Shown here one piece after another: positions 1 through 64,000 of a DNA stretch of 64,000 bases. Below the pieces are notes generated by a model, which made no database searches, was not told where the DNA came from, and saw only the letters and a list, made by a program, of their open reading frames with translations. The stretch comes from an uncultured Chloroflexia bacterium (GTDB lineage: Bacteria; Chloroflexota; Dehalococcoidia; DSTF01; WHTK01). The DNA lies in assembly GCA_963732945.1 (NCBI GenBank), contig CAVTBL010000017.1, positions 187,298 through 251,297 on the forward strand, written 5' to 3'. Made by a program: the position numbers and the translations under genes. Positions within the stretch are counted from its first letter, which is position 1; each line of letters starts with the position of its first letter.

Positions 1-205
1 CGATGATCGTCTCGCCGGGAAACGCGGCCTCGATGACCGCCTTGGCCTCGATCTGGGCTTCGATATCGGCGATCGTCACGAGGTCGCGGCGATTGCCGTC
101 TTTCGTCTTGTAGTCGATGCCGGCACGGCGATGCTTGAGGTGCACGGCACCCGCCGCCCGCACAGCTTCCTCGGCGACGCGTCGCCGCTTTTCCAGATCA
201 GACAC
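1..205 (-). CDS. Inositol monophosphatase family protein, N-terminal part (gene continues off the left edge)
   Basis: Minus-strand translation from GTG at 205 reads VSDLEKRRRVAEEAVRAAGAVHLKHRRAGIDYKTKDGNRRDLVTIADIEAQIEAKAVIEAAFPGETII, a typical IMPase/SuhB-like N-terminus including the TxAD motif region. Confidence 0.5.
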   Translation of the reverse strand, partial: MSDLEKRRRVAEEAVRAAGAVHLKHRRAGIDYKTKDGNRRDLVTIADIEAQIEAKAVIEAAFPGETII

Positions 206-423
206 AGCGCAATAGCCTCCTGTGGTCGGACTAGCCTGCATCTGTGAAATACACCGGCGGAACGCCGGATGCGTCACAATACAAGTCTACATGCCGCCGC
301 GGGCTCTACTGCGCCGATCGCCTCGTCTCTGTAACGTCCTGTTCATTTTCCGGTAACTCGACGGCAACTTCAGAGACGTAACCTGCGTACGCAGCGATCG
401 AGAGCGCCTGGGAAGGGAAAGGG

Positions 424-1869
424 ATGCTCTTCGCGGGTTACGACACCGGCACCTGGTTCGACGAGCTGTTCGACAGCGAGGGCAGACCGCGCGAAGAAGC
501 ACGCCTCCTGATCAAGGCGATCGAAGCGCTGCCGGACGGCGAGTTCGGGCGTCTGCAGGAGTCGGCCAACTCGGCCCTCGTCAACCTCGGCATCACGTTC
601 AACGTCTACAGCGACGGCGCGGGCATCGAGCGCGTACTGCCGTTCGACATCATGCCGCGCGTGGTGCAGGCCTCCGAGTGGGACCGCATCGAGGCCGGCC
701 TGCGACAGCGCATCTACGCCCTCAACCTGTTCCTCGATGACGTCTACCACGAGGGCCGCATCCTCAAGGACGGCGTCGTCCCCATCGAGCTCGTAATCGG
801 CGCACCGTCCTACCGCGAAGCCTGCCGCGGCCTCGACCCGCCGAAGGGCATCTGGTGCCACGTCACCGGCACCGACCTGGTGCGCGACGGCGACGGGCAG
901 TTCTACGTGCTCGAGGACAACCTGCGCTGCCCCTCCGGCGTCTCCTACGTGCTCGAGAACCGCCGCCTGATGAAGCGCACCTTCCCTGAGCTGTTCAGCT
1001 CGTCCACGGTGCGCGCCGTCGACGACTACCCCAGCCGTCTGCTGGACGTGCTGAACTACATCTCGCCCAACCAGGACGCGCCGCGCGCCGCCGTGCTGAC
1101 GCCGGGTATCTACAACTCGGCCTACTTCGAGCACTCCTACCTGTCGCAGCAGATGGGCATCGAGCTGGTCGAAGGCAGCGACCTCGTCACGGTAGGCGAC
1201 GTGGTACACATGCGCACGACCGCCGGCCTCGAGCCCGTCGACGTGCTCTACCGCCGTATCGACGACGACTTCATCGACCCCCAGGTCTTCCGCTCCGATT
1301 CGATGCTCGGTGTGCCGGGCCTCATGCGCGCCTATCAGGCCGGTCGCCTGGCGCTGGCCAATGCGCCCGGCACCGGCATCGCCGACGACAAGGTGATCTA
1401 CTCGTTCGTGCCGGAGATCATCCGCTACTACCTCGACGAGGACGCGATTATCCCCAACGTCCCAACCTACCTGTGCTGGCGCGAGAAGGACCTGAACCAC
1501 GTCGTCGAGAACATGGCTGAGCTGGTCGTGAAGCCGGCCAACGAGTCGGGCGGTTACGGGCTGCTCGTCGGACCGCAGGCCAGCACCGCCGAGCTCGACG
1601 AATTTCGAGACAGGGTGCGCGCCAACCCGCGCAACTACATCGCACAGCCCACGCTGGCGCTGTCGCGTGCACCCGTAATCGTCGACGACCACTTCGAAGG
1701 GCGACACGTAGACCTGCGCCCCTACATCCTCTACGGCCGCGACATCTACGTGCTGCCCGGAGGCCTCACGCGCGTCGCGCTCAAGAAGGGCTCGTTGGTC
1801 GTGAACTCGTCGCAGGGCGGCGGCAGCAAGGACACATGGGTGCTGTCGGACGGGACGCTGGAATGCTGA
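424..1869 (+). CDS. Circularly permuted ATP-grasp type 2 protein (COG2308-like amidoligase)
   Basis: 481-aa ORF with family-typical sequence (RVLPFDIMPRVV, FYVLEDNLRCPSGVSY, ANAPGTGIADDKVIY, VVKPANESGGYG). Overlaps the next gene by 7 nt. Confidence 0.85.
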   Translation: MLFAGYDTGTWFDELFDSEGRPREEARLLIKAIEALPDGEFGRLQESANSALVNLGITFNVYSDGAGIERVLPFDIMPRVVQASEWDRIEAGLRQRIYALNLFLDDVYHEGRILKDGVVPIELVIGAPSYREACRGLDPPKGIWCHVTGTDLVRDGDGQFYVLEDNLRCPSGVSYVLENRRLMKRTFPELFSSSTVRAVDDYPSRLLDVLNYISPNQDAPRAAVLTPGIYNSAYFEHSYLSQQMGIELVEGSDLVTVGDVVHMRTTAGLEPVDVLYRRIDDDFIDPQVFRSDSMLGVPGLMRAYQAGRLALANAPGTGIADDKVIYSFVPEIIRYYLDEDAIIPNVPTYLCWREKDLNHVVENMAELVVKPANESGGYGLLVGPQASTAELDEFRDRVRANPRNYIAQPTLALSRAPVIVDDHFEGRHVDLRPYILYGRDIYVLPGGLTRVALKKGSLVVNSSQGGGSKDTWVLSDGTLEC

Positions 1870-2900
1870 GCCGTGTCGCCAACGCGATCTACTGGGTCGG
1901 ACGCTACATCGAGCGCGCCGAAAACACCGCGCGCTTCATCGACGTCAACCTGCAGATGAGCCTCGACGCACCGATCTCGTTCTCGGAGCAGTGGCACCCG
2001 CTGATCGACATTACGGGTGACCGCGAAGGCTTCTTCTCGCGCTACGACGTGGCGACGCGTGAGCACGTTCTGCAGTTCCTGACCCTCGACACCGAAAACC
2101 CGAGCTCGATAGTCACCTGCGTCACGCGAGCGCGAGAGAACGCCCGCTCGATCCGTGAGGTAATCTCCTCCGAGGTCTGGGAGCAGGTCAACCGCTTCTA
2201 CCTGCTCGTCACCGCCCATGGCGCCGCTCGTCGTTCGCTGGTCGAGTCGAACGAGTTCTACTCCGAGGTCAAGCTACTCAGCCACCTCGTCGCCGGCGTG
2301 GCCGACAACACGATGTCGCACGGCGAGGCGTGGCACTTCCTCCGCCTCGGCCGCATGATCGAGCGCGCCGACAGCACATCGAGGCTGCTGGACGTGAAGT
2401 ACTTCCTGCTGCTGCCCTCGGCGGAACAGGTCGGCGGAGCCGTCGACGAGATGCAGTGGTCAACTGTGCTGCACTCTGCCTCGGCGCAGGAGATGTACCG
2501 CAAGCGTTTCGGCCAGACCTCGCCCGACAACGTGGTCGACTTCTTGCTGCTCGACAACGAGTTCCCGCGCTCGATCCTCTACTGCCTGCTCTGCGCCGAG
2601 GAGTCGCTACGCGCGATCTCGAAGTCGCCGGCGGGCACCTACCGAAATCGCGCCGAGCAGTGGCTGGGGCTGCTTACGGCAGAATTGGCGTACGCCAACG
2701 TCTATGACATCATCGCGAACGGTTTGCACCAGTTCCTGGACTCGTTTCAGAGCCAGCTGAACAAAGTCGGCTACGCTATCCGAGAGACGTTTTTCGAGAT
2801 TCAACCCATAGGCAGCGTGCGCAACGACGCAGGAGGAAGCGGAAGACGTGACGTTTTGTCTGGCAATCAAGGTATGCGAAGGGCTGGTGGCTATCGCTGA
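1863..2900 (+). CDS. Alpha-E domain protein (COG2307-like)
   Basis: Start taken at the internal ATG giving MLSRVANAIYWVGRYIERAENTARFIDVNL, the canonical alpha-E N-terminus. Translationally coupled to the ATP-grasp gene. Confidence 0.8.
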   Translation: MLSRVANAIYWVGRYIERAENTARFIDVNLQMSLDAPISFSEQWHPLIDITGDREGFFSRYDVATREHVLQFLTLDTENPSSIVTCVTRARENARSIREVISSEVWEQVNRFYLLVTAHGAARRSLVESNEFYSEVKLLSHLVAGVADNTMSHGEAWHFLRLGRMIERADSTSRLLDVKYFLLLPSAEQVGGAVDEMQWSTVLHSASAQEMYRKRFGQTSPDNVVDFLLLDNEFPRSILYCLLCAEESLRAISKSPAGTYRNRAEQWLGLLTAELAYANVYDIIANGLHQFLDSFQSQLNKVGYAIRETFFEIQPIGSVRNDAGGSGRRDVLSGNQGMRRAGGYR

Positions 2901-3627
2901 TACGCGGGTGATAACCGGCAGCGAGAACATCACGGCCCGTAAGGTCGCCGTCTTCCGGCAGGCAACGGGCAGCTTCTTCCTCATGACGTCCGGATTGCGC
3001 TCCGTACGCGACAAGGCCATGACCTACTTCGAAGAGGCGATGGAGGTGCAGGAAGAGCCCTTCGACCGCCTGTTCAAGGTTGCCAACGCCTTCGCCACCC
3101 AGATCCGGCGCGTCATGAAGGAAGACAAGGAAGCCCTGGACGATAGCGGGCTGCACTTCAACATCCACTGCCTGGTCGGCGGACAGATGTCGGGCGACAC
3201 CGAGCCGAAGCTCTACCTGCTCTACCCACAGGCCAACTGGGTCGAGATAGGTCAGGGCACTCCGTATCACATCATCGGCTCGGCCGGCTACGGCAAGCCC
3301 GTGCTCGACCGCACGCTGCAGTACAGCGACTCGATGCCGTTCGCGCTCAAGGTCGGCTGCCTCGCCTTCGACTCGACACGCATCAGCGCCGCGGACGTCG
3401 ACTTCCCGATCGACGTCGTGCTGTTCTTCCGCGACACCCGCGATATCATCGAGCACCGATTCGAGAAGCAGGACCTGGTCGAGATTTCGGAGGGCTGGCA
3501 GGAGCGCCTGCGCGCCTCCGTGGCCAACCTGCCCTCGGCCTGGCTCGATCGCTTCTTCTCGGAGGTCGACCTCGAGCACGGCAAGCGCCAGGAGCTAAGC
3601 GACTTATCCAGCGGCCGGAGGTCCTGA
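2848..3627 (+). CDS. Anbu-type proteasome-like Ntn peptidase (COG3484)
   Basis: N-terminus M-TFCLAIKV, with Thr directly after the initiator, Asp at mature position 17 and Lys near 31-33. AGGAGGAAG Shine-Dalgarno sequence upstream of the GTG. Operon position between alpha-E and transglutaminase. Confidence 0.8.
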   Translation: MTFCLAIKVCEGLVAIADTRVITGSENITARKVAVFRQATGSFFLMTSGLRSVRDKAMTYFEEAMEVQEEPFDRLFKVANAFATQIRRVMKEDKEALDDSGLHFNIHCLVGGQMSGDTEPKLYLLYPQANWVEIGQGTPYHIIGSAGYGKPVLDRTLQYSDSMPFALKVGCLAFDSTRISAADVDFPIDVVLFFRDTRDIIEHRFEKQDLVEISEGWQERLRASVANLPSAWLDRFFSEVDLEHGKRQELSDLSSGRRS

Positions 3628-3631
3628 GGGC

Positions 3632-4480
3632 GTGTTCTTCGAGATCCGCCACGAGACCAACTACTACTACAGCGCGCCGGTACAGCTCGGGCGGCAACTG
3701 CTACGCTTTCGGCCGCTAAGCAACGCCAATCAGCACCTGCACCGATTCGATGTACAAGTCCACCCGGAGCCGGCCGGCCGCAGCGAGATCGCGGACCTCG
3801 ATAGCAACACGTCGCTCGTCGTCTGGTTCGATGGCACCGAGACACGGCGCCTGCAGGTCGAAGTCTCCTCGACCGTCGAGACGCTCCGCGCCAACCCCTT
3901 CGACTACATCTGGCAGGGCGAGCACACGCTGCCCATGACCTACCCTCCGGCCTTCCGTGACGCGCTCGAGCCGTTCATGGCAGCGCTCGTAGGGGCGCCG
4001 GTGCGGGACCTCTCGGACGAGGCAGCGCGCCGAGCCGACGGTGACGCGCAGGAGTTTCTGCCTATGCTCGCGCGCACGGTGCACGAGCGACTGGAGCGCA
4101 TCGTGCGCCTCGAGGGCGACCCGCACCCGCCGGAAGAAACGCTACGTCGCAGCGAGGGCTCCTGCCGCGATCTGGCGGTGCTGTTCCTTGCCGCGGCGCG
4201 AATCCAGGGCTTCGCGGGGCGCTTCGTCAGCGGCTACCACTGCGAACCCTCCGGCGACGGCTCGCACGACCTGCACGCCTGGGCCGAAATCTACCTGCCG
4301 GGCGGCGGCTGGCGCGGCTTCGACCCGACGACCGGCTTCGCGGTCTCGAACCGGCACATCGCCATCGCGGTCGGTGCGCGTCCGGAGCAGGCAGCGCCGG
4401 TCAGCGGCACCTACGCCGGACTGGCCACCAGCCGCCTCGAGACGCTGGTCACGATTACGCCGCTCAAGGCCTTCGCGTAG
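3632..4480 (+). CDS. Transglutaminase-like cysteine protease family protein with N-terminal Bact_transglu_N-like region
   Basis: Cys-His-Asp core visible as GSCRDLAVLF, HAWAEIYLPGGGW and GFDPT. N-terminus MFFEIRHETNYYY is typical of COG1305 proteins. Confidence 0.85.
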   Translation: MFFEIRHETNYYYSAPVQLGRQLLRFRPLSNANQHLHRFDVQVHPEPAGRSEIADLDSNTSLVVWFDGTETRRLQVEVSSTVETLRANPFDYIWQGEHTLPMTYPPAFRDALEPFMAALVGAPVRDLSDEAARRADGDAQEFLPMLARTVHERLERIVRLEGDPHPPEETLRRSEGSCRDLAVLFLAAARIQGFAGRFVSGYHCEPSGDGSHDLHAWAEIYLPGGGWRGFDPTTGFAVSNRHIAIAVGARPEQAAPVSGTYAGLATSRLETLVTITPLKAFA

Positions 4481-4702
4481 CGACACACGCTCGCAACCGG
4501 ACCTCGGCAAATCGCAATGAAACTTGTGCGCTAAAGGCCACACGACAATGATTGCCGCTGCTACATTGCATTTGGGAACACGAATTCCAATTGCTCCAGC
4601 AATGCACCACGTAGTGGCCGCCGCCTGACGGTTTGTAAATCGAGACTGATTAGACTCCGCTGCAATGAGGCCTCTTGCAGTCGCCGGGATAGGACCCAAA
4701 TT

Positions 4703-6235
4703 GTGAGAGATGGGCGTACCAGTCCAACCAGGACCGCATTATCCTCGGAGCAGTTTCGCCTCCTCGTCGAAAGCGTCCGCGATTACGCAATATTCATGCT
4801 CGATCCGGAAGGCTACGTTGTTACGTGGAACAGTGGCGCCGAGCGGATAAAAGGCTACAAAGCCTCGGAAATCATCGGCAAGCACTTCTCCATCTTCTAC
4901 CCGGAGTCGGACCGCAAATCCGGCAAGCCCCAGCGTCTCCTCGACGAGGCCCTGCGTGAAGGTCGCGTCGAGGACGAAGGCTGGCGCGTGCGCAAAAACA
5001 GCACGCGATTCCTCGCCGACGTTGTCATTACCGTGCTGCGCGGTTCCGAGGGCGAGATCAAAGGCTACGCCAAGGTCACGCGCGACATTACCGAGCGCAA
5101 GCTCGCGGAGGAGGCACTGCATCAGAGCGAGGAGCGCTTCAAGCTGCTGGTCGAGAGCGTCGCCGACTACGCGATCCTCATGCTCTCCCCGACCGGCCTG
5201 ATCATCAGCTGGAACGCCGGCGCCGAGCGGATCACAGGCTACACGGCCGAGGAAATCCTCGGTCGCCACTTCTCGATCTTCTACCCGCGGGAGGACGTCG
5301 AGAGCGGCAAGCCGAACCTCGAGCTCGAGATCGCCATCGCACAGGGACGTTACGAGGAGGAAGGCTGGCGCCTTCGCAAGGACGGCCGACGTTTCTGGTC
5401 CAGCGTGGTGATCACGCCGATGCGCGACAAGCACGGTGCGCTGCTCGGGTTCGCCAAGGTGACTCGCGACATGACCGAGCGGCGTCATGCCCGCGAAGAG
5501 TTACTGACCTCCCACCAGCAGATGCTAGAGCTCAGCCAGGCCAACGCCGCGAAGGACGAGTTTCTTGGCTTCGTTGCGCACGAGCTGCGAACGCCGCTGT
5601 CGGTGCTCTATGGCAGCGCCCTGTTCCTGCGCAAGCACTATGAAACCATGGCTGATGAAGATCGCAGCGAACTGATCAACACCGTGGCGGACGAGTGTGA
5701 CCAGATGCGCCACCTTGTTGAGAATTTGCTCGCGCTCGCGATGCCTCAGTCCATTGAGGCGCTGAGTCTTGTCGAGGGCGACCTCAATGACGCGGTAATT
5801 CAGGCAATCACCAATTTCAGCGGTAGAACTGCCCGGCGTAAGGTGCATCTGGAAACGCCCGATGACGCTCTCGTCGTCCGGCTGGAAAGCACCTACTTCG
5901 ACCGCATTATGCAGAACCTTCTCGAAAACGCCGACAAATACAGCGCCCCACACGAGGCCATCGACATCGTCGTCAAAGCGGCGAGCCATCAGGCGATCAT
6001 CGAGGTCAACGACCGTGGACCAGGCGTCGACCCGGCCGAGCTCAGCCTGATCTTCGACAGCTTCTACCGGTCGCCGCGCACCGCAACCGGAACCTCCGGC
6101 AAAGGCCTTGGCCTCTCCGTGTGTAAGCGCCTCGTGGACGTGATGGGCGGCACGATCGAGGCCCGCACACGAATGGGAGGCGGACTCACGATTCGTATAA
6201 CGCTGCCACAGGGACCTGGCGCGGTGTCGCAGTGA
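4703..6235 (+). CDS. Sensor histidine kinase with two PAS domains (PAS-PAS-HisKA-HATPase_c)
   Basis: Two repeated PAS blocks (VESVRDYAIFMLDPEGYVVTWNSGAERIKGY and VESVADYAILMLSPTGLIISWNAGAERITGY), H-box FVAHELRTPL, and N/G boxes (NLLENADKYS, DRGPGV, GKGLGLSV). Confidence 0.85.
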   Translation: MRDGRTSPTRTALSSEQFRLLVESVRDYAIFMLDPEGYVVTWNSGAERIKGYKASEIIGKHFSIFYPESDRKSGKPQRLLDEALREGRVEDEGWRVRKNSTRFLADVVITVLRGSEGEIKGYAKVTRDITERKLAEEALHQSEERFKLLVESVADYAILMLSPTGLIISWNAGAERITGYTAEEILGRHFSIFYPREDVESGKPNLELEIAIAQGRYEEEGWRLRKDGRRFWSSVVITPMRDKHGALLGFAKVTRDMTERRHAREELLTSHQQMLELSQANAAKDEFLGFVAHELRTPLSVLYGSALFLRKHYETMADEDRSELINTVADECDQMRHLVENLLALAMPQSIEALSLVEGDLNDAVIQAITNFSGRTARRKVHLETPDDALVVRLESTYFDRIMQNLLENADKYSAPHEAIDIVVKAASHQAIIEVNDRGPGVDPAELSLIFDSFYRSPRTATGTSGKGLGLSVCKRLVDVMGGTIEARTRMGGGLTIRITLPQGPGAVSQ

Positions 6236-6594
6236 CCGACAGGCGCAACATCCTGGTCATAGACGACGATCCCGGGCTACTGCGCCTGCTCTCGATCGTC
6301 TTTCGCTCCGAGGGATTCAGCGTGGATGCATTCGACGATGCGCGCTCGGCGCTCGAATGGCTCGGCACCGCACGGCCGCCGGACGCCATCGTGCTCGACC
6401 TGCGCATGCCGACCATGGACGGCCCCACCTTTTATCGCGAGATGCGTAATCGCGGCATCGCTGCTCCGGTTGTAATCGCGTCGGCCTTCGGGGCCAAGGA
6501 GGCGCAGGACCAGCTCGGTGCCGAGGCTTCGATCGGCAAGCCGTTCCGCCCCGACGACCTGATCGAGGTCGTGCGCGGCGTCTTCAACGAATAA
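6232..6594 (+). CDS. Single-domain response regulator (receiver)
   Basis: ILVIDDDPGLLRL ... VLDLRMPTMDG ... GKPF receiver motifs. 4-nt overlap (GTGA) with the kinase gene. Confidence 0.85.
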   Translation: MTDRRNILVIDDDPGLLRLLSIVFRSEGFSVDAFDDARSALEWLGTARPPDAIVLDLRMPTMDGPTFYREMRNRGIAAPVVIASAFGAKEAQDQLGAEASIGKPFRPDDLIEVVRGVFNE

Positions 6595-6646
6595 GAGACC
6601 CCTCGAGATTCGAGGGGTCCCCGAGTTCATCTAACAACGGTACGGC

Positions 6647-7564
6647 CTAACGAGGCCCGACGAAGCTGTAGTCCGTGTACTGCCAGCCTGAAGCGAAGCG
6701 CGTCCACAGCCGCACGTAAATCGTCCGGCTACCGTGCGGGATAGTGCTCACCGTTCGGCTCAGGGACGTGCCCTGGGAGGCGCCGTAGAGGTTGTTGGCC
6801 CCGTAGCTGGTGCCGACGTAGAGGAAGTACTCCTGCGCGCCACTGCCGGCCGTCCAGCGAAACGTCACGCTCGTGCTGCTCAGGCGCGAGCCCGGCGTGG
6901 GGCTCGTGAGCTGCGCCTTCGCCGTCGTCACGGGCGGCGGAGGTGGCGGTGTCGGCGTGGGCGTTGGCGTCGTGCCGCCGGAGCCGCCCGAACCGCCAGA
7001 GCCGCCCGAACCTCCGAGCAGGTTGGTGCCATCGTTCGTCGTCGAGAAGTCGGTCACCCAGTACCAGGAGTAGGTCGAGCTGGCGTTGTAGTAGCGCGCG
7101 ATGCCGATCTGCTTGTAGCCCGAGTAGAGCATGTTCTGGTTGTGCCCGGCCGAGGCCTTCCACATGTCGAAGGCTTCCTGCGCCGTGTCCTTCACCGTGC
7201 CGGCCGCGATGTTCTCGCCGACACTGGAGGAGCCGCCGCAGGCCACCGAGCGCGTGCTCGGCGATCGTCCCAGCGAGTCGGTGTGCGAGAAGTAGTTCTT
7301 CGTCGCCAGATCGACGGCCATCCATGACGCCGAGCGGTTGAGATTAACCGAGACTGTGAGCGCGCCGAGGCCGTTCTGAGCGCGGTAGCTATTGATCAGC
7401 GTCAGGAACTGCTGCTCCTGCGCGTCGAAGCTGAGGTCGCTGACGGTGCAGTTGCTCAGGGCAAGCGCCGGTCCGGCGCCCGCCGAGAGCTGCAGCGCGC
7501 CGATCATGGCGACGGCCACAAGCGCTGCGAGGACGCCGCGGGGGAGGCGGAAGAGTGCGGTCAT
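6647..7564 (-). CDS. Secreted CAP/SCP (PR-1-like) domain protein with Gly-Ser and Pro-Thr linkers and an extra C-terminal domain
   Basis: Signal-like N-terminus, CAP motifs (GENIAAG, AQEAFDMWKASAGHNQNML, IGIARY), (GGS)n plus TPTPTPTPPPPPP linker, then a domain of about 95 aa (FRWTAGSGAQEYFLYVGTS...VRLWT). Confidence 0.8.
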   Translation of the reverse strand: MTALFRLPRGVLAALVAVAMIGALQLSAGAGPALALSNCTVSDLSFDAQEQQFLTLINSYRAQNGLGALTVSVNLNRSASWMAVDLATKNYFSHTDSLGRSPSTRSVACGGSSSVGENIAAGTVKDTAQEAFDMWKASAGHNQNMLYSGYKQIGIARYYNASSTYSWYWVTDFSTTNDGTNLLGGSGGSGGSGGSGGTTPTPTPTPPPPPPVTTAKAQLTSPTPGSRLSSTSVTFRWTAGSGAQEYFLYVGTSYGANNLYGASQGTSLSRTVSTIPHGSRTIYVRLWTRFASGWQYTDYSFVGPR

Positions 7565-7718
7565 GGGCGAATGGATACCTCTCGTTTCCTGGTGTCATTC
7601 CACCAATCGGCAGAAATCCGATTCATATGAACATGCCGTTTGGGTTCCAGGCATAAAGGGGGCATTGCGGCGCTATAACAACCGCTGTTGTGTCGAGTCA
7701 AGGGTGAAAGCTGAGAAA

Positions 7719-7757
7719 CGAGAAGAGGCCGGTCTTATGAGACCGGCCTCTTCTCGG
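7719..7757 (-). terminator. Intrinsic terminator downstream of the hydroxylase gene
   Basis: Perfect 15-bp stem agaagaggccggtct / agaccggcctcttct with a 4-nt loop, followed on the minus strand by tcgtttctc. Confidence 0.6.
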
Positions 7758-7784
7758 CAGGCGCGTCCGCCGGGCGGAGGCGAA

Positions 7785-8618
7785 CTACGCCGTCTCGGTT
7801 GTCGCCAGCCGGGGAGAAGGCGACCGGAAAGGATAGACAAGCTGGGGCAGAAAGCCCGCCGGCACCGGCTGGTCGGCGACGCCGAAGATTAGCGGCTGGC
7901 GGCCCTTCGGAAAATACAGCGTCCCGAACAGCGCATCGACGAACGGGAACAGCCCGGAGAAGTTCTTGTTGATCGCCTCGCGCTCTGCCGAGTGGTGCCA
8001 GCGGTGGTAAGCCGGGCTGGCGATGACGTAGCGCAGCGGTCCGTATTCCCAACCGACGTTGGCGTGAATCACGATGGCGTACAGGGTCAGGAACGGCAGG
8101 TAGGCGCCGAGCGTCGCGGGGCTGAAGCCGAGCAGCAACAGCGGCGTCGCCACGAAGGCGTTGCCGAGCGCGTCGTTCACGGGGTGCACGCGCACCGATG
8201 AGAGCCAGTCGACCTCGGTCGAGGAGTGGTGCACGGCGTGGATGCGCCAGAGCTGCGAGAACGTGTGGAAGGCGCGATGCTGCCAGTACGCCAGCAGGTC
8301 GGCCAGCAGCAGGAACTCGACCAGCTGCAGCGCCAGCGGCTGACGCCCGATGGCGGTGTCGCGCTCGGCGAGGCCGCGCAGATGCTCCACCGTGATGCCG
8401 ATACCGAAGATCGCGGCCAGCGACAGGATCGAGACGGCGACGACGATGCCGGTAAAGATCTTGCCGATCGTCGGCGTGAACATCCACCACGCGACGTCGG
8501 TGAACACGCCCTTGCGCAGACGGCGCTGACCGCGCACCGAGGGCCACAGCCGCTCGACGACCCCGAAAGCGAGGCTTAGCACGCCCAGCGCGATGATCAG
8601 CACAACGATGCGTCCCAT
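7785..8618 (-). CDS. Fatty acid hydroxylase / sterol desaturase family membrane protein
   Basis: Histidine boxes HRAFH, HAVHH and HRWHH in a polytopic membrane protein. Confidence 0.8.
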   Translation of the reverse strand: MGRIVVLIIALGVLSLAFGVVERLWPSVRGQRRLRKGVFTDVAWWMFTPTIGKIFTGIVVAVSILSLAAIFGIGITVEHLRGLAERDTAIGRQPLALQLVEFLLLADLLAYWQHRAFHTFSQLWRIHAVHHSSTEVDWLSSVRVHPVNDALGNAFVATPLLLLGFSPATLGAYLPFLTLYAIVIHANVGWEYGPLRYVIASPAYHRWHHSAEREAINKNFSGLFPFVDALFGTLYFPKGRQPLIFGVADQPVPAGFLPQLVYPFRSPSPRLATTETA

Positions 8619-8705
8619 GACCGTGATGCTAAGCGCCGTCCCCGAACGAAGGCATCAAGAAACAATTAAAAGACTGTTCAAATCGCGCGGCACATTCTGA
8701 CGACG

Positions 8706-8993
8706 TCAGTCGAGGATTTCGGTCTCTTGCTCGATGATCTCGACGTCGAGACGCAGCTCGGCGACGTAGTCGGCCGCCTTCGTGACGATCTCTTCGGCGT
8801 GCGAGGCGCTGTTCGACACGGCCGCGATCTGCAGCCCGGCGAGCTGCCACAGCTCGTTGTGCTCCACCTCGGCAACGCTCACGTTGAACCGGTTACGCAG
8901 TCGCTGCTGAATCGACTTGATCACCTGTCGCTTACCTTTGAGCGAGCCGTTTTCGGGCAGACGCAGCGTCAGCCGGCACAAGGCGACGCTCAT
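8706..8993 (-). CDS. DUF503 family protein
   Basis: 95 aa, MSVALCRLTLRLPENGSLKGKRQVIKSI..., characteristic DUF503 (YlxP-like) layout. Confidence 0.75.
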   Translation of the reverse strand: MSVALCRLTLRLPENGSLKGKRQVIKSIQQRLRNRFNVSVAEVEHNELWQLAGLQIAAVSNSASHAEEIVTKAADYVAELRLDVEIIEQETEILD

Positions 8994-9004
8994 GGGACGG
9001 GCCG

Positions 9005-9105
9005 CATAGGCATAGGCGAGCTAGGCATAGGCGTAGGCGTAGCGTAGGTAGGTAGTATAGGCGATAGGCATAGGCATAGGCATAGGCGTAGGCATAGGCA
9101 TAGGG
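9005..9105. repeat. Hexanucleotide microsatellite (ATAGGC/GTAGGC)n, about 17 units
   Basis: Direct reading: cataggcataggcgagctaggcataggcgtaggcgtagcgtaggtaggtagtataggcgataggcataggcataggcataggcgtaggcataggcatagg. It begins 12 nt upstream of the DUF503 start codon. Confidence 0.9.
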
Positions 9106-9261
9106 CCACGATAGCTCATCGACGGGTGCGCAGCGCGAGCCCGAGCGCCGCAGTAGCACTCGACGGCATTCTTGCGGTTGCAGCGTCTGAGGTCCATCGC
9201 TTCGCCAGGACGACAGTGTACGTACCGCCAGCAGTCTGTTGCGCGGTGTTCAGGTCAACGG

Positions 9262-9301
9262 AATCCCCTCGCCCCCTGGGGAGAGGGTTAGGGTGAGGGC
9301 C
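9262..9301. repeat. Small palindromic intergenic repeat (CCCCTCGCCCC / GGGGAGAGGG arms; 'PSPPGERVRVR'-type element)
   Basis: aatcccctcgccccctggggagagggttagggtgagggcc. Related copies at 13340-13400, 13557-13615 and inside uvrC at 54196-54235. Confidence 0.6.
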
Positions 9302-9334
9302 TGCGGCGCTGCGGCTGTCTGGTTCGCCGCCTCG

Positions 9335-9985
9335 TTACTCGGCGACGGCAGCCTCTGCCGCGTCCATCTCGTCTGCTTCTGCCGCCTCGTCGAGGTCATC
9401 GTCGTCCTCGTCGTCTTCCGACAGATCGTCGATGAGGCCGGGCGCGGAGGGCAAGGTCATGTCGGGGCCAAGCGGCGGCAGGTCCGACGGCTTACCGAGG
9501 CCGAAGTGCTCGAGGAAACGTAGCGTGGTGCCCAGCAACGACGGGCGTCCCGGCCCCGGCGCACGGCCAGTGTCCTCGACCAGCCCCCGCGCGATCAGCG
9601 ACGCGATGGCGCCGTCCGAGTTGACGCCGCGCACCTGCTCGACGCCGGCGCGAGTGATCGGCTGCTTGTAGGCGATGATCGCCAGCGACTCCAGAGCGGC
9701 GCCCGAGAGGCGCTGACGGCTCTCGAGGCCCAGGAAGCGCTCGACGTAGGGTCCGGCCTCCGGCGCCGTCACGAGCTGTACCAGGTCGCCGGTACGCTGC
9801 AGGCGCGTTCCGCCCAGGATGCAACGCTGCTCCAGCTCTGTCAGCGCCGTCTCGATGTCGAGCATCTGACGCCGCAGCGCGCGCGCCAGCATCGCGACCT
9901 CGACGGGCTCTTCGGCCACGAAGAGAATGCTCTCGATGGCGGCGGGCAGGCGATCGGTTGTAAGAGCGGGGATGCGTTTGCTCAT
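9335..9985 (-). CDS. scpB: Segregation and condensation protein B
   Basis: IESILFVAEEPV ... IAYKQPITRAGVEQVRGVNSDGAIASLIARGLVE, with an acidic C-terminal tail. 4-nt overlap with the upstream gene. Confidence 0.85.
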   Translation of the reverse strand: MSKRIPALTTDRLPAAIESILFVAEEPVEVAMLARALRRQMLDIETALTELEQRCILGGTRLQRTGDLVQLVTAPEAGPYVERFLGLESRQRLSGAALESLAIIAYKQPITRAGVEQVRGVNSDGAIASLIARGLVEDTGRAPGPGRPSLLGTTLRFLEHFGLGKPSDLPPLGPDMTLPSAPGLIDDLSEDDEDDDDLDEAAEADEMDAAEAAVAE

Positions 9986-10743
9986 GCTTCGGGCGGCTTC
10001 TCCTCGGTGGGCTCGTTGTTGGTCGTCACCTCAGGCGCTTCTTCTGGCTCGGGCGGCTCCGCTACCGCGACCGCCGTCTCGGACGACACGGCCTCGGGCT
10101 GCGCCGCCGGCGCCGCGACTGGCACCGGGACGAATGGCTCCGGCGGTGGCGCAACCGGCGCCGTGTTACGGGTGGCGCGACGCTCGACGTTGCGGCCGTG
10201 CAGACGCAGCTCCCGGTAGTGCAGGTGGGCGCTAATCGGCCGTAGCAACTGAACGTGCACGCGGCTCGTCAGTACGTCCTGCGCCGTCTGACACGCCTCG
10301 TCCGTCACGGTCGCCAGGTTGGCGTCGGGGTCGACCTGCAGGTCGAGCGCAACGAGGACGCCTTTCTTCTTCGCGCGCACGCCGGCCCGCACCTCGGCAA
10401 CGTGCGGTACCTGGCACACGGCCTCTTCGATGCGCTGACCGATCGCGGCGGTAGACAGCGTGGCGTCGCCGGCGTTGACGTCGACGACCTTGACCTCGGG
10501 TCCGGACCTCGGCAGCAGTTCGATCAGCAACACGACCAGCGAGATCAGCCCCACGGCGGCGCTGATCGTGGTCAGCAGCGACTTCTCGAGGTTGCCGTCG
10601 TGATCATCGAGCCACTGCACGGCGTCGAAGAGGCTGTTGATGCTGCGATTCGGGATCGTCCATGTGAAGAAGATCAGCGCGATCGCCGCGGCGATCAGCG
10701 CCAGGCAGCCCAGGATCAGGACGACGCGGTTGAAGGTGTTCAC
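9982..10743 (-). CDS. Membrane-anchored hypothetical protein (AmaP-like topology), Pro/Glu-rich C-terminus
   Basis: N-terminal TM (VVLILGCLALIAAAIALIFF) and a second TM. Coupled by 4-nt overlaps to mtaB and scpB. Family assignment is tentative. Confidence 0.6.
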   Translation of the reverse strand: MNTFNRVVLILGCLALIAAAIALIFFTWTIPNRSINSLFDAVQWLDDHDGNLEKSLLTTISAAVGLISLVVLLIELLPRSGPEVKVVDVNAGDATLSTAAIGQRIEEAVCQVPHVAEVRAGVRAKKKGVLVALDLQVDPDANLATVTDEACQTAQDVLTSRVHVQLLRPISAHLHYRELRLHGRNVERRATRNTAPVAPPPEPFVPVPVAAPAAQPEAVSSETAVAVAEPPEPEEAPEVTTNNEPTEEKPPEA

Positions 10744-12044
10744 GCGGTCACCTCGCCGATCAGGCCGGCACCGGCCAGTGCTATGAGCCTCACTCGGAGG
10801 AGGCGGTTCGCCAGGTTGGCGTCGCTGATTGTTCGGACGCGCACGTAGGTATCGGTCAGGCCCTCCCAGACGCCATCACGCTGCGTCTCCCACAACACGT
10901 CCGTCGTGGTGCCAACGAAGCGTTCGCGGTAGGCGCGCGACATGTCCGTCGCGAGGTCGATAAGGCGATGTACGCGCTGCTTCTTAGTCGCGTCCGGCAC
11001 CTGGCCCGGCAGCCTGTACGCGACCGTACCGCTGCGCTGCGAGTACGGGAAGACGTGGACACCGGCAAACGCCATCTCCTCGCAGAACGCGAGGCACTCC
11101 TCGAACTCCGCGTCGGTCTCGCCGGGGAAGCCGACGATCACGTCGGTCGTAATCGCGACGTCCGGGACGGCGTCATGCAGGCGCTGCACGGCGGCGCGGT
11201 ACTGCGCTTTCGTATAGCGACGTCGCATGCGCTGCAGGACGGACTCGCTGCCACTCTGGAGCGCGAGGTGGAAGTGACGGCACAATCGCGGGTCGTTCCA
11301 CAGGCTCAGCAGATCGTCAGACAGGTCCTGCGGCTGCAGCGACGACATGCGAATGCGCGGGATCGAGGTCTCGTCGAGCAGCGCCTTGAGCAGGTCGTAT
11401 GGCTTGAGGTCGCCGCGGTCGCGTCCATAGGCGCCGAGCTGCGTACCGGTGATCACGATCTCCTGCACGCCCTCCGCTTCGCGCTTCAGAGCCTCTTCGA
11501 CCACCCACTCGACGCTCCTCGAGCGCTCGCGGCCGCGGGTGCGCGGGATGATGCAGAAGGCGCAGACGTCGTTGCAGCCCTCCTGCGCGGCGATGAAGGC
11601 GCGCGTCTTAAGCCGGGGGCGCGTGTCGATCGCGAAGCTCGCGTTTGTCCGCTGGATCGCGCGATCCGAAGCGTGCAAGTCGATAAGCTTGTCGGCGAGC
11701 GCGAGCTGGTCGGGCTGGCGAAAGACGAGGTCGGCGCCGAGCGCGTCGATCTGCGCCGGTTGCGCCGTCTCCAGCAGGCAGCCCGTCAACGCCACGGTCG
11801 CGTTGGGGGCAACGCGGCGCGCCACACGCACGAGGTGCCGCGACTTCTGGTCGGCAACGTGGGTGACGGAGCAGCTGTTGACGATCACGGCTTCGGCGTC
11901 CGTCGCGCGATCGACGACGTTCCAGCCGGCGGCGCGCAGGCGCCGTGTCATGGCCTCGGAGTCTGCGATGTTCAGCTTGCAGCCGAGAGTAAGGATGGCG
12001 GCGGTGGCGGGGCGCGCGCTTTCAGACATAAGCAGAGCCTTCAA
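10740..12044 (-). CDS. mtaB: MiaB-family radical SAM methylthiotransferase, MtaB-like
   Basis: N-terminal TLGCKLNIADSE (UPF0004 domain), radical SAM CNDVCAFCIIP, and a C-terminal TRAM-like region. Confidence 0.8.
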   Translation of the reverse strand: MKALLMSESARPATAAILTLGCKLNIADSEAMTRRLRAAGWNVVDRATDAEAVIVNSCSVTHVADQKSRHLVRVARRVAPNATVALTGCLLETAQPAQIDALGADLVFRQPDQLALADKLIDLHASDRAIQRTNASFAIDTRPRLKTRAFIAAQEGCNDVCAFCIIPRTRGRERSRSVEWVVEEALKREAEGVQEIVITGTQLGAYGRDRGDLKPYDLLKALLDETSIPRIRMSSLQPQDLSDDLLSLWNDPRLCRHFHLALQSGSESVLQRMRRRYTKAQYRAAVQRLHDAVPDVAITTDVIVGFPGETDAEFEECLAFCEEMAFAGVHVFPYSQRSGTVAYRLPGQVPDATKKQRVHRLIDLATDMSRAYRERFVGTTTDVLWETQRDGVWEGLTDTYVRVRTISDANLANRLLRVRLIALAGAGLIGEVTA

Positions 12045-12081
12045 GGGCCATCATAAAGAAAGCAAGGCGGGTGTCAAACGA

Positions 12082-12175
12082 GCACAGAGTAACGAGTAGA
12101 CAGTGCAGAGGCTCGTTCGTGTCGGTTAGAGACGAACCGCGATAATGCGCTCTGTGCTCTGCACTCCATACTCGT
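12082..12175. repeat. Intergenic inverted-repeat element of the GAGTGCAGAG / CTCTGCACTC family
   Basis: cgagtagacagtgcagag (12093-12110) versus ctctgcactccatactcg (12157-12174), plus gcacagag / ctctgtgc. Its right end is near-identical to the element at 35612-35716. Confidence 0.6.
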
Positions 12176-12259
12176 CACCTCGCTGCGCGAAATAAACGAT
12201 CCTTGGTCGTTACATGCGGCGAACCTATACTTAGCGGGATTGAGGATGATTAAACTTCT

Positions 12260-13282
12260 TTGGCGCTAGCCGTCGCGCTCGTACTCCTGTCCCTTGTAAT
12301 AATCCTCGTTGCCGCTGAGCTGTTTACCAATGCCATCGAGTGGTTCGGCCACCGGCTAGGTTTGGCCGAAGGCGCCGTGGGAAGCGTCCTCGCGGCCATC
12401 GGTACCGCGCTGCCCGAGACGATGATCCCGATCATTGCGATCCTGTTCGTCGGTTCGGCCGATGCGCACGAGATCGGCATCGGCGCCATCCTCGGCGCCC
12501 CCTTCTTGCTCTCTACCGCCGCGTTCGCCGTAACCGGCCTCGGCGTGCTCGCGTTCGCCGGCCGGCGCACCGCGGGCACCGACATGCGCCTCGATGCCCA
12601 GGTCATCCGCCGCGACATCGGCTTCTTCTTCATCGTCTACCTGTTCGCAATCGCCGCGAGCTTCATCCCCTGGCACACCGGCAAGCACCTCATCGTCTTT
12701 ATTCTGTTGGCGCTGTACGGCTTCTACCTCTACCGCACCTTTAGCGACGAAGGCCCGGGCGGCATGGAGTCAGAGGAGGAGCTGGGCAGTCTGCAGTTCC
12801 ACCGGCTGATCGGTGGCTCCGGCTCGCCCTCGACCCTCATCATCGTGGTGCAGCTCGTGGTTGCGCTGGCGATGATCGTCGGCGGCGCGCAGCTGTTCGT
12901 GAAGAACCTCGAGACCGTCTCGCACAACCTGGGCGTTCCGGCGCTGGCGCTGGCGCTGATCATCGCGCCCCTGGCGACCGAGCTGCCGGAGAAGTTCAAC
13001 AGCATCATCTGGGTGCGCCAGGGCAAGGACACGCTGGCCATGGGCAACATCTCCGGCGCCATGGTGTTTCAGAGCTGCATCCCCGTAAGCGTCGGTGTTG
13101 CGTTCACGGACTGGAAGCTGACGCAAGAGGCGCTGGTCTCGGCCGCCATCGCCCTGATCTCGACAGGCATCGTTTACATGTCGATTCGCTCGCGGGGCTA
13201 TCTCAGCGCCCACGTCCTGGCGCGCGCCGGTCTGTTCTGGGTCGGCTTCGTAGCCTACGTGATCATCAAGATCAGCCTCTGA
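12260..13282 (+). CDS. Sodium/calcium exchanger (CaCA, YrbG-like) membrane protein
   Basis: Two alpha-repeat motifs (GSVLAAIGTALPE and APLATELPEKF) in a protein of about 10 TM. The start codon (TTG) is uncertain. Confidence 0.8.
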   Translation: MALAVALVLLSLVIILVAAELFTNAIEWFGHRLGLAEGAVGSVLAAIGTALPETMIPIIAILFVGSADAHEIGIGAILGAPFLLSTAAFAVTGLGVLAFAGRRTAGTDMRLDAQVIRRDIGFFFIVYLFAIAASFIPWHTGKHLIVFILLALYGFYLYRTFSDEGPGGMESEEELGSLQFHRLIGGSGSPSTLIIVVQLVVALAMIVGGAQLFVKNLETVSHNLGVPALALALIIAPLATELPEKFNSIIWVRQGKDTLAMGNISGAMVFQSCIPVSVGVAFTDWKLTQEALVSAAIALISTGIVYMSIRSRGYLSAHVLARAGLFWVGFVAYVIIKISL

Positions 13283-13339
13283 GTTTCGAGTACGACTCGA
13301 TCGTGGGGGGACGAGGGCTGATCCAATCCCCTCACGACG

Positions 13340-13400
13340 TCGTCCCACGCTGGACCGTCGTCTGAATCATGCCTCTCCCCCGGGAGGAGGGTCGATGGTG
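13340..13400. repeat. Copy 1 of a ~45-60 nt intergenic repeat (CGTCTGAATCAYGCCTCTCCC...GATGG)
   Basis: ccgtcgtctgaatcatgcctctcccccgggaggagggtcgatgg. Shares about 20 identical nt with the copy at 13557-13615 and contains a CCTCTCCC/GGGAGGAGG hairpin. Confidence 0.5.
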
Positions 13401-13556
13401 CCCAGTGGCCCGAACGGGCGATTGCCGACCCGCTCGTCCAGAGGCTCTCGAACGATGAGCGCCCTCGGCGTCAGAGGCGGTCCGACGCCAGTTCGCCCCA
13501 GCGTGAGAGGCAGCGTGAGCGCGCGTTGCAGCGCTCGTAGCGTCAGCCCTCGCCGC

Positions 13557-13615
13557 GTTGGCGAACGACGTCACGCCGTCTGAATCACGCCTCTCCCAAG
13601 AAGGGGCGATGGGCG
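13557..13615. repeat. Copy 2 of the same intergenic repeat
   Basis: gccgtctgaatcacgcctctcccaagaaggggcgatggg. Direct orientation relative to copy 1, about 215 nt away. Confidence 0.5.
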
Positions 13616-13681
13616 TCCGTCGACGCCGGGATCGACTGGTTGCGGGCTCGCAATATGTGGGCGCCGAACAGACGGTGCGCC

Positions 13682-14542
13682 TCAGCGCTGCTCGACAATT
13701 ACCTCGTGGTCGCCCGACTCGTGGTGGCCTTCCGGGTGCGGGTGAGCGTGCTCGATCGTCGCGTGGCGGTGCAGGTGCTCGTGGATCAGGTTGGCGTCGA
13801 CCAGCAGCTGCTGATGCGCCAGCACCTCCTGCGGCGTCCCGTCCGCCAGCACACGGCGATTCTCTCCCAGCACGACGACCCGCTCGGCGATCAGCGGCAC
13901 GACCTCGAGCTCGTGCGTCGCGGTGACGATCGTCTTGCCCTCGGCGCCCATCTCCTGGATCAGGCTGAGCAGCACCCACTTGGTGCGCGGGTCCAGGCTG
14001 GCGGTCGGCTCGTCCAGCAGGATCACGTCCGGCTGCAACGACAGCACCGAGGCAATGGCGGCGCGCTTCTTCTCGCCGCCCGAGAGCTCGAACGGCGCGC
14101 GGTCGCGCAGGTGCATGATGCCCATCTGCTCCAGCGCCGCCTCGACGCGCTCGCGCACCTCGCGCAGCGGCAGGTCCAGCTGCAGCGGCCCGAACGCAAC
14201 GTCGTCACCGACGGTAGGCGAGAACAGCTGCACGTCCGGGTCCTGGAACACGAGCCCGATACGCCGGTGGAAACGGTGCGATGCCTCGGCGTCGGTCTCG
14301 ATGTTCTGCACCGCCTCGCCGAACACCTTGAGCGAGCCTCCCGATGGCATGTACAGGCCATCGAGCAGCTTGAGCAGGGTCGACTTGCCGGAGCCGTTGG
14401 CGCCGAGCAGCGCGACCTTCTCGCCCTCGCGAATCGTCAGGTCGATGCCGTCGAGCGCGACGTGGCCGCGTCCGTACTGAAACGCGAGGCCTTCGAGCTC
14501 GAAGACTGGTTTGTGGTTGCCGTTAGCTGAGTTCAAAACCAC
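13682..14542 (-). CDS. cbiO: ECF transporter ATPase component (CbiO-like) with His-rich C-terminal tail
   Basis: Walker A GANGSGKST, signature LSGGEKKR and Walker B ILLDEP. Start set at the GTG overlapping the cbiQ stop, because the longer track ORF has an Arg-rich off-gene extension. Tail is HEHLHRHATIEHAHPHPEGHHESGDHE. Confidence 0.85.
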   Translation of the reverse strand: MVLNSANGNHKPVFELEGLAFQYGRGHVALDGIDLTIREGEKVALLGANGSGKSTLLKLLDGLYMPSGGSLKVFGEAVQNIETDAEASHRFHRRIGLVFQDPDVQLFSPTVGDDVAFGPLQLDLPLREVRERVEAALEQMGIMHLRDRAPFELSGGEKKRAAIASVLSLQPDVILLDEPTASLDPRTKWVLLSLIQEMGAEGKTIVTATHELEVVPLIAERVVVLGENRRVLADGTPQEVLAHQQLLVDANLIHEHLHRHATIEHAHPHPEGHHESGDHEVIVEQR

Positions 14543-15408
14543 GACTTTCCAGCGTAAACGGCCAAAACCGACACGGCCGCCGCGCCGGCCAGCATCAGCC
14601 AGTCGAGCGCCAGCATGCGGTAGTCGGTCATGCCGCGCACTTCGTTGTTGAAACCACGTGCCACCATCGCCATGTAGACGTCCTCGCTCATACGGAACGA
14701 GCGGTTCATCAGCACGCCGATCGCCGCGACGATCCACCAGCGCTGCTCTTTGCCCGATGTGCTCGCGACCATGCGGCTCTTGCGCGCCAGGAACATGCCC
14801 GTCGCCGTGTGCAGCAGCAGGAAGACGTAGCGATAGGTCATCGACAGCACCAGGATGAACACGGTGGGCACGTGCAGCACCCGCAGCGACTTGAGGATGT
14901 CGGCCCAACGCGTCGTCAGGATCAGCAGGATCGCCAGCGATACAGAGGCAGCGACGCGCAGCACGAAGATCCCGGCGGCCGCCAGGCCGTCCGTGTGTAC
15001 ATGCAGCGTCAGCACGCCCAGAGGCACCGAGAACAGGTCGTGATGCCCTACGAGGAAGATCGACGGGAACACGACGATGGCGCTGAACAGGCCCATGCCC
15101 AGCCAGACGCGCTTCACGTACGGCAGCATGTCGATCTTAGAAACTGCGGCCAGGAGCAGCGTCAGAACGTAGAGCGCGCCCAGCACCTGCCAGTCGCGCG
15201 ATACCGCGACCGCCGTGACCAGAACGATGAACCCGAGAATCTTGGCCCGCGGGTCGCGGCGCTGCAGCCAGCCGTCGCGGCGCGCGTTCTCCTCCGAGAA
15301 CACGGCCTGCTCGATGCCGCTGGTGATACCGGCCAGCGTCTTCTCGACGAAGCCGGGCTTCATCGGCTTCGCCCGCTGCGTCTTCAGAGCTACAGCTTCG
15401 ACACTCAT
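14533..15408 (-). CDS. cbiQ: ECF transporter transmembrane (T) component, CbiQ-like
   Basis: Start taken at the internal ATG (MSVEAVALK...), 6 nt downstream of the cbiM stop codon. Polytopic protein with a CbiQ-type ARG..ER region (MVARGF). Confidence 0.8.
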   Translation of the reverse strand: MSVEAVALKTQRAKPMKPGFVEKTLAGITSGIEQAVFSEENARRDGWLQRRDPRAKILGFIVLVTAVAVSRDWQVLGALYVLTLLLAAVSKIDMLPYVKRVWLGMGLFSAIVVFPSIFLVGHHDLFSVPLGVLTLHVHTDGLAAAGIFVLRVAASVSLAILLILTTRWADILKSLRVLHVPTVFILVLSMTYRYVFLLLHTATGMFLARKSRMVASTSGKEQRWWIVAAIGVLMNRSFRMSEDVYMAMVARGFNNEVRGMTDYRMLALDWLMLAGAAAVSVLAVYAGKSWF

Positions 15409-15416
15409 AGCCTCAC

Positions 15417-16751
15417 CTACGCCGTTCGCCAGTCCGGCGGCGCCTGAGGCACCAGCCAGCGGCCGAACAGATACAAACCGTAACTCAGCAGACCGAGGAT
15501 GCCTACGCCGACCAGCCCTGCTATTTGATAACCTATGTTCTGCTGCCACGCTGGGTCGGTGCTGCTGACCCACGGCGGCTGATAGCCGGCGAGCAGCGTG
15601 TGGCCGGAGAACGTTACCGAATTGAGCTTCACCGGCACGCAGGCGCACTCCTGGTTCACGTCAGGCAGCGCCCTGAACAGCGACGGATCGCCGGCGTTAC
15701 GCGCCGCAACGGCAGCGTCGATCTCCTGCTGTGTCGCCGAGGTGTCCTCGCCGAAAGCGCCACCGGGCGCAATCAGGCCGATCGGCACCCAGATCATCAG
15801 CGCCAGGAAGACCATCACCGCGACACGAGCGCCGCGGGCGCGGCGCAGCAGGTAGTAGGTGATCGGCAGCACCACCACCGAAACGATGGCGGAGACGAGC
15901 GCCGTTGCACCGGCATCGTTCCAGCTCACGCTGTTCCAGTTGAGGCCGCCCCAATCGGCGATGTGACCGTTGCCCTTGATCAGGCCGGCGATGAACACGA
16001 ACGCCATCGCGAAGGCGCAAAACGCGCCGGCGGGCAGCCAGGGGTTGACCGCGCGACCGGGCGTCGCTGTCGTCGTCTTCTGATTGCGCGTCAGGATCTC
16101 CGGGAACGAGCGCTGCAGATAACCGACCGCCAGCGCCGAAATTGCCGCCTCGACGAACGAGGCGCCGGCCATGTGTGCCAGCAGCATCGAAGGGATGGCG
16201 GTGCTGAAGCCGTAGGGGCTGTAGTCCGGCACACCGTTCGTGCTCCAGAGGTGCGGCTGTATGCCGAGCTCGATACCCACGAAGAGGGCAGCCACCGATA
16301 TGCCGATGTACGAACCGATCGCCGCCGCGATCACGCGTCGCTGAGAGAGCATGTCGCTATCGCCGGCCAGCAGCCGGTACGAGAAGTAGCCGACGAACGG
16401 CAGCACGATCGCCATGTTGAAGCAATTGGCGCCGATCGCTGTGATGCCGCCGTCACCGAAGAACAGGGCCTGGAGTATCAGCGCCACCGAGGTCGTGATC
16501 ACCGCGGCCCACGGTCCCAGGACGATCGCCGTCAAGGTGCCGCCGACGCCGTGCGCCGTGGTGCCGCCGGGCACGGGCACGTTAAACATCATGATCGCGA
16601 ACGTGAACGCAGCGAAGATCGAGAGCAGGGGCACGGTACGTCCGGTGAGTACGCGCCGCACCTTGCTCGCCGCGATTACCCAGAAGGGCGTCGCAGTGAG
16701 ATACAACACACCGCAGGTGGCCGGCGATATGTACCCGTCCGGTATGTGCAT
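15417..16751 (-). CDS. cbiM: Co/Ni ECF substrate-capture component CbiM fused to a CbiN/PDGLE-like C-terminal extension
   Basis: Hallmark N-terminus MHIPDGY. 444 aa is roughly twice the size of a stand-alone CbiM, with additional TM segments and a soluble loop at the C-terminus. Confidence 0.85.
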   Translation of the reverse strand: MHIPDGYISPATCGVLYLTATPFWVIAASKVRRVLTGRTVPLLSIFAAFTFAIMMFNVPVPGGTTAHGVGGTLTAIVLGPWAAVITTSVALILQALFFGDGGITAIGANCFNMAIVLPFVGYFSYRLLAGDSDMLSQRRVIAAAIGSYIGISVAALFVGIELGIQPHLWSTNGVPDYSPYGFSTAIPSMLLAHMAGASFVEAAISALAVGYLQRSFPEILTRNQKTTTATPGRAVNPWLPAGAFCAFAMAFVFIAGLIKGNGHIADWGGLNWNSVSWNDAGATALVSAIVSVVVLPITYYLLRRARGARVAVMVFLALMIWVPIGLIAPGGAFGEDTSATQQEIDAAVAARNAGDPSLFRALPDVNQECACVPVKLNSVTFSGHTLLAGYQPPWVSSTDPAWQQNIGYQIAGLVGVGILGLLSYGLYLFGRWLVPQAPPDWRTA

Positions 16752-16965
16752 CGCTTATCTCCCGGTCTCGCACGAAGCTCGACTCTCATGGATCCGCTCC
16801 GGAACGCCTCCCGGATCGCTCGCACGATGGTCAGAGCGAAATTCTTTCCGCTGCGTCACGCTGCGGCTGGGGAACAGGTGACTCTGGTTGTAAATGCAAC
16901 CAGTTGCATCTAGGCCCGAGTATAGATGCCCCGGCCGAGGTTAGCAAGGCGGTTATACTGCCCGG

Positions 16966-17188
16966 GATGCGACGTTACGGAGTCTGGGCCGTCTCGGCCG
17001 CGATGGCGGTTGCGTTCTACTTCATCGGCAAAGCGATCGGCGTGCCGGAGTGGCTCAACCTGCTCGTCATCCTTATCGGCGCCATAATCGGCACGGCGCT
17101 GGGCAGCCTTGCTATGCAGCGTCTACTGGGCCCGCCTGAGTCGCAGACGCCTCCTCCGAGTCGAGGAAGCGGAAGAAAAGCAAAGTAA
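16966..17188 (+). CDS. Possible small two-TM membrane protein (73 aa)
   Basis: MRRYGVWAVSAAMAVAFYFIGKAIGVPEWLNLLVILIGAIIGTALGSLAM... with GC-rich third positions. Overlaps the 3' end of ctaG by 77 nt in convergent orientation, so it is uncertain. Confidence 0.35.
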
Positions 17189-17933
17189 TCGCCGCGAAGC
17201 TCGCCGCCTCGCCCAGCGCACCCATGATCAGCCCGGCGATTTGCTGGTCGTCCTGCGGCCCAATGCCCCACAACGGGTTGACCTGCTGGTAGTAGCTGTA
17301 GATCACCGTGTTGCTGGCGAAGAACAGCATCGCCAGCAGACCCATCGGCATGCCGGTCGCGAACAAGTAGAGCAGGCGTCCGCCGTCGCCCAGCTTGCCG
17401 AGGTCCGGCAGCGGCTGGATCACCGGCCACCAGAACAGCAGACCGGTACCCATGAACAGCACATGCATCGTGATATGCACCGGTAGGGTTGTCAGGGCCT
17501 CGCCGTAGACCGGCGGCACGTGCCAGAACCACATGTTCACGATGAACAGGGTGGCTGTGAACACCGGATGCGTCGCGTACTGAGCTACACGGCGCACCGG
17601 CTGCGCCTTGAACAGTGGCCGCAGCAGCTCCGGTGTCAGGCCCAGCAGCACCAGCGGCGGACCCACGGTCGCCAGCAGTACATGCTGCAGCATATGCATC
17701 GAGAGCAATCGGTTGGCCGCGGTGTCCAGCGGCGAAGTCAGCGCCAGAAACATGATGCCGGCGCCGGCCACAAAAGAGGCAGCACGCCAGGGAGAGAAGG
17801 CTCCGGGTATGTGCGTCACGCCGTAGAAGTAGAAGCTGACGATGATAAACGCCAGCGCGATGACGGAGGGCTCGAACGTCCAGGCGCTGAGATTGACCGG
17901 ACCGTAGCCGACGTGCAGCAGCACAGAAGTCAT
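17112..17933 (-). CDS. ctaG: Cytochrome c oxidase assembly factor CtaG (caa3-CtaG family membrane protein)
   Basis: Polytopic protein with the LSMHMLQHVLL / WWPV type motifs typical of the Caa3_CtaG family. Located in the oxidase neighbourhood. Confidence 0.75.
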   Translation of the reverse strand: MTSVLLHVGYGPVNLSAWTFEPSVIALAFIIVSFYFYGVTHIPGAFSPWRAASFVAGAGIMFLALTSPLDTAANRLLSMHMLQHVLLATVGPPLVLLGLTPELLRPLFKAQPVRRVAQYATHPVFTATLFIVNMWFWHVPPVYGEALTTLPVHITMHVLFMGTGLLFWWPVIQPLPDLGKLGDGGRLLYLFATGMPMGLLAMLFFASNTVIYSYYQQVNPLWGIGPQDDQQIAGLIMGALGEAASFAAITLLFFRFLDSEEASATQAGPVDAA

Positions 17934-17934
17934 G

Positions 17935-18372
17935 CTAGCGGCCTGGGCGCCAGCCGCCGGCGGTGTCGAGCGCCTGGCGGATCGTCTCGATGTGACGGCG
18001 ACTGATTATGTTAATCGCGACGCCAGCAATACCGATCAGCGGCACGACGATGCCGATCACCATGAGCAGGGCGCCGGTGCTCTGCGACTGGTGCTGGTCG
18101 ATCATTAGCCAGCCGCCAACCGCTGCACCAAGGCCGAAGTGGAACATCAGCAGGAAGATCAGCATTGGCAGCTCGAGCTGGCTCTGACGGTCCACCGGCG
18201 ACCGCAGCTCCGGTACCTCGGAGCCCCTGGCCTTCGTCTGCCCCTTGGTCAGGCGATCGCGGAAGCAGGTCTTGTGGATCCAGCTCTTCTCGTAGTAACC
18301 CGCGTCACCCCAGTCGACGATCGGTTGCTTGCAGGTGCCGCACTTGCCCGGCCATTCAACCATCATGAGCAA
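17935..18372 (-). CDS. Hypothetical membrane protein with N-terminal Cys-rich (zinc-ribbon-like) segment
   Basis: CGTCKQPIVDW...HKTCF followed by two TM helices. Its stop lies 1 nt from the ctaG start. Confidence 0.55.
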   Translation of the reverse strand: MLMMVEWPGKCGTCKQPIVDWGDAGYYEKSWIHKTCFRDRLTKGQTKARGSEVPELRSPVDRQSQLELPMLIFLLMFHFGLGAAVGGWLMIDQHQSQSTGALLMVIGIVVPLIGIAGVAINIISRRHIETIRQALDTAGGWRPGR

Positions 18373-18484
18373 TCACCCCGTGCATCCATTATGGCGACTG
18401 GATTTGCTTGATGCCACGCCTCCGGCAAAGTGAACGCCTGAGCCCGAACCGATTCGGGCCCCGGCGTCCCAAGAGCCATACCGT

Positions 18485-19195
18485 CTACTTCGCGTTGGTC
18501 TGCGGCGGCAGGTAGACGTTCGTCTCGTAGGCGTGGATGTCGGCCGTAACGTGCATCGAGGCATGCGCCACGATCGAGCCCAGCGGGTTCGCGGTCACGA
18601 TCGCCGGCACCGAAATAATCGTGTTGCCGATCTCGGGTGAGCCGACGCCGTTCTCGCGGAACTGCTTGTAGCCCATGTGATAGCTGGCCGTAATCAGTAG
18701 CACGAGCACCAGCGTCACCGCGCCGAAGCCCACGCGCCGCCTGATGCCCTCGATGCGCCCTTCGAACAGCGCATGCGCAACCGCGACCGGGAATGCGGTC
18801 AGCAATAGCGCGTCGACCACGCCGTACAGGACGCCGCGCCACGCGATCGAGAAGGCGAAGTAGAGCCCGGTCGGGCGCGGCGTCGCATCTTCGGCGCTGA
18901 GGATGCGCGCCACCAGAAACACGGCGGCTGCAACGCCAATCGCGAGGCTCCAGCGCCACTGGCGCGTTAACAACCCTACGACGTCCGTCTTCGTCGCCTC
19001 GGCGTAAATGCCAAGAAATGCCGCACTGGCAGCGAAGTATACGAGGTAATAGACGTCGTGGTTCAGAGCGAGAACGCTGCTGAAGATGAACGGTACGAGA
19101 AACGCGCCCGCGGCCCCGGCAACGTACCACCCGGCCTGCGAAAGCGCCTCAGGGTGGATCGATGGCCCGGCCCTGTGGAACGTTGTTATGCGCAT
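18485..19195 (-). CDS. Hypothetical polytopic membrane protein
   Basis: 236 aa with about 6 predicted TM segments. No motif I can assign. Confidence 0.6.
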   Translation of the reverse strand: MRITTFHRAGPSIHPEALSQAGWYVAGAAGAFLVPFIFSSVLALNHDVYYLVYFAASAAFLGIYAEATKTDVVGLLTRQWRWSLAIGVAAAVFLVARILSAEDATPRPTGLYFAFSIAWRGVLYGVVDALLLTAFPVAVAHALFEGRIEGIRRRVGFGAVTLVLVLLITASYHMGYKQFRENGVGSPEIGNTIISVPAIVTANPLGSIVAHASMHVTADIHAYETNVYLPPQTNAK

Positions 19196-19372
19196 AGCTG
19201 CCCGCCCTTCAGTCGTTCGAGCCGTCGCGATACGTGTGGTTAACCGCTTCGATCGTCTCCGTACTCAGAGGACTACGTCAGGGCCAAACGATAGTGATGT
19301 GCCAGGACACCTGGCCCGAAAGACACGTCTGTGACGCGAGGGACTTCGGTCACGAAACCGCAGTAAAAGCAG

Positions 19373-19407
19373 AGGACCGTCCCTGGGGACGGTCCTTCCA
19401 GTTACGC
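19373..19407 (-). terminator. Intrinsic terminator after the cupredoxin gene
   Basis: Stem aggaccgtcc / ggacggtcct with loop ctgg, followed on the minus strand by ctgcttttac. Confidence 0.6.
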
Positions 19408-19420
19408 GGATGCTGGTGGG

Positions 19421-19879
19421 CTACTTGACCGTGAACGAACCGAACATCTGATCCGGATGGACGTCGCAGCGGAAGAAGTAGGTTCCGGGTGTGGATGGCG
19501 CCGTGAAGTTGTAGGTAGCAGTAGCAGGACCCGTCACGAGCTCGCCCGAGAAGATCTTCTGGCTGGCGCTCTTGTCGGTGTAGACCGCGAAGTTGTGGAT
19601 CACGCCGGCGTCTTCGTTGTTGAACTGAACCGTCACCGGCTGTCCGGCCGTCGCGGTCAGCGCTTTCTGGTCAAAGGCGATGTTCTTCGCCGCGATCTGA
19701 ATCACGGTTGCACCGGGAGCGCTCGGTGTCGGAGCTACCGTCGTGGGCGCTGCGGGCGCCGGCGTCGGGTAAATCTCCTTCGTTGAGTCGATACCGTGGT
19801 GGGCACCGACGATCACGCCCGCGAAGACAAGGGCCAGCGGCACGAGCGAGACGACAAGGATCTGCCAGCTCTTGAACAC
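19421..19879 (-). CDS. Membrane-anchored type-1 (blue) copper protein, auracyanin/plastocyanin-like cupredoxin
   Basis: N-terminal TM anchor, Pro/Ala/Thr linker, and copper ligands in IHNFAV ... CDVHPDQM (His, Cys, His, Met). Confidence 0.8.
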   Translation of the reverse strand: MFKSWQILVVSLVPLALVFAGVIVGAHHGIDSTKEIYPTPAPAAPTTVAPTPSAPGATVIQIAAKNIAFDQKALTATAGQPVTVQFNNEDAGVIHNFAVYTDKSASQKIFSGELVTGPATATYNFTAPSTPGTYFFRCDVHPDQMFGSFTVK

Positions 19880-19924
19880 AGGCTCCCTACGCTTCCTTTC
19901 CTGTCATCCCGTCCGACGCAGCAA

Positions 19925-21593
<1,669 letters not shown>

Positions 21594-21628
21594 GTTAAGT
21601 CACCCCCGCGTCGGGTTCGATTTGTCGA

Positions 21629-22234
21629 CTAGTACGACAGGTAGAGAATCGAGAATACAAAAACCCAGATCACGTCTACAAAGTGCCAGTAAGTCACGGC
21701 TGCATCCGCGAACAGGTGCCGCGACGGCGTGAAGTCGTTCCACAGCCCGCGTCCAAACACGACCCAGAGCATGCAGAGCCCGACGATAACGTGGGCGCCG
21801 TGGAAGCCGGTAATCAGGAAGAACGTGCTGCCGTAAACGCCGCTCTTCGCGTTAAGGCCATCATCGAACAGATGGAACCACTCGTAGATCTGGCCACCGA
21901 TGAAGATCGTGCCCAGGACGATGGCGAGGAAGATGCCGACCTTGAAGGCGGTCTGATTGCCGCGCTTCAGGCCGAGGATGCCGAAGTGAGCCATGACGCT
22001 GCTACTGATCAGTATGACGGTCAGGATGGCGCCAAGCTCACGGCCGACGCGCGTTTCGGCATCGGATGGCGGCCACGAACCTGCCTGGGTACGAACGTAG
22101 AAGTACGCCGCGAACAGCCCGCCGAACAGCATGATCTCAGAGGCGATGAACAGGACCATGCCTGCCATACCGCGACTCATGCCCTGTTCGTGGGCCTGAG
22201 CTGGAGCGTGAGCTGTCGCTGCGTGCGTCGTCAT
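21629..22234 (-). CDS. ctaE: Cytochrome c oxidase subunit III
   Basis: FIASEIMLFGGLFAAYF ... FFLITGFHGAHVIVG ... YWHFVDVIWVFVF. Confidence 0.85.
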   Translation of the reverse strand: MTTHAATAHAPAQAHEQGMSRGMAGMVLFIASEIMLFGGLFAAYFYVRTQAGSWPPSDAETRVGRELGAILTVILISSSVMAHFGILGLKRGNQTAFKVGIFLAIVLGTIFIGGQIYEWFHLFDDGLNAKSGVYGSTFFLITGFHGAHVIVGLCMLWVVFGRGLWNDFTPSRHLFADAAVTYWHFVDVIWVFVFSILYLSY

Positions 22235-22236
22235 GA

Positions 22237-23115
22237 TTACTTGCTACCCGTACCCGTCGTCTGTGGTGCGGCGGCCTTTTGCTGGGCTACCCAGGCATCG
22301 TAGTCAGCCTGCGAGCGAACGTCTAACACGAAACGCATGTCGGAGTGATGCAGGCCGCAGAACTGGTAGCACTGGCCCGTATAGGTTCCGATCTCGTTGT
22401 CTTTGATCTTGAAGTGCATCTCGTTCACGTTGCCGGGAATTGCCTGAATCTTGTAGAGCAGATGCGGCACAGAGAAGCTATGCACGACGTCCGTCGAGTG
22501 GATGCGCAGTAAGACCGTCTCGCCAACCGGCACCACCAGGCGCGGCGGGTCCAGGTTGGCGTAGTCTGGCGGCGTCGGCTGAACCTTGAAGCCATCCTGG
22601 TTGTAGTCGAACTCCCACCACCACTGGTGACCGTAGACATCGACGACTACCGCCGCGTCGGCCTCGGCCGGCTGCGACTTCAGGTCGAGCACAAGCAGCA
22701 GCGCCGGGATGAAAAGCGCAACCAGGATGAGGATCGGAATAATCGTCCAGGTCATCTCGAGGGCGTTGCTGCCGTGGATCTGCTCGGGAATCGTGTCGTC
22801 GCCGGGCTCGCGCTTGTAGCGGAAGATCGCCCAGATGATGCCTGACGTCACGCCGAAGAACACGACGAGCGATACCGCGAGAACTGCCTCGTAGAGGAGA
22901 TGCGTGTCGTGCGCCTGGGTGCTGATCGGGTGAGGCAGCTGCAGAACCGTGACGCCACCGAGGATTGTGACGGCACCAAGGATGGTTATGAGGGTTATCG
23001 CAATAAGCATACGGAGCGGAGGCTTACGGCGCCCCGAAGGTCCAGACGTGAACTGGCTCATCTCGCTCCCTCCCCCATCGGTTCGCAGCATAGGAGCGAG
23101 GCTAACTTGAGTCAA
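22237..23115 (-). CDS. ctaC: Cytochrome c oxidase subunit II (CuA domain, no fused cytochrome c domain)
   Basis: CuA ligands in HSFSVP ... CYQFCGLHHSDM. Two N-terminal TM helices. No CxxCH motif at the C-terminus. Confidence 0.85.
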   Translation of the reverse strand: MTQVSLAPMLRTDGGGSEMSQFTSGPSGRRKPPLRMLIAITLITILGAVTILGGVTVLQLPHPISTQAHDTHLLYEAVLAVSLVVFFGVTSGIIWAIFRYKREPGDDTIPEQIHGSNALEMTWTIIPILILVALFIPALLLVLDLKSQPAEADAAVVVDVYGHQWWWEFDYNQDGFKVQPTPPDYANLDPPRLVVPVGETVLLRIHSTDVVHSFSVPHLLYKIQAIPGNVNEMHFKIKDNEIGTYTGQCYQFCGLHHSDMRFVLDVRSQADYDAWVAQQKAAAPQTTGTGSK

Positions 23116-23219
23116 GCGTCACAAACGCGCCCGCAGATTCATTTTGGCCTCGATGGGGACTCCCACCAGATCGATCCGAAGCCGTGAATAGCGCCCGGCC
23201 GCGTGCTGCGCCGCCGGGT

Positions 23220-23249
23220 TTGACCGTGATCGAGGCCGCTGCCTATAGT
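23220..23249 (+). promoter_or_regulatory. Candidate sigma70-type promoter for tRNA-Phe
   Basis: TTGACC (23220-23225), 18-nt spacer, TATAGT (23244-23249), 9 nt before the mature tRNA 5' end. Confidence 0.45.
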
Positions 23250-23258
23250 TGAGGTCTC

Positions 23259-23334
23259 GCCAAGGTAGCTCAGTCGGTAGAGCACAGCTCTGAAAAAGCT
23301 GGGGTCGCCGGTTCGAATCCGGCCCTTGGCACCA
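23259..23334 (+). tRNA. tRNA-Phe (anticodon GAA), CCA encoded
   Basis: GCCAAGGTAGCTCAGTCGGTAGAGCACAGCTCTGAAAAAGCTGGGGTCGCCGGTTCGAATCCGGCCCTTGGCACCA folds as a canonical cloverleaf with anticodon loop CTGAAAA. Confidence 0.95.
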
Positions 23335-23378
23335 CTTCTTCCCGGCAGGCCGTCGCGGCCAACGCGTAGTGCAAAAGA

Positions 23379-23413
23379 ATGAGCGCCGTCTTTATATAGA
23401 AGACGGCGCTCAT
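23379..23413. terminator. Bidirectional hairpin terminator between tRNA-Phe and the DUF2231 gene
   Basis: 13-bp stem atgagcgccgtct / agacggcgctcat around an AT-rich loop. Confidence 0.6.
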
Positions 23414-23448
23414 CCACTATCGAAACCTTCATTCCTTAATGGCATCGA

Positions 23449-23952
23449 CTACTTGGCGTGCACGTAGTTGCCCACGTCCTTCCAGACCAGCACGGCGCCC
23501 GAGTGGCCGGCAATAACGATCGTCAGTACCGCGAACAGACCGACGATCGAGCTGACCGCGTAGGCCGCCTTCGGCATCCACGGCTTGAGCTGGAAACGAT
23601 CGCCCCACTGGTCGATGGCCCAGAAGCCGACCGCCGTCATGGCGAACAGGAGCGCGGCGATCTCGGCTACGTTTCCGTTCTGCGGGTGATCGCCGAAGTT
23701 GGCACGCTGCCCGACGGCCCGGGCCGCTTCTCGCACCGTACCCTGGATCGCCTCGCCGGTCTGAGCAGCCAGCATCGCAGCGCCGGCGCCGGCGAGCGCC
23801 ATCAGCACGATCGGCAGCATGTAGACCTTGCGCCATTCTTTGCGCCAGCCAACCGCGATCAGCGCCAACGCAGCGAGGGGAACCAGAACTACCGCTACAT
23901 GCACCACGAGTGGGTGCAGGGGAATGCCGAAAATGGTGTCTATACCGAACAC
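23449..23952 (-). CDS. DUF2231 domain membrane protein
   Basis: N-terminus FGIPLHPLVVHVAVVLVPLAAL is typical of DUF2231. About 4 TM. Confidence 0.75.
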   Translation of the reverse strand: MFGIDTIFGIPLHPLVVHVAVVLVPLAALALIAVGWRKEWRKVYMLPIVLMALAGAGAAMLAAQTGEAIQGTVREAARAVGQRANFGDHPQNGNVAEIAALLFAMTAVGFWAIDQWGDRFQLKPWMPKAAYAVSSIVGLFAVLTIVIAGHSGAVLVWKDVGNYVHAK

Positions 23953-24160
23953 GCGGGGGAGTCCTCCTTCGTGAAATCCTGCACAGAGCTTTACAAATTG
24001 CCGTTGTACGCTTATGGCCTAGCCGTGAAGGAAACGTCAACAGTGTGTTAAAGCAGCGCGTCACACGAGCGCGAAACCCGGCCAACTGCAGTCGCTGGAG
24101 GTGCGTGCTAGAATCGGGAAAAGACCGGTGGCCAGCTACCCGACCGATTGGAGGCCACAG

Positions 24161-25027
24161 ATGACAGCCCTCCGCATAGTCCAAACGCCCGAGCTTAACG
24201 AGCCCGTAATGGTGGCTGCCTTCGCTGGTTGGTCGGACGCAGGCGGTGCTGCCACCGCGGCCGCACAGTACCTAATCGACCGCTGGCGCGCCACGCGCAT
24301 GGCCGACTTCGAGGCCGAAGACTTCTACGACTTCACCCAGCTGCGTCCTACCGTGCGCTGGGAGGCCGAGGAACGACACATCGATTGGCCCGAAAACGCC
24401 TTCTACTACCATCAGACCGACGCACGCGACCTGATCATCTTTAACGGCATCGAGCCGCACCTGCACTGGAAGGCCTACACGAAGGCGATGCTCGAGTTCA
24501 TCGAGCGCTTCAAGGTGAAGCTCGTGATCAGTCTCGGCGCCATGTTCGTCGATTACCCTCACACGCGACCCCTGCGCGTCACCGGCTCAGCGCCGGACCC
24601 CGACATGGAGACGCGCGGCGGCCTCACGGTTCGCGGCGGCCGCTATCAGGGCCCGACCGGCATCAACGGCGTGCTCAACGTCAGCCTGCGCGAGGGCGAG
24701 GTACCGGCCGCGACAATCTGGGCCAACGTGCCGCACTACGTCTCCGCCACGCCCAACCCGCCGGCCTCGCTGGCGCTGCTGCGCTCCCTGACCGGCATGC
24801 TCGAGATGCAGGTGCCTCTGGGTCGCATGGTGCGCGCCTCGGCGGCCTTCGACGCTCAGCTCAACGAGGCCACGGCCAAGAACACCGAAGTCATGGACTA
24901 CGTCCGCTCCCTCGAGGAGCGCATCGACGCCGAGGGCGGCGATGACGACGAGCCCACCGAGCTGCCGGCCACCGAGAGCATCGTCCAGGACATCGAAGAC
25001 TTCCTGCGCCGCACCAAAGACGAGTAA
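24161..25027 (+). CDS. PAC2 (proteasome assembly chaperone 2-like) family protein
   Basis: Start at the ATG preceded by GGAGG. NEPVMVAAFAGWSDAGGAATAAAQYL and GINGVL motifs, with an acidic C-terminus. Confidence 0.75.
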   Translation: MTALRIVQTPELNEPVMVAAFAGWSDAGGAATAAAQYLIDRWRATRMADFEAEDFYDFTQLRPTVRWEAEERHIDWPENAFYYHQTDARDLIIFNGIEPHLHWKAYTKAMLEFIERFKVKLVISLGAMFVDYPHTRPLRVTGSAPDPDMETRGGLTVRGGRYQGPTGINGVLNVSLREGEVPAATIWANVPHYVSATPNPPASLALLRSLTGMLEMQVPLGRMVRASAAFDAQLNEATAKNTEVMDYVRSLEERIDAEGGDDDEPTELPATESIVQDIEDFLRRTKDE

Positions 25028-25067
25028 GGCTTCCCAGCAACAAACGCAACAAGCAACAAGGGATTCA

Positions 25068-25605
25068 TCAGCTCCCTGCCGTCAACACCTCGTAGATAAG
25101 GCGCGCGGTTTCGGTCGCACTCAGTTTCGTCGCGTCAATCACAATGTTGGCCGGCATATCATGCGGCGCATCGTAGCGGTGCTCTCGCAGCGCCTCGCCC
25201 AGGAAGCCAGCGTCTGTGCTCTTGAGAAACATCGCGCGGTCGGGTCGAACGATGCGACGCTGATTCTCCTCGATCGGAGCAGCGCAGCTCGAACGGATGC
25301 AGCGAGCCGCCGACGCTCTCGACTCGCTCTCGCAGGCGGTCGAAGAAGCCGGGTAGCAAGCTTGGTTCGAAGACCAGGGTGAAGATAACCCCCGGCACGT
25401 CCTCCTCGGCCGCACGGCCCAGCACATCGAGCCAGATATGCTCGCGCAGCTCCCGAAAAGGCGTTGTTCCGAACTCGAATAGCGCATGCACGAGATCGAC
25501 GGCCAGATGGTTGTGGAACAGCGCGTAACCGGTGAGCGCCGCGAGCTCGCGACCGACAGTCAGCTTGCCGACGCCGGGCGGCCCGTGCAGGACGACAAGC
25601 CTCAT
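25068..25605 (-). pseudogene. P-loop kinase/NTPase (AAA_33-like); frame interrupted by one extra nucleotide near 25276-25292
   Basis: Walker A GPPGVGKLT at the N-terminus in one frame, and the conserved C-terminal part (AAPIEENQRRIVRPDRAMF...VIDATKLSATETARLIYEVL) in the +1 frame. Span is 3n+1 nt. Confidence 0.65.
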
Positions 25606-26255
25606 CTAGCGGCCATGTCCCAGAATGCGAGCTCGTGGCGGCTACTGGCGAGGAACGCCGCCTCGAGGCGCTGCAGCGACGACTCCGGTAGACCCGCGGC
25701 CAGCCGGTCGAGGATGTCGCGGCACCACGACGTCATCTCCGTGAACTCGGGCGAGGCGTACATCTCGATCCAGGCCCGGCACTGCGGCTGCTGCGGAAGG
25801 CCGTTAGCCGCCAGCGCGACGCCAATCTCGTTGAAGCCCCACATGCAGGGCAGCAGCGCCGCGACCAGCTCAGCGTAATCACCCAGGGTCGCGGTGCGCA
25901 GCAGGAAGTTTGTATATGAGGCCGTCGCAGGCGCTTTCGCCTCCGCGCGCAGCTCGGCTTCGCTGATGCCGAACTCGGCGGCGTAGGCGCGGTGCAGTGC
26001 CATCTCGGTCGAAAGCGTCTCGTGGCAGAGGCGCGCGAACACTGTCATCGTCTCGAGATCGGGCGCCCGCGCCGCCGCCAGCGCGAACAACCGGGAGTAG
26101 TCGACGAGGAAGAGGTAGTCCTGCCGCACCCAGAACGCGAAACGCTGCAGGTCGACGCTGCCGTCGCCGATCGACCGTACGAACTCGTGCTCGAGCATGG
26201 CACGCCACACTGGGCCGGCGGCGATACGCAGGCGTTCGGTGACAACGGTGCTCAC
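25602..26255 (-). CDS. tenA: TenA/thiaminase II family protein (aminopyrimidine aminohydrolase)
   Basis: HEFVRSIGDGSVDLQRFAFWVRQDYLFL, CMWGF and other TenA hallmarks. Confidence 0.8.
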   Translation of the reverse strand: MSTVVTERLRIAAGPVWRAMLEHEFVRSIGDGSVDLQRFAFWVRQDYLFLVDYSRLFALAAARAPDLETMTVFARLCHETLSTEMALHRAYAAEFGISEAELRAEAKAPATASYTNFLLRTATLGDYAELVAALLPCMWGFNEIGVALAANGLPQQPQCRAWIEMYASPEFTEMTSWCRDILDRLAAGLPESSLQRLEAAFLASSRHELAFWDMAAR

Positions 26256-26261
26256 TTGCCG

Positions 26262-26685
26262 TCACCCATGGGGCTGCAGGTCGAAGCCCTGTGTCCGGAA
26301 ATGGGCATCAAAACCGAAGACGAAATTGACGTTGTGCTCGCGGCCGAGAATGAAGCTCGAGCAGTCGCAGAAAGAGTAGCTCTGGTCACCGAACTGCTCG
26401 AATAGATCCCATGCAGCTTCGTGAATCTGAGGCGTCACCCATGCCACACTGAGCAACTTGGTGGATTCAGCGGCTTCCACCATTTGGCGAAGATGCAGCG
26501 CACCATTGAGCTCGCCATGATATTTCAGCCACGTTACTGTCTCAGCCAGAACGTAGTTCGAAGTGAGCAAGCGCGAACGCAGGGCCGTAGTGCCTGAGAA
26601 ACTCGCGAGCTGCGGAGTGATACCTGTCGCCCGGCGAGATGATGGCAATCCAGGCGCCGCTATCGACGAACCCAATGTCAGGCAC
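26262..26685 (-). pseudogene. vapC: PIN-domain VapC toxin; frame interrupted by one extra nucleotide near 26575-26595
   Basis: GTG start directly after the antitoxin TAA gives MPDIGFVDSGAWIAIISPGDRYHSAAREFLRHYG. The remainder (RLLTSNYVLAETVTWL...FCDCSSFILGREHNVNFVFGFDAHF) is in the +1 frame. Deleting one C of a CCC run restores a single ORF. Span is 3n+1. Confidence 0.7.
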
Positions 26686-26940
26686 TTATGCGGGACGGCC
26701 GTAGAGTGCAGCATCGTGATTGACAGATCCGTCTTCGGGCAGCGCTGGGCTCGTGCCAATCCCTACTAGAGCCCACAAAGGGTGGTCCTCGACATGCTCC
26801 ATCCGCACCGGCTCTTGAGCAGCGATGTAAACGGCAACGGCTTCACGGATCAAAAGCGATACCGGCACATTGCGCCGTGCGGCCAGCCGTTCCAGCTCCG
26901 CCTCTTGCTCCTGCGCGATGTAAATCTGCTTTCGCTTCAT
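26686..26940 (-). CDS. Ribbon-helix-helix (CopG-like) antitoxin
   Basis: Internal ATG gives MKRKQIYIAQEQEAELERLAARRNVPVSLLIREAV..., an RHH fold signature. Its stop abuts the vapC start. Confidence 0.7.
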   Translation of the reverse strand: MKRKQIYIAQEQEAELERLAARRNVPVSLLIREAVAVYIAAQEPVRMEHVEDHPLWALVGIGTSPALPEDGSVNHDAALYGRPA

Positions 26941-26975
26941 GGTGTATACACCATACACCACGTGAGCGCTCGGCG

Positions 26976-27524
26976 CTACGCCGAGGTCGCGTCCAGGTTT
27001 GCGAGCAGGTCCGCGAGGTCGTCGGCGTGCTCTTCTTCCTTCGCAAGCAGGTCTTCCATCATGCGCCGGGAGGTGGAGTCGGCATCGCCGAACCAGCGAA
27101 TGATGTCGGCGTACCACATGATCACCACGCGCTCGGCCACCAGGTCTTCCGTGATCATCTCGACCAGGGTGCCGATCGTGCCGTAGGTCGAGACAGCCCG
27201 CGTCAGCATGCCCTGCGGGTTCAGGTCCGGGTCGCCGCCGAGCTGGGTGATGCGCATCGACACCATATCGGCGTGGAGCTGCTCATCGGTGGCGTGCTGC
27301 AGGAACTCCTGCGCGACGGGATCAGCGTGAATACCCTTCGCCATGTAGTAATGATGCTTGTAGCGCAGCACACAGACGAGCTCGGAGGCGAGCACCTGGT
27401 TCAGCGTCTTCAGCGCCTGGTTGAGGTCACGACCGTAACCAGATGTAACTGCACCCTGGTCGATGTTCTGGTTTGCGCGCCGGCGGATCTCTTCGATGTC
27501 GCTGAGGAATGGTTTGTCGTTCAC
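26976..27524 (-). CDS. Bacterioferritin/ferritin-like di-iron protein
   Basis: Ferritin-like E..H pairs (ASELVCVLRYKHHY, EQLHADMV, EDLVAERV, EEEHADDL). Confidence 0.75.
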   Translation of the reverse strand: MNDKPFLSDIEEIRRRANQNIDQGAVTSGYGRDLNQALKTLNQVLASELVCVLRYKHHYYMAKGIHADPVAQEFLQHATDEQLHADMVSMRITQLGGDPDLNPQGMLTRAVSTYGTIGTLVEMITEDLVAERVVIMWYADIIRWFGDADSTSRRMMEDLLAKEEEHADDLADLLANLDATSA

Positions 27525-27616
27525 GTCGGTCTCCTTCTAAGGCTCACGATAGCATTGTGAAATGCTCTTCGTAGCGGCAGAAGTCGCATCGGCGTGGCTT
27601 GGGTGTCGACTGTATA

Positions 27617-28249
27617 TCAGTCCGCGAGCGCGACTCCGCAGCGCTGGAACACGGCGAGCACGAGCTGACGGATCAGATCTGCGGTCTCGTCCTCGCTACG
27701 GTTAGTGGCGGCGAGCGAGTCGTAGCTCTCGAAGCTCGTCACGGTGTAAACGAGATCGACCAGCTCGTCGAGCATCTTCTCGTTTTCTTGCGTGCGCCCG
27801 CCGGCGATGCGCGTGATTGCGTTGCGGAAATGGCCGCGCCGCCACTCGTCGCGCTCGCGAATGCCCTTCTCGACCTCGGGATCGAGCAGCGCCAGGGCGC
27901 GCAGGCGTCGCATGACCACACGATCAGAGGCCCAGAAGCGCGCGAAGGAATCGACCACGGCCAGGAAGGCGCTCACCGGATCCGGCTGCTGGAAGGCGTT
28001 CGGCAGGTAGTTCATCAGCCCTCGGGACGCCAGATCGTCGTAAATCGCCTCGAGCAGGCCGAGTCGCGAGCCGAACTGGTAATACACCGTCATGCGGGCG
28101 ACGCCGGCCTCGCGCGCCACGGCCTCGATGCTGAAGCGCCCGCTATCGCCTGGCGACGCCAGCAGCCGCCGCGCCGCTTCGATGATCCTGGCGCGCGTTT
28201 CGTCCGTCGCGACCTTGCGTAGACCGAGCTTGTAGGCGCGCGGGCTCAT
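27617..28249 (-). CDS. TetR family transcriptional regulator
   Basis: N-terminal HTH FSIEAVAREAGVARMTVYYQFGSRLGLLEAIY. Confidence 0.85.
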   Translation of the reverse strand: MSPRAYKLGLRKVATDETRARIIEAARRLLASPGDSGRFSIEAVAREAGVARMTVYYQFGSRLGLLEAIYDDLASRGLMNYLPNAFQQPDPVSAFLAVVDSFARFWASDRVVMRRLRALALLDPEVEKGIRERDEWRRGHFRNAITRIAGGRTQENEKMLDELVDLVYTVTSFESYDSLAATNRSEDETADLIRQLVLAVFQRCGVALAD

Positions 28250-28292
28250 TTCGTGTGGATTCTAGCAGCGGCTCTTGACATGATTTATTTAA

Positions 28293-28309
28293 TCATACAG
28301 TCTGTATGA
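28293..28309. promoter_or_regulatory. Candidate TetR operator: perfect 17-bp palindrome in the divergent promoter region
   Basis: TCATACAG-T-CTGTATGA. Sits between a TTGACA box (28275-28280) and the AAAGGAGG ribosome-binding site of the downstream gene. Confidence 0.5.
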
Positions 28310-28336
28310 AGAAATCCTAAAGGAGGTCTTCCGACC

Positions 28337-28720
28337 ATGCAGAACATCAACGCCATCATCCAGCGCTGGACTGCCGCCGAACGCGGCGCCGACGCCGCAG
28401 CCCTCGAATCGATGCTGACAGACGACTTCTCCGCCGTCGGGCCGCGCGGTTTCCAGCTCGACAAACAGAACTGGGTCGATCGCTTTCGCTCCGGCAGCTT
28501 CCGCAACGAGGCATTCGACTTCACCGACGTGACGTCGCGCACCTACGGCGACACTGCGATCGTGCTCGGCGTGCAGACCAATCGCGGCTCGTACCAGGGT
28601 CAGAGCGTCGGCGCGACCTGCCGTTGCACCCAGGTTTACGTAGCGCAGGACGGCGGGTGGAAGCTCGCCGCGCTGCAACTCAGCGAAATCGCGGCGCCAA
28701 TAACTGCGCCCGGGAGGTAG
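28337..28720 (+). CDS. SnoaL-like / DUF4440 (NTF2-fold) protein
   Basis: 127 aa with LESMLTDDFSAVGPRGF ... VYVAQDGGWKLAALQ, typical of NTF2-like proteins. Strong ribosome-binding site. Confidence 0.7.
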   Translation: MQNINAIIQRWTAAERGADAAALESMLTDDFSAVGPRGFQLDKQNWVDRFRSGSFRNEAFDFTDVTSRTYGDTAIVLGVQTNRGSYQGQSVGATCRCTQVYVAQDGGWKLAALQLSEIAAPITAPGR

Positions 28721-28725
28721 ATCGG

Positions 28726-28965
28726 ATGATCGAGCTGGCTTTGCTCTGGGCCCACGACGGAGGCCACTGGTGGTGGGGAGGAGGCTTCTTCTTGCTGTTT
28801 TTCGGACTGCTGTTCCTGCTACTCGTGATCAAGCTGTTCTGGTGGCGGCCCTGGACAAACTACGGCCGGCACGACGATGAGGAATCGATCCTGCGACGCC
28901 GCCTCGCGCGCGGAGAGATAACGGAAGCGGACTACGAGCGTCTGCGCGACCTGCTGAGGAAGTGA
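28726..28965 (+). CDS. SHOCT-domain small membrane protein
   Basis: TM segment followed by ILRRRLARGEITEADYERLRDLL (SHOCT motif). The internal ATG was chosen. Confidence 0.7.
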   Translation: MIELALLWAHDGGHWWWGGGFFLLFFGLLFLLLVIKLFWWRPWTNYGRHDDEESILRRRLARGEITEADYERLRDLLRK

Positions 28966-29041
28966 GGCCCGCGGCTTCCGCGCTGCTCTCGCTTTTGTGC
29001 CCGCTCATGCGCAATGAACCTCGGAGGCAAGGAGGTAGAAC

Positions 29042-29815
29042 ATGGCTACTGCACACGCAACCTATCCCGATCTCGCGGGCAAAGTGACTCTGGTCACCGG
29101 CGGCTCCGGCGGCATCGGTGCCGCCACGGCGCGCCTGTTCGCCGCTAACGGCGCGCGCCTCGTAATCAACGGCCGCAACCAGGAGAAGATCGACCGCGTC
29201 GTCGACTCGATTCACAGCGACGGCGGCGAGGCGCTCGGCGTCGCTGCCGACTGTACCGATGGCGGCACCCTGGAGCGCATGCGCAATCGTGCCGAGTCTG
29301 AACTGGGACCCATCGACATCCTCATCGCCTTCGCCGGCGGCCAGGGCGAGCCGGTGCCGACACGCGACCTGGACGAAGATCGCTGGTGTGGAACCATAGA
29401 CGCCAACCTGACGTCTACTTATCTGACGGTGCGGACGTTCCTGCCTGGGATGCTCGACCGCAGAGGAGGCTCAATCGTGACCATGGCATCGACATCGGGA
29501 CGCCTACCGTCGCGCGCATCGATTGCCTACGGCGCCGCGAAGGCCGGCATCGTCATGTTCACACGCCACCTCGCCAACGAGGTCGCCGGACAGGGTGTGC
29601 GCGCCAACTGCGTTGCCCCGTCTTCGGTTCTAACGGACATGAACCGGCACCTGATGCCGCCGGACGTGCAGCGCCAGGTGGCGCAAATGCATCCCCTGGG
29701 GCGAATCGGTACGCCGGAGGACGTCGGCGAAGCGACTCTGTTCCTGGCCTCGAGTAGCTCGTCGTGGATCACCGGCGTAACGCTCGACGTATCCGGCGGG
29801 AGGGTGATGATTTAA
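29042..29815 (+). CDS. SDR family oxidoreductase (FabG-like)
   Basis: TGGSGGIG cofactor motif, catalytic Y..AK (YGAAKAG), GGAGG ribosome-binding site. Confidence 0.85.
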   Translation: MATAHATYPDLAGKVTLVTGGSGGIGAATARLFAANGARLVINGRNQEKIDRVVDSIHSDGGEALGVAADCTDGGTLERMRNRAESELGPIDILIAFAGGQGEPVPTRDLDEDRWCGTIDANLTSTYLTVRTFLPGMLDRRGGSIVTMASTSGRLPSRASIAYGAAKAGIVMFTRHLANEVAGQGVRANCVAPSSVLTDMNRHLMPPDVQRQVAQMHPLGRIGTPEDVGEATLFLASSSSSWITGVTLDVSGGRVMI

Positions 29816-29881
29816 CGCGAAGTATGCAGACGGGGCCTGCGCAGACGCCTAACCTTGATGGATATTTAATGCTGGGCGCGA

Positions 29882-29910
29882 TTGACCACACGAGGAGCAG
29901 GAAATATAAA
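29882..29910 (+). promoter_or_regulatory. Candidate sigma70-type promoter for the ABC transporter operon
   Basis: TTGACC, 17 nt, TATAAA, in a locally AT-richer spacer about 100 nt upstream of the ATPase start. Confidence 0.35.
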
Positions 29911-30013
29911 TGAGGGAGCGTTCGCTTTTTTACAGGCGAGCTCGGATTGACAGCAGTCCGTTCTTACCTCGATTATCTAGGTATCGTACGAACCCGCTCC
30001 CGAGGATGTGTCG

Positions 30014-30763
30014 ATGAACTCGAATAACCAGACCGGCTCCATCTACGCCGTCGAGGCGGTGGAGGTCGTCAAGACGTATCAGACCGACGGCGGCAGCGTG
30101 CAGGCGCTGCGCGGCCTCTCTCTCGCCGTGCCGAAGGGCGACATGATGGCGATCATGGGCCCGTCCGGTTGCGGCAAAACGACGCTGCTCAATTGCCTCA
30201 GCGGCCTCGATTCGATCGATGCCGGCGTCGTACGCGTCGACGGTGTCGACATCTCCGGGATGTCCGACAACGAGAAGTCGAACTACCGCGCCCGCAACAT
30301 GGGCTTCGTGTTCCAGTTTTACAACCTGCTGCCGGTGCTCAGCTCGGTCGAAAACGTCGAGCTGCCGCTGCTGGTCAGCGGCGTGCCGGCCAGGGAAGCG
30401 CGCGAGCGCGCCCAACGCGCCCTGGAGCTGGTCCACCTGGCCGACTGGGCCGGCCACAAGCCCGCACAGCTCTCGGGTGGTCAACGACAGCGCGTCACCA
30501 TCGCCCGCGCCCTGGTCAACGAACCCGCGATCGTCTGGGCAGACGAGCCCACCGGCGACCTCGACTCCAAGAACGCGGACGAGATCATGGAGCTGATCGT
30601 TGGCCTCAACGAGACGAACAAGCAGACGTTCGTTGTCGTGACGCACGACCTGCACATCGCCCAGGCCACGAACCGCATCATCAACATGCTCGACGGCGAG
30701 ATCGTCGAGGAATCCGCCACGGATCGCGGTCGCGAGCGCGCCGGCCGGGCTACCGTCGGATAG
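30014..30763 (+). CDS. ABC transporter ATP-binding protein (MacB/LolD-like)
   Basis: Walker [10 protein letters not shown], signature LSGGQRQR and Walker [15 protein letters not shown] at 30014 has GAGGA 7 nt upstream. Confidence 0.85.
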
Positions 30764-30773
30764 GAACCCCAAC

Positions 30774-33700
30774 ATGAACGAGATCTTCGGCGTCTCGATG
30801 AACCTGATCATGGTCGTGCTGGTGGTCCTGCTCGCGATCTCGCTGGGCAGCATCGTCTTCGTGGCGCTGAGCAATCGCATCATGTTCAAGATGGGCCTGC
30901 GCAACATCCCGCGGCGCCGCGCCCAGACCACGCTAATCGTGCTCGGCCTCATGCTCAGCACCGTAATCATCTCGGCCGCATTCACTACCGGCGACACCGT
31001 GAACCGCAGCGTCACCAGCGAGGTCTACCGCGTCCTCGGCTCCATGGACGAGGCCGTTGTTGCCGGAACCAACGCCGGCGGCCTTGGCGACGAAGGTGTC
31101 GCCGTTACCAACGAAACACCATATCCGCAGGCGCAGGTCGCGCCTCTCGCCGACCAGCTTTCGAACGACCCGCGCGTCGATGCCGTGATTCCCGCGTTCG
31201 CCAACGTCGCGGTGGCAGTGAACCTGGACCAGAAGCTCAGCTCGCCGGTGTTCAACCTCCTCGGCCTGGACCCGCAAGGCGCCGCCAACCTGAGCGACAT
31301 CAAGCTGGTCAACGGCGGCGTAGTACACGTAACCGACCTGGCGCCGGACGAGTTCTACATCACTCAGAGCGGCGCCGACGACCTCGACGTGAAGACCGGC
31401 GACAGCATCACGTTGTTCACCGGCAAGGCCTCTCAGGTCTTCAAGGTGAAGGGCATCGTCGAAGACAAGCGGCTGGCCGGCGCCGGCGGCGTCTCGACCG
31501 GCCGCTCAGGCGCCGTAGTACCGCTGAGCGTGGCGCAGTCGTTCTTCAGTCAGCCGAACAACATCACAGAGCTCGTCGTCTCGAACAAGGGCGATAGCCG
31601 GGGCGGCCTGAACGACGCACCTGCAGTCGAAAACGAGATCGATACCTGGCTGAGCGCGCACACGACCGGCACACCGCTAACCCAACAGAAGATCAAGACC
31701 GACGGCGTCAAGATCGCCAACTCGGCCGCGAGCATCTTCACGACTTTCTTCCTGGTCCTCGGCCTGTTCTCAATCGGCGCCGGCGTGCTGCTGATCTTCA
31801 TGATCTTCGTGATGCTCGCCGCCGAGCGTAAATCGGAGATGGGCATGGCGCGCGCCGTGGGCACCAAGCGCTTCGACCTGGTGCAGACCTTCCTCTCCGA
31901 AGGCATGGCCTACAACGTGCTCTCGGCGATGGTCGGGACCGCGATCGGCGTGGTTGTCGCCTTCGTAATCAGCAAGGTCATGGCCTCGATCTTCTCGAGC
32001 GCCAACCTCGACATTACGCCCCATGTGACCGTGCGCAGCCTCGTGATCTCGTACTCGCTCGGCGTGGTGCTGACCTTCCTCACCGTGACGTTCTCCTCCT
32101 GGCGCATCAGCCTGATCAACATCGTGCGCGCCATCCGCGACATCCCGGAGCCACCGGCTGAGAAGCCGCACTGGGGCACGCACGGCTTCTTCCCCACCCT
32201 GCGAGACCTCTTCTTCCAGCCGACCGACCGCGGTGGCTGGAAGCGCCGCGGCGTAGCGTTCCTGGCGTTCGTCCTGGCAGCGTTCGGAGCCAAGGCTCTG
32301 CCGCTGCTCCTCATCGGCGTCTTGCTGCTCGCCGCGACGCTGTTCAGCTATGTCTGGGTGCAGAAGCAAATGCCGATCGTGATGCGCGTCGGCGCCTGGC
32401 TCGGCATGATGCTGGTGCTACCGGCCACGCTGGCGATCGCGTTCTTCCGTACCTTCCAGCTCGGGCCGCTGCTGCTCGGCGTCGGGCTCGCGGTGCTCGG
32501 CATCTTCGTCGGGACGAACTCGCACTCGTCCTTCCTGCTGCTGTTCGGGCTCTCGCTGTCGCCGCTGGGACTGGCGCTGATCCTGCGCTCGTTCGGCGCC
32601 AACGAGCGCCTGAGCTATACGCTGCTCGCCCTCTACCTGATCTACATCTGGGAGCTCGACTTCAGCGTTGGTCTGATCGAGAAGGTTTTCGGCAAGACCA
32701 ACGGCGGCATCGAGATGTTCTTCCTCAGCGGCGTTATGGTGACGCTGGCCGCGACCTTCCTCGTCGTCTACAACTCCGACCTGATCCTCGGGCCGATCAC
32801 GAGGCTGGGTAGCGGGCTCGGGGCGCTGCTGCCGTCGATCAAGATGGCGGTCGCCTACCCGCTAGCTAACAAGATGCGCACCGGCATGACGATGGCGATG
32901 TTCTGTCTCGTGATCTTCGCGCTCACCGTCATGTCTTCAATGAACTACAACTTCGACCGGCTGTTCCTCAGCGACCGCGCTCTCGGCGGCTGGGACGTCT
33001 CGGTCGACGAGAACCCGACGAGCCCGATCGGCGACCTCCAGGCCAAGCTGCAGGCGGCGAACTCACCCGCGGCCAACGACATCGAGGCTGTCGGTGTGGC
33101 GGAGATCAAGACGCGGCGCAACTCCTACCTGTGCCAGGTGACGCCGGAGACGCCGTGCGACCCCAACGGCAACCTGGACACTAGCTTCACCAAGTACCTG
33201 ACGGACGGCGTCGACCAGTCGTTTATCACCAACAACGGCATCACGTTCCAGGCCCGCGCCGCCGGCTACAACAGCGACAAGGACGTCTGGCAGGCCATGG
33301 CGAACGACCCGACGCTGGCGGTGGTCGATGCCAATGCGCTTGCCGGCAACGGCGGCTTCGGCTCCGGTACCTTCATCAGCGGAATCGCCGCGGATGCAAC
33401 CAGCTTCCAGCCGATAACGATCCGCATCGTCGACGCCACGACGCACGCTACAGCCGATGTCAAAGTCATCGGCATCATCGAGATGGGCGCCAGCGCTAAC
33501 TACATCGGCCTCGAGGTCCAGCCGTCCGTGTTCAACAGCGTGTTCGGCACGCCGGACGCGCGGCGCTTCTACGTCAAGACGAAGCCCGGCACCGACAATG
33601 TCGAGGCCGCGCGCCAGATCGAGGCGTCGCTGCTAACGACCGGCGCCCAGGCCGACTCGCTGAAGAAGGTGCTGCAGGACCAGACCTCGACCTTCAACGC

Positions 33701-34100
33701 CTTCTTCTACCTGATGCAGGGCTTCATGGGCCTCGGTCTGTTCGTCGGCGTCGCCGCGGTTGGCGTTATCGCCTTCCGCACCGTCGTAGAGCGCCGGCAG
33801 CAGATCGGCATGCTGAGAGCCATCGGCTACACGCGCAACATGATCGGCCTGACGTTCCTGATCGAGTCGGCGTTCATCGCCTTCATGGGGGTGGTCAGCG
33901 GCATCCTGTTCGCTCTGATCCTGGCGCGACAGCTAATCACGACTCAGTTCGCCAACCAGGGTGTCACGAGCTTCGCCATACCGTGGCCGCAGGTGCTGTT
34001 AATTGCAGGGCTGGCGTTTGGCTTCGCGCTGATCATGACGGTGATCCCGTCTCGTCAGGCCGCGCGCATCCCGATCGCCGAAGCCCTGCGCTACGAATGA
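30774..34100 (+). CDS. Very large FtsX/MacB-type ABC permease with two FtsX modules (1108 aa)
   Basis: Two copies of the FtsX C-terminal signature (ERKSEMGMARAVGTKRFDL... and ERRQQIGMLRAIGYTRNMI...), each preceded by a large extracytoplasmic domain, with extra TM helices in between. Confidence 0.85.
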   Translation: MNEIFGVSMNLIMVVLVVLLAISLGSIVFVALSNRIMFKMGLRNIPRRRAQTTLIVLGLMLSTVIISAAFTTGDTVNRSVTSEVYRVLGSMDEAVVAGTNAGGLGDEGVAVTNETPYPQAQVAPLADQLSNDPRVDAVIPAFANVAVAVNLDQKLSSPVFNLLGLDPQGAANLSDIKLVNGGVVHVTDLAPDEFYITQSGADDLDVKTGDSITLFTGKASQVFKVKGIVEDKRLAGAGGVSTGRSGAVVPLSVAQSFFSQPNNITELVVSNKGDSRGGLNDAPAVENEIDTWLSAHTTGTPLTQQKIKTDGVKIANSAASIFTTFFLVLGLFSIGAGVLLIFMIFVMLAAERKSEMGMARAVGTKRFDLVQTFLSEGMAYNVLSAMVGTAIGVVVAFVISKVMASIFSSANLDITPHVTVRSLVISYSLGVVLTFLTVTFSSWRISLINIVRAIRDIPEPPAEKPHWGTHGFFPTLRDLFFQPTDRGGWKRRGVAFLAFVLAAFGAKALPLLLIGVLLLAATLFSYVWVQKQMPIVMRVGAWLGMMLVLPATLAIAFFRTFQLGPLLLGVGLAVLGIFVGTNSHSSFLLLFGLSLSPLGLALILRSFGANERLSYTLLALYLIYIWELDFSVGLIEKVFGKTNGGIEMFFLSGVMVTLAATFLVVYNSDLILGPITRLGSGLGALLPSIKMAVAYPLANKMRTGMTMAMFCLVIFALTVMSSMNYNFDRLFLSDRALGGWDVSVDENPTSPIGDLQAKLQAANSPAANDIEAVGVAEIKTRRNSYLCQVTPETPCDPNGNLDTSFTKYLTDGVDQSFITNNGITFQARAAGYNSDKDVWQAMANDPTLAVVDANALAGNGGFGSGTFISGIAADATSFQPITIRIVDATTHATADVKVIGIIEMGASANYIGLEVQPSVFNSVFGTPDARRFYVKTKPGTDNVEAARQIEASLLTTGAQADSLKKVLQDQTSTFNAFFYLMQGFMGLGLFVGVAAVGVIAFRTVVERRQQIGMLRAIGYTRNMIGLTFLIESAFIAFMGVVSGILFALILARQLITTQFANQGVTSFAIPWPQVLLIAGLAFGFALIMTVIPSRQAARIPIAEALRYE

Positions 34101-34158
34101 GCCGCGTTCTCGATGCCGGAAAATCGCATCACCGCGATCGCCCCGTTAAAATGCTGGC

Positions 34159-34365
34159 ATGAAGACAGAGTTTTTCGAGTCTGACCCGTTCTCTCCGCGT
34201 AAGGCGGCTCTGCTGATCAGCTTTGACACCGATTACCGGTTCGAAAAAGGCGACGAAGTCGTCATCGAATCCGGTGGTCGCAGTACCAAGGTGCGCGTGA
34301 TGGACGTTCGCATCCACGTTAAAGGCCTCGAAATCAGTCGCGAGATCCTGGCGCTAAAGCTCTAA
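34159..34365 (+). CDS. Hypothetical small protein (68 aa)
   Basis: Open frame with GC-rich third positions. No recognisable motif and no clear ribosome-binding site. Confidence 0.4.
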   Translation: MKTEFFESDPFSPRKAALLISFDTDYRFEKGDEVVIESGGRSTKVRVMDVRIHVKGLEISREILALKL

Positions 34366-34444
34366 CCAGGCGGGTGCGAGAAATTGACGCCAATTTAAAG
34401 CGTCGTTAGAGTAGGCAAACGCTTCTGCTAAGGGGCGTTTTGCT

Positions 34445-35249
34445 ATGAAGCGTCTCTTATTTCTGCCTCTCGCTGCCTGTTCGGTGCTGGCTCTGGCCTG
34501 CGCGATACCGATCTCGTCTGCAGACCAGACCGCGACCGCCGTTGCTGCCGAGCAGCCGCTGAGCAGCCTCGGCGGCAGCACCGAGAGCTCTCAGCGCGCC
34601 GACAACCCATCGGTCAGCCTCAGTCTCGACGCGACTTTCGTCCCTGACGTTACGCCGTTGCCGCTCGCGACGCGCGGCCCGCTGATCGAGACGACGCCGG
34701 ACGGGACGGCAGCGGCACTGGTCGCGAGCAGCGCTACGGCGACCACGACCCTTACTGCCAAAGACACGCCTGCAGCCACGAACACGCCACCGCCCGGCGC
34801 AACGACGGTAGCCACGCCAACACCTGCGCCCTCGGAAACGACGCCACCTCAGCCCGGCGGCGACCTCGCCGCGCAGGCGCTCGACCTGATCAACCAGCAG
34901 CGCGCCGCCCGCGGCTTGGCCGCGCTCGAGCTGAACCCGGCGATGGCCAACGACGCCGCCGCTTACGCGCAGTACATGGGCGTGAACGACTTCTTCGGCC
35001 ACTACGCCCCGGACGGCTCGTCGCCGCAGTCGCGCCTCACAGCGGCCGGCTACAAGGGTCACTACCGCGGCGAAGCGCTGTTCGCCGGCGCATCGAGGCG
35101 CCTCGCAGACGATCGACGCGCTGCTCGCCAGCCCGGCGCACGCCGCCATCCTGCTCGACGACACAGCAAACGAGGCGGGCGTCGGCTTCTTCAGCCAGCC
35201 GGGCAGCACGTATCAGTACTACTGGGTCGTCGTCACAGGAAGCCGTTAG
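34445..35249 (+). pseudogene. Secreted/lipoprotein-like CAP/SCP domain protein; frame interrupted by one extra nucleotide near 35085-35108
   Basis: Signal/lipobox-like N-terminus (LALACAIP), Thr/Pro-rich linker, and a CAP domain start (INQQRAARGL...FFGHYAPDGSSPQSRL). The conserved end (QTIDALLASPAHAAILLDDTANEAGVGFF...YYWVVVTGSR*) is in the +1 frame. Span is 3n+1. Confidence 0.7.
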
Positions 35250-35337
35250 CAGTTGGCCATTGGCTATTAGCAATTGGCTGTTGGGCGCCACGGCAATCTA
35301 GCCAATCTGCCAACAGCCAAATGCCAACAGCCAACGG
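35245..35337. repeat. Inverted repeat with (TTGGCNN)n / (NNGCCAA)n arms
   Basis: Left arm gttagcagttggccattggctattagcaattggctgttggg, right arm caatctagccaatctgccaacagccaaatgccaacagccaacggg. Shares an 18/19 identical block with the element at 42085-42143. Confidence 0.6.
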
Positions 35338-35388
35338 GCGAGAACGAAACGAGCCGCCTCGAAATCGAGGCGGCTCGTTGAGTGCTCA

Positions 35389-35464
35389 TGGCGCGCTGAG
35401 TGGGACTCGAACCCACGGCCTCAGCCTCCGCAGGGCTGCGCTCTATCCGCTGAGCTACCAGCGC
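35389..35464 (-). tRNA. tRNA-Arg (anticodon GCG as read), CCA encoded
   Basis: GCGCTGGTAGCTCAGCGGATAGAGCGCAGCCCTGCGGAGGCTGAGGCCGTGGGTTCGAGTCCCACTCAGCGCGCCA. Anticodon stem CAGCC/GGCTG, loop CTGCGGA. Confidence 0.9.
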
Positions 35465-35469
35465 ATCAA

Positions 35470-35557
<88 letters not shown>

Positions 35558-35611
35558 GGAATACAAGTGTACATCAGCGACACCGCTTCGATCACGCCCC
35601 GGACGGCGCCG

Positions 35612-35716
35612 GAGTGCAGAGGGCAGGGTTCAGAATACAGACGGTCGGACCGTCTCGTTCGGGACGCTTCGCGTTTCTGCACTCTGCCTCTGCACTCTGC
35701 ACTCTGCACTCTATTC
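35612..35716. repeat. Inverted-repeat element with a tandem heptamer (CTGCACT)n arm, GAGTGCAGAG / CTCTGCACTC family
   Basis: Left gagtgcagagggcag (35612-35626) pairs with ctgcctctgcactc (35684-35697). Inner 7-bp hairpin agacggt/accgtct. Heptamer run at 35677-35712. Confidence 0.55.
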
Positions 35717-35753
35717 TCGTCCCGCTTGAACTCGCGGCGCCTGCGGGCCAAAG

Positions 35754-36431
35754 ATGGGCTGCATGAGCGAAACGCTGGCCTCTCTGACCCACGAGATCGT
35801 CGACTGCCGTAAGTGCCCGCGGCTCGTCGCCTGGCGCGAGAAGGTCGCGGAAACGAAGCGCGCGTCGTTCCGCGACTGGGACTACTGGGGGCGCCCCGTG
35901 CCCGGCTTCGGCGACCCGGAGGCACGGCTCGTCGTCGTGGGGCTGGCGCCGGCCGCGCACGGAGGCAATCGCACCGGGCGCGTGTTCACCGGCGATCGCT
36001 CAGGCGACTGGCTCTACGGGGCAATGCATGGCGCCGGCTTCGCCAATCAGCCGACGAGCATTTCACGCGATGACGGGCTCGAGTTGCGCGACGCCTACGT
36101 TACGGCCGTCGTGCGCTGCGCACCGCCTGACAACAAGCCTTCGACCGAAGAGCGCGACACCTGCCTGCCCTTCCTGTCGCGTGAGCTTGCGCTCCTCGAC
36201 AAGACGCGCGTCTTCGTCTGCCTCGGCTCCTTCGCTTACGACAACCTGGCGCGGCTGCTCAAGCTACGCCCGAAGCCGCGTTTCGGCCACGGCGCCGAGA
36301 CGGCGCTCGACGACGGACGAACCGTGCTGTGCTCCTACCACCCGAGCCAGCAGAACACGTTCACAGGACGTCTGACGCGGGAGATGTTCGACGCCGTATT
36401 CGCCCGCGCACGGGAGCTAATCGAAGGCTGA
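35754..36431 (+). CDS. Uracil-DNA glycosylase superfamily protein, family 5 (UdgB)-like
   Basis: CRKCPRL 4Fe-4S region and motif GLAPAAHGGNRTGRVFTGD (family-5 type rather than the GEGPG of family 4). HPSQQN motif B. The start may be the second ATG at 35766. Confidence 0.8.
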   Translation: MGCMSETLASLTHEIVDCRKCPRLVAWREKVAETKRASFRDWDYWGRPVPGFGDPEARLVVVGLAPAAHGGNRTGRVFTGDRSGDWLYGAMHGAGFANQPTSISRDDGLELRDAYVTAVVRCAPPDNKPSTEERDTCLPFLSRELALLDKTRVFVCLGSFAYDNLARLLKLRPKPRFGHGAETALDDGRTVLCSYHPSQQNTFTGRLTREMFDAVFARARELIEG

Positions 36432-36439
36432 CGACACGG

Positions 36440-36467
36440 TGTTGCCGGTTGCTTGTTGCCTGTTGCC
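36440..36467. repeat. Short tandem (GTTGCNN)n run after the UDG gene
   Basis: gtgttgccggttgcttgttgcctgttgcc. The complementary-type run (GCAACA)n is at 25035-25060. Confidence 0.4.
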
Positions 36468-36536
36468 TCACAGCGGGAGTAGCCTCGCAACACGAGTCCC
36501 AAGCAGCGAGGCGCAACCATGTACAGGCCCGGTCGC

Positions 36537-37682
36537 ATGAAGTTCGGCATCTTTATGGCGCCATTCCACCCCGTGGGCGAGAACCCAACGCTGGCGATCG
36601 AGCGCGACTTCGAGCTGATCGAGAAGCTTGACGCGCTGGGCTACGACGAGGCCTGGGTCGGCGAGCACCACAGCGCCGGCTGGGAGACGATCGCGTCGCC
36701 GGAGGTGTTCATCGCTGCCGCCGCCGCGCGCACGAAGCACATCAAGCTCGGCACCGGCGTCGTCTCGCTGCCCTACCACCACCCGCTGATGGTCGCGGAC
36801 CGTATGGTGCTGCTCGACCACATCACGCGCGGTCGCGTCATGTTCGGCGTCGGCCCCGGCGCTCTACCGACCGACGCCCTGATGCTCGGCATCGACCCCA
36901 ATCTGCAGCGGCCGCGTATGAACGAGGCGCTGAAGGTGATCATGCGCCTGTTCAGAGACCCGGAGCCGTTCACCTACGAGAGCGACTGGTTCACCCTGCG
37001 CGAGGCGCGTCTGCAGTTGAGGCCGTTCACGCAGCCGCACATGCCCGTCGCCGTCGCGGCCGTGACTTCGCCCGCTGGCATGGTCGCGGCGGGCGAGGTC
37101 GGCGCCGGCGTGCTGACCATGGACGTGCCGCGCGGCCGCGACGCCACGGCATTGGCCGAGTTCTGGAGCATCGCCGAAGACACCGCCGACAAGCACGGCA
37201 ACGTCATGGACCGCGGCGAGTGGCGCGTCGTGCTGCACGTCCACCTGGCGGAGACCCGCGACGAGGCGCTGCGTCAGATGCAGCATCGCGGCGGACGCTA
37301 CCGCAAGGAGTACAGCGAAGGCACCACAGGCTCCGCGCAACCGACCGACTTCGGCGTCGACGAGGTCGCCGAGCATCTCGTAACGTCGGGCGCCTGGTGC
37401 GTCGGCACACCCGACGACCTGATCGAGAAGATCGAAGAGCTACAGCACTACACCGGCGGCTTCGGCGGGCTCATGGTCCAGGCCGTCGACTGGGCGAACG
37501 CCGAGCACCTGCACCATAGCTACGAGCTGCTGGCGCGCTACGTCATGCCGCACTTCCAGGGCAGCCTCGAGGGCATCATGGCGTCGAAGGCAGACGCCTC
37601 GGCGAAGCTGGCGCATCTGCGCACCGTACGCCAGGCGGCGCTGGACAAGGCCCGCGAAGACTACACGGCGGGTCGCACCTAG
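36537..37682 (+). CDS. LLM-class (luciferase-like) flavin-dependent oxidoreductase
   Basis: MKFGIFMAPFHP ... LGYDEAWVGEHHS ... typical LLM N-terminus. The internal ATG was chosen. Confidence 0.8.
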   Translation: MKFGIFMAPFHPVGENPTLAIERDFELIEKLDALGYDEAWVGEHHSAGWETIASPEVFIAAAAARTKHIKLGTGVVSLPYHHPLMVADRMVLLDHITRGRVMFGVGPGALPTDALMLGIDPNLQRPRMNEALKVIMRLFRDPEPFTYESDWFTLREARLQLRPFTQPHMPVAVAAVTSPAGMVAAGEVGAGVLTMDVPRGRDATALAEFWSIAEDTADKHGNVMDRGEWRVVLHVHLAETRDEALRQMQHRGGRYRKEYSEGTTGSAQPTDFGVDEVAEHLVTSGAWCVGTPDDLIEKIEELQHYTGGFGGLMVQAVDWANAEHLHHSYELLARYVMPHFQGSLEGIMASKADASAKLAHLRTVRQAALDKAREDYTAGRT

Positions 37683-37809
37683 ACAGACGCCGGCCCGCAT
37701 ACGACTCTCCAACCCTGTCAAGGGCTGTCCGTCCGTCGAACGAAGGGCGTGGCGGCTCTGCCCAACCTGGCGCCGGTGCTCTAATCTAAGGGTGTCGGAG
37801 GTAACACAA

Positions 37810-37905
37810 ATGAAGGGGTACTTCACCAACACCAGAGTGCTCTTCATGGTCTGGCAGGTTGAGATGCAAGGCGCTGTGAAGGCGCTTCAAGTCTCGACTC
37901 GCTAA
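37810..37905 (+). CDS. Candidate small ORF (31 aa, MKGYFTNTRVLFMVWQVEMQGAVKALQVSTR)
   Basis: GGAGG 8 nt upstream of the ATG and GC-rich third positions. No homolog that I recognise. Confidence 0.35.
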   Translation: MKGYFTNTRVLFMVWQVEMQGAVKALQVSTR

Positions 37906-38000
37906 CCGGCAGCCGTGACCAAAGCCGGGACCTCAGCCCGTAATGGGCGGCCTACTCGATTCGAGTAACCTGGTACGAACCGGGAGCCGGCCGAGACTCA
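37886..38000 (+). ncRNA. Unassigned structured region (possible ncRNA or structured 3' UTR)
   Basis: Closing helix GTCTCG...CCGGC (37890-37910) with GCCGG-C-CGAGAC (37986-37997). Internal hairpins GCCC-GTAAT-GGGC and TACTCGA-T-TCGAGTA. No match to any RNA family I can recall. Confidence 0.3.
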
Positions 38001-38028
38001 AACAAACAACGACGAACCAAATATCAAA

Positions 38029-38062
38029 CGTCCCGAGAGGTCCTCGGGGCGTTTCTCTTTCT
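38029..38062. terminator. Bidirectional intrinsic terminator
   Basis: 9-bp stem cgtcccgag / ctcggggcg, loop aggtc, with T-rich tracts on both strands (gtttctctttct and tttgatattt). Confidence 0.6.
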
Positions 38063-38097
38063 CGTTGCGTCTGTCGGGCTACAACGCCTGAGTGGCC

Positions 38098-38916
38098 TCA
38101 GGGTCCCCCGGGCGGCTCGTCGGCCGAAACGAGCGCGGGCTGCACGACAACAGCCTCTGGCACGGTTCGATGCAGCGCGACGGCGGTGCTCAGGCCCCAG
38201 ATCAGGCGGCTGCCGAGCATCAGGGCCGGGATCGGCGTCGGGAAGAAGCAGGCGATTGCGATTACGACGTTCAGCGCCGCAAGCGGTTTCGGAAACGCCG
38301 CCGAGCGCCAGATTGGATACGCGAGGATGAGCAGGCCGACGCCGAACGATACAAGCGCGGCGTACTGCAGGATCTCGTACTCATCCCCCATGGTGTCGCC
38401 GATCTCGATGATCACGGCCGGCGGCGCCAGGTGGTTCACGTAGTCGAAAGACGTTCCCACCAGGTTGCCGTACTGGCCGAACGCCGCCGCTGTAACACAC
38501 GTGCTCACGATCAAGAACATCGCCGCGAGAATCACGTAGGGCCGGTCGTCTTCGTCGACAGCGAATGCGAATCCCAGGATGATTGGCAGCGAGAAGCCCG
38601 CGGCGAATACGCCAGAGGCGCCGCTGATCTCGTAAATCTCCTTATGACTGACGATTCTGGCGAACGTCTGAGCCCAGGCGGTCTCCGTGTAGATGTCGGC
38701 GCCGACGATTCGGTACGTCAGTTGCTGAACGATAAGAAAGGTAGCGAAGAGGACTGCTGATGCTGATGCCAGCCTAATGAGGCCACTCGAGCGTTGGTCT
38801 ATCGTTGTCGGAGCCTCCCCCTCGTTCGGCTCACTGATTCTAGCCTGCACGCACCTGAGGCACCACATCTTCAGCACCAACATGCTTCGGTGTGCTGGAG
38901 GTACCCGGCCCGGCAC
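38098..38916 (-). CDS. Hypothetical polytopic membrane protein (DUF4386-like topology)
   Basis: About 6 TM segments. The start codon is uncertain because the N-terminal ~40 aa of the track ORF look non-genic. Confidence 0.6.
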   Translation of the reverse strand: MPGRVPPAHRSMLVLKMWCLRCVQARISEPNEGEAPTTIDQRSSGLIRLASASAVLFATFLIVQQLTYRIVGADIYTETAWAQTFARIVSHKEIYEISGASGVFAAGFSLPIILGFAFAVDEDDRPYVILAAMFLIVSTCVTAAAFGQYGNLVGTSFDYVNHLAPPAVIIEIGDTMGDEYEILQYAALVSFGVGLLILAYPIWRSAAFPKPLAALNVVIAIACFFPTPIPALMLGSRLIWGLSTAVALHRTVPEAVVVQPALVSADEPPGGP

Positions 38917-39160
38917 GGCCTCATTCCAACGGAAACCGCTCGTGCGACAAAGAATCTCACCCTGCCTCGACAGGCATGCTGGCCGCCGGCTCGCCTCGGA
39001 CTAGACGCTCACAGCCGCCGCGAGCCCGTCTCACGGTCACATCGAATTACCACGCGAGCATCGCCCGTCACAGAATCGCGACGCTCCGGGTAATCGCCAG
39101 CGTGCAGTGCACGAGAGAGTCGAGATGCAGCGAGGTCGAGGACGCTGAGCCAGCGAAGTA

Positions 39161-39236
39161 GTGGTGGGCGATACAGGACTTGAACCTGTGACCTCTTCCG
39201 TGTGAAGGAAGCGCTCTGCCAGCTGAGCTAATCGCC
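39161..39236 (-). tRNA. tRNA-Val (anticodon CAC), CCA encoded
   Basis: GGGCGATTAGCTCAGCTGGCAGAGCGCTTCCTTCACACGGAAGAGGTCACAGGTTCAAGTCCTGTATCGCCCACCA. Loop TTCACAC. Confidence 0.95.
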
Positions 39237-39393
39237 CCGAAAGCTTTGTGCCCGTCAATTGTACACGCAGCATCCGGCTTGCCGGAATCTGGTCCGGAGG
39301 CTATCCCATCCTGACTGGACGAGAGCGCGCACACGATAGACGAAAGGAATATGATTAGAGCCTTGACGACGTGACCAAGGGAGGAGCAGGCGC

Positions 39394-40776
39394 ATGCTGA
39401 CCAAAGAAGACAACGAGATCCTTACTCGCGTAGGCCCCGGAACCATGATGGGCAACCTGCTGCGCCGATACTGGACGCCAGCACTGCTCTCATCCGAGGT
39501 GCCGGAGCCGGACAGCCCACCGGTGCGCGTGCGACTGCTCGGCGAGGACCTGATTGCGTTTCGCGACACCGAGGGCAAGGTCGGGCTCGTAGCCAACGCC
39601 TGCCCGCACCGAGGCGCCTCGTTGTTCTTCGGCCGCAACGAAGAGGCCGGCCTGCGCTGCGTCTACCACGGCTGGAAGTTCGACACCTCGGGCGCCTGCA
39701 CCGACATGCCGTCCGAGCCCGCCGAGAGCAACTTCAAGAACAAGGTCCGGGTCCAGGCCTACCCGACGCACGAGTCGGCCGGCATTGTCTGGACCTACAT
39801 GGGCCCGGCCGAGAAGATGACCGGCTTTCGCGACTTCGGCTCCGAGAGCGTGCCGCGTGAGAAGTGGCAGGCCTTCAAGAGCATCGGCTACTGCAACTGG
39901 GTGCAGCGCATGGAGGGCAACCTCGACACGTCGCACATCTCCTGGCTGCATCAATTCAACGGCGCCCTGGACTACCCCGACGACGGAACCGACAAGCCCG
40001 GCTCCTACCCGTCGTTCGACATGTCGATCAAGATCTGGGCCCACAGCCGCGCCCCGAAGCTCGAGGTCGAGGAAAACTGGTACGGCTACAAGTACGCCGG
40101 CATCCGCGAGACGCCGAACGGCAACACCCACGTCCGGGTCACGGCCTGGGCGATTCCCTACACCTCGGTTGTCGCGAACATCCCATACGTCAACGGCGGC
40201 GGCCTCTGCGCCCCGATCGACGACGAGCACTGCTACTTCTTCTTCTACCAGAAGGACCCGAAGGAGGCCGACATCCTGGCGGCGCGCTTCGCCGGAATCG
40301 AGGGCAAGGGCCTGTTCGACAACACGCCCTACACGAACCGCCGCGGCGCCACGAACCGCCTGCGCAGCCTCGGTGCCGCCCGCCAGTGGCTACCCGAGAA
40401 CGACTACCAGGTCGACCGCGACTACAAGACCAGCCCGTTCTTCTCCGGCGTCTCGGACTTCGGCAGCCAGGACCTCATGGTCACAGAATCGCCCGGCAAG
40501 ATCTGGGACCGGTCGCAGGAGCATCTCGGCACGACCGACAAGTCGATCATCACCATGCGCAAGATCCTCCTCAAGGCCGCGAAGGACCTCGCGAACGGCA
40601 TCGAGCCGCCCTGCACCGACCCGGCGCTGCCCTACAGCGAGATTCGCGGCGCCGAGAAGGTGCTCGATGTCGGCGAGGACTGGCGGCGCCTCGGCACGAA
40701 GGACGACCCGATGTGGAAGCGCGTGCACGAAGCCATCGCCGTCGAAGCCTCGGTCGGCGGAGGTGGCGCCGGCTAA
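39394..40776 (+). CDS. Rieske [2Fe-2S] non-heme iron oxygenase, alpha-subunit type
   Basis: Rieske motif CPHRGASL...CVYHGWKF. Mononuclear iron region NLDTSHISWLH. GGGAGGAG ribosome-binding site. Confidence 0.85.
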   Translation: MLTKEDNEILTRVGPGTMMGNLLRRYWTPALLSSEVPEPDSPPVRVRLLGEDLIAFRDTEGKVGLVANACPHRGASLFFGRNEEAGLRCVYHGWKFDTSGACTDMPSEPAESNFKNKVRVQAYPTHESAGIVWTYMGPAEKMTGFRDFGSESVPREKWQAFKSIGYCNWVQRMEGNLDTSHISWLHQFNGALDYPDDGTDKPGSYPSFDMSIKIWAHSRAPKLEVEENWYGYKYAGIRETPNGNTHVRVTAWAIPYTSVVANIPYVNGGGLCAPIDDEHCYFFFYQKDPKEADILAARFAGIEGKGLFDNTPYTNRRGATNRLRSLGAARQWLPENDYQVDRDYKTSPFFSGVSDFGSQDLMVTESPGKIWDRSQEHLGTTDKSIITMRKILLKAAKDLANGIEPPCTDPALPYSEIRGAEKVLDVGEDWRRLGTKDDPMWKRVHEAIAVEASVGGGGAG

Positions 40777-40799
40777 CCGCCGCGAAGTAATCACGAATC

Positions 40800-40838
40800 A
40801 AGACGCCGCCGGGGAGACTCGGCGGCGTCTTTGCGTTT
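40800..40838 (+). terminator. Intrinsic terminator after the Rieske oxygenase gene
   Basis: 11-bp stem agacgccgccg / cggcggcgtct followed by ttgcgttt. Confidence 0.65.
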
Positions 40839-40932
40839 GAGGGATAGGGGTTTCCCAACGTTACTTCTGCTATCGTGACCAGCGCACCGCCATCGAGACG
40901 CGGTGGCTCTTTCTCTTAGACGGAGGTCGGTT

Positions 40933-42081
40933 ATGGCGGAAGTTGCGCGCGCAGACGTGGTCGGCAGCCTGTTAAGGCCTCCTTATCTACAAGAGGCTCG
41001 ACAGGCGTTTCGAGACGGCAAGATCGACAAGGCCGCGCTGCACGCCGTCGAGGACCGCGTCATCCGCGAGGACATCGCGATTCAGGAAGCAGCCGGCGTC
41101 GACGTCGTCTCCGACGGCGAGGGGCGACGCACGAACTGGATCGCCTCGGTCGACGTGACCAGCGATAAAGCCTTCGTGGCGCCGATGAAGGGTCTCGAGA
41201 TGCGCGACATCCCGCCGCCGAGCTGGTTCGCGTTCTGGCGCAACAACCAGGGCGAACGCCGCGAGATGACGCTGCGAGCCTGGAGCGTCGTCACGCAGCC
41301 GCTCAGCCTCCAGCGGGACATCGTCCTGGACGAGTACGGCTTCCTAAAGGCGCACACCGCGAAGCGCAAGAAGTACACGTTCCCGTCGCCCAGCTACCAC
41401 CGCATCTTCTGGGACGAAGCGCAGTCGAGCGGCGCCTACAAGACGGTCGACGACTTCCTCGTCGCCGTACGCGATTTCATCCGCGCCCACGTCGTCGAGC
41501 CGCTGATCGCCATGGGCTGCGACTACATCCAGATGGACGCGCCGAACTACGGTCAGAGCTACCCCGATCCCGAAGTGCGCTCGGTCATGGAGGCCGACGG
41601 CCACGACCTCGACGCGGAGCTGATCGGCGACGCCGAGATCGACAACTCGCTGTTCAAGGGCATCACCGGCGTGACGCGCGCCCTGCACGTCTGTCGCGGC
41701 AACGGTCCCAACGGCACCTGGTCGGCCGCCGGTGGCTACGACGCCTTCGCCGAGCCGATGTTCAAGCGCCTCGGCAACTACGACACGCTGCTGCTGGAGT
41801 ACGACACGCCGCGCGCCGGCGACTTCAGCCCGCTGCAGCACGTCCTGCCCGGCACCAACGTCGTGCTCGGCCTGCTCACGACCAAGGAGGGCGACCTCGA
41901 AGACGCTGCCCTGATCGAGCAGCGCATCCGCGAGGCCGCGCGCTTCGTCCCGCTGGAGAACCTGGCGCTGAGCACGCAGTGCGGCTTCGCCTCGGCCGGC
42001 GCCGGCAACCCGATCACGCCCGAAGAGCAGTCGGCGAAGCTACGCCGCGTCGTCGAGGTAGCGCGCAAGGTCTGGGGCTGA
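40933..42081 (+). CDS. Cobalamin-independent methionine synthase (MetE C-terminal domain)-like family protein
   Basis: VVGSLLRPPYL, DGEGRR and QMDAP motifs plus C-terminal STQCGFAS (Zn/homocysteine-type Cys). ATG with GGAGG 7 nt upstream. Confidence 0.8.
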   Translation: MAEVARADVVGSLLRPPYLQEARQAFRDGKIDKAALHAVEDRVIREDIAIQEAAGVDVVSDGEGRRTNWIASVDVTSDKAFVAPMKGLEMRDIPPPSWFAFWRNNQGERREMTLRAWSVVTQPLSLQRDIVLDEYGFLKAHTAKRKKYTFPSPSYHRIFWDEAQSSGAYKTVDDFLVAVRDFIRAHVVEPLIAMGCDYIQMDAPNYGQSYPDPEVRSVMEADGHDLDAELIGDAEIDNSLFKGITGVTRALHVCRGNGPNGTWSAAGGYDAFAEPMFKRLGNYDTLLLEYDTPRAGDFSPLQHVLPGTNVVLGLLTTKEGDLEDAALIEQRIREAARFVPLENLALSTQCGFASAGAGNPITPEEQSAKLRRVVEVARKVWG

Positions 42082-42084
42082 GGC

Positions 42085-42143
42085 AGCCGTTGGCGATTAG
42101 CAGTTGGCCATTAGCCAGAAGCCAACAGCCAATCGCCAACAGC
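42085..42143. repeat. Inverted repeat with (TTGGCNN)n / (NNGCCAA)n arms between convergent genes
   Basis: cgttggcgattagcagttggccattagc / cagaagccaacagccaatcgccaacagc. Same family as 35245-35337. Confidence 0.6.
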
Positions 42144-43303
42144 TACTTGCTGTAGAAGCCCCACGCTGCCTGCGACAGCGCCTTGATCACCGACGTCTCG
42201 TGGTCCGTGTCCGAGAGCGCTACAAACAGATACGGGCCCCTGGGGCCGTAGACGATGCCGACGTCGTGGGTGGCGTCGGACCAGTTGCCGGTCTTGTGCG
42301 CCACCAGCGTTCCGACCGGCACGCCGTCGACGAGGCCGTTGTCGATGCCCTCGCGCGACATGAGCCACAGCATCTCGGCGCTCGCGGGTGGGCTGATCGC
42401 CTGGCCGCGGCCGATCGCCTCCAGCAACAGCGAAACGTCGGACGCGGTGAGCGGCAGTCCGTCTTCGAATAAACCGCTGTCGCGCACGCCCAGCGCGTCG
42501 ATGGCGCGGTTCACGTTGCCGGAGCCCACGAGGTCCTGCAGCAGCACGGCCGCGGCGTTGTCCGAGATCGAGAGCATCGCGTCCATCGTGTCGGCTACCG
42601 TGAGCTGCTGGCACAGCTGGGTGCGCCGCGGCGACAGGGCGAAGGCGTCGTAGTACGGCGTCACGACCAGCTCGTCGTTCCACTTGATCAGGCCCAGCGA
42701 CTCCTGGTGGAACACCTCGTACATCACCCAGAGCTTGAACACACTGGCGGAGTTGAACACCTTGTCGGCGTTGTGCGTCGCGCCGACTCCGGTCGTCAGG
42801 TCCTTGACCACGTAGGCGTAGTCGCCCGACTCGTCGCCCAGCGCGTCGTCGAGCGCCTTCTGCAGCCCGGCGTCCTCGCTGAACGCGATCGGTTTGTACG
42901 GCTGCGGCTCGTCGGCGTCGTCGACCGTGTTCGAAGTGATACGGCCGGTATCGTCGTCACTGCCGTCGAGGCAGGCATCGGAAAACCCGACGGGACCCGG
43001 GATCAGATCGATGAGGCCCGTAGTGCCGGACGGAGCCTTGAACGGCGACGGCGCCACGGTAACTCGCGGACGCGGTGTCGGCGTCGGCGTAGCGCCGGGC
43101 GATGCCGTTCGCAGCGGCTCGACCTTCACACCCTGAGTTGGCGAACTCGTCAGCGTCGGCGTCGACCGCGGCTCGTCCGGAACGTCGGTGCAGGCGCCGA
43201 GCAGCAGCGCCGCGAGCGGCACGAACACCGCGAAACGCAGGAGCCTGGAGAGCACAAGCTGCCCCTCACCCGCCGGCTCGACTGTATCGCAGGCCCGTCT
43301 CAT
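42143..43303 (-). CDS. Class A beta-lactamase-related serine hydrolase, membrane/lipid-anchored with Pro/Thr-rich linker
   Basis: SxxK (SVFK), SDN (ISDNAAA) and KTG (HKTGNW) motifs. N-terminal TM followed by a Cys. Confidence 0.75.
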   Translation of the reverse strand: MRRACDTVEPAGEGQLVLSRLLRFAVFVPLAALLLGACTDVPDEPRSTPTLTSSPTQGVKVEPLRTASPGATPTPTPRPRVTVAPSPFKAPSGTTGLIDLIPGPVGFSDACLDGSDDDTGRITSNTVDDADEPQPYKPIAFSEDAGLQKALDDALGDESGDYAYVVKDLTTGVGATHNADKVFNSASVFKLWVMYEVFHQESLGLIKWNDELVVTPYYDAFALSPRRTQLCQQLTVADTMDAMLSISDNAAAVLLQDLVGSGNVNRAIDALGVRDSGLFEDGLPLTASDVSLLLEAIGRGQAISPPASAEMLWLMSREGIDNGLVDGVPVGTLVAHKTGNWSDATHDVGIVYGPRGPYLFVALSDTDHETSVIKALSQAAWGFYSK

Positions 43304-43401
43304 TTACAACTTATGGACAGTCAGGCGGCAGACGTGACGAATCGGCGGGCAGGCCGCCGATTCGCCACGTCACACCGTGAAAGTCTGGTGTCGTTGTCGC
43401 G

Positions 43402-44928
43402 TTACGCCACGCTGCTCGACTCGATCTGCTTCATGTGGTGCGAGATCGAGAGGTCGCGCAGCTGGTGCTTCAGCCAGTCACTCGTCTGGTGCGCCGCGAT
43501 CGCGTCGCGCAGAGCTGCGGCGCGCCGCTGACGCTCCTTGCACGGCATCGCCAGCGCCTTCTCCAGCGTCTCGGCCGTGTCGACGATGTCGAACGGGTTG
43601 ACCGGCAGCGCGCCGAAGCGCAGCTCGTCGTACGCGCCGGCCGTGACCGACAGCGCCAGCACGCCATCGACCTCGTTGAGCACCGGCCCCTCCTTGGCGA
43701 CGAGGTTCATCCCGTCGGCGACGGAGTTGACCAGCAAGACGTCGTACAGAGTCAGACCGGCCAGCGCCTGCACGCGGTTATGCTCATGGAATACCTGGAT
43801 CGGCGTCCAGTCTGGCGTGCCGTACTTGTGGTTGATCGCGTCGACCAGGTTGAAGACGCGCCGCTTGTAGCCCGCGTACTCCTCGATGCCGCCTCGCGAC
43901 GGTACGAGGAACGCAAGGAAGCGCACGTGGCCACGCAGACGCGGGTCGCGCTGCAGCAGCAGGTCGAAGGCCTCGAAGCCGTCGGCGATGTTCTTGCTCG
44001 GGTCGAGCCGGTCGACGCGCACGATCGTCTTCATGTCTTCGGGCGCTTCGAGCGCCAGGCGGTACTGCTCCAGCGTCGGCTGGGCGCGCAGCGAGGTCAG
44101 CTCCGAGCTGTCGAGCGAGACCGGATTGGACCATACGAACGTCGTCTGACCCAGGTACTCGACCTCGCCCTGTCGCTCGAGCACCCTGGCGCGGTCGCCC
44201 AGGTAGGCGCGGCAGGTCGCCAGGAAACCGGCAACCGAGGCCTCGGTCTGGAAGACGATGCTGTCGTTGGCCAGCAGGCCGGCGCAGATGCGGCGCACCA
44301 GCGTATCGGGCAGCTGGCTCCAGGCGGTCGGGCCCGGCCAGGGGATATGCACGAAGTGCTGTAGCGCGGCGCGAGGCTTGGCGGCGCGGATCAGGCGTGG
44401 CGCCAGGTAGAGGTGGTAGTCGTGCAGCATGACCTGGGTGTCGCTGCCGTCGCCGTCGATCTCGTCCGCGACCGCGTCGGCGAACGCCTGGTTGATCGGC
44501 ACGTAACCATCGTGCCAGGAATCGAGCGCCAGCGTCGAAAGGTCGCGCGAGGTCAGCAGGTGCCCAATCGAGTGCTGGACGAACCAGAGGATCGGGTTGC
44601 AGAACGATTCGTAGTAAGTCTGGTAGGCCTTTTCGTCCAGGTGGACGAGGCGAAGATCGCTGTCGCGTCCGATTTGAGATCGCTGGCCAAGAATGGCGAC
44701 CGTCTTGTCGGCTTCGCTGCCGGCCGAGGCGATCCAGGTAACGGGTTGCTGTCGTGCGACGCTCGCAAGCGCCGTCGCTACGCCGCCAGCCGCGTCGCGC
44801 CGGCGGATTCGTCCAGAGTCGTCGAATATGTGCTCGATGGGCCCGCGGTTGCTGACCATGACCAGCTTCCGGGGCTTGGTGCCGTAGGGCCTCGAGGGAC
44901 TATGGGCGGGTGTTACCTGGGCTAGCAT
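43402..44928 (-). CDS. GT20 family glycosyltransferase, trehalose-6-phosphate synthase-like
   Basis: VMVSNRGP ... GGVATAL ... LHDYHLYLAP ... VNSVADGMNLVAKE. Start moved to the ATG at 44928 (GGAGGAG ribosome-binding site), because the track's TTG at 45012 lies in the terminator tail of the riboswitch. Confidence 0.8.
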   Translation of the reverse strand: MLAQVTPAHSPSRPYGTKPRKLVMVSNRGPIEHIFDDSGRIRRRDAAGGVATALASVARQQPVTWIASAGSEADKTVAILGQRSQIGRDSDLRLVHLDEKAYQTYYESFCNPILWFVQHSIGHLLTSRDLSTLALDSWHDGYVPINQAFADAVADEIDGDGSDTQVMLHDYHLYLAPRLIRAAKPRAALQHFVHIPWPGPTAWSQLPDTLVRRICAGLLANDSIVFQTEASVAGFLATCRAYLGDRARVLERQGEVEYLGQTTFVWSNPVSLDSSELTSLRAQPTLEQYRLALEAPEDMKTIVRVDRLDPSKNIADGFEAFDLLLQRDPRLRGHVRFLAFLVPSRGGIEEYAGYKRRVFNLVDAINHKYGTPDWTPIQVFHEHNRVQALAGLTLYDVLLVNSVADGMNLVAKEGPVLNEVDGVLALSVTAGAYDELRFGALPVNPFDIVDTAETLEKALAMPCKERQRRAAALRDAIAAHQTSDWLKHQLRDLSISHHMKQIESSSVA

Positions 44929-45018
44929 TGCTCCTCCGAGTTCTGGCATCCGTGCCCCGGATACCTCGGGAGGAGGGTTCGGCTGGCGTTGGAGAGACTG
45001 CTCCGGCTGCAAAGCAAG

Positions 45019-45053
45019 GAGGAAAAGAAACAGCCGGAGGATGCCCCCGGCTG
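45019..45053 (-). terminator. Riboswitch expression-platform terminator
   Basis: Minus strand CAGCCGGGGG-CAU-CCUCCGGCUG (10 bp including one G-U) followed by UUUCUUUUCC. Confidence 0.7.
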
Positions 45054-45061
45054 TCAGCCGA

Positions 45062-45202
45062 AACCCATCCTCTTTCAGTGGCCTACGAGGTTAGCTGACG
45101 GGTTAGGGCTGAAAGAGCCTGCCCTGTTCTCGTGTGAGAACTACACCCCGAAAAGTGGGTCCCCCGTTCTCCCTCAGCGGAAGGAGACTCGGCCTTAGGT
45201 AC
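45062..45202 (-). promoter_or_regulatory. ydaO-yuaA type c-di-AMP riboswitch aptamer
   Basis: Minus-strand blocks are in the canonical order: ACGGGGGACCCA (45156-45167), CGGGGUG (45144-45150), ACCCGUCAGCUAACCUCGUAGGC (45081-45103), GAAAGAGGAUGGG (45064-45076). These match the conserved cores of the B. subtilis ydaO and T. tengcongensis c-di-AMP riboswitches as I remember them. Confidence 0.8.
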
Positions 45203-45389
45203 AACCCTATGTTACGGACGCCGGCAAAGGCTGTCCAGTAGGGCTACATAACAAACACATTAAAAGCACCGGCACGTTTTCAGGTCGTTTCTGGAAACGA
45301 TTTGTGACTTTTCTAGACTCGATTTGACGGCACTAGAATTTGGCGGTCAGAATAGGCATGAATTTGAAAGCGTAGGCAGGATTCATGAG

Positions 45390-45743
45390 ATGAGAATTAG
45401 CAAGAACTGGAACCTGATGGCCACACACGGCGTTGTGCTGTTCTACATCGCCGCCAACCCCGACTCGACGATGCGGCAAATGGCCGAGTCGTTGAACCTG
45501 ACGGAGCGCCGCATCGCCCAGGTCGTGCGCGACCTCTCGGACGCGGGGCTGCTGTCGGTAACGCGCAACGGCCGCCGCAACGCCTACTCGGTGAACCCGG
45601 AGGCCAGCTTCCGCCACCCGACGCTGTCGCACATCACCCTGGGGCGCTTCGTCCAGGTGCTGAGCACCCTGCCGCTGGCAGTCGGCGCCCTCCTGATCGG
45701 GCTGAGCCGCTGCCTGGAGCCGGCGAGCCAGTTTCTGACCTAG
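45390..45743 (+). CDS. Winged helix-turn-helix (MarR/ArsR-like) transcriptional regulator with a C-terminal hydrophobic segment
   Basis: STMRQMAESLNLTERRIAQVVRDLSDAGLLSVTRNGRRNAY. The start codon is uncertain (45390 or 45417). Confidence 0.65.
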   Translation: MRISKNWNLMATHGVVLFYIAANPDSTMRQMAESLNLTERRIAQVVRDLSDAGLLSVTRNGRRNAYSVNPEASFRHPTLSHITLGRFVQVLSTLPLAVGALLIGLSRCLEPASQFLT

Positions 45744-45786
45744 GCCGTCCTCGCCTCGCGTTCTCAGCAGCGACACGCGCGCGCTG

Positions 45787-46782
45787 TTAGTGGCTCTCGC
45801 GCTGCGCCGCCTCTTCGTCCTGATGCAGCGATTCGGGGTGGTCCGGACTGCGCACCACAAGGCTGCTGAGTAGACGTAGCACCTTCTTGCCGAGCGGTTG
45901 GCTCGGCTGGTTCGAGGGCTGAGGCGCATCGAAGCGCCCGGCAACTACGTCCGGTATCTCAGAGACGACCTCGGCACCGAACAGCATGATGTTTGCGCTT
46001 ATGTAAACCCAGAACAGGAACGCGACTACGGCGCCGAGCGAGCCGAAGACGACGTCGTAGCTGCTGAAGTTCTCGATGTAGACGTTGAAGCCGATCTTTA
46101 CGCCCTCGAACAACACCGCGGCCAGCAGCGCACCGGGCAGGGCGTAACGCGGCTTCACCCTGCGGGTCGGAATCAGCCAGTACAGCAGGAAGAACGCGAC
46201 GCTGGAAATCAAGATCGGCAGCACGATCGCGGCGACGGCCCAGCCAGCTCCCATGGCTCTCGCCATGTCGGACAGAACCGGCAGGCTCTCGCTCCTCGTT
46301 TGCGCATATCGCAGCGCACTGGTCGCTACGACGGAGCCGATGAAGAACGGCGCGAATGCCAGCACCAGCCCCAGGTCGATTAGCTTGCCCATGACCAGGG
46401 GACGGTTCGTCTGCCCATGAAACGCGTTGTTCAGGGCGCCACGTACGACGCCGAACATCGAGCTGCCGGACCACGCGAGGCCCAGCAAACCGATGACGCC
46501 AATGGCGCCGCTGCGTGTGTGCGCGACGTTTTGCAGGGCCTGGGTCACGTCGTTCCGGCCCTTGTCCTGGCTCAGCGGGATGTTGTTCATGATGTTGTCG
46601 ACCAGGTCGTTTTGCAGCTTCGTGTCTTTGAGCACGAGGCCCATGATGCCGACGGAAAAGATCACGAGCGGAAAGATCGAGAACAGCACGTAGTAGGAGA
46701 TCGCGGCAGCACGCTGGCCGCAACCGTCATCGAAGAACGCTTTTACACTGCGAAATGCAAGTATGCGCGAACGCCTGAGCAT
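45787..46782 (-). CDS. YihY/BrkB family membrane protein
   Basis: FFDDGCGQRAAAISYYVLFSIFP ... YGSLGAVVAFLFWVYISANIMLFGAE, hallmark YihY motifs. Confidence 0.8.
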   Translation of the reverse strand: MLRRSRILAFRSVKAFFDDGCGQRAAAISYYVLFSIFPLVIFSVGIMGLVLKDTKLQNDLVDNIMNNIPLSQDKGRNDVTQALQNVAHTRSGAIGVIGLLGLAWSGSSMFGVVRGALNNAFHGQTNRPLVMGKLIDLGLVLAFAPFFIGSVVATSALRYAQTRSESLPVLSDMARAMGAGWAVAAIVLPILISSVAFFLLYWLIPTRRVKPRYALPGALLAAVLFEGVKIGFNVYIENFSSYDVVFGSLGAVVAFLFWVYISANIMLFGAEVVSEIPDVVAGRFDAPQPSNQPSQPLGKKVLRLLSSLVVRSPDHPESLHQDEEAAQRESH

Positions 46783-46832
46783 GAACTCAGGCTAACACGC
46801 CCGTAAGACCGGCCTTCGAGTAGTGAACGACC

Positions 46833-47471
46833 TTACTTCACCGCCTCGACGCCGGTCATGATCAGCGAGATCGCCGTATCGTGGTCGACGTCGTCGGTAT
46901 TAATCGTCATGTCGTAGGTCTCAGAGCCGAGCCAGTCGAGGTTGTAGACGTGCTTGAAGAAGTCGATGCGCTGGCGGTCCCACTCTTTGACGCGCTGCAT
47001 CGCTACCTTCTCCTCGATGCTCTCGTCCTTCATGAGACGTTCGGTGCGGCGCTTCTGTGAGCCGTGCACGAGCACCTTGAAGACCTGGGGCGTCTGATCG
47101 AGGATGGCCTGCCCAGCGTGGCCGACGATAACGCAGCCGCCGTCCTGCGCCAGGCTGCGAATCACCTGCTCGATGAGCTGCCGGTAGTCCGACGAGCTCA
47201 TCATCATCAGAGCGGGGTTGGCCGGCGGCGTCGGCAGGCCGCCTTCGGCCACGACGGTCGAAAGCGCCAGGCGCTCGAGCATGCGCTCCACGAAGCCGGG
47301 CCAGCGCTCGGCAGCAGCAACCGTCTCGGGCGAAACGCCGGCGAGCGACGCGGCCTGGGACACGACCTCGTTGTCCAGATAACGGTAGTGCAACTTGTCG
47401 GCCACGGCCTGCGCAATGGCAACGCCGTCTGAGCCGAGCTGGACCGCAAACGTCACGACTTTGGCTGCCAT
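46833..47471 (-). CDS. Cytidylate kinase-like family protein
   Basis: Internal ATG gives MAAKVVTFAVQLGSDGVAIAQAVADKLHYRYLD... with the family-typical C-terminus (YNLDWLGSETYDMTINT). Confidence 0.7.
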   Translation of the reverse strand: MAAKVVTFAVQLGSDGVAIAQAVADKLHYRYLDNEVVSQAASLAGVSPETVAAAERWPGFVERMLERLALSTVVAEGGLPTPPANPALMMMSSSDYRQLIEQVIRSLAQDGGCVIVGHAGQAILDQTPQVFKVLVHGSQKRRTERLMKDESIEEKVAMQRVKEWDRQRIDFFKHVYNLDWLGSETYDMTINTDDVDHDTAISLIMTGVEAVK

Positions 47472-47609
47472 GTCTCTGCCTCCTGCGCACCTCGCGATTG
47501 TGCGAGTGTGCAGCTTCTTATAGTCGATTGGCATCGATCTCGCAATGACTTTGCGAGCTCTTATACCAGCTCGGAACCCGGCCGCCTCAGACGCCTGATC
47601 TCCGGCCGC

Positions 47610-49754
<2,145 letters not shown>

Positions 49755-49903
49755 TGTAAGGTGAGTAATCCTACGCGCCAGCGATCGGGGCGCGCTCTCG
49801 TATCTCGCGACACCTTGCACCACGTTCTCCATCAAATCGCAGAGCAATTGGCACGCAGGAATGGCCAAATTACCTGTCCATAACGACAGTTCGGCGCTTT
49901 AGA

Positions 49904-51307
49904 ATGACTAATGTGAACGGATACTCCCGTATCGTGCTTGTTTCCAACCGCCTTCCCGTGACCCTGCACATGCAGGGTCACGAGATGAAGCTCGAGCAGT
50001 CCGGCGGCGGTCTCGCGACCGGTCTGCGCAGCGGACGCTGGCGCGAGGGCAGCATCTGGATCGGCTGGCCCGGCGAGTCGCCGCCCGAGAACATGCGCCC
50101 CGAGCTGGAGCGTCAGCTGGCGGAGCTCGGCACGCAGGCCGTTTACCTGACGCGCGCCGAGCAAAAGGGCTTCTACGAGGACTTCTCCAACGGCGTGATC
50201 TGGCCCGTGTTCCACGATCTCATCGATCAGCTGCCGCTGCTGCTCGAGGGCTGGTCGGCCTACCAGCATGTCAACGAGAAGTTCGCGCGGGCGATTGCCG
50301 ACGCATATCAGCCCGGCGACCTGATCTGGATCCACGATTACCACCTCATGCTCGTGCCGGCGATGGTCAAGGCGCTGGTGCCCAAGGCGCGCATCGGCTT
50401 CTTCCTGCACATCCCATTTCCGGCGCACGAGGTGTTTCGCGTCATACCGGAGCGACGCGAGCTCATGGAAGGCGTCCTCGGCGCCGATCTCATCGGTTTC
50501 CACACGCAGACCTTCGCCGATAACTTCGCAGCCTCGGCCGCCAACGTGCTCGGTCTTCGACCCAGCGGCTCCACCCTGAAGGTCGAGCGCCGCAACGTAC
50601 ACATGGGCGTCTTCCCCATGGGCGTCGACGCGAGCGCGTGGGAAGCGCGCAGCCGCACGACCAAAGTCGCGAAGCAGGTCCTGTCGCTGATCCAGGACGC
50701 GGGGCGGCGCAAGATCCTCGTCGGCATCGACCGTCTCGATTACACGAAAGGCCTGCTGCGCCGCACCGCCGCGATCGAGCGTCTGTTGCACGAGGACCCG
50801 GCGCTGGCCGAACGCGTGCGCTTCATCCAGATCGTCTACCCGTCACGGGAGCGCATCGAGTCTTACGCCGGGCTGCGGCGTCAGCTGAACGAGGTCGTAG
50901 GGCGGCTCAACGCGAACTACGGCAGCGCCCGCTCTCTTCCCGTGCACCTGATCAACCGCTCGTTCTCCGAAGACGAGGTCTCGGCGCTGTACTCGGCCGC
51001 AGACATCATGCTCGTGACGCCGATTCGCGACGGCATGAACCTCGTCGCGAAGGAGTTCATCGCCTCGCGTCTGCACGGCGATGGCGTCCTCGTGCTCAGT
51101 GAGTTCGCCGGCGCCGCCGACGAGCTCACGGAAGCGCTGCTGGTCAACCCGTACGACACCGAAGGCACGGCCGCGACCATCCGCCGCGCCATCGAGATGC
51201 CGCCGGAGGAGCAGCGCGAGCGCATGACCAGCCTGCGCGCCAAGGTCATGGCCAATGACGTGCACCAGTGGTCACAGAACTTCCTCGATGCGCTAAGCGC
51301 GTGCTAG
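49904..51307 (+). CDS. otsA: Alpha,alpha-trehalose-phosphate synthase (GT20)
   Basis: LVSNRLPV ... GGLATGL ... WIHDYHLMLVP ... TPIRDGMNLVAKEF. Canonical OtsA length. Confidence 0.85.
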   Translation: MTNVNGYSRIVLVSNRLPVTLHMQGHEMKLEQSGGGLATGLRSGRWREGSIWIGWPGESPPENMRPELERQLAELGTQAVYLTRAEQKGFYEDFSNGVIWPVFHDLIDQLPLLLEGWSAYQHVNEKFARAIADAYQPGDLIWIHDYHLMLVPAMVKALVPKARIGFFLHIPFPAHEVFRVIPERRELMEGVLGADLIGFHTQTFADNFAASAANVLGLRPSGSTLKVERRNVHMGVFPMGVDASAWEARSRTTKVAKQVLSLIQDAGRRKILVGIDRLDYTKGLLRRTAAIERLLHEDPALAERVRFIQIVYPSRERIESYAGLRRQLNEVVGRLNANYGSARSLPVHLINRSFSEDEVSALYSAADIMLVTPIRDGMNLVAKEFIASRLHGDGVLVLSEFAGAADELTEALLVNPYDTEGTAATIRRAIEMPPEEQRERMTSLRAKVMANDVHQWSQNFLDALSAC

Positions 51308-51392
51308 AGACGCCTGCAACATTTACGAAATCGCCTCTGACGTTGGCATGACATGTATATCGATACCATGGTTGCCGAAGGGAGGTAGTCTC

Positions 51393-51617
51393 ATGGACTT
51401 CCCAACCGCGGTCGCGCTGTCCGAAGCGATGGCGCGCATTTACCCCGCACTCATCGTCGCAGGCTTTCGCCGAACCTCTCTCGAGCACCCGGTCGATTCG
51501 TGGGCGCTCGACATCGTCGATCCAGAGACAGGACGCATGGTCACGCTGGACGAGAAGGACGACTGGCAGAGACGCCTCGATCAGCAGTTCCCGAACCTCG
51601 CCGCCAGGCGTCAGTAG
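51393..51617 (+). CDS. Hypothetical small protein (74 aa)
   Basis: ATG preceded by GGGAGG at 8 nt. No recognisable domain. Confidence 0.5.
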   Translation: MDFPTAVALSEAMARIYPALIVAGFRRTSLEHPVDSWALDIVDPETGRMVTLDEKDDWQRRLDQQFPNLAARRQ

Positions 51618-52930
51618 GTCGCGACCGGCCGTTCCGTCCTGCGTGCTCCGCGCAGCCAGATCGTCAGCGCCACGCCGACCAACGACGCACCGATTATCAG
51701 CAGCACGACTCGTACCGGCAGCGCGTCCAGCAGCACGCCGGTGAGAAACGTCGGCGCTAACGCTGCCACGCTGCCCAGCGCCGACTGCGTCGAAAAGACC
51801 TGCGCGATCACGGACGGCGGCGAGCGCCGGTAGACCTCAGTGCGCGCCGCCACCTGTACGAAGCTCGACCCGAGGCCGGCGATTGGCAGCAGGAGCATCG
51901 TTGCGACCAGCGTGTCGGAGAGGTGCACGGCGCGCTGCAGATCGCCGAACGGGCCCAGCTGCTGCGTCAGTTGCGGTGCAAGCGAATCGACGAACGGCAG
52001 CGTCAGCAGGATGGCGACGAACAACACGAAGCCGGCCATCGCGAGGTGGCGCGGCGATATGAAGGTCAGAATGGGCGGCGCCAGCAGCAGCCCGAGCGCG
52101 AGTCCAACGGCGCCCGGGATCGCGATGTAGATCACGTTCTCGGCGCCGCTGTGCAGCGTCTTCTCGACGAACACCGGCGCCACGACCACGAACGCCAGCA
52201 TGCCCGTATCGAGCAGGATGCGCAGCAGCGTCACGGTGCGCATGCCGCGGTCGGCGGCGATCGTGCGAAAGCCGACCGGCAGCGAACGCCACGGAGACAG
52301 TCGCTGCGCCTCGCGCTCCTGCTCGGCCGTCAGGTCCGGCACCATCGCGTACAGAAGCCCGCTCAGCGCCAGCAGCACGAACACGATTACGTACAGCCCG
52401 TCCGAGCCCAGGTACTTCACAGCCACGGGAGCCACCATGCCCGCGCCGAGGAGCTGCGCCACCAATGACGTGGCCTGCAGGATCGACGACGCCTGCGCCA
52501 GCCGCTCCCGCGCCACGATCGCGAGCACGGCGGCGTTTTCGGCGGGCGAGAAGAACTGGTACACGGTCCAGACCAGGAAGGTCAGGCCGATTACGGTGCC
52601 AACGCTGCTGTCGTTCTGGAAGAACAGGAACACGATCAGCAGCCGCACCACCATGGTCGAGAGCAGCGCGAACTTGTTCGGCGTCAGGTCGGAGAAGAGC
52701 CCGCCGGGCAGGCTCAGCACGATAGACGGCACCACCGACGCCAGCACGAAGGCGCTCGTGGCCAGCGACGAGTGCTGCTTGCTGATCACGGCGATGAACA
52801 GCCCGTAGACCAGCGCGTTCTGGCCGATCAGCGACAGCAGCTTGGCGTAGCCGTAGCGCACGAAGCGCTTGTCGCCCAGCAGGCCGATCGACTGAGGCGC
52901 CGCTTCCGCGTCTGGTGGGTACTCGTTCAC
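51611..52930 (-). CDS. MFS transporter
   Basis: About 12 TM with an MFS-type loop motif (GGLFSDL). Confidence 0.8.
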   Translation of the reverse strand: MNEYPPDAEAAPQSIGLLGDKRFVRYGYAKLLSLIGQNALVYGLFIAVISKQHSSLATSAFVLASVVPSIVLSLPGGLFSDLTPNKFALLSTMVVRLLIVFLFFQNDSSVGTVIGLTFLVWTVYQFFSPAENAAVLAIVARERLAQASSILQATSLVAQLLGAGMVAPVAVKYLGSDGLYVIVFVLLALSGLLYAMVPDLTAEQEREAQRLSPWRSLPVGFRTIAADRGMRTVTLLRILLDTGMLAFVVVAPVFVEKTLHSGAENVIYIAIPGAVGLALGLLLAPPILTFISPRHLAMAGFVLFVAILLTLPFVDSLAPQLTQQLGPFGDLQRAVHLSDTLVATMLLLPIAGLGSSFVQVAARTEVYRRSPPSVIAQVFSTQSALGSVAALAPTFLTGVLLDALPVRVVLLIIGASLVGVALTIWLRGARRTERPVATY

Positions 52931-53041
52931 ACGCGCAGATTACGACGACCGGGTGCGTGGCGGCTCCACGCGCGCCACGTCACGTCGTCACAGCTTCAGG
53001 ATTCATCCCGCGGCTCCCGTCAGACCAACGTGTGTGGGGTT

Positions 53042-53635
53042 CTAATTAACCGAGTCGAGGATCTTGAGCAGGGTCGGTCGATCGAGGCCGGTCGCGGTTG
53101 CCTGGAAGAACAGCGGCCCATCGGTCCACCACACGGTCTGCGTGCCCGGCGTCTCGATGATCTTGCCGTCCTTACCGTCGACGATGAGCGGCATCGGCGA
53201 GCCGCCGGCCGGCGCATCGATCGGGAACGGCGAGACCTCGAACGTGAGCTTCGACGAGCTATCGGCGTAGGTCAGCGTCACAATCGCATCGACGTTGCCC
53301 TCGACCACGTCGCCCAGGTTGCCGTCGCGCTCGGCACTGATTGTGTCGGGCTGGAGGCCTTGCAGGTCGCGCGGGTACTGAATGCTGTGGCAGATGAAGC
53401 TCTCGGCGCCGCCGATCGTGTCGAAGGTCCTGGTCAGGGGCTGGATGATGCCGGCCGAATCGGTCGGATTCAACGACGCATCGCCGGAGTCGCACAGCAG
53501 ATTCGGCGTCTTGGTCAGGAAATACGCCGCGACCGCGATCACCGTGATCAGGACGACGCTGCCGAAGATCCCGAGTATGACGATCGGGCCGCGGATGCCC
53601 TGATGTTCTGGCGAGCCGTCGGTTTGCTGTACCAC
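53042..53635 (-). CDS. Hypothetical membrane-anchored extracytoplasmic protein
   Basis: Single N-terminal TM (IVILGIFGSVVLITVIAVAAYF) followed by a soluble domain of about 150 aa. Confidence 0.6.
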   Translation of the reverse strand: MVQQTDGSPEHQGIRGPIVILGIFGSVVLITVIAVAAYFLTKTPNLLCDSGDASLNPTDSAGIIQPLTRTFDTIGGAESFICHSIQYPRDLQGLQPDTISAERDGNLGDVVEGNVDAIVTLTYADSSSKLTFEVSPFPIDAPAGGSPMPLIVDGKDGKIIETPGTQTVWWTDGPLFFQATATGLDRPTLLKILDSVN

Positions 53636-53686
53636 TCACGATCAAGGTATGCGCATCGCCGCTGTGGGACAAACAGGGGTCGGTGC

Positions 53687-55801
53687 CTACAAGTAATCCT
53701 TGACCTTCGACGCCAGCGACTGCGTGAACCCGACCGTCGTCGCGATGTCTTCGACCGACGCCTCGCGGATGCCGCGCAGCGAGCCGAACTTGCGCAGCAG
53801 CGCCCGCTTGCGCTTCGGGCCGATGCCCGGGACCGAGTCGAGCGCCGACTCCATACCCGTCTTGGCGCGCACCTTGCGGTGGTAGGTGATCGCGAAACGA
53901 TGCGCCTCGTCGCGGATGCGCTGCACCAGGTACAACGCCTGCGACGTCCTCGGCAGCACGATGGGGTCCGACTGGTCCTGCACGAACAGCTCTTCGTTCT
54001 GCTTCGCGAGGCCCGCCAGCGGCACGTGCATCAGCCCCAGGTTGCGCATGATGTCCAGCGCCGCCGAGAGCTGACCCTTGCCCCCGTCCACGATCACGAG
54101 ATCAGGCAGCGCGCCCCAACCCAGTAACGACTCATCGTCGACATCGTCGTTGTCGGCAGCTTCATGAAGGGACGAAGCTTTGGGTCCGTCCGATGTCCCC
54201 TCGTCCCTGGAGGGGAGAGGGCGAAGGAGCGGGGTCGACGCCACGTCATCGTTAGACGATCCGATCGCTTCGGACGAACCGCCGGCTCGCCCTTCGAGTG
54301 CCTCAGGACGAGCGGTCGGTTCGCCCGGAACCTCCGGCCGCCACCCTTCGGCGAGAGCGATAACGGGCTCGTCCTGTCCGGCGGCAGCGCCTGCCGGCAC
54401 GCTGGTGCCCTCCCAGCGCTTGAAACGGCGGCCCAGGATCTCGGCCATGGAGGCGAAGTCGTTGGCGCCGACCACGGTCTTGATGCGGAAGCGGCGGTAC
54501 TCCTGCGGCCGCGGCTTGCCGTCGATGAACACGACCATGCTCGCGACCGGGCTCGTGCCCTGGATGTTCGAGTTGTCGTAGCACTCGATGCGCCGCGGGT
54601 AGGACGGCAGGTCGAGCTCCTCCTGCAGCTGCGACAGCGCCTCGTCGCGCTTCTCGGAGTCGGCCAGCCAGCGCGCGCTGAGCATGTCGAGCGACTCCTT
54701 CGCGTTTTCGGTCGCGAGCTCGGTCATGCGGCGTCGCACGCCACGTTGCGCCACTGCCACATCGACCTTCGAGCCGCGCCGCTCGGTCAGCCACTCGGCA
54801 ATCAGACCCGACTCCGGGACAGGGAACGGCACCACGACGTGCTTCGGGACGTAGACCGCGCTCTCGTAGAACTGCTTGAGGAAGCTGCCCAGCACGTCGC
54901 CATCGGCCTCGCCCTGCACGCCGTCCAGCGTGAAGAAGTCGCGTCCTACCATCTGCGTGCCGCGGATGAAGAACACCTGCACGCAGGCCTCCGACGTCCC
55001 GTCCGTGCGCCCAAGGCCGAATACGTCCTCGTCCGTCGGGCGGATGCGCTCGACGAACTGCTTCTCCGCTACGCTCTCGACCGCCCTGGTCTGGTCCCGG
55101 AACAGCGCCGCACGCTCGAACTGCAGCACCTCGGACGCCTCGTTCATCTGCGAGCGCAGCGACTTCAGCACCTCGCTGGTCTTGCCTTCGAGGAACAGGA
55201 TCGTCTGGCGAATAACCTCGTCGTACTCCTGCTTGGTGCAGTACGCGGTGCAGGGCGCGATGCAGCGATGGATGAAGTAATCGAGACAGGGTCGCGGGTC
55301 CGTGCCGGTGATCGTCTTGGTGCACGAGCGCCACGGGAACAGCTTCTTGACGATGCTCAGCGTCGTGCGCACCGACGAGGCCGAGGCGTAGGGCCCGAAG
55401 TAGCGCGCGCCGTCGTTGTGTACGCGTCGCGCAATCTCGACGCGGGGCCACTCGTTCTGCACGTCGATGCGCAGGTAGGGGTAGTGCTTGTCGTCCTTGA
55501 GGCGGACGTTGAAGAAGGGCTGGTGGCGCTTGACCAGGGTTGCTTCCAGGTGCAGCGCCTCGGCCGCGTTGGCCGTGACGATGTACTCGAAGTCCTCGAT
55601 TTGCTCGACCAGCGCGCGCGTCTTGAGCTCGAGCGAGTGCGGCGCCCCGAAGTAGTTGCGCACTCGATTACGCAACGACGCCGCCTTGCCGACGTAGATC
55701 ACGTCGCCCTTGCCGTTGCGCATGATGTAGACGCCGGGGCGGGTCGGCAGCGCCGCCAGCCGGGACGCGAAGCGGGTGCGCCGTGAGTTATCAGAGGTCA
55801 T
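53687..55801 (-). CDS. uvrC: Excinuclease ABC subunit C, with a ~95-aa low-complexity insertion
   Basis: GIY-YIG (PGVYIMRNGKGDVIYVGKA), UVR domain, endonuclease V-like domain (DLVIVDGGKGQL) and C-terminal (HhH)2. 704 aa versus about 600 for typical UvrC. Confidence 0.9.
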   Translation of the reverse strand: MTSDNSRRTRFASRLAALPTRPGVYIMRNGKGDVIYVGKAASLRNRVRNYFGAPHSLELKTRALVEQIEDFEYIVTANAAEALHLEATLVKRHQPFFNVRLKDDKHYPYLRIDVQNEWPRVEIARRVHNDGARYFGPYASASSVRTTLSIVKKLFPWRSCTKTITGTDPRPCLDYFIHRCIAPCTAYCTKQEYDEVIRQTILFLEGKTSEVLKSLRSQMNEASEVLQFERAALFRDQTRAVESVAEKQFVERIRPTDEDVFGLGRTDGTSEACVQVFFIRGTQMVGRDFFTLDGVQGEADGDVLGSFLKQFYESAVYVPKHVVVPFPVPESGLIAEWLTERRGSKVDVAVAQRGVRRRMTELATENAKESLDMLSARWLADSEKRDEALSQLQEELDLPSYPRRIECYDNSNIQGTSPVASMVVFIDGKPRPQEYRRFRIKTVVGANDFASMAEILGRRFKRWEGTSVPAGAAAGQDEPVIALAEGWRPEVPGEPTARPEALEGRAGGSSEAIGSSNDDVASTPLLRPLPSRDEGTSDGPKASSLHEAADNDDVDDESLLGWGALPDLVIVDGGKGQLSAALDIMRNLGLMHVPLAGLAKQNEELFVQDQSDPIVLPRTSQALYLVQRIRDEAHRFAITYHRKVRAKTGMESALDSVPGIGPKRKRALLRKFGSLRGIREASVEDIATTVGFTQSLASKVKDYL
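54196..54235. repeat. Copy of the CCCCTCG..GGGGAGAGGG palindromic repeat inside the uvrC coding sequence
   Basis: tcccctcgtccctggaggggagagggcgaaggagcggggtc. More than 80 percent similar by eye to the intergenic copy at 9262-9301. Read in frame as ...TPLLRPLPSRDEGTSD... Confidence 0.5.
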
Positions 55802-55896
55802 CGTGTCTCTATTCTAGGTCTGGCGAAAAGGATTCGCCGCCCGGCTACTTGTCGTTTTACACTGTGACCACATAAGAGACTACATGGAGCTTGAGA

Positions 55897-56154
55897 ATGT
55901 CTGAAATCGGAGTACGCGAGTTGAAGATTCACGCCGGCGAAATCCTGCGCCGGGTGCGGTTAGACAAGGAATCGTTTCAAATCTCATACCGGGGACGAGT
56001 CATAGCACGCATCGTCCCGGTGCCCGACCGCAAGGCCCGAGCAACAGAATCTGCCGACACGTGGAAGCAGATGGATGAGTTGGCAGAAGAGATCGCGGCC
56101 GAATGGCCTGCGGGAGAAACAGCAGCGGACGCAGTCGCCGAACAAAGGCGTTAG
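55897..56154 (+). CDS. Phd/YefM family antitoxin
   Basis: MSEIGVRELKIHAGEILRRV ... ISYRGRVIARIVPV. Confidence 0.8.
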   Translation: MSEIGVRELKIHAGEILRRVRLDKESFQISYRGRVIARIVPVPDRKARATESADTWKQMDELAEEIAAEWPAGETAADAVAEQRR

Positions 56155-56157
56155 CAC

Positions 56158-56601
56158 ATGTTCGTCGTGGATGCGAGCGTCTGGGTTAGCCGGTTCGTCG
56201 CGTCTGATGTCTTTCACGCTTCGAGCCAGCTCTGTCTCGAAGGCATGCTAACCGCTCAAACAATCGTTGCGGCGCCTGCGCTGCTCCTGCCGGAGGTGTC
56301 AGCCGCTATCGCCCGGCGCACCGGCCGCCGCGACCTGGCTCTACGGGCGGTGTCTCTGCTCCAGCGCCTCCCGAACGCGCGCTTCACCATCATCGATGCC
56401 GAGTTGGCGCTGTCCGCGGCGGAGTTTGCGGCAGAACTGCGGCTCCGTGGAGCAGACGCGGTTTACGTGTCAATGGCTCACCGGCTCGGTGTGCCCCTCG
56501 TCACGTGGGACAGAGAGCAACGTGAGCGCGCCGCTACCCGCGTCGAAGCTCTGACGCCCGACGACTTACTCAGCAACACGGCACCCAGACTCGATGGCTG
56601 A
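56158..56601 (+). CDS. vapC: PIN-domain VapC toxin
   Basis: MFVVDASVWV ... LRGADAVYVSMA ... LVTWD acidic PIN residues. 3-nt gap from the antitoxin. Confidence 0.85.
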   Translation: MFVVDASVWVSRFVASDVFHASSQLCLEGMLTAQTIVAAPALLLPEVSAAIARRTGRRDLALRAVSLLQRLPNARFTIIDAELALSAAEFAAELRLRGADAVYVSMAHRLGVPLVTWDREQRERAATRVEALTPDDLLSNTAPRLDG

Positions 56602-56634
56602 CAAAATTTTGCTTTGCTCTAAGATGCTCTCGGG

Positions 56635-56871
56635 ATGCCAACAGTCCTACAATCAGGGCCGTATCGATTCATTTTCTTCTCATCGGACGGTCACGAGCCT
56701 CCGCATGTGCACGTGTTTCGGAACGATTCTCAGGCAAAGTTCTGGTTGAATCCGGTACGCTTAGAGAGCAGCCACCTCTTCCGGCCAGTTGAGGAACGAC
56801 GGATCGAGCAATTGGTGGCTCAATATGCGCATGAGCTTATAGAGGCGTGGTATGAGTACTTCCCCCATTGA
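56635..56871 (+). CDS. DUF4160 family protein
   Basis: GPYRFIFFSSDGHEPPHVHVFRNDSQAKFWL, hallmark of DUF4160. Confidence 0.8.
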   Translation: MPTVLQSGPYRFIFFSSDGHEPPHVHVFRNDSQAKFWLNPVRLESSHLFRPVEERRIEQLVAQYAHELIEAWYEYFPH

Positions 56872-57154
56872 TGTGGCCAGGGCCGAGGCACAGTCAGTTC
56901 GAGTGACCGACGATGAGCTAACCGTTGAGTTGACCGACGGACGGACGCTTAGCGTGCCTATCGCATGGTACCCGCGCCTGGCTCATGGCACACCTGAGGA
57001 GCGCAACAACTGGGAGCTCCTGGGCGGGGGCATAGGCGTCCATTGGGAAGAACTGGACGAAGACATCAGCGTCGCGGGGCTACTTGCAGGCCGTCGATCG
57101 GCCGAATCGCAGGCGTCGCTGAAGGGCTGGCTCGACAAGCGACGCAACGCCTGA
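56852..57154 (+). CDS. DUF2442 family protein
   Basis: LTVELTDGRTLSVPIAWYPRL ... GIGVHWEELDEDISVAGLL. Overlaps the DUF4160 gene by 20 nt. Confidence 0.8.
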   Translation: MSTSPIDVARAEAQSVRVTDDELTVELTDGRTLSVPIAWYPRLAHGTPEERNNWELLGGGIGVHWEELDEDISVAGLLAGRRSAESQASLKGWLDKRRNA

Positions 57155-57179
57155 CAGCTGCGCATCTGGATACGAAGAG

Positions 57180-57215
57180 GGGGGCCACCGCTTTCGCGGT
57201 GGCCCTTCTTGTTGC
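57180..57215. terminator. Bidirectional intrinsic terminator
   Basis: 10-bp stem gggccaccgc / gcggtggccc, loop tttc, followed by ttcttgtt. Confidence 0.6.
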
Positions 57216-57247
57216 CCTTCGGCCCGTGTTTGTCCGTTGACGCTACG

Positions 57248-60200
57248 CTACTCGTAGCGCAAGGCGTCGGCGACGGGCACTCGCGCGGCCTGGCGGCTCG
57301 GGAACCAGGTCATGAACATCGACACCACGAACGACACCCCGGCGATTAGCAGGATCTCGACCCACGGAATCGCGAACTGGATGTCGTCGCCGCTGAACTG
57401 ACCGCTCGTGAACAGGTTGTGCGCGATGATCATGCCCCCGACCACGCCCGACAGGATGCCCATCAGGGCGATGAAGCCCGACTCGAGCACGAAGGTCATC
57501 GCCACGGTACCGGTCTGGTAGCCGATGGCCCGCAGCATACCGATCTGCTGCCTGCGCTCGACCACCGACCGGTAAGCGATGACGCCCAGCGCCGCGATGC
57601 CGGTCAGCAGGCCCAGCGCCATGAAGCCCTGGAACATGCGGATGAACGAGTTGTTCTCGGCAACAGCATCGTTCAACAGCACGCGGACCGACTCCGCCTG
57701 CACGCCCTGCGTCACCAGCGCGGCCTCGATGTCCTTCGCGGCCTGCTTGGCCTTGACGCCGCCGTTTAGCTTCACGAAGGTGCGCAGCAGTGACGGCTGG
57801 CCGAAGACCCGCTCGTACGCCGAAGCCGGGACGTAGACGCCGGCCGTGTACGACTGGTCGACCTGAATCGCGAGCACGCCGATCACGGTGACGCGCGCCT
57901 CGCGGTGGGTCATCGTGTCCGTGTACTCGATGTCGAAGGGCTGGAAGCGGTCGTTCTTCACGTTGAGGCCCTTGACCTGGAAATCGTAGTCGTTGAAACC
58001 GGACGGCAGCACGCTCGGGTCGACCAGCGCGTATTGCGTACCGTTCTGCACCGCGTCGAACACGGCGCGCTCGCTGTCGAAGCCGTCGGCCCAGGCCTGT
58101 AGCCTTGCGTCCTTCATCGAGAAGAAGCCTTCGTTGGCCGCTAGTACAGGGAAGGCCTTGTAGTCGCCACCGGCGACACGGACCTGCGAAGTGCCGTTGA
58201 AGGTCGAGACCCCACCTGTTGCCGCGATGTCGTTGGCGACCGGCGCGTTCGCTTGCTGGCAGCGCCGCCAGCACGTCGGTCGTCGCGGTATTGCGGTTGG
58301 CCGTTGCGATGACGTCCCAGCCGCCGTCGCCGTCGGCGCCGGTGAGGATGGAGACAAAGCTGCTGTTGATGGCGCTGAACGTGGCCAGCGAGAACACGAT
58401 CAGCGAGAACATGGCGATCGTCATGCCGGTGCGGAAGCGGTTCGAGAGCGGGTAGGCGACGCCCATCTTGAGGGCAGGCGCCATCGAAGGGAAACGCACC
58501 GCCGCGAACGCCGCCACAGCGCCGATGGCGATCACGCCGCCGAACAGGTAGAGCAACTGGCCGAGGCCGTCGGCGCTGTCGCCCAGGACCACGCCGCCAA
58601 CCAGGCAGGCGACGGTTGCGAGCGTCAGGACGGCCGTGAAGCCGTAGCGAGGCCCGTTGCCGCGCTGGAAGAACGCGGTCAGCAGCTTCGCATTGAACAC
58701 GATGAGCAGCGTGAACGCGATCACGACCATGACGCCGGAGATAACGAACATCTCGATATCGCCGCTGAGGTGCTTACCGAGGATGAGCTTCGGGTAGTCG
58801 ACCGGTGCCAGCCAGTACGCCGCCAGGTAGGCGCCGACCAGTGACCAGGTCAGGCGACCGGGTGCGCGGTAGTGCGCCGCGAGCAGCGCCACGCTAAGAG
58901 GCAGGATCGAGACGCCGAACGAGAACAGGAACTCGGAGTCGCCGGAGTTGGCTGCCATGATGGACAGGCCGCCCAGTGCGATACCCAGGGGCGCGAAGAT
59001 CCACGCCCATGAGATACCGAGGCCCTTGCGAAAGAAGAACCACACGCCCAGCGGCGGTACGACCATCGCCGGGAGGCCGGCCAGCATCCAGCGCCACGAG
59101 ACCTTGCGGCGCGCAGGACGGCTGTCGTCCTCGTCGGTGCCGCGAATCGCCGCGACGATGTTCACGGAGCTGACCTGGATCGAGGAGAAGACGACGGTGA
59201 GGAACGTAACCACGACGCCGAGGCAGTAGCTGATCACCAACGACCGCAAGGTGACGTGCGCGTGGATGAAGTCGTAGCCGCCGGCGATCTTGAGGTAGCC
59301 CGACACCAGCCCGACCGCGGCCGCGACGCCGAACGCCGCGCCCACAGCCCCGGCGATGATGCTGTACGCCGTGCCTTCGGCCAGGAACGCCTGAACCAGG
59401 CTGCTACGCTGGGCACCGACGGCGCGAGCCATGCCCATCTCTGGCTTACGTTCGGCCGCCAGCATCACGAAGATCATGAAGATCAGCATGATGCCGGCGG
59501 CGATGGAGAACAGGCCGAGGACCAGGAAGAATGTCGTGAACAGGTTGCCGTTCTCCTCCGCGGTCTTCACGGAGTCGGCCTTGGTCTTGTCGAGACTGAT
59601 CGGGCCTTCGACGCCCAGCAGCGCGCGACCCTCGTCGCTCTGCAGGAACGGCTCGAGGCGGCTGATCGCGGCGTCAGACCGCGTGTAGCTGGTCGCGACG
59701 CTGCCTTTGAGCGCGACGCTGAGGAAGTCGAGTTGCCCCTTGTGGCCGGTCAACGCCTGGACGCTGGACAGCAGCATCGCGCCGCCGCCGGACGTCTTCA
59801 CGTCGAAAGCTCCGACGCTGCCCGAAGCCAGCTCGTCCTGGACGACGCCGATGACCCTAACCTCGGTCGAAGCGCCGGCGACGTAGACCGTGAGCACGTC
59901 GCCGGTCTTCGCGTCGAGCTTCTCGGCGGCACTTTTGCTCAGGTAGATGTCAGACTGACCGAGCTTCGACAGGTCGGCCTGACCGCCGCCGACCAGTCGC
60001 AGGCCGCCGAGCTCGCCGAGGCGCTGCGGGTCAATGCCCGAGAGCGTTATCGAGGGCTCGGACTGCTTGCTACTCTGGTCGACAGCGCCGACCGGCTCCT
60101 GCAGCAGCGGGATGAAGCCCGCGATGTCGGCGTCGTTGGCGAAGCGCTGCTCGAGGGCAGGCGTGATGCCGTCGTTGAAGTAGATCGGCGTGTCGCTGTG

Positions 60201-60509
60201 CACCGCGTCCTCGCCGACAAGGTTGAGCGTGAGGTCGGAGCGCTGAAGCTGGTCGTAGCCGACGCGGCTGATCGAGTAGTCGACCGTGTCGCCGGTGGTG
60301 AAGGCAGCCGTCGTAATCAGGGTCGCGAGCATGAGGCCGACGATGACGAGGCCGGTCTGCAGGCCGCGACGCGGAATGTTGCGCAGGCCCATGCGGAACA
60401 TGTGGCCGCTGGTTACATAAATGACGCCCACACTGGCGATAGCGACGGCGAACAGCGCCACCAGCACCAGCATGATCGTGTCCATCGGGATGCCGAATAG
60501 CTTTTCCAT
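57248..60509 (-). pseudogene. Very large FtsX/MacB-type ABC permease (paralog of 30774-34100); frame interrupted by one extra nucleotide near 58255-58262
   Basis: The first ~750 aa are in one frame. The last ~335 aa (QQANAPVANDIAATGG...ERRQQIGMLRAIGYQTG...AARVPVADALRYE) are in the +1 frame and align with the paralog's LQAANSPAANDIEAVG... Span is 3n+1. The in-frame continuation is Arg-rich nonsense. Confidence 0.8.
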
Positions 60510-61252
60510 TACCGCGACTCCTCATTCGTGACCAGACCGTCGTTCATGGTGATGAGACGGTGGCAGCGCCGGCCGATGCCGGGGTCGTGCGTGACGATGA
60601 CGAAGGTCTGACCCTTCTCGGCGTTGAGCTCCTCCATGAGCAACATGATTTCGTTGGCGGTGCGGGAGTCGAGCGCGCCCGTGGGCTCGTCGGCCCAGAC
60701 GATTGCCGGGTCGTTGACCAGGGCGCGGGCGATGGTGACGCGCTGGCGCTGGCCGCCCGAGAGCTGCGAAGGACGGTTGAACGCCCGGTCGGCGAGGTTG
60801 ACACGCTGCAGGGCCTGCATCGCCAGCTCGCGCGCCTGCTTCGCGTTGACACCCGAGACAACCAGGGGTAGCTCGACGTTCTCGACGGCCGAGAGCACCG
60901 GCAGCAGGTTGTAGGTCTGGAAGATGAAGCCCATGTTGTGCGCCCGGTAGGACGTCTTCTGCTTGTCGCTCAGCGACGCCAGGCTGACGCCGTCGATACT
61001 GACGCTGCCGCTATCGAAGCCGTCGAGGCCGCTGATGCAGTTGAGCAGCGTCGTCTTGCCGCAGCCGGACGGGCCCATGATTGCGACCATCTCGCCCGGC
61101 TGGACCTGCAACGACACGCCCTTGAGCGCTCTCACCTGCACGTCGCCGCTCGCGTAGGTCTTCACCACGTCGTCGACGTCGATGATTGCTCGCGGCGCGA
61201 GCTCTTGTTGAATGACTCCTCGCTGTTCGGGTATGGCCCAGGCTACCTGCAT
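60509..61252 (-). CDS. ABC transporter ATP-binding protein (MacB/LolD-like), paralog of 30014-30763
   Basis: [34 protein letters not shown] ribosome-binding site. TAATG overlap with the permease start. Confidence 0.85.
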
Positions 61253-61317
61253 CTCGTTTGCTCCTTGCGTTGCTGAAGTGCTTGACGATGGGAGTGGCTC
61301 ATGGCTGCGTCATGACT

Positions 61318-61728
61318 TCACGACTCGGCCTCCCTTCCGGGACGCGCCGCGTCACGAATCGCGGCGAGAAGCTTCTCGCTCGGCTCGTGCTTGGCCACGA
61401 AGGCGCGCACGCCCGCAACCGCGGCCTGGCGCTGAGTAGCGATGTCGTCGTGAATGCTCAGCATGACGACGGCGGCAGCGTTGCCGGCCTGCGCCAGCGC
61501 CCGCGTCGCCTCGATGCCGTTCATGCCCGGCATCTCGTAGTCCATGACCAGCACGTCGGGTTGCAGGGAGGAGGCTGCGCTTACGGCCGTTGCGCCGTCT
61601 GCCGCCTCGCCCACGACCGTGATGTCGGGCTCCAGCCGGAGCCGCATGATCAGGCCGCGCCGGACGCTGGGCTGGTCGTCAACCAGGAGGATGCGTATCG
61701 CTTTCACACAGGCATAGTCGCGGTGCAA
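61318..61728 (-). CDS. Single-domain response regulator (receiver)
   Basis: IRILLVDDQPSVRRGL ... VLVMDYEMPGMNG ... VAKH. The start may be an internal GTG. Confidence 0.75.
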   Translation of the reverse strand: MHRDYACVKAIRILLVDDQPSVRRGLIMRLRLEPDITVVGEAADGATAVSAASSLQPDVLVMDYEMPGMNGIEATRALAQAGNAAAVVMLSIHDDIATQRQAAVAGVRAFVAKHEPSEKLLAAIRDAARPGREAES

Positions 61729-61857
61729 GGGGTCTCGCCGGATCGACCGCGCGGCTGAAACTTGGGGCTGACCTGCGGCCTATGCGATCTCCGTCAAAAG
61801 GCGGAGGCGAAGGCAGTCGGAGGTCTGGTAGAGTGAGCGCTCCGAGACTAGATCGTC

Positions 61858-62520
61858 TTGGCGGAGGCGAGATTGGCGATACGCATCCTCATTGCCGATG
61901 ACCACAGCGTCGTGCGCCAGGGCCTGCGCATGTTCCTCGGCCTCGACCCCGAGCTCGAGATCGTCGGCGAGGCCGCGGACGGCGCCGAGGCCGTGAAGCT
62001 GTGTCGTGAGCTGAGTCCGGACGTCGTGCTCATGGACATGCTCATGCCAGTGATGGACGGCATCGCGGCCACGCAGGCGATCCGCGGCGAGATGCCCGAT
62101 ACCGAGGTCATCGCCCTGACCAGCGTGCTCGAAGACGGCGCCGTGATCGGCGCGGTCAAGGCGGGTGCGATCGGTTATCTGCTAAAGGACACGCAGGCCG
62201 ACGACCTGCGCCGCGCGATCAAAGCCGCAGCCGCGGGTCAGGTTCAGCTCTCGCCCGCCGCCGCCGCCCGCCTGATGCGCGAGGTGCGCACGCCGGAGCC
62301 CGCGACGCCGCAGCTGCTCACCGAGCGCGAGAACGACGTGTTGAAGCTACTGGCCCAGGGCAAGGCAAACAAAGAGATCGCATTCGAGCTCGTGATCGGC
62401 GAGAAGACGGTGAAGACGCACGTCAGCAACATTCTGCTCAAGCTCGGCGTGCAGAGCCGCACGCAGGCAGCGCTGTACGCGGCGCAGAACGGCCTCGCCG
62501 AGCTCTCGACCTCGAGCTGA
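61858..62520 (+). CDS. NarL/LuxR family response regulator (REC + HTH_LuxR)
   Basis: ILIADDHSVVRQGL, VLMDMLMPVMDG, LTERENDVLKLLAQGKANKEIAFELVIGEKTVKTHVSNILLKLG. Confidence 0.85.
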   Translation: MAEARLAIRILIADDHSVVRQGLRMFLGLDPELEIVGEAADGAEAVKLCRELSPDVVLMDMLMPVMDGIAATQAIRGEMPDTEVIALTSVLEDGAVIGAVKAGAIGYLLKDTQADDLRRAIKAAAAGQVQLSPAAAARLMREVRTPEPATPQLLTERENDVLKLLAQGKANKEIAFELVIGEKTVKTHVSNILLKLGVQSRTQAALYAAQNGLAELSTSS

Positions 62521-62522
62521 CG

Positions 62523-64000
62523 ATGCGATTCTCCTCTGCCAGCCTGGGGCTGAAGCTCAACCTGGCGCTGGTCTTCTTCTTCCTCATGCTCGGCGGCCTC
62601 ACCACCGCGATCATCCTCTACGGCTTCAACCGAACACAGCACAGCGCCACCGACCGCAGCCAGGAAGCATTGGAAGAGCAAGGGAAGTTAGCGCTTCAAA
62701 CGATCGTCTCAGACCAGGGCAAATACGACGGGCTCGCGATCGAAGCCGCTGCGGAGATGGGATCTCGAGCGTCGACCTTCCTGGCGACATTCAAGGCGGC
62801 CGGCGAGCACGTTCAGGTCGATGCATCCAGCCTGGCACGCACCGACGGTGGTCTGCTCTATAACCCAGACCCTACGCGTACCTCAGATGTGGCCATACCA
62901 AATTACGTCGACCTGACCCAGGGCGTTCTTGACGATATCGCTTATTCGGCACCAATGGACTTCATTTATTCGGCACTGATGGAGAGCTTCCCCGAATCCC
63001 TACGGGAGGAGAATCTCGAGCCGATCGCAATTTCTTTCATCACGGCCAACTCCGTTGTTCGCTACTACCCTCCCATCGGCGTGCACACTCTCGTGCCGCC
63101 AGACGTCGATGTCACGGCTGTAGCGGCGCGCCTTGGTCCCGCAGCAAATCCTGAAAGACGGATCAACTGGCGAACGCCGTACGAGGACGCGGCAGGCAGG
63201 GGACTCGTGATCACGGCTGAGGTACCTGCATATGACGGTGACACGTACAGAGGCACGTTCCAAGTCGACCTTTCGATCGACAAGCTGGTCAAGCAGCTCA
63301 ATATGCTCAAGCTCACCCCTACCGGCTTCGCCTTCTACGTGGATCAAAAGGGCGAGATCTTGAAGGGAGATGCCTACGATCTGATCAACGACGAAGTTGA
63401 GCGGGGGAATACCGCGGTCAAGGCGATGTTGGAAGCGATGCGCAATGGGCAACAAGGCGTCACACGCGCAACGATCAACGGCAACGACACGTTCATTGGC
63501 TACGCACCTATCCCAGGTGTCGGCGGCAGTCTGGCGATGGGCTCCTCCGTCGAAGAGTTGACTGCGTCTGCCGCTGCCATAACGGCTAGCATCGGAGATC
63601 AAGGAGACCGTACTCTCCGGACCACTCTCCTTGCGATGAGTGCACTGTTCATCGCGGGCCTGGCAGGTGCGACCTATCTGAACCGGAGGGTCCTCTTAAA
63701 ACCGATTGAGGCGCTGGCGAGCGGTACGCGCGCAGTGGCACAAGGTGACCTCGACACGTCGATCGATCTTGCTGGTGATGACGAGATCGGGACCCTGGCG
63801 CGCTCGTTCAACGAAATGACATCTGAGATCCGCGAGTCTCGCAAGGACCTGGAACGTCGCGTGGCGGAGCGCACGCGGGAGCTGACGGCCCTGCTCGGCA
63901 TCTCCAGCGATCTGGCTTCGACGCTTGACCTGGGGCCGCTGCTCTCACTGATCATCGATGACGTACGCCGGGTCGCGGATTATAGCCGCTGCTCGATATA
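62523..64000 (+). CDS. Sensor histidine kinase, N-terminal part (TM - Cache-like extracytoplasmic domain - TM - HAMP - GAF-like), continues off the right edge
   Basis: ATG 2 nt after the regulator stop. Open frame to the window end. HAMP block LKPIEALASGTRAVAQGDLDTSIDLAGDDEIGTLARSFNEM. Confidence 0.8.
   Translation, partial: MRFSSASLGLKLNLALVFFFLMLGGLTTAIILYGFNRTQHSATDRSQEALEEQGKLALQTIVSDQGKYDGLAIEAAAEMGSRASTFLATFKAAGEHVQVDASSLARTDGGLLYNPDPTRTSDVAIPNYVDLTQGVLDDIAYSAPMDFIYSALMESFPESLREENLEPIAISFITANSVVRYYPPIGVHTLVPPDVDVTAVAARLGPAANPERRINWRTPYEDAAGRGLVITAEVPAYDGDTYRGTFQVDLSIDKLVKQLNMLKLTPTGFAFYVDQKGEILKGDAYDLINDEVERGNTAVKAMLEAMRNGQQGVTRATINGNDTFIGYAPIPGVGGSLAMGSSVEELTASAAAITASIGDQGDRTLRTTLLAMSALFIAGLAGATYLNRRVLLKPIEALASGTRAVAQGDLDTSIDLAGDDEIGTLARSFNEMTSEIRESRKDLERRVAERTRELTALLGISSDLASTLDLGPLLSLIIDDVRRVADYSRCSI

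Follow-up and report, generated by a model that had tools for sequence, protein, structure and literature searches.

A candidate family of translated small RNAs linked to pyrE-like genes in Chloroflexota

What is encoded in an intergenic gap to which no protein gene can be assigned? The question arises from the window, the whole 64,000-nt stretch of Chloroflexota DNA analyzed here, in which an initial annotation had described a gap of 400 nt holding a small open reading frame (ORF) preceded by a Shine–Dalgarno (SD) sequence, a closed multihairpin RNA domain, and a terminator. The gap (37683–38097) does separate an oxidoreductase gene of the luciferase-like monooxygenase type from a convergent membrane-protein gene of the DUF4386 type, and it measures 415 nt. 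The SD sequence, its 8-nt spacing to an ATG, and the 31-codon ORF are present as described, and the terminator is also found where it had been placed, with a stem of 12 bp rather than 9 bp. Together, these parts form a discrete unit on the forward strand (37795–38062), comprising a putative –10 box, SD sequence, ORF, a hairpin (H1), a multibranch domain (D2), a linker, and the terminator (Table 1).

Table 1. Coordinates of the unit and its neighbors in the window
Feature	Position	Strand	Basis or remark
Luciferase-like monooxygenase gene	36519–37682	+	5′ neighbor of gap
Putative –10 box, TAATCT	37783–37788	+	Aligned with TAGGCT of the contig C1 paralog; inferred
SD sequence, GGAGG	37797–37801	+	Sequence; 8 nt 5′ of ATG at 37810
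Small ORF, 31 codons and TAA (stop at 37903–37905), MKGYFTNTRVLFMVWQVEMQGAVKALQVSTR	37810–37905	+	Sequence
Family motif codons, R-V-L-F-M-V-W-Q-V-E	37834–37863	+	Family consensus R-V-L-Y/F/W-G-V-W-Q-V-D
CAA at the usual stop-codon site of the family	37867–37869	+	TAA in genus relative; CAA in C1 paralog
Hairpin H1, 7 bp, loop GUGAA, inside the extended ORF of the window copy	37869–37887	+	Folds
Multibranch domain D2	37891–37997	+	Fold of the 3′ part
C/A-rich, G-poor linker	37998–38025	+	Unpaired in every fold
Intrinsic terminator, loop AGGUC, T-rich tail	38026–38062	+	12-bp stem, 38026–38054
DUF4386 membrane-protein gene	38098–38916	–	Convergent 3′ neighbor of gap

Because a consensus promoter scan of the region detected no promoter, we infer the promoter part of the unit, including a transcription start near position 37795. 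At the other end, the terminator may also serve the convergent DUF4386 gene.

The RNA spanning 37795–38062 yields a folding z-score of –3.75, and none of 200 shuffled sequences was equally stable. When the 3′ part is folded alone, the minimum free energy structure contains the D2 closure proposed by the initial annotation (GTCTCG..CCGGC/GCCGG.CGAGAC) with its inner hairpins. The closing helices GUCUCG/CGAGAC (37891–37896/37992–37997) and CCGGC/GCCGG (37906–37910/37986–37990) enclose a long branched arm that ends in a hairpin with a GNRA-like loop (37936–37948), as well as two further hairpins, one palindromic (37953–37967) and the other at 37969–37984. However, in the full-length fold, GUCUCGAC pairs with GUUGAGAU (37858–37865) at the end of the ORF instead of closing D2. 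Thus, D2 closure represents one of two competing pairings, wherein D2 of the window copy competes with a lower-stem extension of H1.

Part of this stretch is present in a number of metatranscriptome runs from soil and sediment, and three RNA runs and one DNA run were aligned to it. A 250-nt soil RNA contig covers exactly 37796–38047, ending inside the terminator; the soil runs X3 and X4 yielded identical contigs and, as possibly one data set, were counted once. A sediment RNA contig, bearing a sequencing adapter at its 5′ end, covers 37806–38001 at a contig depth of ~1085. Both RNA contigs stop short of the flanking genes, whereas a DNA contig (37578–37923) extends upstream past their starts. 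Although contigs cannot fix exact ends or levels, the two studies agree that the transcribed unit begins at the SD sequence and ends in the terminator. Other sediment contigs match just 37849–37886, and their sharing of this segment alone suggests that relatives are expressed there too. These contigs confined to the unit indicate that the window RNA is a discrete small transcript with its own terminator, and it is apparently abundant in nature.

No Rfam 15 family was matched at the gathering threshold in the window region, which agrees with the earlier statement that the element resembles no known RNA family. At E values up to 10, only chance-level matches well short of that threshold were obtained in the region (21.9 bits versus 80 or less), and Rfam searches of 16 homologous loci gave nothing at the element. 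Peptides of the family produced no match in Pfam or NCBIfam, and a search of the ESM Atlas for look-alikes of the peptide gave no usable match. A profile search of 1.84 billion protein representatives recovered the window's own 31-aa product together with no more than five short relatives, and two long proteins that it also returned were dismissed as unrelated repeat proteins. In one database protein (P0003), the motif peptide is fused in frame to ~40 residues that resemble the start of another gene, which is probably a gene-calling artifact. Literature searches on the motif and on pyrE leader peptides found no relevant report. BLAST comparison of the gap with relatives yielded only a 53-nt match in one genome and revealed no close ortholog at the window locus in 17 species of the genus. 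In a genus relative, a short ORF resembling that of the gap lies in another context.

More distant representatives were recovered with patterns and models. A long exact DNA pattern was too strict, matching only 2 of 93 genomes. A degenerate codon pattern for R-V-L-Y/F-x-V-W-Q-V-D/E, applied to the genomes of 185,579 species and to metagenomes, gave 24 genome matches (23 in Chloroflexota) and 20 more in metagenomes, one of which is a chance match. Except for two chance matches, all of these share a common layout of SD sequence, start codon, short ORF, hairpin at the stop codon, branched region, and strong terminal hairpin. A covariance model called R1 was built from the ORF end and H1. Within the window's order, it matches 59 of 61 genomes (58 of 60 if the unpublished G048 is set aside) and 39 of the 40 high-quality ones; in a phylum-wide sample of 150 genomes, it matches 22 at E up to 1e-4. 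The model has no match in the 16 small-genome members of the class that were sampled. The ORF is present at all 30 loci fetched from the R1 search of the order, and many of them encode Trp rather than Tyr or Phe. Weak model matches on contig C3 of the window's genome (G000) and at locus L117 lie inside long ORFs, lack the unit, and were rejected as false positives.

As judged from these comparisons, the unit belongs to an undescribed family that is spread over Chloroflexota and has at least 64 non-redundant members. The small ORF is the conserved core of this phylum-wide family, a fact that lay beyond the view of the initial annotation. Its recurrence in dozens of genomes, the folding z-score, and the RNA contigs together establish that the window unit is more than a chance arrangement.

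Coding statistics were compiled from 64 non-redundant members. Each of these has an SD sequence and an in-frame start codon, compared to 4–5 of 64 for the other two frames. The ORF typically ends in ...R-V-L-(Y/F/W)-G-V-W-Q-V-D-x-stop, wherein V-W-Q-V is invariant. Across the same members, Arg is encoded by all six of its codons and Gly by four, CAG and CAA are used 32 times each, and the wobble position of each Val varies. The segment preceding the motif ranges from 1 to 15 codons and is unconserved, so that the conserved part consists of the last ten residues, and some whole peptides have just 12–14 residues. This restriction of conservation to the C-terminal residues near the stop codon, combined with a variable N terminus, is a feature of arrest peptides. 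The stop codon follows the D/E position after one further codon in 47 of 64 members, directly in 5, and later in 12; it is counted as displaced or lost in 11, among them the window copy. The window peptide, with Gly replaced by Met and Asp by Glu, is the most deviant member at the conserved Gly. Taken together, the codon and residue patterns indicate that the small ORF is under protein-level selection.

Structural conservation is also evident at the RNA level. H1 begins 1–2 nt after the usual stop codon and covaries, and in 20 of the 24 members examined, its start is 36–37 nt away from the preceding Arg codon. In the model-based alignment, which is fitted to the model and thus favors structure, 91.6% of H1 cells are paired, compared to 31–47% for slid controls. 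Changes on both sides of a pair occur in 40 H1 cells versus 8.5 in shuffles, and 0 of 500 shuffles reach 40. D2 covaries as well, in its closing helix and inner hairpins, both in a trkA-linked subgroup, where compensatory changes affect 22 of 80 predicted pairs, and in family f4, where the closing helix contains four double-change pairs. The architecture of D2 is kept, while its sequence and number of branches differ between subfamilies. A strong terminal hairpin is present at 180–260 nt in 63 of 64 members, and A/C-rich linkers similar to that of the window copy occur in other members.

Several additional interactions were evaluated. The lower-stem extension of H1 is unsupported as a family-wide feature (permutation p = 0.18). 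Nor is there support for general pairing between the motif codons and the stretch that follows H1 (mean z = –0.15): such pairing is strong in f5 alone, in line with an RNAalifold prediction, and in f4 the D2 closing helix takes its place. Own-versus-cross duplex energies reveal no co-evolution of the terminator arms with D2 and the linker (p = 0.89 and 0.57), a comparison whose power is limited by the GC-rich arms. Unlike attenuators of the trp and pyrBI type, the family ORF contains no codon runs and ends 120–200 nt before the terminator.

Some subgroups display further predicted features. In f5 (L063–L074 and L084), the last hairpin before pyrE is nearly invariant, GGGCUUUCCCA ... UGGGAAAGCCC, and lacks a U-tail, whereas the equivalent hairpin in f4 has a clear one. 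The f5 hairpin might bind a protein or act as an atypical terminator. In an alignment of f4 (A11), a predicted 5′ helix, AUGAG/CUCAU (columns 7–11/40–44), encloses the SD sequence and part of the start codon, and a long-range pairing is predicted between the W-Q codons (GGCAA) and UUGCC (columns 71–75/296–300). The UUGCC partner sits just past the terminator, beside the pyrE start. In another subgroup (L005–L027), a clade with ~3.5-Mb Chloroflexota genomes, the unit is always located between trkH-trkA and a gene for a 110-aa putative DUF971 protein, and a predicted pairing joins the SD sequence to the R-L-P-L codons of the ORF that it precedes.

The genomic contexts of the family reveal a link to pyrimidine metabolism. 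In every fetched locus of f5 (12 of 12), f4 (10 of 10), and f3 (2 of 2), the terminal hairpin is followed, 10–40 nt downstream and on the same strand, by a pyrE-like gene that encodes a phosphoribosyltransferase of 210–230 aa. The same arrangement is observed in f1, the family of the window copy, on contig C10 of this genome and in G008. Thus, a copy directly precedes a pyrE-like gene in four of the five families of the order, or 26 fetched loci. The best matches of these genes are models of orotate phosphoribosyltransferase, with scores below the NCBIfam curated cut-offs, and the unit-linked gene is the best pyrE-like candidate in the genomes checked. In this order, the canonical member of the family forms the leader of a pyrE-like gene.

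Other copies stand alone. All eight f2 loci carry a single free-standing copy beside a convergent gene, and pyrE of f2 has a short, plain leader. In 18 valid loci of other classes, no pyrE was found within 1.6 kb downstream, and the units are free-standing. Across independent contexts, the downstream gene is oriented about equally either way. Given these free-standing units and the variable orientation of downstream genes, a purely cis-acting role cannot explain the whole family. In the genus relative G004 (L091, contig C3), a TTGACA resembling a promoter element and a ~55-nt leader precede a pyrE-like gene, and a strong terminator lies directly before its start codon; this leader lacks a mini-ORF, H1, and D2, and the only family member of G004 precedes an sdhA-like gene.

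The genome that contains the window carries three credible copies, namely a pyrE leader on contig C10, an orphan on contig C1, and the orphan in the window. The C10 copy encodes the peptide MTDRIRWGVWQVDY followed by a stop codon, and it has an attenuator-type layout in which the small ORF and terminator precede a same-strand pyrE-like gene. In the window copy, the next gene is convergent, leaving no same-strand downstream gene, and this layout is absent. The two orphans are 74% identical and have a promoter region in common. In both, the usual stop codon has become CAA, and each ORF continues across H1 as far as a later stop that the two have in common. The 31-codon length noted initially is therefore due to the loss of a stop that one paralog has lost as well, whereas the usual family ORF stops before H1. 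A similarly extended ORF occurs in one metagenomic relative. A second pyrE-like gene, of the Thermus type (L094, G000:C1:26193–26615), is located ~2.3 kb upstream of the C1 orphan, with an opposite-strand transporter gene between them.

These findings, including the covariation of H1 and D2, support the initial reading of the gap, which saw in it a structured RNA of no assigned family, a small ORF behind an SD sequence, and a terminator. The window unit very probably represents a discrete, translated small RNA of a new family that is linked to pyrE. How such an RNA might operate is a more tentative matter. Of the mechanisms considered, we find most likely, at somewhat less than an even chance, one in which the nascent peptide and the position of the ribosome are decisive. 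The conserved C-terminal peptide would act inside the ribosome and set its dwell time at the end of the ORF, where the ribosome would cover the 5′ arm of H1. Ribosome occupancy would then decide how H1 and D2 fold behind the polymerase, and in pyrE-linked copies this choice of fold would set the frequency of transcription past the terminator located 10–30 nt before pyrE. Because no gene follows the window copy, its product would be the terminated RNA and the peptide. This RNA may act in trans, for example by competing for a factor or ligand used by the pyrE leader. The proposal draws on the stop-proximal conservation, the tunnel-sized peptides, the hairpin abutting the stop codon, and the terminator before pyrE in most of the order, and the free-standing copies suggest that the family also has a role other than cis control of pyrE. 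Against the nascent-peptide reading stand the displaced or lost stop codon in some members, including the window copy, the lack of antiterminator co-evolution, the restricted pairing of the ORF with the segment after H1, the free-standing loci of f2 and of other classes, the downstream genes in either orientation, the scores of the pyrE-like genes below the curated cut-offs, and the deviant Gly position of the window peptide. The full explanation, in which the window copy is a free-standing, translated small RNA of ~260 nt that is an orphan paralog of a pyrE leader and that uses a nascent-peptide mechanism, appears to us evenly balanced between right and wrong.

A more specific version is that G-V-W-Q-V-D constitutes a new metabolite-sensing arrest peptide. 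A pyrimidine-pathway compound would sit in the exit tunnel, the ribosome would stall atop H1 as it reaches the end of the ORF, and the leader would refold to set read-through into pyrE, whereas the free-standing copies would serve as abundant trans-acting sensors or decoys. We regard this version as speculative and rather unlikely.

Other explanations assign the central role to a different part of the unit. It is conceivable, if somewhat unlikely, that the locus is an ordinary small-protein gene whose peptide of 14–31 aa is released and acts in trans, with H1, D2, and the terminator serving only to stabilize an abundant mRNA. The strong protein-level conservation across the phylum, the free-standing units in varied contexts with downstream genes in either orientation, the presence of several copies in some genomes, and the apparently high RNA abundance are all consistent with such a gene. 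However, only the last ten residues are conserved, some peptides have no more than 12–14 residues and lack a hydrophobic or signal segment, and a conserved, covarying 3′ domain of 150–200 nt would be unusual for a plain mRNA. Moreover, the location of unit and terminator just before pyrE in four of five families points to a role in cis. If D2 were instead the aptamer of an undescribed riboswitch that responds to orotate, PRPP, or a uridine nucleotide, for example, and governs the terminator, then the ORF would be accessory and the orphans would be decoys. The branched, covarying domain, which lies 25–35 nt ahead of an intrinsic terminator and, in 26 fetched loci, immediately precedes a pyrE-like gene, fits this proposal, as does the fact that Rfam found no site for a protein regulator such as PyrR. 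Yet the sequence and branch number of D2 vary between subfamilies without an invariant aptamer core, which known aptamers typically retain; no covariation of terminator and antiterminator was found; and the best-conserved part of the unit is the peptide rather than D2. A riboswitch of this kind is distinctly improbable.

Two further explanations concern whether the window copy, or its ORF, is functional at all. The copy might be a decaying, functionless duplicate of a pyrE leader that is transcribed from an inherited strong promoter, as could be argued from the loss of its canonical stop codon, the Gly-to-Met and Asp-to-Glu changes in its motif, the missing same-strand downstream gene, and the BLAST result for the 17 species of the genus. 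This seems doubtful, since the promoter region, SD sequence, reading frame, H1, terminator, and strong fold have all been retained, and since the C1 paralog has lost its stop in the same way and ends its ORF at the same place, with no indel that breaks the frame. The extended ORF of the metagenomic relative and the near-identical RNA present at high contig depth in environmental samples also speak against decay. It is extremely improbable that the unit is a purely non-coding RNA, whether a sponge for proteins or a housekeeping RNA, 6S-like or of another kind, with an incidental ORF. The element is abundant, structured, and nearly universal in the order, and the Rfam 6S model finds nothing either in this genome or in a 96%-complete relative. 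On the other hand, the unit bears a clear coding signature, it folds into a succession of local hairpins, a tmRNA is encoded elsewhere in the genome, and the R1 search did not detect the family in 16 small-genome relatives of the same class. Two specific identities were rejected. The element is not 6S RNA, given that RF00013 gives no match and that the local hairpins do not form a long rod with a central bubble. Nor is it tmRNA, which consists of a tRNA-like domain and a tag ORF without an SD sequence or start codon, whereas the window ORF has an SD sequence and an ATG, and the real tmRNA is located at 112771–113123 of contig C10.

The preferred nascent-peptide reading invites comparison with several known systems. 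The pyrBI (pyrL) and rph-pyrE attenuators of Escherichia coli rely on UTP-sensitive coupling of transcription and translation (see, for example, the review by Turnbough and Switzer). As in these systems, the canonical family copies place a translated upstream ORF and an intrinsic terminator before a pyrimidine gene, which is likewise pyrE-like. However, the family ORF ends ~170 nt before the terminator rather than at or inside it, with a hairpin and a branched domain in the interval; the peptide is conserved in sequence; and free-standing copies such as that in the window regulate no downstream gene.

Another comparison is with regulatory arrest peptides whose action takes place at the stop codon or close to it, namely TnaC, SpeFL, and MsrDL, as well as SecM. 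The family resembles these in having a very short ORF, with a variable N terminus and with conservation confined to the residues that are closest to the peptidyl-transferase center once the ribosome is at the ORF end, and in having an RNA element directly 3′ whose state would depend on ribosome occupancy. In contrast, the motif G-V-W-Q-V-D is unrelated to theirs, the position of the stop codon is not strictly fixed, and no Rho-loading site or SD-masking hairpin was identified in the family.

Dual-function small RNAs include SgrS/SgrT, RNAIII with delta-haemolysin, and SR1/SR1P. Like these, the window RNA is discrete and abundant, has its own promoter and terminator, and combines a small ORF, judged to be coding by comparison, with a structured part. 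Unlike these, the family resides in a different phylum and is also used as a 5′ leader. Finally, some riboswitches and leaders yield terminated transcripts with a function in trans, for example SreA and SreB of Listeria and EutX/Rli55. In the present family, too, a cis-regulatory leader has orphan or terminated copies that accumulate as small RNAs; the family differs in carrying a conserved peptide. Because the family exhibits some defining features of attenuators, arrest peptides, and dual-function RNAs and lacks others, we file it under none of these. Its parts are of known kinds; the family as such is undescribed.

Soil, sediment, and the ocean harbor abundant Chloroflexota, yet to our knowledge almost nothing is known about RNA-level regulation in this phylum. 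The present family of translated small RNAs is invisible to annotation pipelines; it is nearly universal in one order, occurs in several classes, and apparently ranks among the more abundant environmental transcripts. Its link to pyrE offers a testable handle on the control of pyrimidine metabolism in Chloroflexota, and the C-terminal peptide, with its sharp conservation, is well suited as a candidate for a new nascent chain with a regulatory role. In addition, the transition from cis-acting leader to free-standing RNA gene may be illustrated by the orphan copies.

Other RNA features were observed in the window. A c-di-AMP riboswitch (RF00379, 92.9 bits) is located on the reverse strand at 45065–45204. 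Rfam also identifies tRNA genes at 23259–23331 on the forward strand and at 35392–35464, 35473–35555, and 39165–39237 on the reverse strand, one of which lies ~250 nt beyond the convergent DUF4386 gene.

Follow-up and report, generated by a model that had tools for sequence, protein, structure and literature searches.

As a second messenger, c-di-AMP has so far been linked mostly with the transport of K+ and osmolytes and with enzymes of the cell wall, and a high c-di-AMP level signals a cell that is not in osmotic distress. In Bacillus subtilis, the ydaO (kimA) and ktrAB riboswitches, which belong to Rfam class RF00379, control K+ uptake transporters within an osmotic and K+ regulon; they are OFF switches whose aptamer is immediately followed by an intrinsic terminator. 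In Dehalobacter sp. CF, a gene of osmolyte biosynthesis, ablA, is controlled by a tandem Na+-I / c-di-AMP riboswitch, a termination OFF switch that White et al. 2022 examined in vitro (PMC9337991). Its anti-terminator uses nucleotides of the aptamer 3' end and of the pseudoknot, and the principle of a ligand-locked pseudoknot opposing an anti-terminator has been shown experimentally (PMC9337991). In the high-GC Gram-positive-type lineages Streptomyces and Corynebacterium, ydaO-like riboswitches of the same class govern the cell-wall hydrolases rpfA, by termination, and nlpC, where control at the level of the Shine-Dalgarno (SD) sequence is suspected (PMC9960051). One review, citing Barrick 2004 and Block 2010, names "synthesis and transport of osmoprotectants" as one of the functions associated with ydaO (PMC7288161). 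On the enzyme side, OtsA of Streptomyces venezuelae is a GDP-glucose-dependent trehalose-6-phosphate synthase (PMC10117811). Its structure, 5LQD, is the closest solved relative of the enzyme described below, and its subfamily is shared with the Actinomycetota and Chloroflexota homologues that we recovered. We know of no riboswitch at S. venezuelae OtsA, and the aptamer occurs in none of the surveyed Actinomycetota loci.

Here we analyze an RF00379 element in a 64-kb stretch of Chloroflexota DNA (the window). It shares with the B. subtilis riboswitches the conserved cores, the pseudoknot and a predicted terminator directly after the aptamer, but it precedes a gene for a cytoplasmic biosynthetic enzyme, and its leader has about 100 nt of extra conserved sequence with anti-SD/SD pairing. 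Like the Dehalobacter switch it is linked to compatible-solute biosynthesis and has a proposed anti-terminator that draws on pseudoknot nucleotides; it differs in being a single aptamer, in its link to trehalose synthesis, and in a tail that pairs with the loop and right shoulder of the terminator. The Streptomyces and Corynebacterium elements differ in target, which there is the cell wall and not solute synthesis. An earlier reading of the letters alone, below called the sequence-only reading, did not recognize control of a trehalose-type gene as a standard association. A full-text literature search returned no paper tying an RF00379 riboswitch to trehalose, otsA, GT20 or Chloroflexota, although the primary catalogues (Nelson 2013, Block 2010) lay outside that search and may list it. 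Given the listed osmoprotectant category (PMC7288161) and the ablA precedent (PMC9337991), however, the association is less unusual than was then supposed. What appears to be new is the target, a trehalose synthase gene; the RNA class, the termination OFF mechanism and the osmotic regulon are already known.

Leader organization and aptamer conservation

The following features define the transcript.

45209 to 45237, minus strand: predicted promoter of the riboswitch-GT20 transcript, from a consensus scan (-35 TGGACA at 45237-45232, 17-nt spacer, -10 TAACAT at 45214-45209)
45065 to 45204, minus strand: c-di-AMP (ydaO-type) aptamer (RF00379, 92.9 bits; our own model R1, 139.7 bits; covariation in 20 sequences)
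45070 to 45077, minus strand: pseudoknot 3' strand UGAAAGAG, pairing with the internal loop CUCUUUCA at 45117-45110
43402 to 44928, minus strand: GT20-A, predicted divergent OtsA-type trehalose-6-phosphate synthase, 508 aa (Pfam GT20, 5LQD match, conserved residues)
43331 to 43371, minus strand: 18-bp hairpin without a U-tract, 31 nt past the GT20-A stop codon, from a fold of the spacer
45390 to 45743, plus strand: divergently oriented small MarR/ArsR-type winged-helix regulator, 117 aa (Pfam, NCBIfam)

The RF00379 (c-di-AMP, ydaO/yuaA) covariance model matches the minus strand at 45204-45065 over its entire length (model positions 1-134 of 134), scoring 92.9 bits, where 38 is the gathering score, at an E value of 1.4e-20. 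It is the sole riboswitch match, and indeed the sole non-tRNA Rfam match, within the 64-kb window. This strong match agrees with the sequence-only reading, which had proposed a ydaO-type riboswitch from the order of its cores; ACGGGGGACCCA, GGGGUG, ACCCGUCAGCUAACCUCGUAGGC and GAAAGAGGA are all present as described, and the hairpin with its U-tract and the ribosome-binding site GGAGGAG (44937-44931) follow in the order given there, ahead of the ATG at 44928. The interval it assigned, 45019-45202, takes in the aptamer and the terminator but leaves outside the conserved leader elements at 45022-44931. Both Rfam and our own covariance model find a single aptamer in the window leader and no tandem copy, and a permissive Rfam rescan of 44880-45400, post-terminator leader included, yielded no other family but only noise.

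The riboswitch sits in the sense-strand 5' leader, with an expression platform, the SD and the start codon downstream and about 90 nt of further leader between terminator and GGAGGAG. The promoter is sigma-70-like, and TGGACA, TAnnnT and a following GTACC are kept in nine clade members or related loci; its position places the start of transcription near 45202, and the leader is then about 275 nt long. The winged-helix regulator keeps its position at 73-84% identity in L001-L003, L007, L081, L083, L085 and L086, and is a possible co-regulator at the promoter level. A perfect palindrome, TCGTTTC-TG-GAAACGA (45285-45300), was considered as a conserved operator and rejected, as its exact form is not kept, although a loose TTYCWGAAA core recurs. 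At the other end of the gene, the hairpin past the stop codon is a probable 3' end or stabilizer of a monocistronic transcript. The downstream serine-hydrolase-like (class-A-beta-lactamase-like) gene was rejected as an operon member, being syntenic only in L083 and L088 and lying beyond that hairpin. We identify the RNA as a c-di-AMP riboswitch of class I (ydaO type) with a predicted response to its ligand, located in the 5' leader of a GT20-A mRNA that is monocistronic.

The window aptamer and 19 aptamers from other genome loci were aligned, and RNAalifold returns the Rfam-type fold for these 20 sequences. The alignment has 41 invariant columns, among them all of the conserved cores. For the fold plus the loop-to-tail pseudoknot, 96.6% of cells are paired across the 20 leaders and 17 of 37 pairs show compensatory (both-side) changes; none of 500 column shuffles reached the observed pairing or compensation values, and sliding the partners by 1-3 columns as a control gave 38-57% pairing. 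Most of the covariation is held by the variable hairpins. The core helices vary little or not at all, and helices 1, 3 and 4, in which 11 of 13 pairs never vary, are therefore uninformative for covariation. The pseudoknot (helix 7) is 96.9% paired, and three of its eight pairs have changed on both sides. Covariation across homologous leaders thus backs the pairings that had been predicted from the window alone, pseudoknot included, and purifying selection on aptamer pairing is evident.

Riboswitch-GT20 pairing in related genomes

A protein-based search of species-representative genomes gave 80 loci, the closest of which are Chloroflexota, mostly labelled Dehalococcoidia, while the more distant ones include Actinomycetota. 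Nineteen of the 80 have a full-length, sense-strand RF00379 aptamer (52-107 bits) upstream of their GT20 homologue. Our own covariance model, built from the 20 aptamer sequences, found no extra copy in the other 61 genome loci; in the metagenome set it made 14 matches, spread over 12 of 80 loci. The same leader thus accompanies orthologous GT20 genes at 31 loci besides the window (19 genome and 12 metagenome). When 150 homologues are placed in a neighbour-joining tree with a second GT20 protein of the window (GT20-B, see below) as root, the riboswitch-bearing genes form one cluster. Upstream sequence was long enough for assessment in 35 cluster members, of which 27, the window counted, have the aptamer. 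About 100 sequences fall outside the cluster (other Dehalococcoidia and SAR202, Solirubrobacterales and other Actinomycetota), and not one of them has it. A further five loci with a riboswitch were left out of the tree because their protein matches were too short. The association is thus lineage-specific, and within the lineage it is kept down to about 45% protein identity. Several aptamers in one leader region occur at L091 only, where three lie 315-345 nt apart start to start. We rejected this arrangement as a triple tandem sensor, since 164-197 nt separate the end of one aptamer from the start of the next and small ORFs or a decayed gene start lie between them.

The genes around the riboswitch in relatives point to the trehalose pathway. 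The phosphatase gene otsB (Trehalose_PPase) adjoins on the same strand in ten clade loci: between riboswitch and GT20 gene in L023, L025, L041, L100 and L102, directly downstream of the GT20 gene in L010, L011 and L089, just upstream of the riboswitch in L139, and also in L029. At L024 the riboswitch-led operon runs on into GlgE and a TreS-like alpha-amylase-family enzyme. The operon types headed by the riboswitch in orthologous loci are thus otsB-otsA, otsA-otsB and otsA-glgE-treS, and it is on these neighbours that the pathway assignment is based. In the 64-kb window itself, tblastn with three OtsB proteins from related loci found no otsB, and the window genes scanned (beyond the first 24 kb) include no diadenylate cyclase.

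The company of GlgE and a TreS-like enzyme at L024 could also be read as a sign that the output is carbon storage or dormancy and not osmoprotection. The RNA mechanism would then be the same, with c-di-AMP reporting energy or cell-envelope state and the product feeding alpha-glucan synthesis through TreS-GlgE or protecting against desiccation. Such an output would fit the many soils and sediments among the source samples and a GlgX gene that lies 3 kb upstream in the window and keeps its synteny in L001 and L083, but the documented role of c-di-AMP riboswitch regulons is osmotic. We consider a storage or dormancy role unlikely, if well short of negligible, and retain osmoprotection as the preferred output.

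Expression platform

The leader downstream of the aptamer contains the following elements.

45066 to 45072, minus strand: tail GAGGAUG, proposed 5' strand of an anti-terminator, pairing with CAUCCUC at 45043-45037
45055 to 45066, minus strand: linker GGGUUUCGGCUG, 5' strand of a predicted long-range helix with its partner at 44985-44975
45021 to 45055, minus strand: predicted intrinsic terminator (12-bp stem at 45055-45029, loop CAU, -21.1 kcal/mol; U-tract UCUUUUCC at 45028-45021)
45013 to 45022, minus strand: CCUCCUUGCU block directly after the U-tract, near-invariant in the clade, its last 8 nt invariant
45003 to 45010, minus strand: GCAGCCGG, second copy of the terminator 5' arm, pairing with the terminator 3' arm in read-through RNA (post-terminator hairpin)
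44965 to 44985, minus strand: CAGCCGAACCC (linker partner) followed by the putative anti-SD CCCUCCUCCCGAG, from clade alignments and folds
44931 to 44940, minus strand: Shine-Dalgarno region CUCGGAGGAG, complementary to the anti-SD

Eight of the 12 base pairs in the terminator stem are GC, and the U-tract is interrupted. In 17 of the 20 leaders, all but L009, L038 and L041, a hairpin rich in GC begins 25-31 nt past the P1 3' strand and leads into a stretch of 8 nt with at least 5 U, and the OFF-switch layout that the sequence-only reading saw in the window, itself a prediction from the letters, thus recurs in relatives. Within the 12-leader clade the terminator gave no covariation signal (79.9% paired as aligned, partly a register problem in L004, L005 and L091), so that support for it comes from its recurrence in 17 of 20 leaders.

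The tail GAGGAUG shares its GAG with the pseudoknot strand and complements the loop and 3' arm of the terminator. The sequences of the two partners differ between lineages: GAGGAUG / CAUCCUC in the window is matched by AGGUCAUAG / CUAUGGCCU in L010, GACGUAGC / GCUAUGUC in L012 and GAGGCUAAGC / GCUUAAGCCUC in L024. Among nine lineage representatives, cognate tail-terminator duplexes average -13.3 kcal/mol and non-cognate ones -10.2 kcal/mol (permutation p 1.5e-4), which is moderate support since the lineages are not fully independent; duplex energies of real and shuffled tails did not differ significantly (mean z -0.6). In the 12 clade leaders the anti-terminator helix is 92.4% paired, with zero both-side changes. 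It has just 7 bp and about -11.5 kcal/mol, against -21 for the terminator. From the cognate preference and the pairing within the clade we read the tail as an anti-terminator.

Across lineages the post-terminator leaders are unrelated. The 12 leaders of the window's sub-clade, in contrast, have conserved blocks within the 90-200 nt from terminator to start codon. The second copy of the terminator 5' arm has the sub-clade consensus (A/G)CAGCCGG; its pairing with the terminator 3' arm is 98.8% complete, with two compensated pairs and 2 of 500 shuffles doing as well, and the minimum free energy (MFE) structures of the full-length leaders L002-L005 and L007 use it. A third CAGCCG followed by AACCC forms another conserved block. 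The anti-SD is conserved as CCUCCUCC. In all 12 leaders the linker, as GGGNUUCGG, forms a helix with CCGAAN'CCC; its energy ranges from -17 to -33 kcal/mol, it is present in MFE folds, and it is compensated as U:A in L085, A:U in L086 and C:G in L091.

These downstream elements allow a reading in which c-di-AMP acts mainly on translation or on RNA stability; the hairpin at 45055-45029 would be a structural module within a long, folded leader and not an efficient terminator, and an exchange between tail, anti-SD and SD would set SD access. The interrupted U-tract, the better (98.8%) pairing of the terminator 3' arm with the downstream copy of the 5' arm, the conservation of anti-SD and long-range helix and the three leaders that have no terminator at all would fit. 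But 17 of 20 leaders have the hairpin and its U-rich tract at a fixed spacing from the aptamer, although what follows them is unrelated, and termination is what characterized c-di-AMP riboswitches use. We therefore give a mainly translational mechanism little credence; a transcription-termination OFF switch is the most likely mechanism, as predicted from the leader sequences.

A translational layer may nevertheless lie on top of termination. Seven full-length leaders were folded in two states, with the pseudoknot strand withheld as a mimic of the bound state or with the tail free. With the pseudoknot strand locked, the unpaired probability of the SD was 0-0.21; a free tail brought it to 0.01-0.64, with a rise in six of the seven leaders and no change in L004; in the folds with a free tail, GAGGA extends the long-range helix into the anti-SD. 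This suggests that the ligand also represses translation of the read-through mRNA. Because the folds model neither the ligand nor the pseudoknot, and because L004 shows no effect, we hold this modelled layer to be close to an even call at best.

The riboswitch-linked enzyme and its paralogue

GT20-A, which the sequence-only reading had described as a GT20 trehalose-phosphate-synthase-like gene product, does possess a full-length GT20 domain (PF00982, 339.6 bits, profile positions 2-471 of 473). It scores below the NCBIfam OtsA equivalog cut-offs (TIGR02400, 309 against 565 bits; PRK14501, 330 against 634) and fails the GgpS equivalog TIGR02398 as well (174 bits against 569), well under its OtsA score. 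The best PDB match is 5LQD, the S. venezuelae OtsA, with 246.5 bits over the full length (E 4e-72); other solved proteins follow with 157 bits for E. coli OtsA and 152 bits for VldE. In the alignment with E. coli OtsA, R9, G22, Y76, D130, H154, R262, K267, D361 and E369 are invariant, and R300 is also conserved in GT20-A. We take these E. coli OtsA residues to be the catalytic, donor-binding and glucose-6-phosphate-binding set, presuming that the alignment numbering runs one ahead of that in the literature. The riboswitch-linked enzymes from four other loci have the same NCBIfam score profile as GT20-A, so that they form one divergent OtsA subfamily. We conclude that GT20-A is a divergent trehalose-6-phosphate synthase of the S. 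venezuelae type with an intact active site, its activity being predicted from sequence.

GT20-A is the divergent one of two GT20 paralogues in the window. The other lies 5 kb away.

49904 to 51307, plus strand: GT20-B, canonical-type OtsA paralogue, 467 aa, without a riboswitch (Pfam 468.5 bits)

GT20-B scores 527 bits with TIGR02400 and 619 bits with PRK14501, its best PDB matches are fungal and mycobacterial Tps1/OtsA proteins (354-364 bits), and it is 31% identical to GT20-A. With a canonical OtsA so close by, GT20-A could differ in donor or acceptor. Its subthreshold OtsA scores, its VldE match and the absence of an adjoining otsB in the window might likewise suggest a neofunctionalized paralogue that makes some other glycosylated solute or intermediate under the same riboswitch. 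The variants of this idea are a different sugar-phosphate acceptor, a glucosylglycerol-phosphate-type product and VldE-like pseudo-glycosyltransfer. In the same subfamily (50-54% identical), however, are members whose riboswitch-led operon also contains Trehalose_PPase, or else GlgE and a TreS-like gene. The catalytic residues and those binding the phosphate of glucose-6-phosphate are invariant, the GgpS model scores far lower than the OtsA model (174 against 309 bits), and the top solved relative is a proven OtsA. A change of function is accordingly improbable in our view, and the three variants taken jointly are no more probable than that. The enzyme is treated below as a trehalose-6-phosphate synthase.

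Proposed mechanism and significance

Decay of the aptamer, or a switch of ligand that would leave it without a response to c-di-AMP, is very improbable in view of a full-model match at more than twice the gathering score, 41 invariant columns that include every conserved core, and the purifying selection on pairing. With these alternatives weighed, a c-di-AMP riboswitch acting as a termination OFF switch on the divergent GT20-A synthase, with a tentative second layer, is as a whole a highly probable explanation of the locus.

At high c-di-AMP, two ligand molecules would fix the aptamer and with it the pseudoknot strand UGAAAGAG. The tail GAGGAUG, which overlaps that strand, would then be barred from CAUCCUC, the 12-bp terminator would form, and transcription would end at 45028-45021. 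When c-di-AMP drops, as upon osmotic upshift or K+ shortage, the freed tail would pair with the terminator loop and 3' arm, polymerase would read through, and the synthase would be made; the cell would gain more trehalose-6-phosphate and, through an OtsB encoded elsewhere, trehalose. In the second and more tentative layer, tail and linker of the read-through RNA, GAGGAUGGGUUUCGGCUG, would pair with CAGCCGAACCCUCCUC, freeing the SD from the anti-SD and allowing translation, while in the ligand-bound state the GAG of the tail would be held in the pseudoknot and the anti-SD would sequester GGAGGAG. An OFF switch on a trehalose-6-phosphate synthase implies that trehalose synthesis goes up when c-di-AMP falls, and the c-di-AMP stress signal probably shuts off trehalose synthesis directly.

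The presence of a riboswitch-free canonical OtsA beside GT20-A suggests that the two divide the work, one as a housekeeping and the other as a stress-inducible isoenzyme. A more far-reaching proposal is that in one Chloroflexota lineage c-di-AMP directly gates de novo trehalose synthesis through a dedicated OtsA paralogue, leaving the canonical OtsA riboswitch-free, and that the sub-clade uses a two-layer platform in which an 18-nt tail-plus-linker serves as pseudoknot strand, anti-terminator and anti-anti-SD. We put this forward tentatively, as somewhat more likely to fail than to hold in full. If the two-layer reading is true, a single ligand-binding event controls both termination and the translation of read-through mRNA, and the leader may offer a compact natural example of termination and SD sequestration coupled to one aptamer.

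The finding leaves the understanding of the riboswitch class itself unchanged. Its interest lies in what would be a direct, protein-independent link from an essential second messenger, c-di-AMP, to the synthesis of trehalose, among the most widespread of the stress-protective sugars, in a phylum that is largely uncultured and for which, to our knowledge, almost no regulatory biology has been described. For the divergent OtsA subfamily it provides a functional hint, as its members may be stress-inducible isoenzymes that stand beside a housekeeping one.

Leader and flanks of the riboswitch-controlled gene

The ten nucleotides immediately 3' of the terminator U-tract, CCUCCUUGCU (45013-45022, minus strand), are near-invariant in all 12 leaders of the window's sub-clade, and the last 8 nt are invariant. 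This near-invariance persists down to 55% protein identity. The block is a putative second anti-Shine-Dalgarno-like element outside the proposed switching model. The features that flank the leader and GT20-A, the riboswitch-controlled divergent OtsA-type gene, are as follows.

42143-43303, minus strand: class-A-beta-lactamase-fold protein of 386 aa, the next gene after the hairpin
43331-43371, minus strand: perfect 18-bp GC-rich hairpin without a U-tract, 31 nt past the GT20-A stop codon
45285-45300: perfect palindrome TCGTTTC-TG-GAAACGA, between the winged-helix gene and the riboswitch-GT20-A unit
45390-45743, plus strand: small MarR/ArsR-type winged-helix gene, divergent from the riboswitch promoter

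The hairpin might stabilise the 3' end of the transcript or act as a factor-dependent terminator. Besides its beta-lactamase fold, the protein encoded beyond it has an unassigned N-terminal region of 160 aa. On the other side, the winged-helix gene is 73-84% identical in 8 relatives and exceeds GT20 conservation in most of them. The exact palindrome is not kept in relatives; a core resembling TTYCWGAAA recurs there. As a candidate operator, the palindrome may add promoter-level control to that of the riboswitch.

Second GT20 gene and other genes of the window

The window encodes a second GT20 paralogue, GT20-B, which is 31% identical to GT20-A, has no riboswitch in the window and is oriented divergently from GlgX (47610-49868, minus strand). 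It is syntenic in three related loci (L002, L003 and L007). Together with the remaining genes, it is listed here.

23259-23331 (plus strand), 35392-35555 and 39165-39237 (both minus strand): four tRNA genes, two of them in tandem with a spacing of 8 nt, one of that pair having a long variable arm
30774-34100, plus strand: very large FtsX-domain permease protein, 1108 aa
49904-51307, plus strand: GT20-B, near the canonical UDP-glucose OtsA/Tps1 (TIGR02400, 527 bits)
57243-60509, minus strand: very large FtsX-domain permease protein, 1088 aa
60509-61252, minus strand: ABC ATPase adjoining the 1088-aa permease
61858-62520: LuxR/GerE-type response regulator

The 1088-aa permease and the adjoining ATPase form a predicted MacB/LolCDE-like exporter.

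Riboswitch and operon variants in relatives

At one related locus (L091, 1205-2021), three full-length c-di-AMP aptamers lie on the same strand in a stretch of less than 820 nt, with a GT20 gene downstream; 77 c-di-AMP doublets have been reported, with no mention of triplets (Sherlock et al. 2022). After the first aptamer come a decayed leader and an ORF of 7 codons. An ORF of 37-66 aa that contains a CxxC motif directly follows the second, and the third has a platform of the window type. The arrangement looks as if riboswitch units had been duplicated in series, and not like a single cooperative sensor.

A module of tRNA, riboswitch, otsB (the trehalose-6-phosphate phosphatase gene) and GT20 occurs on three contigs (L025, L029 and L061) of a single MAG, CAVXOY01 (MFD00709.bin.2.102). 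In L029 the aptamer scores 52 bits and is degraded, and the otsB copies of L029 and L061 are apparently truncated or frameshifted. The three copies could reflect true duplication and decay, or mixed strains in the bin.

Gene content also varies. In L038 (2149-5269), the gene that separates riboswitch and GT20 encodes a GFO/IDH/MocA-family oxidoreductase instead of OtsB. Since no terminator-like hairpin was found in the leaders of L038, L009 and L041, control may be purely translational in some lineages. In L024 (3114-8903), the riboswitch-led operon runs from GT20 through GlgE (maltosyltransferase) to a TreS-like alpha-amylase-family protein, which ties c-di-AMP control to the pathway from trehalose to alpha-glucan (GlgE).
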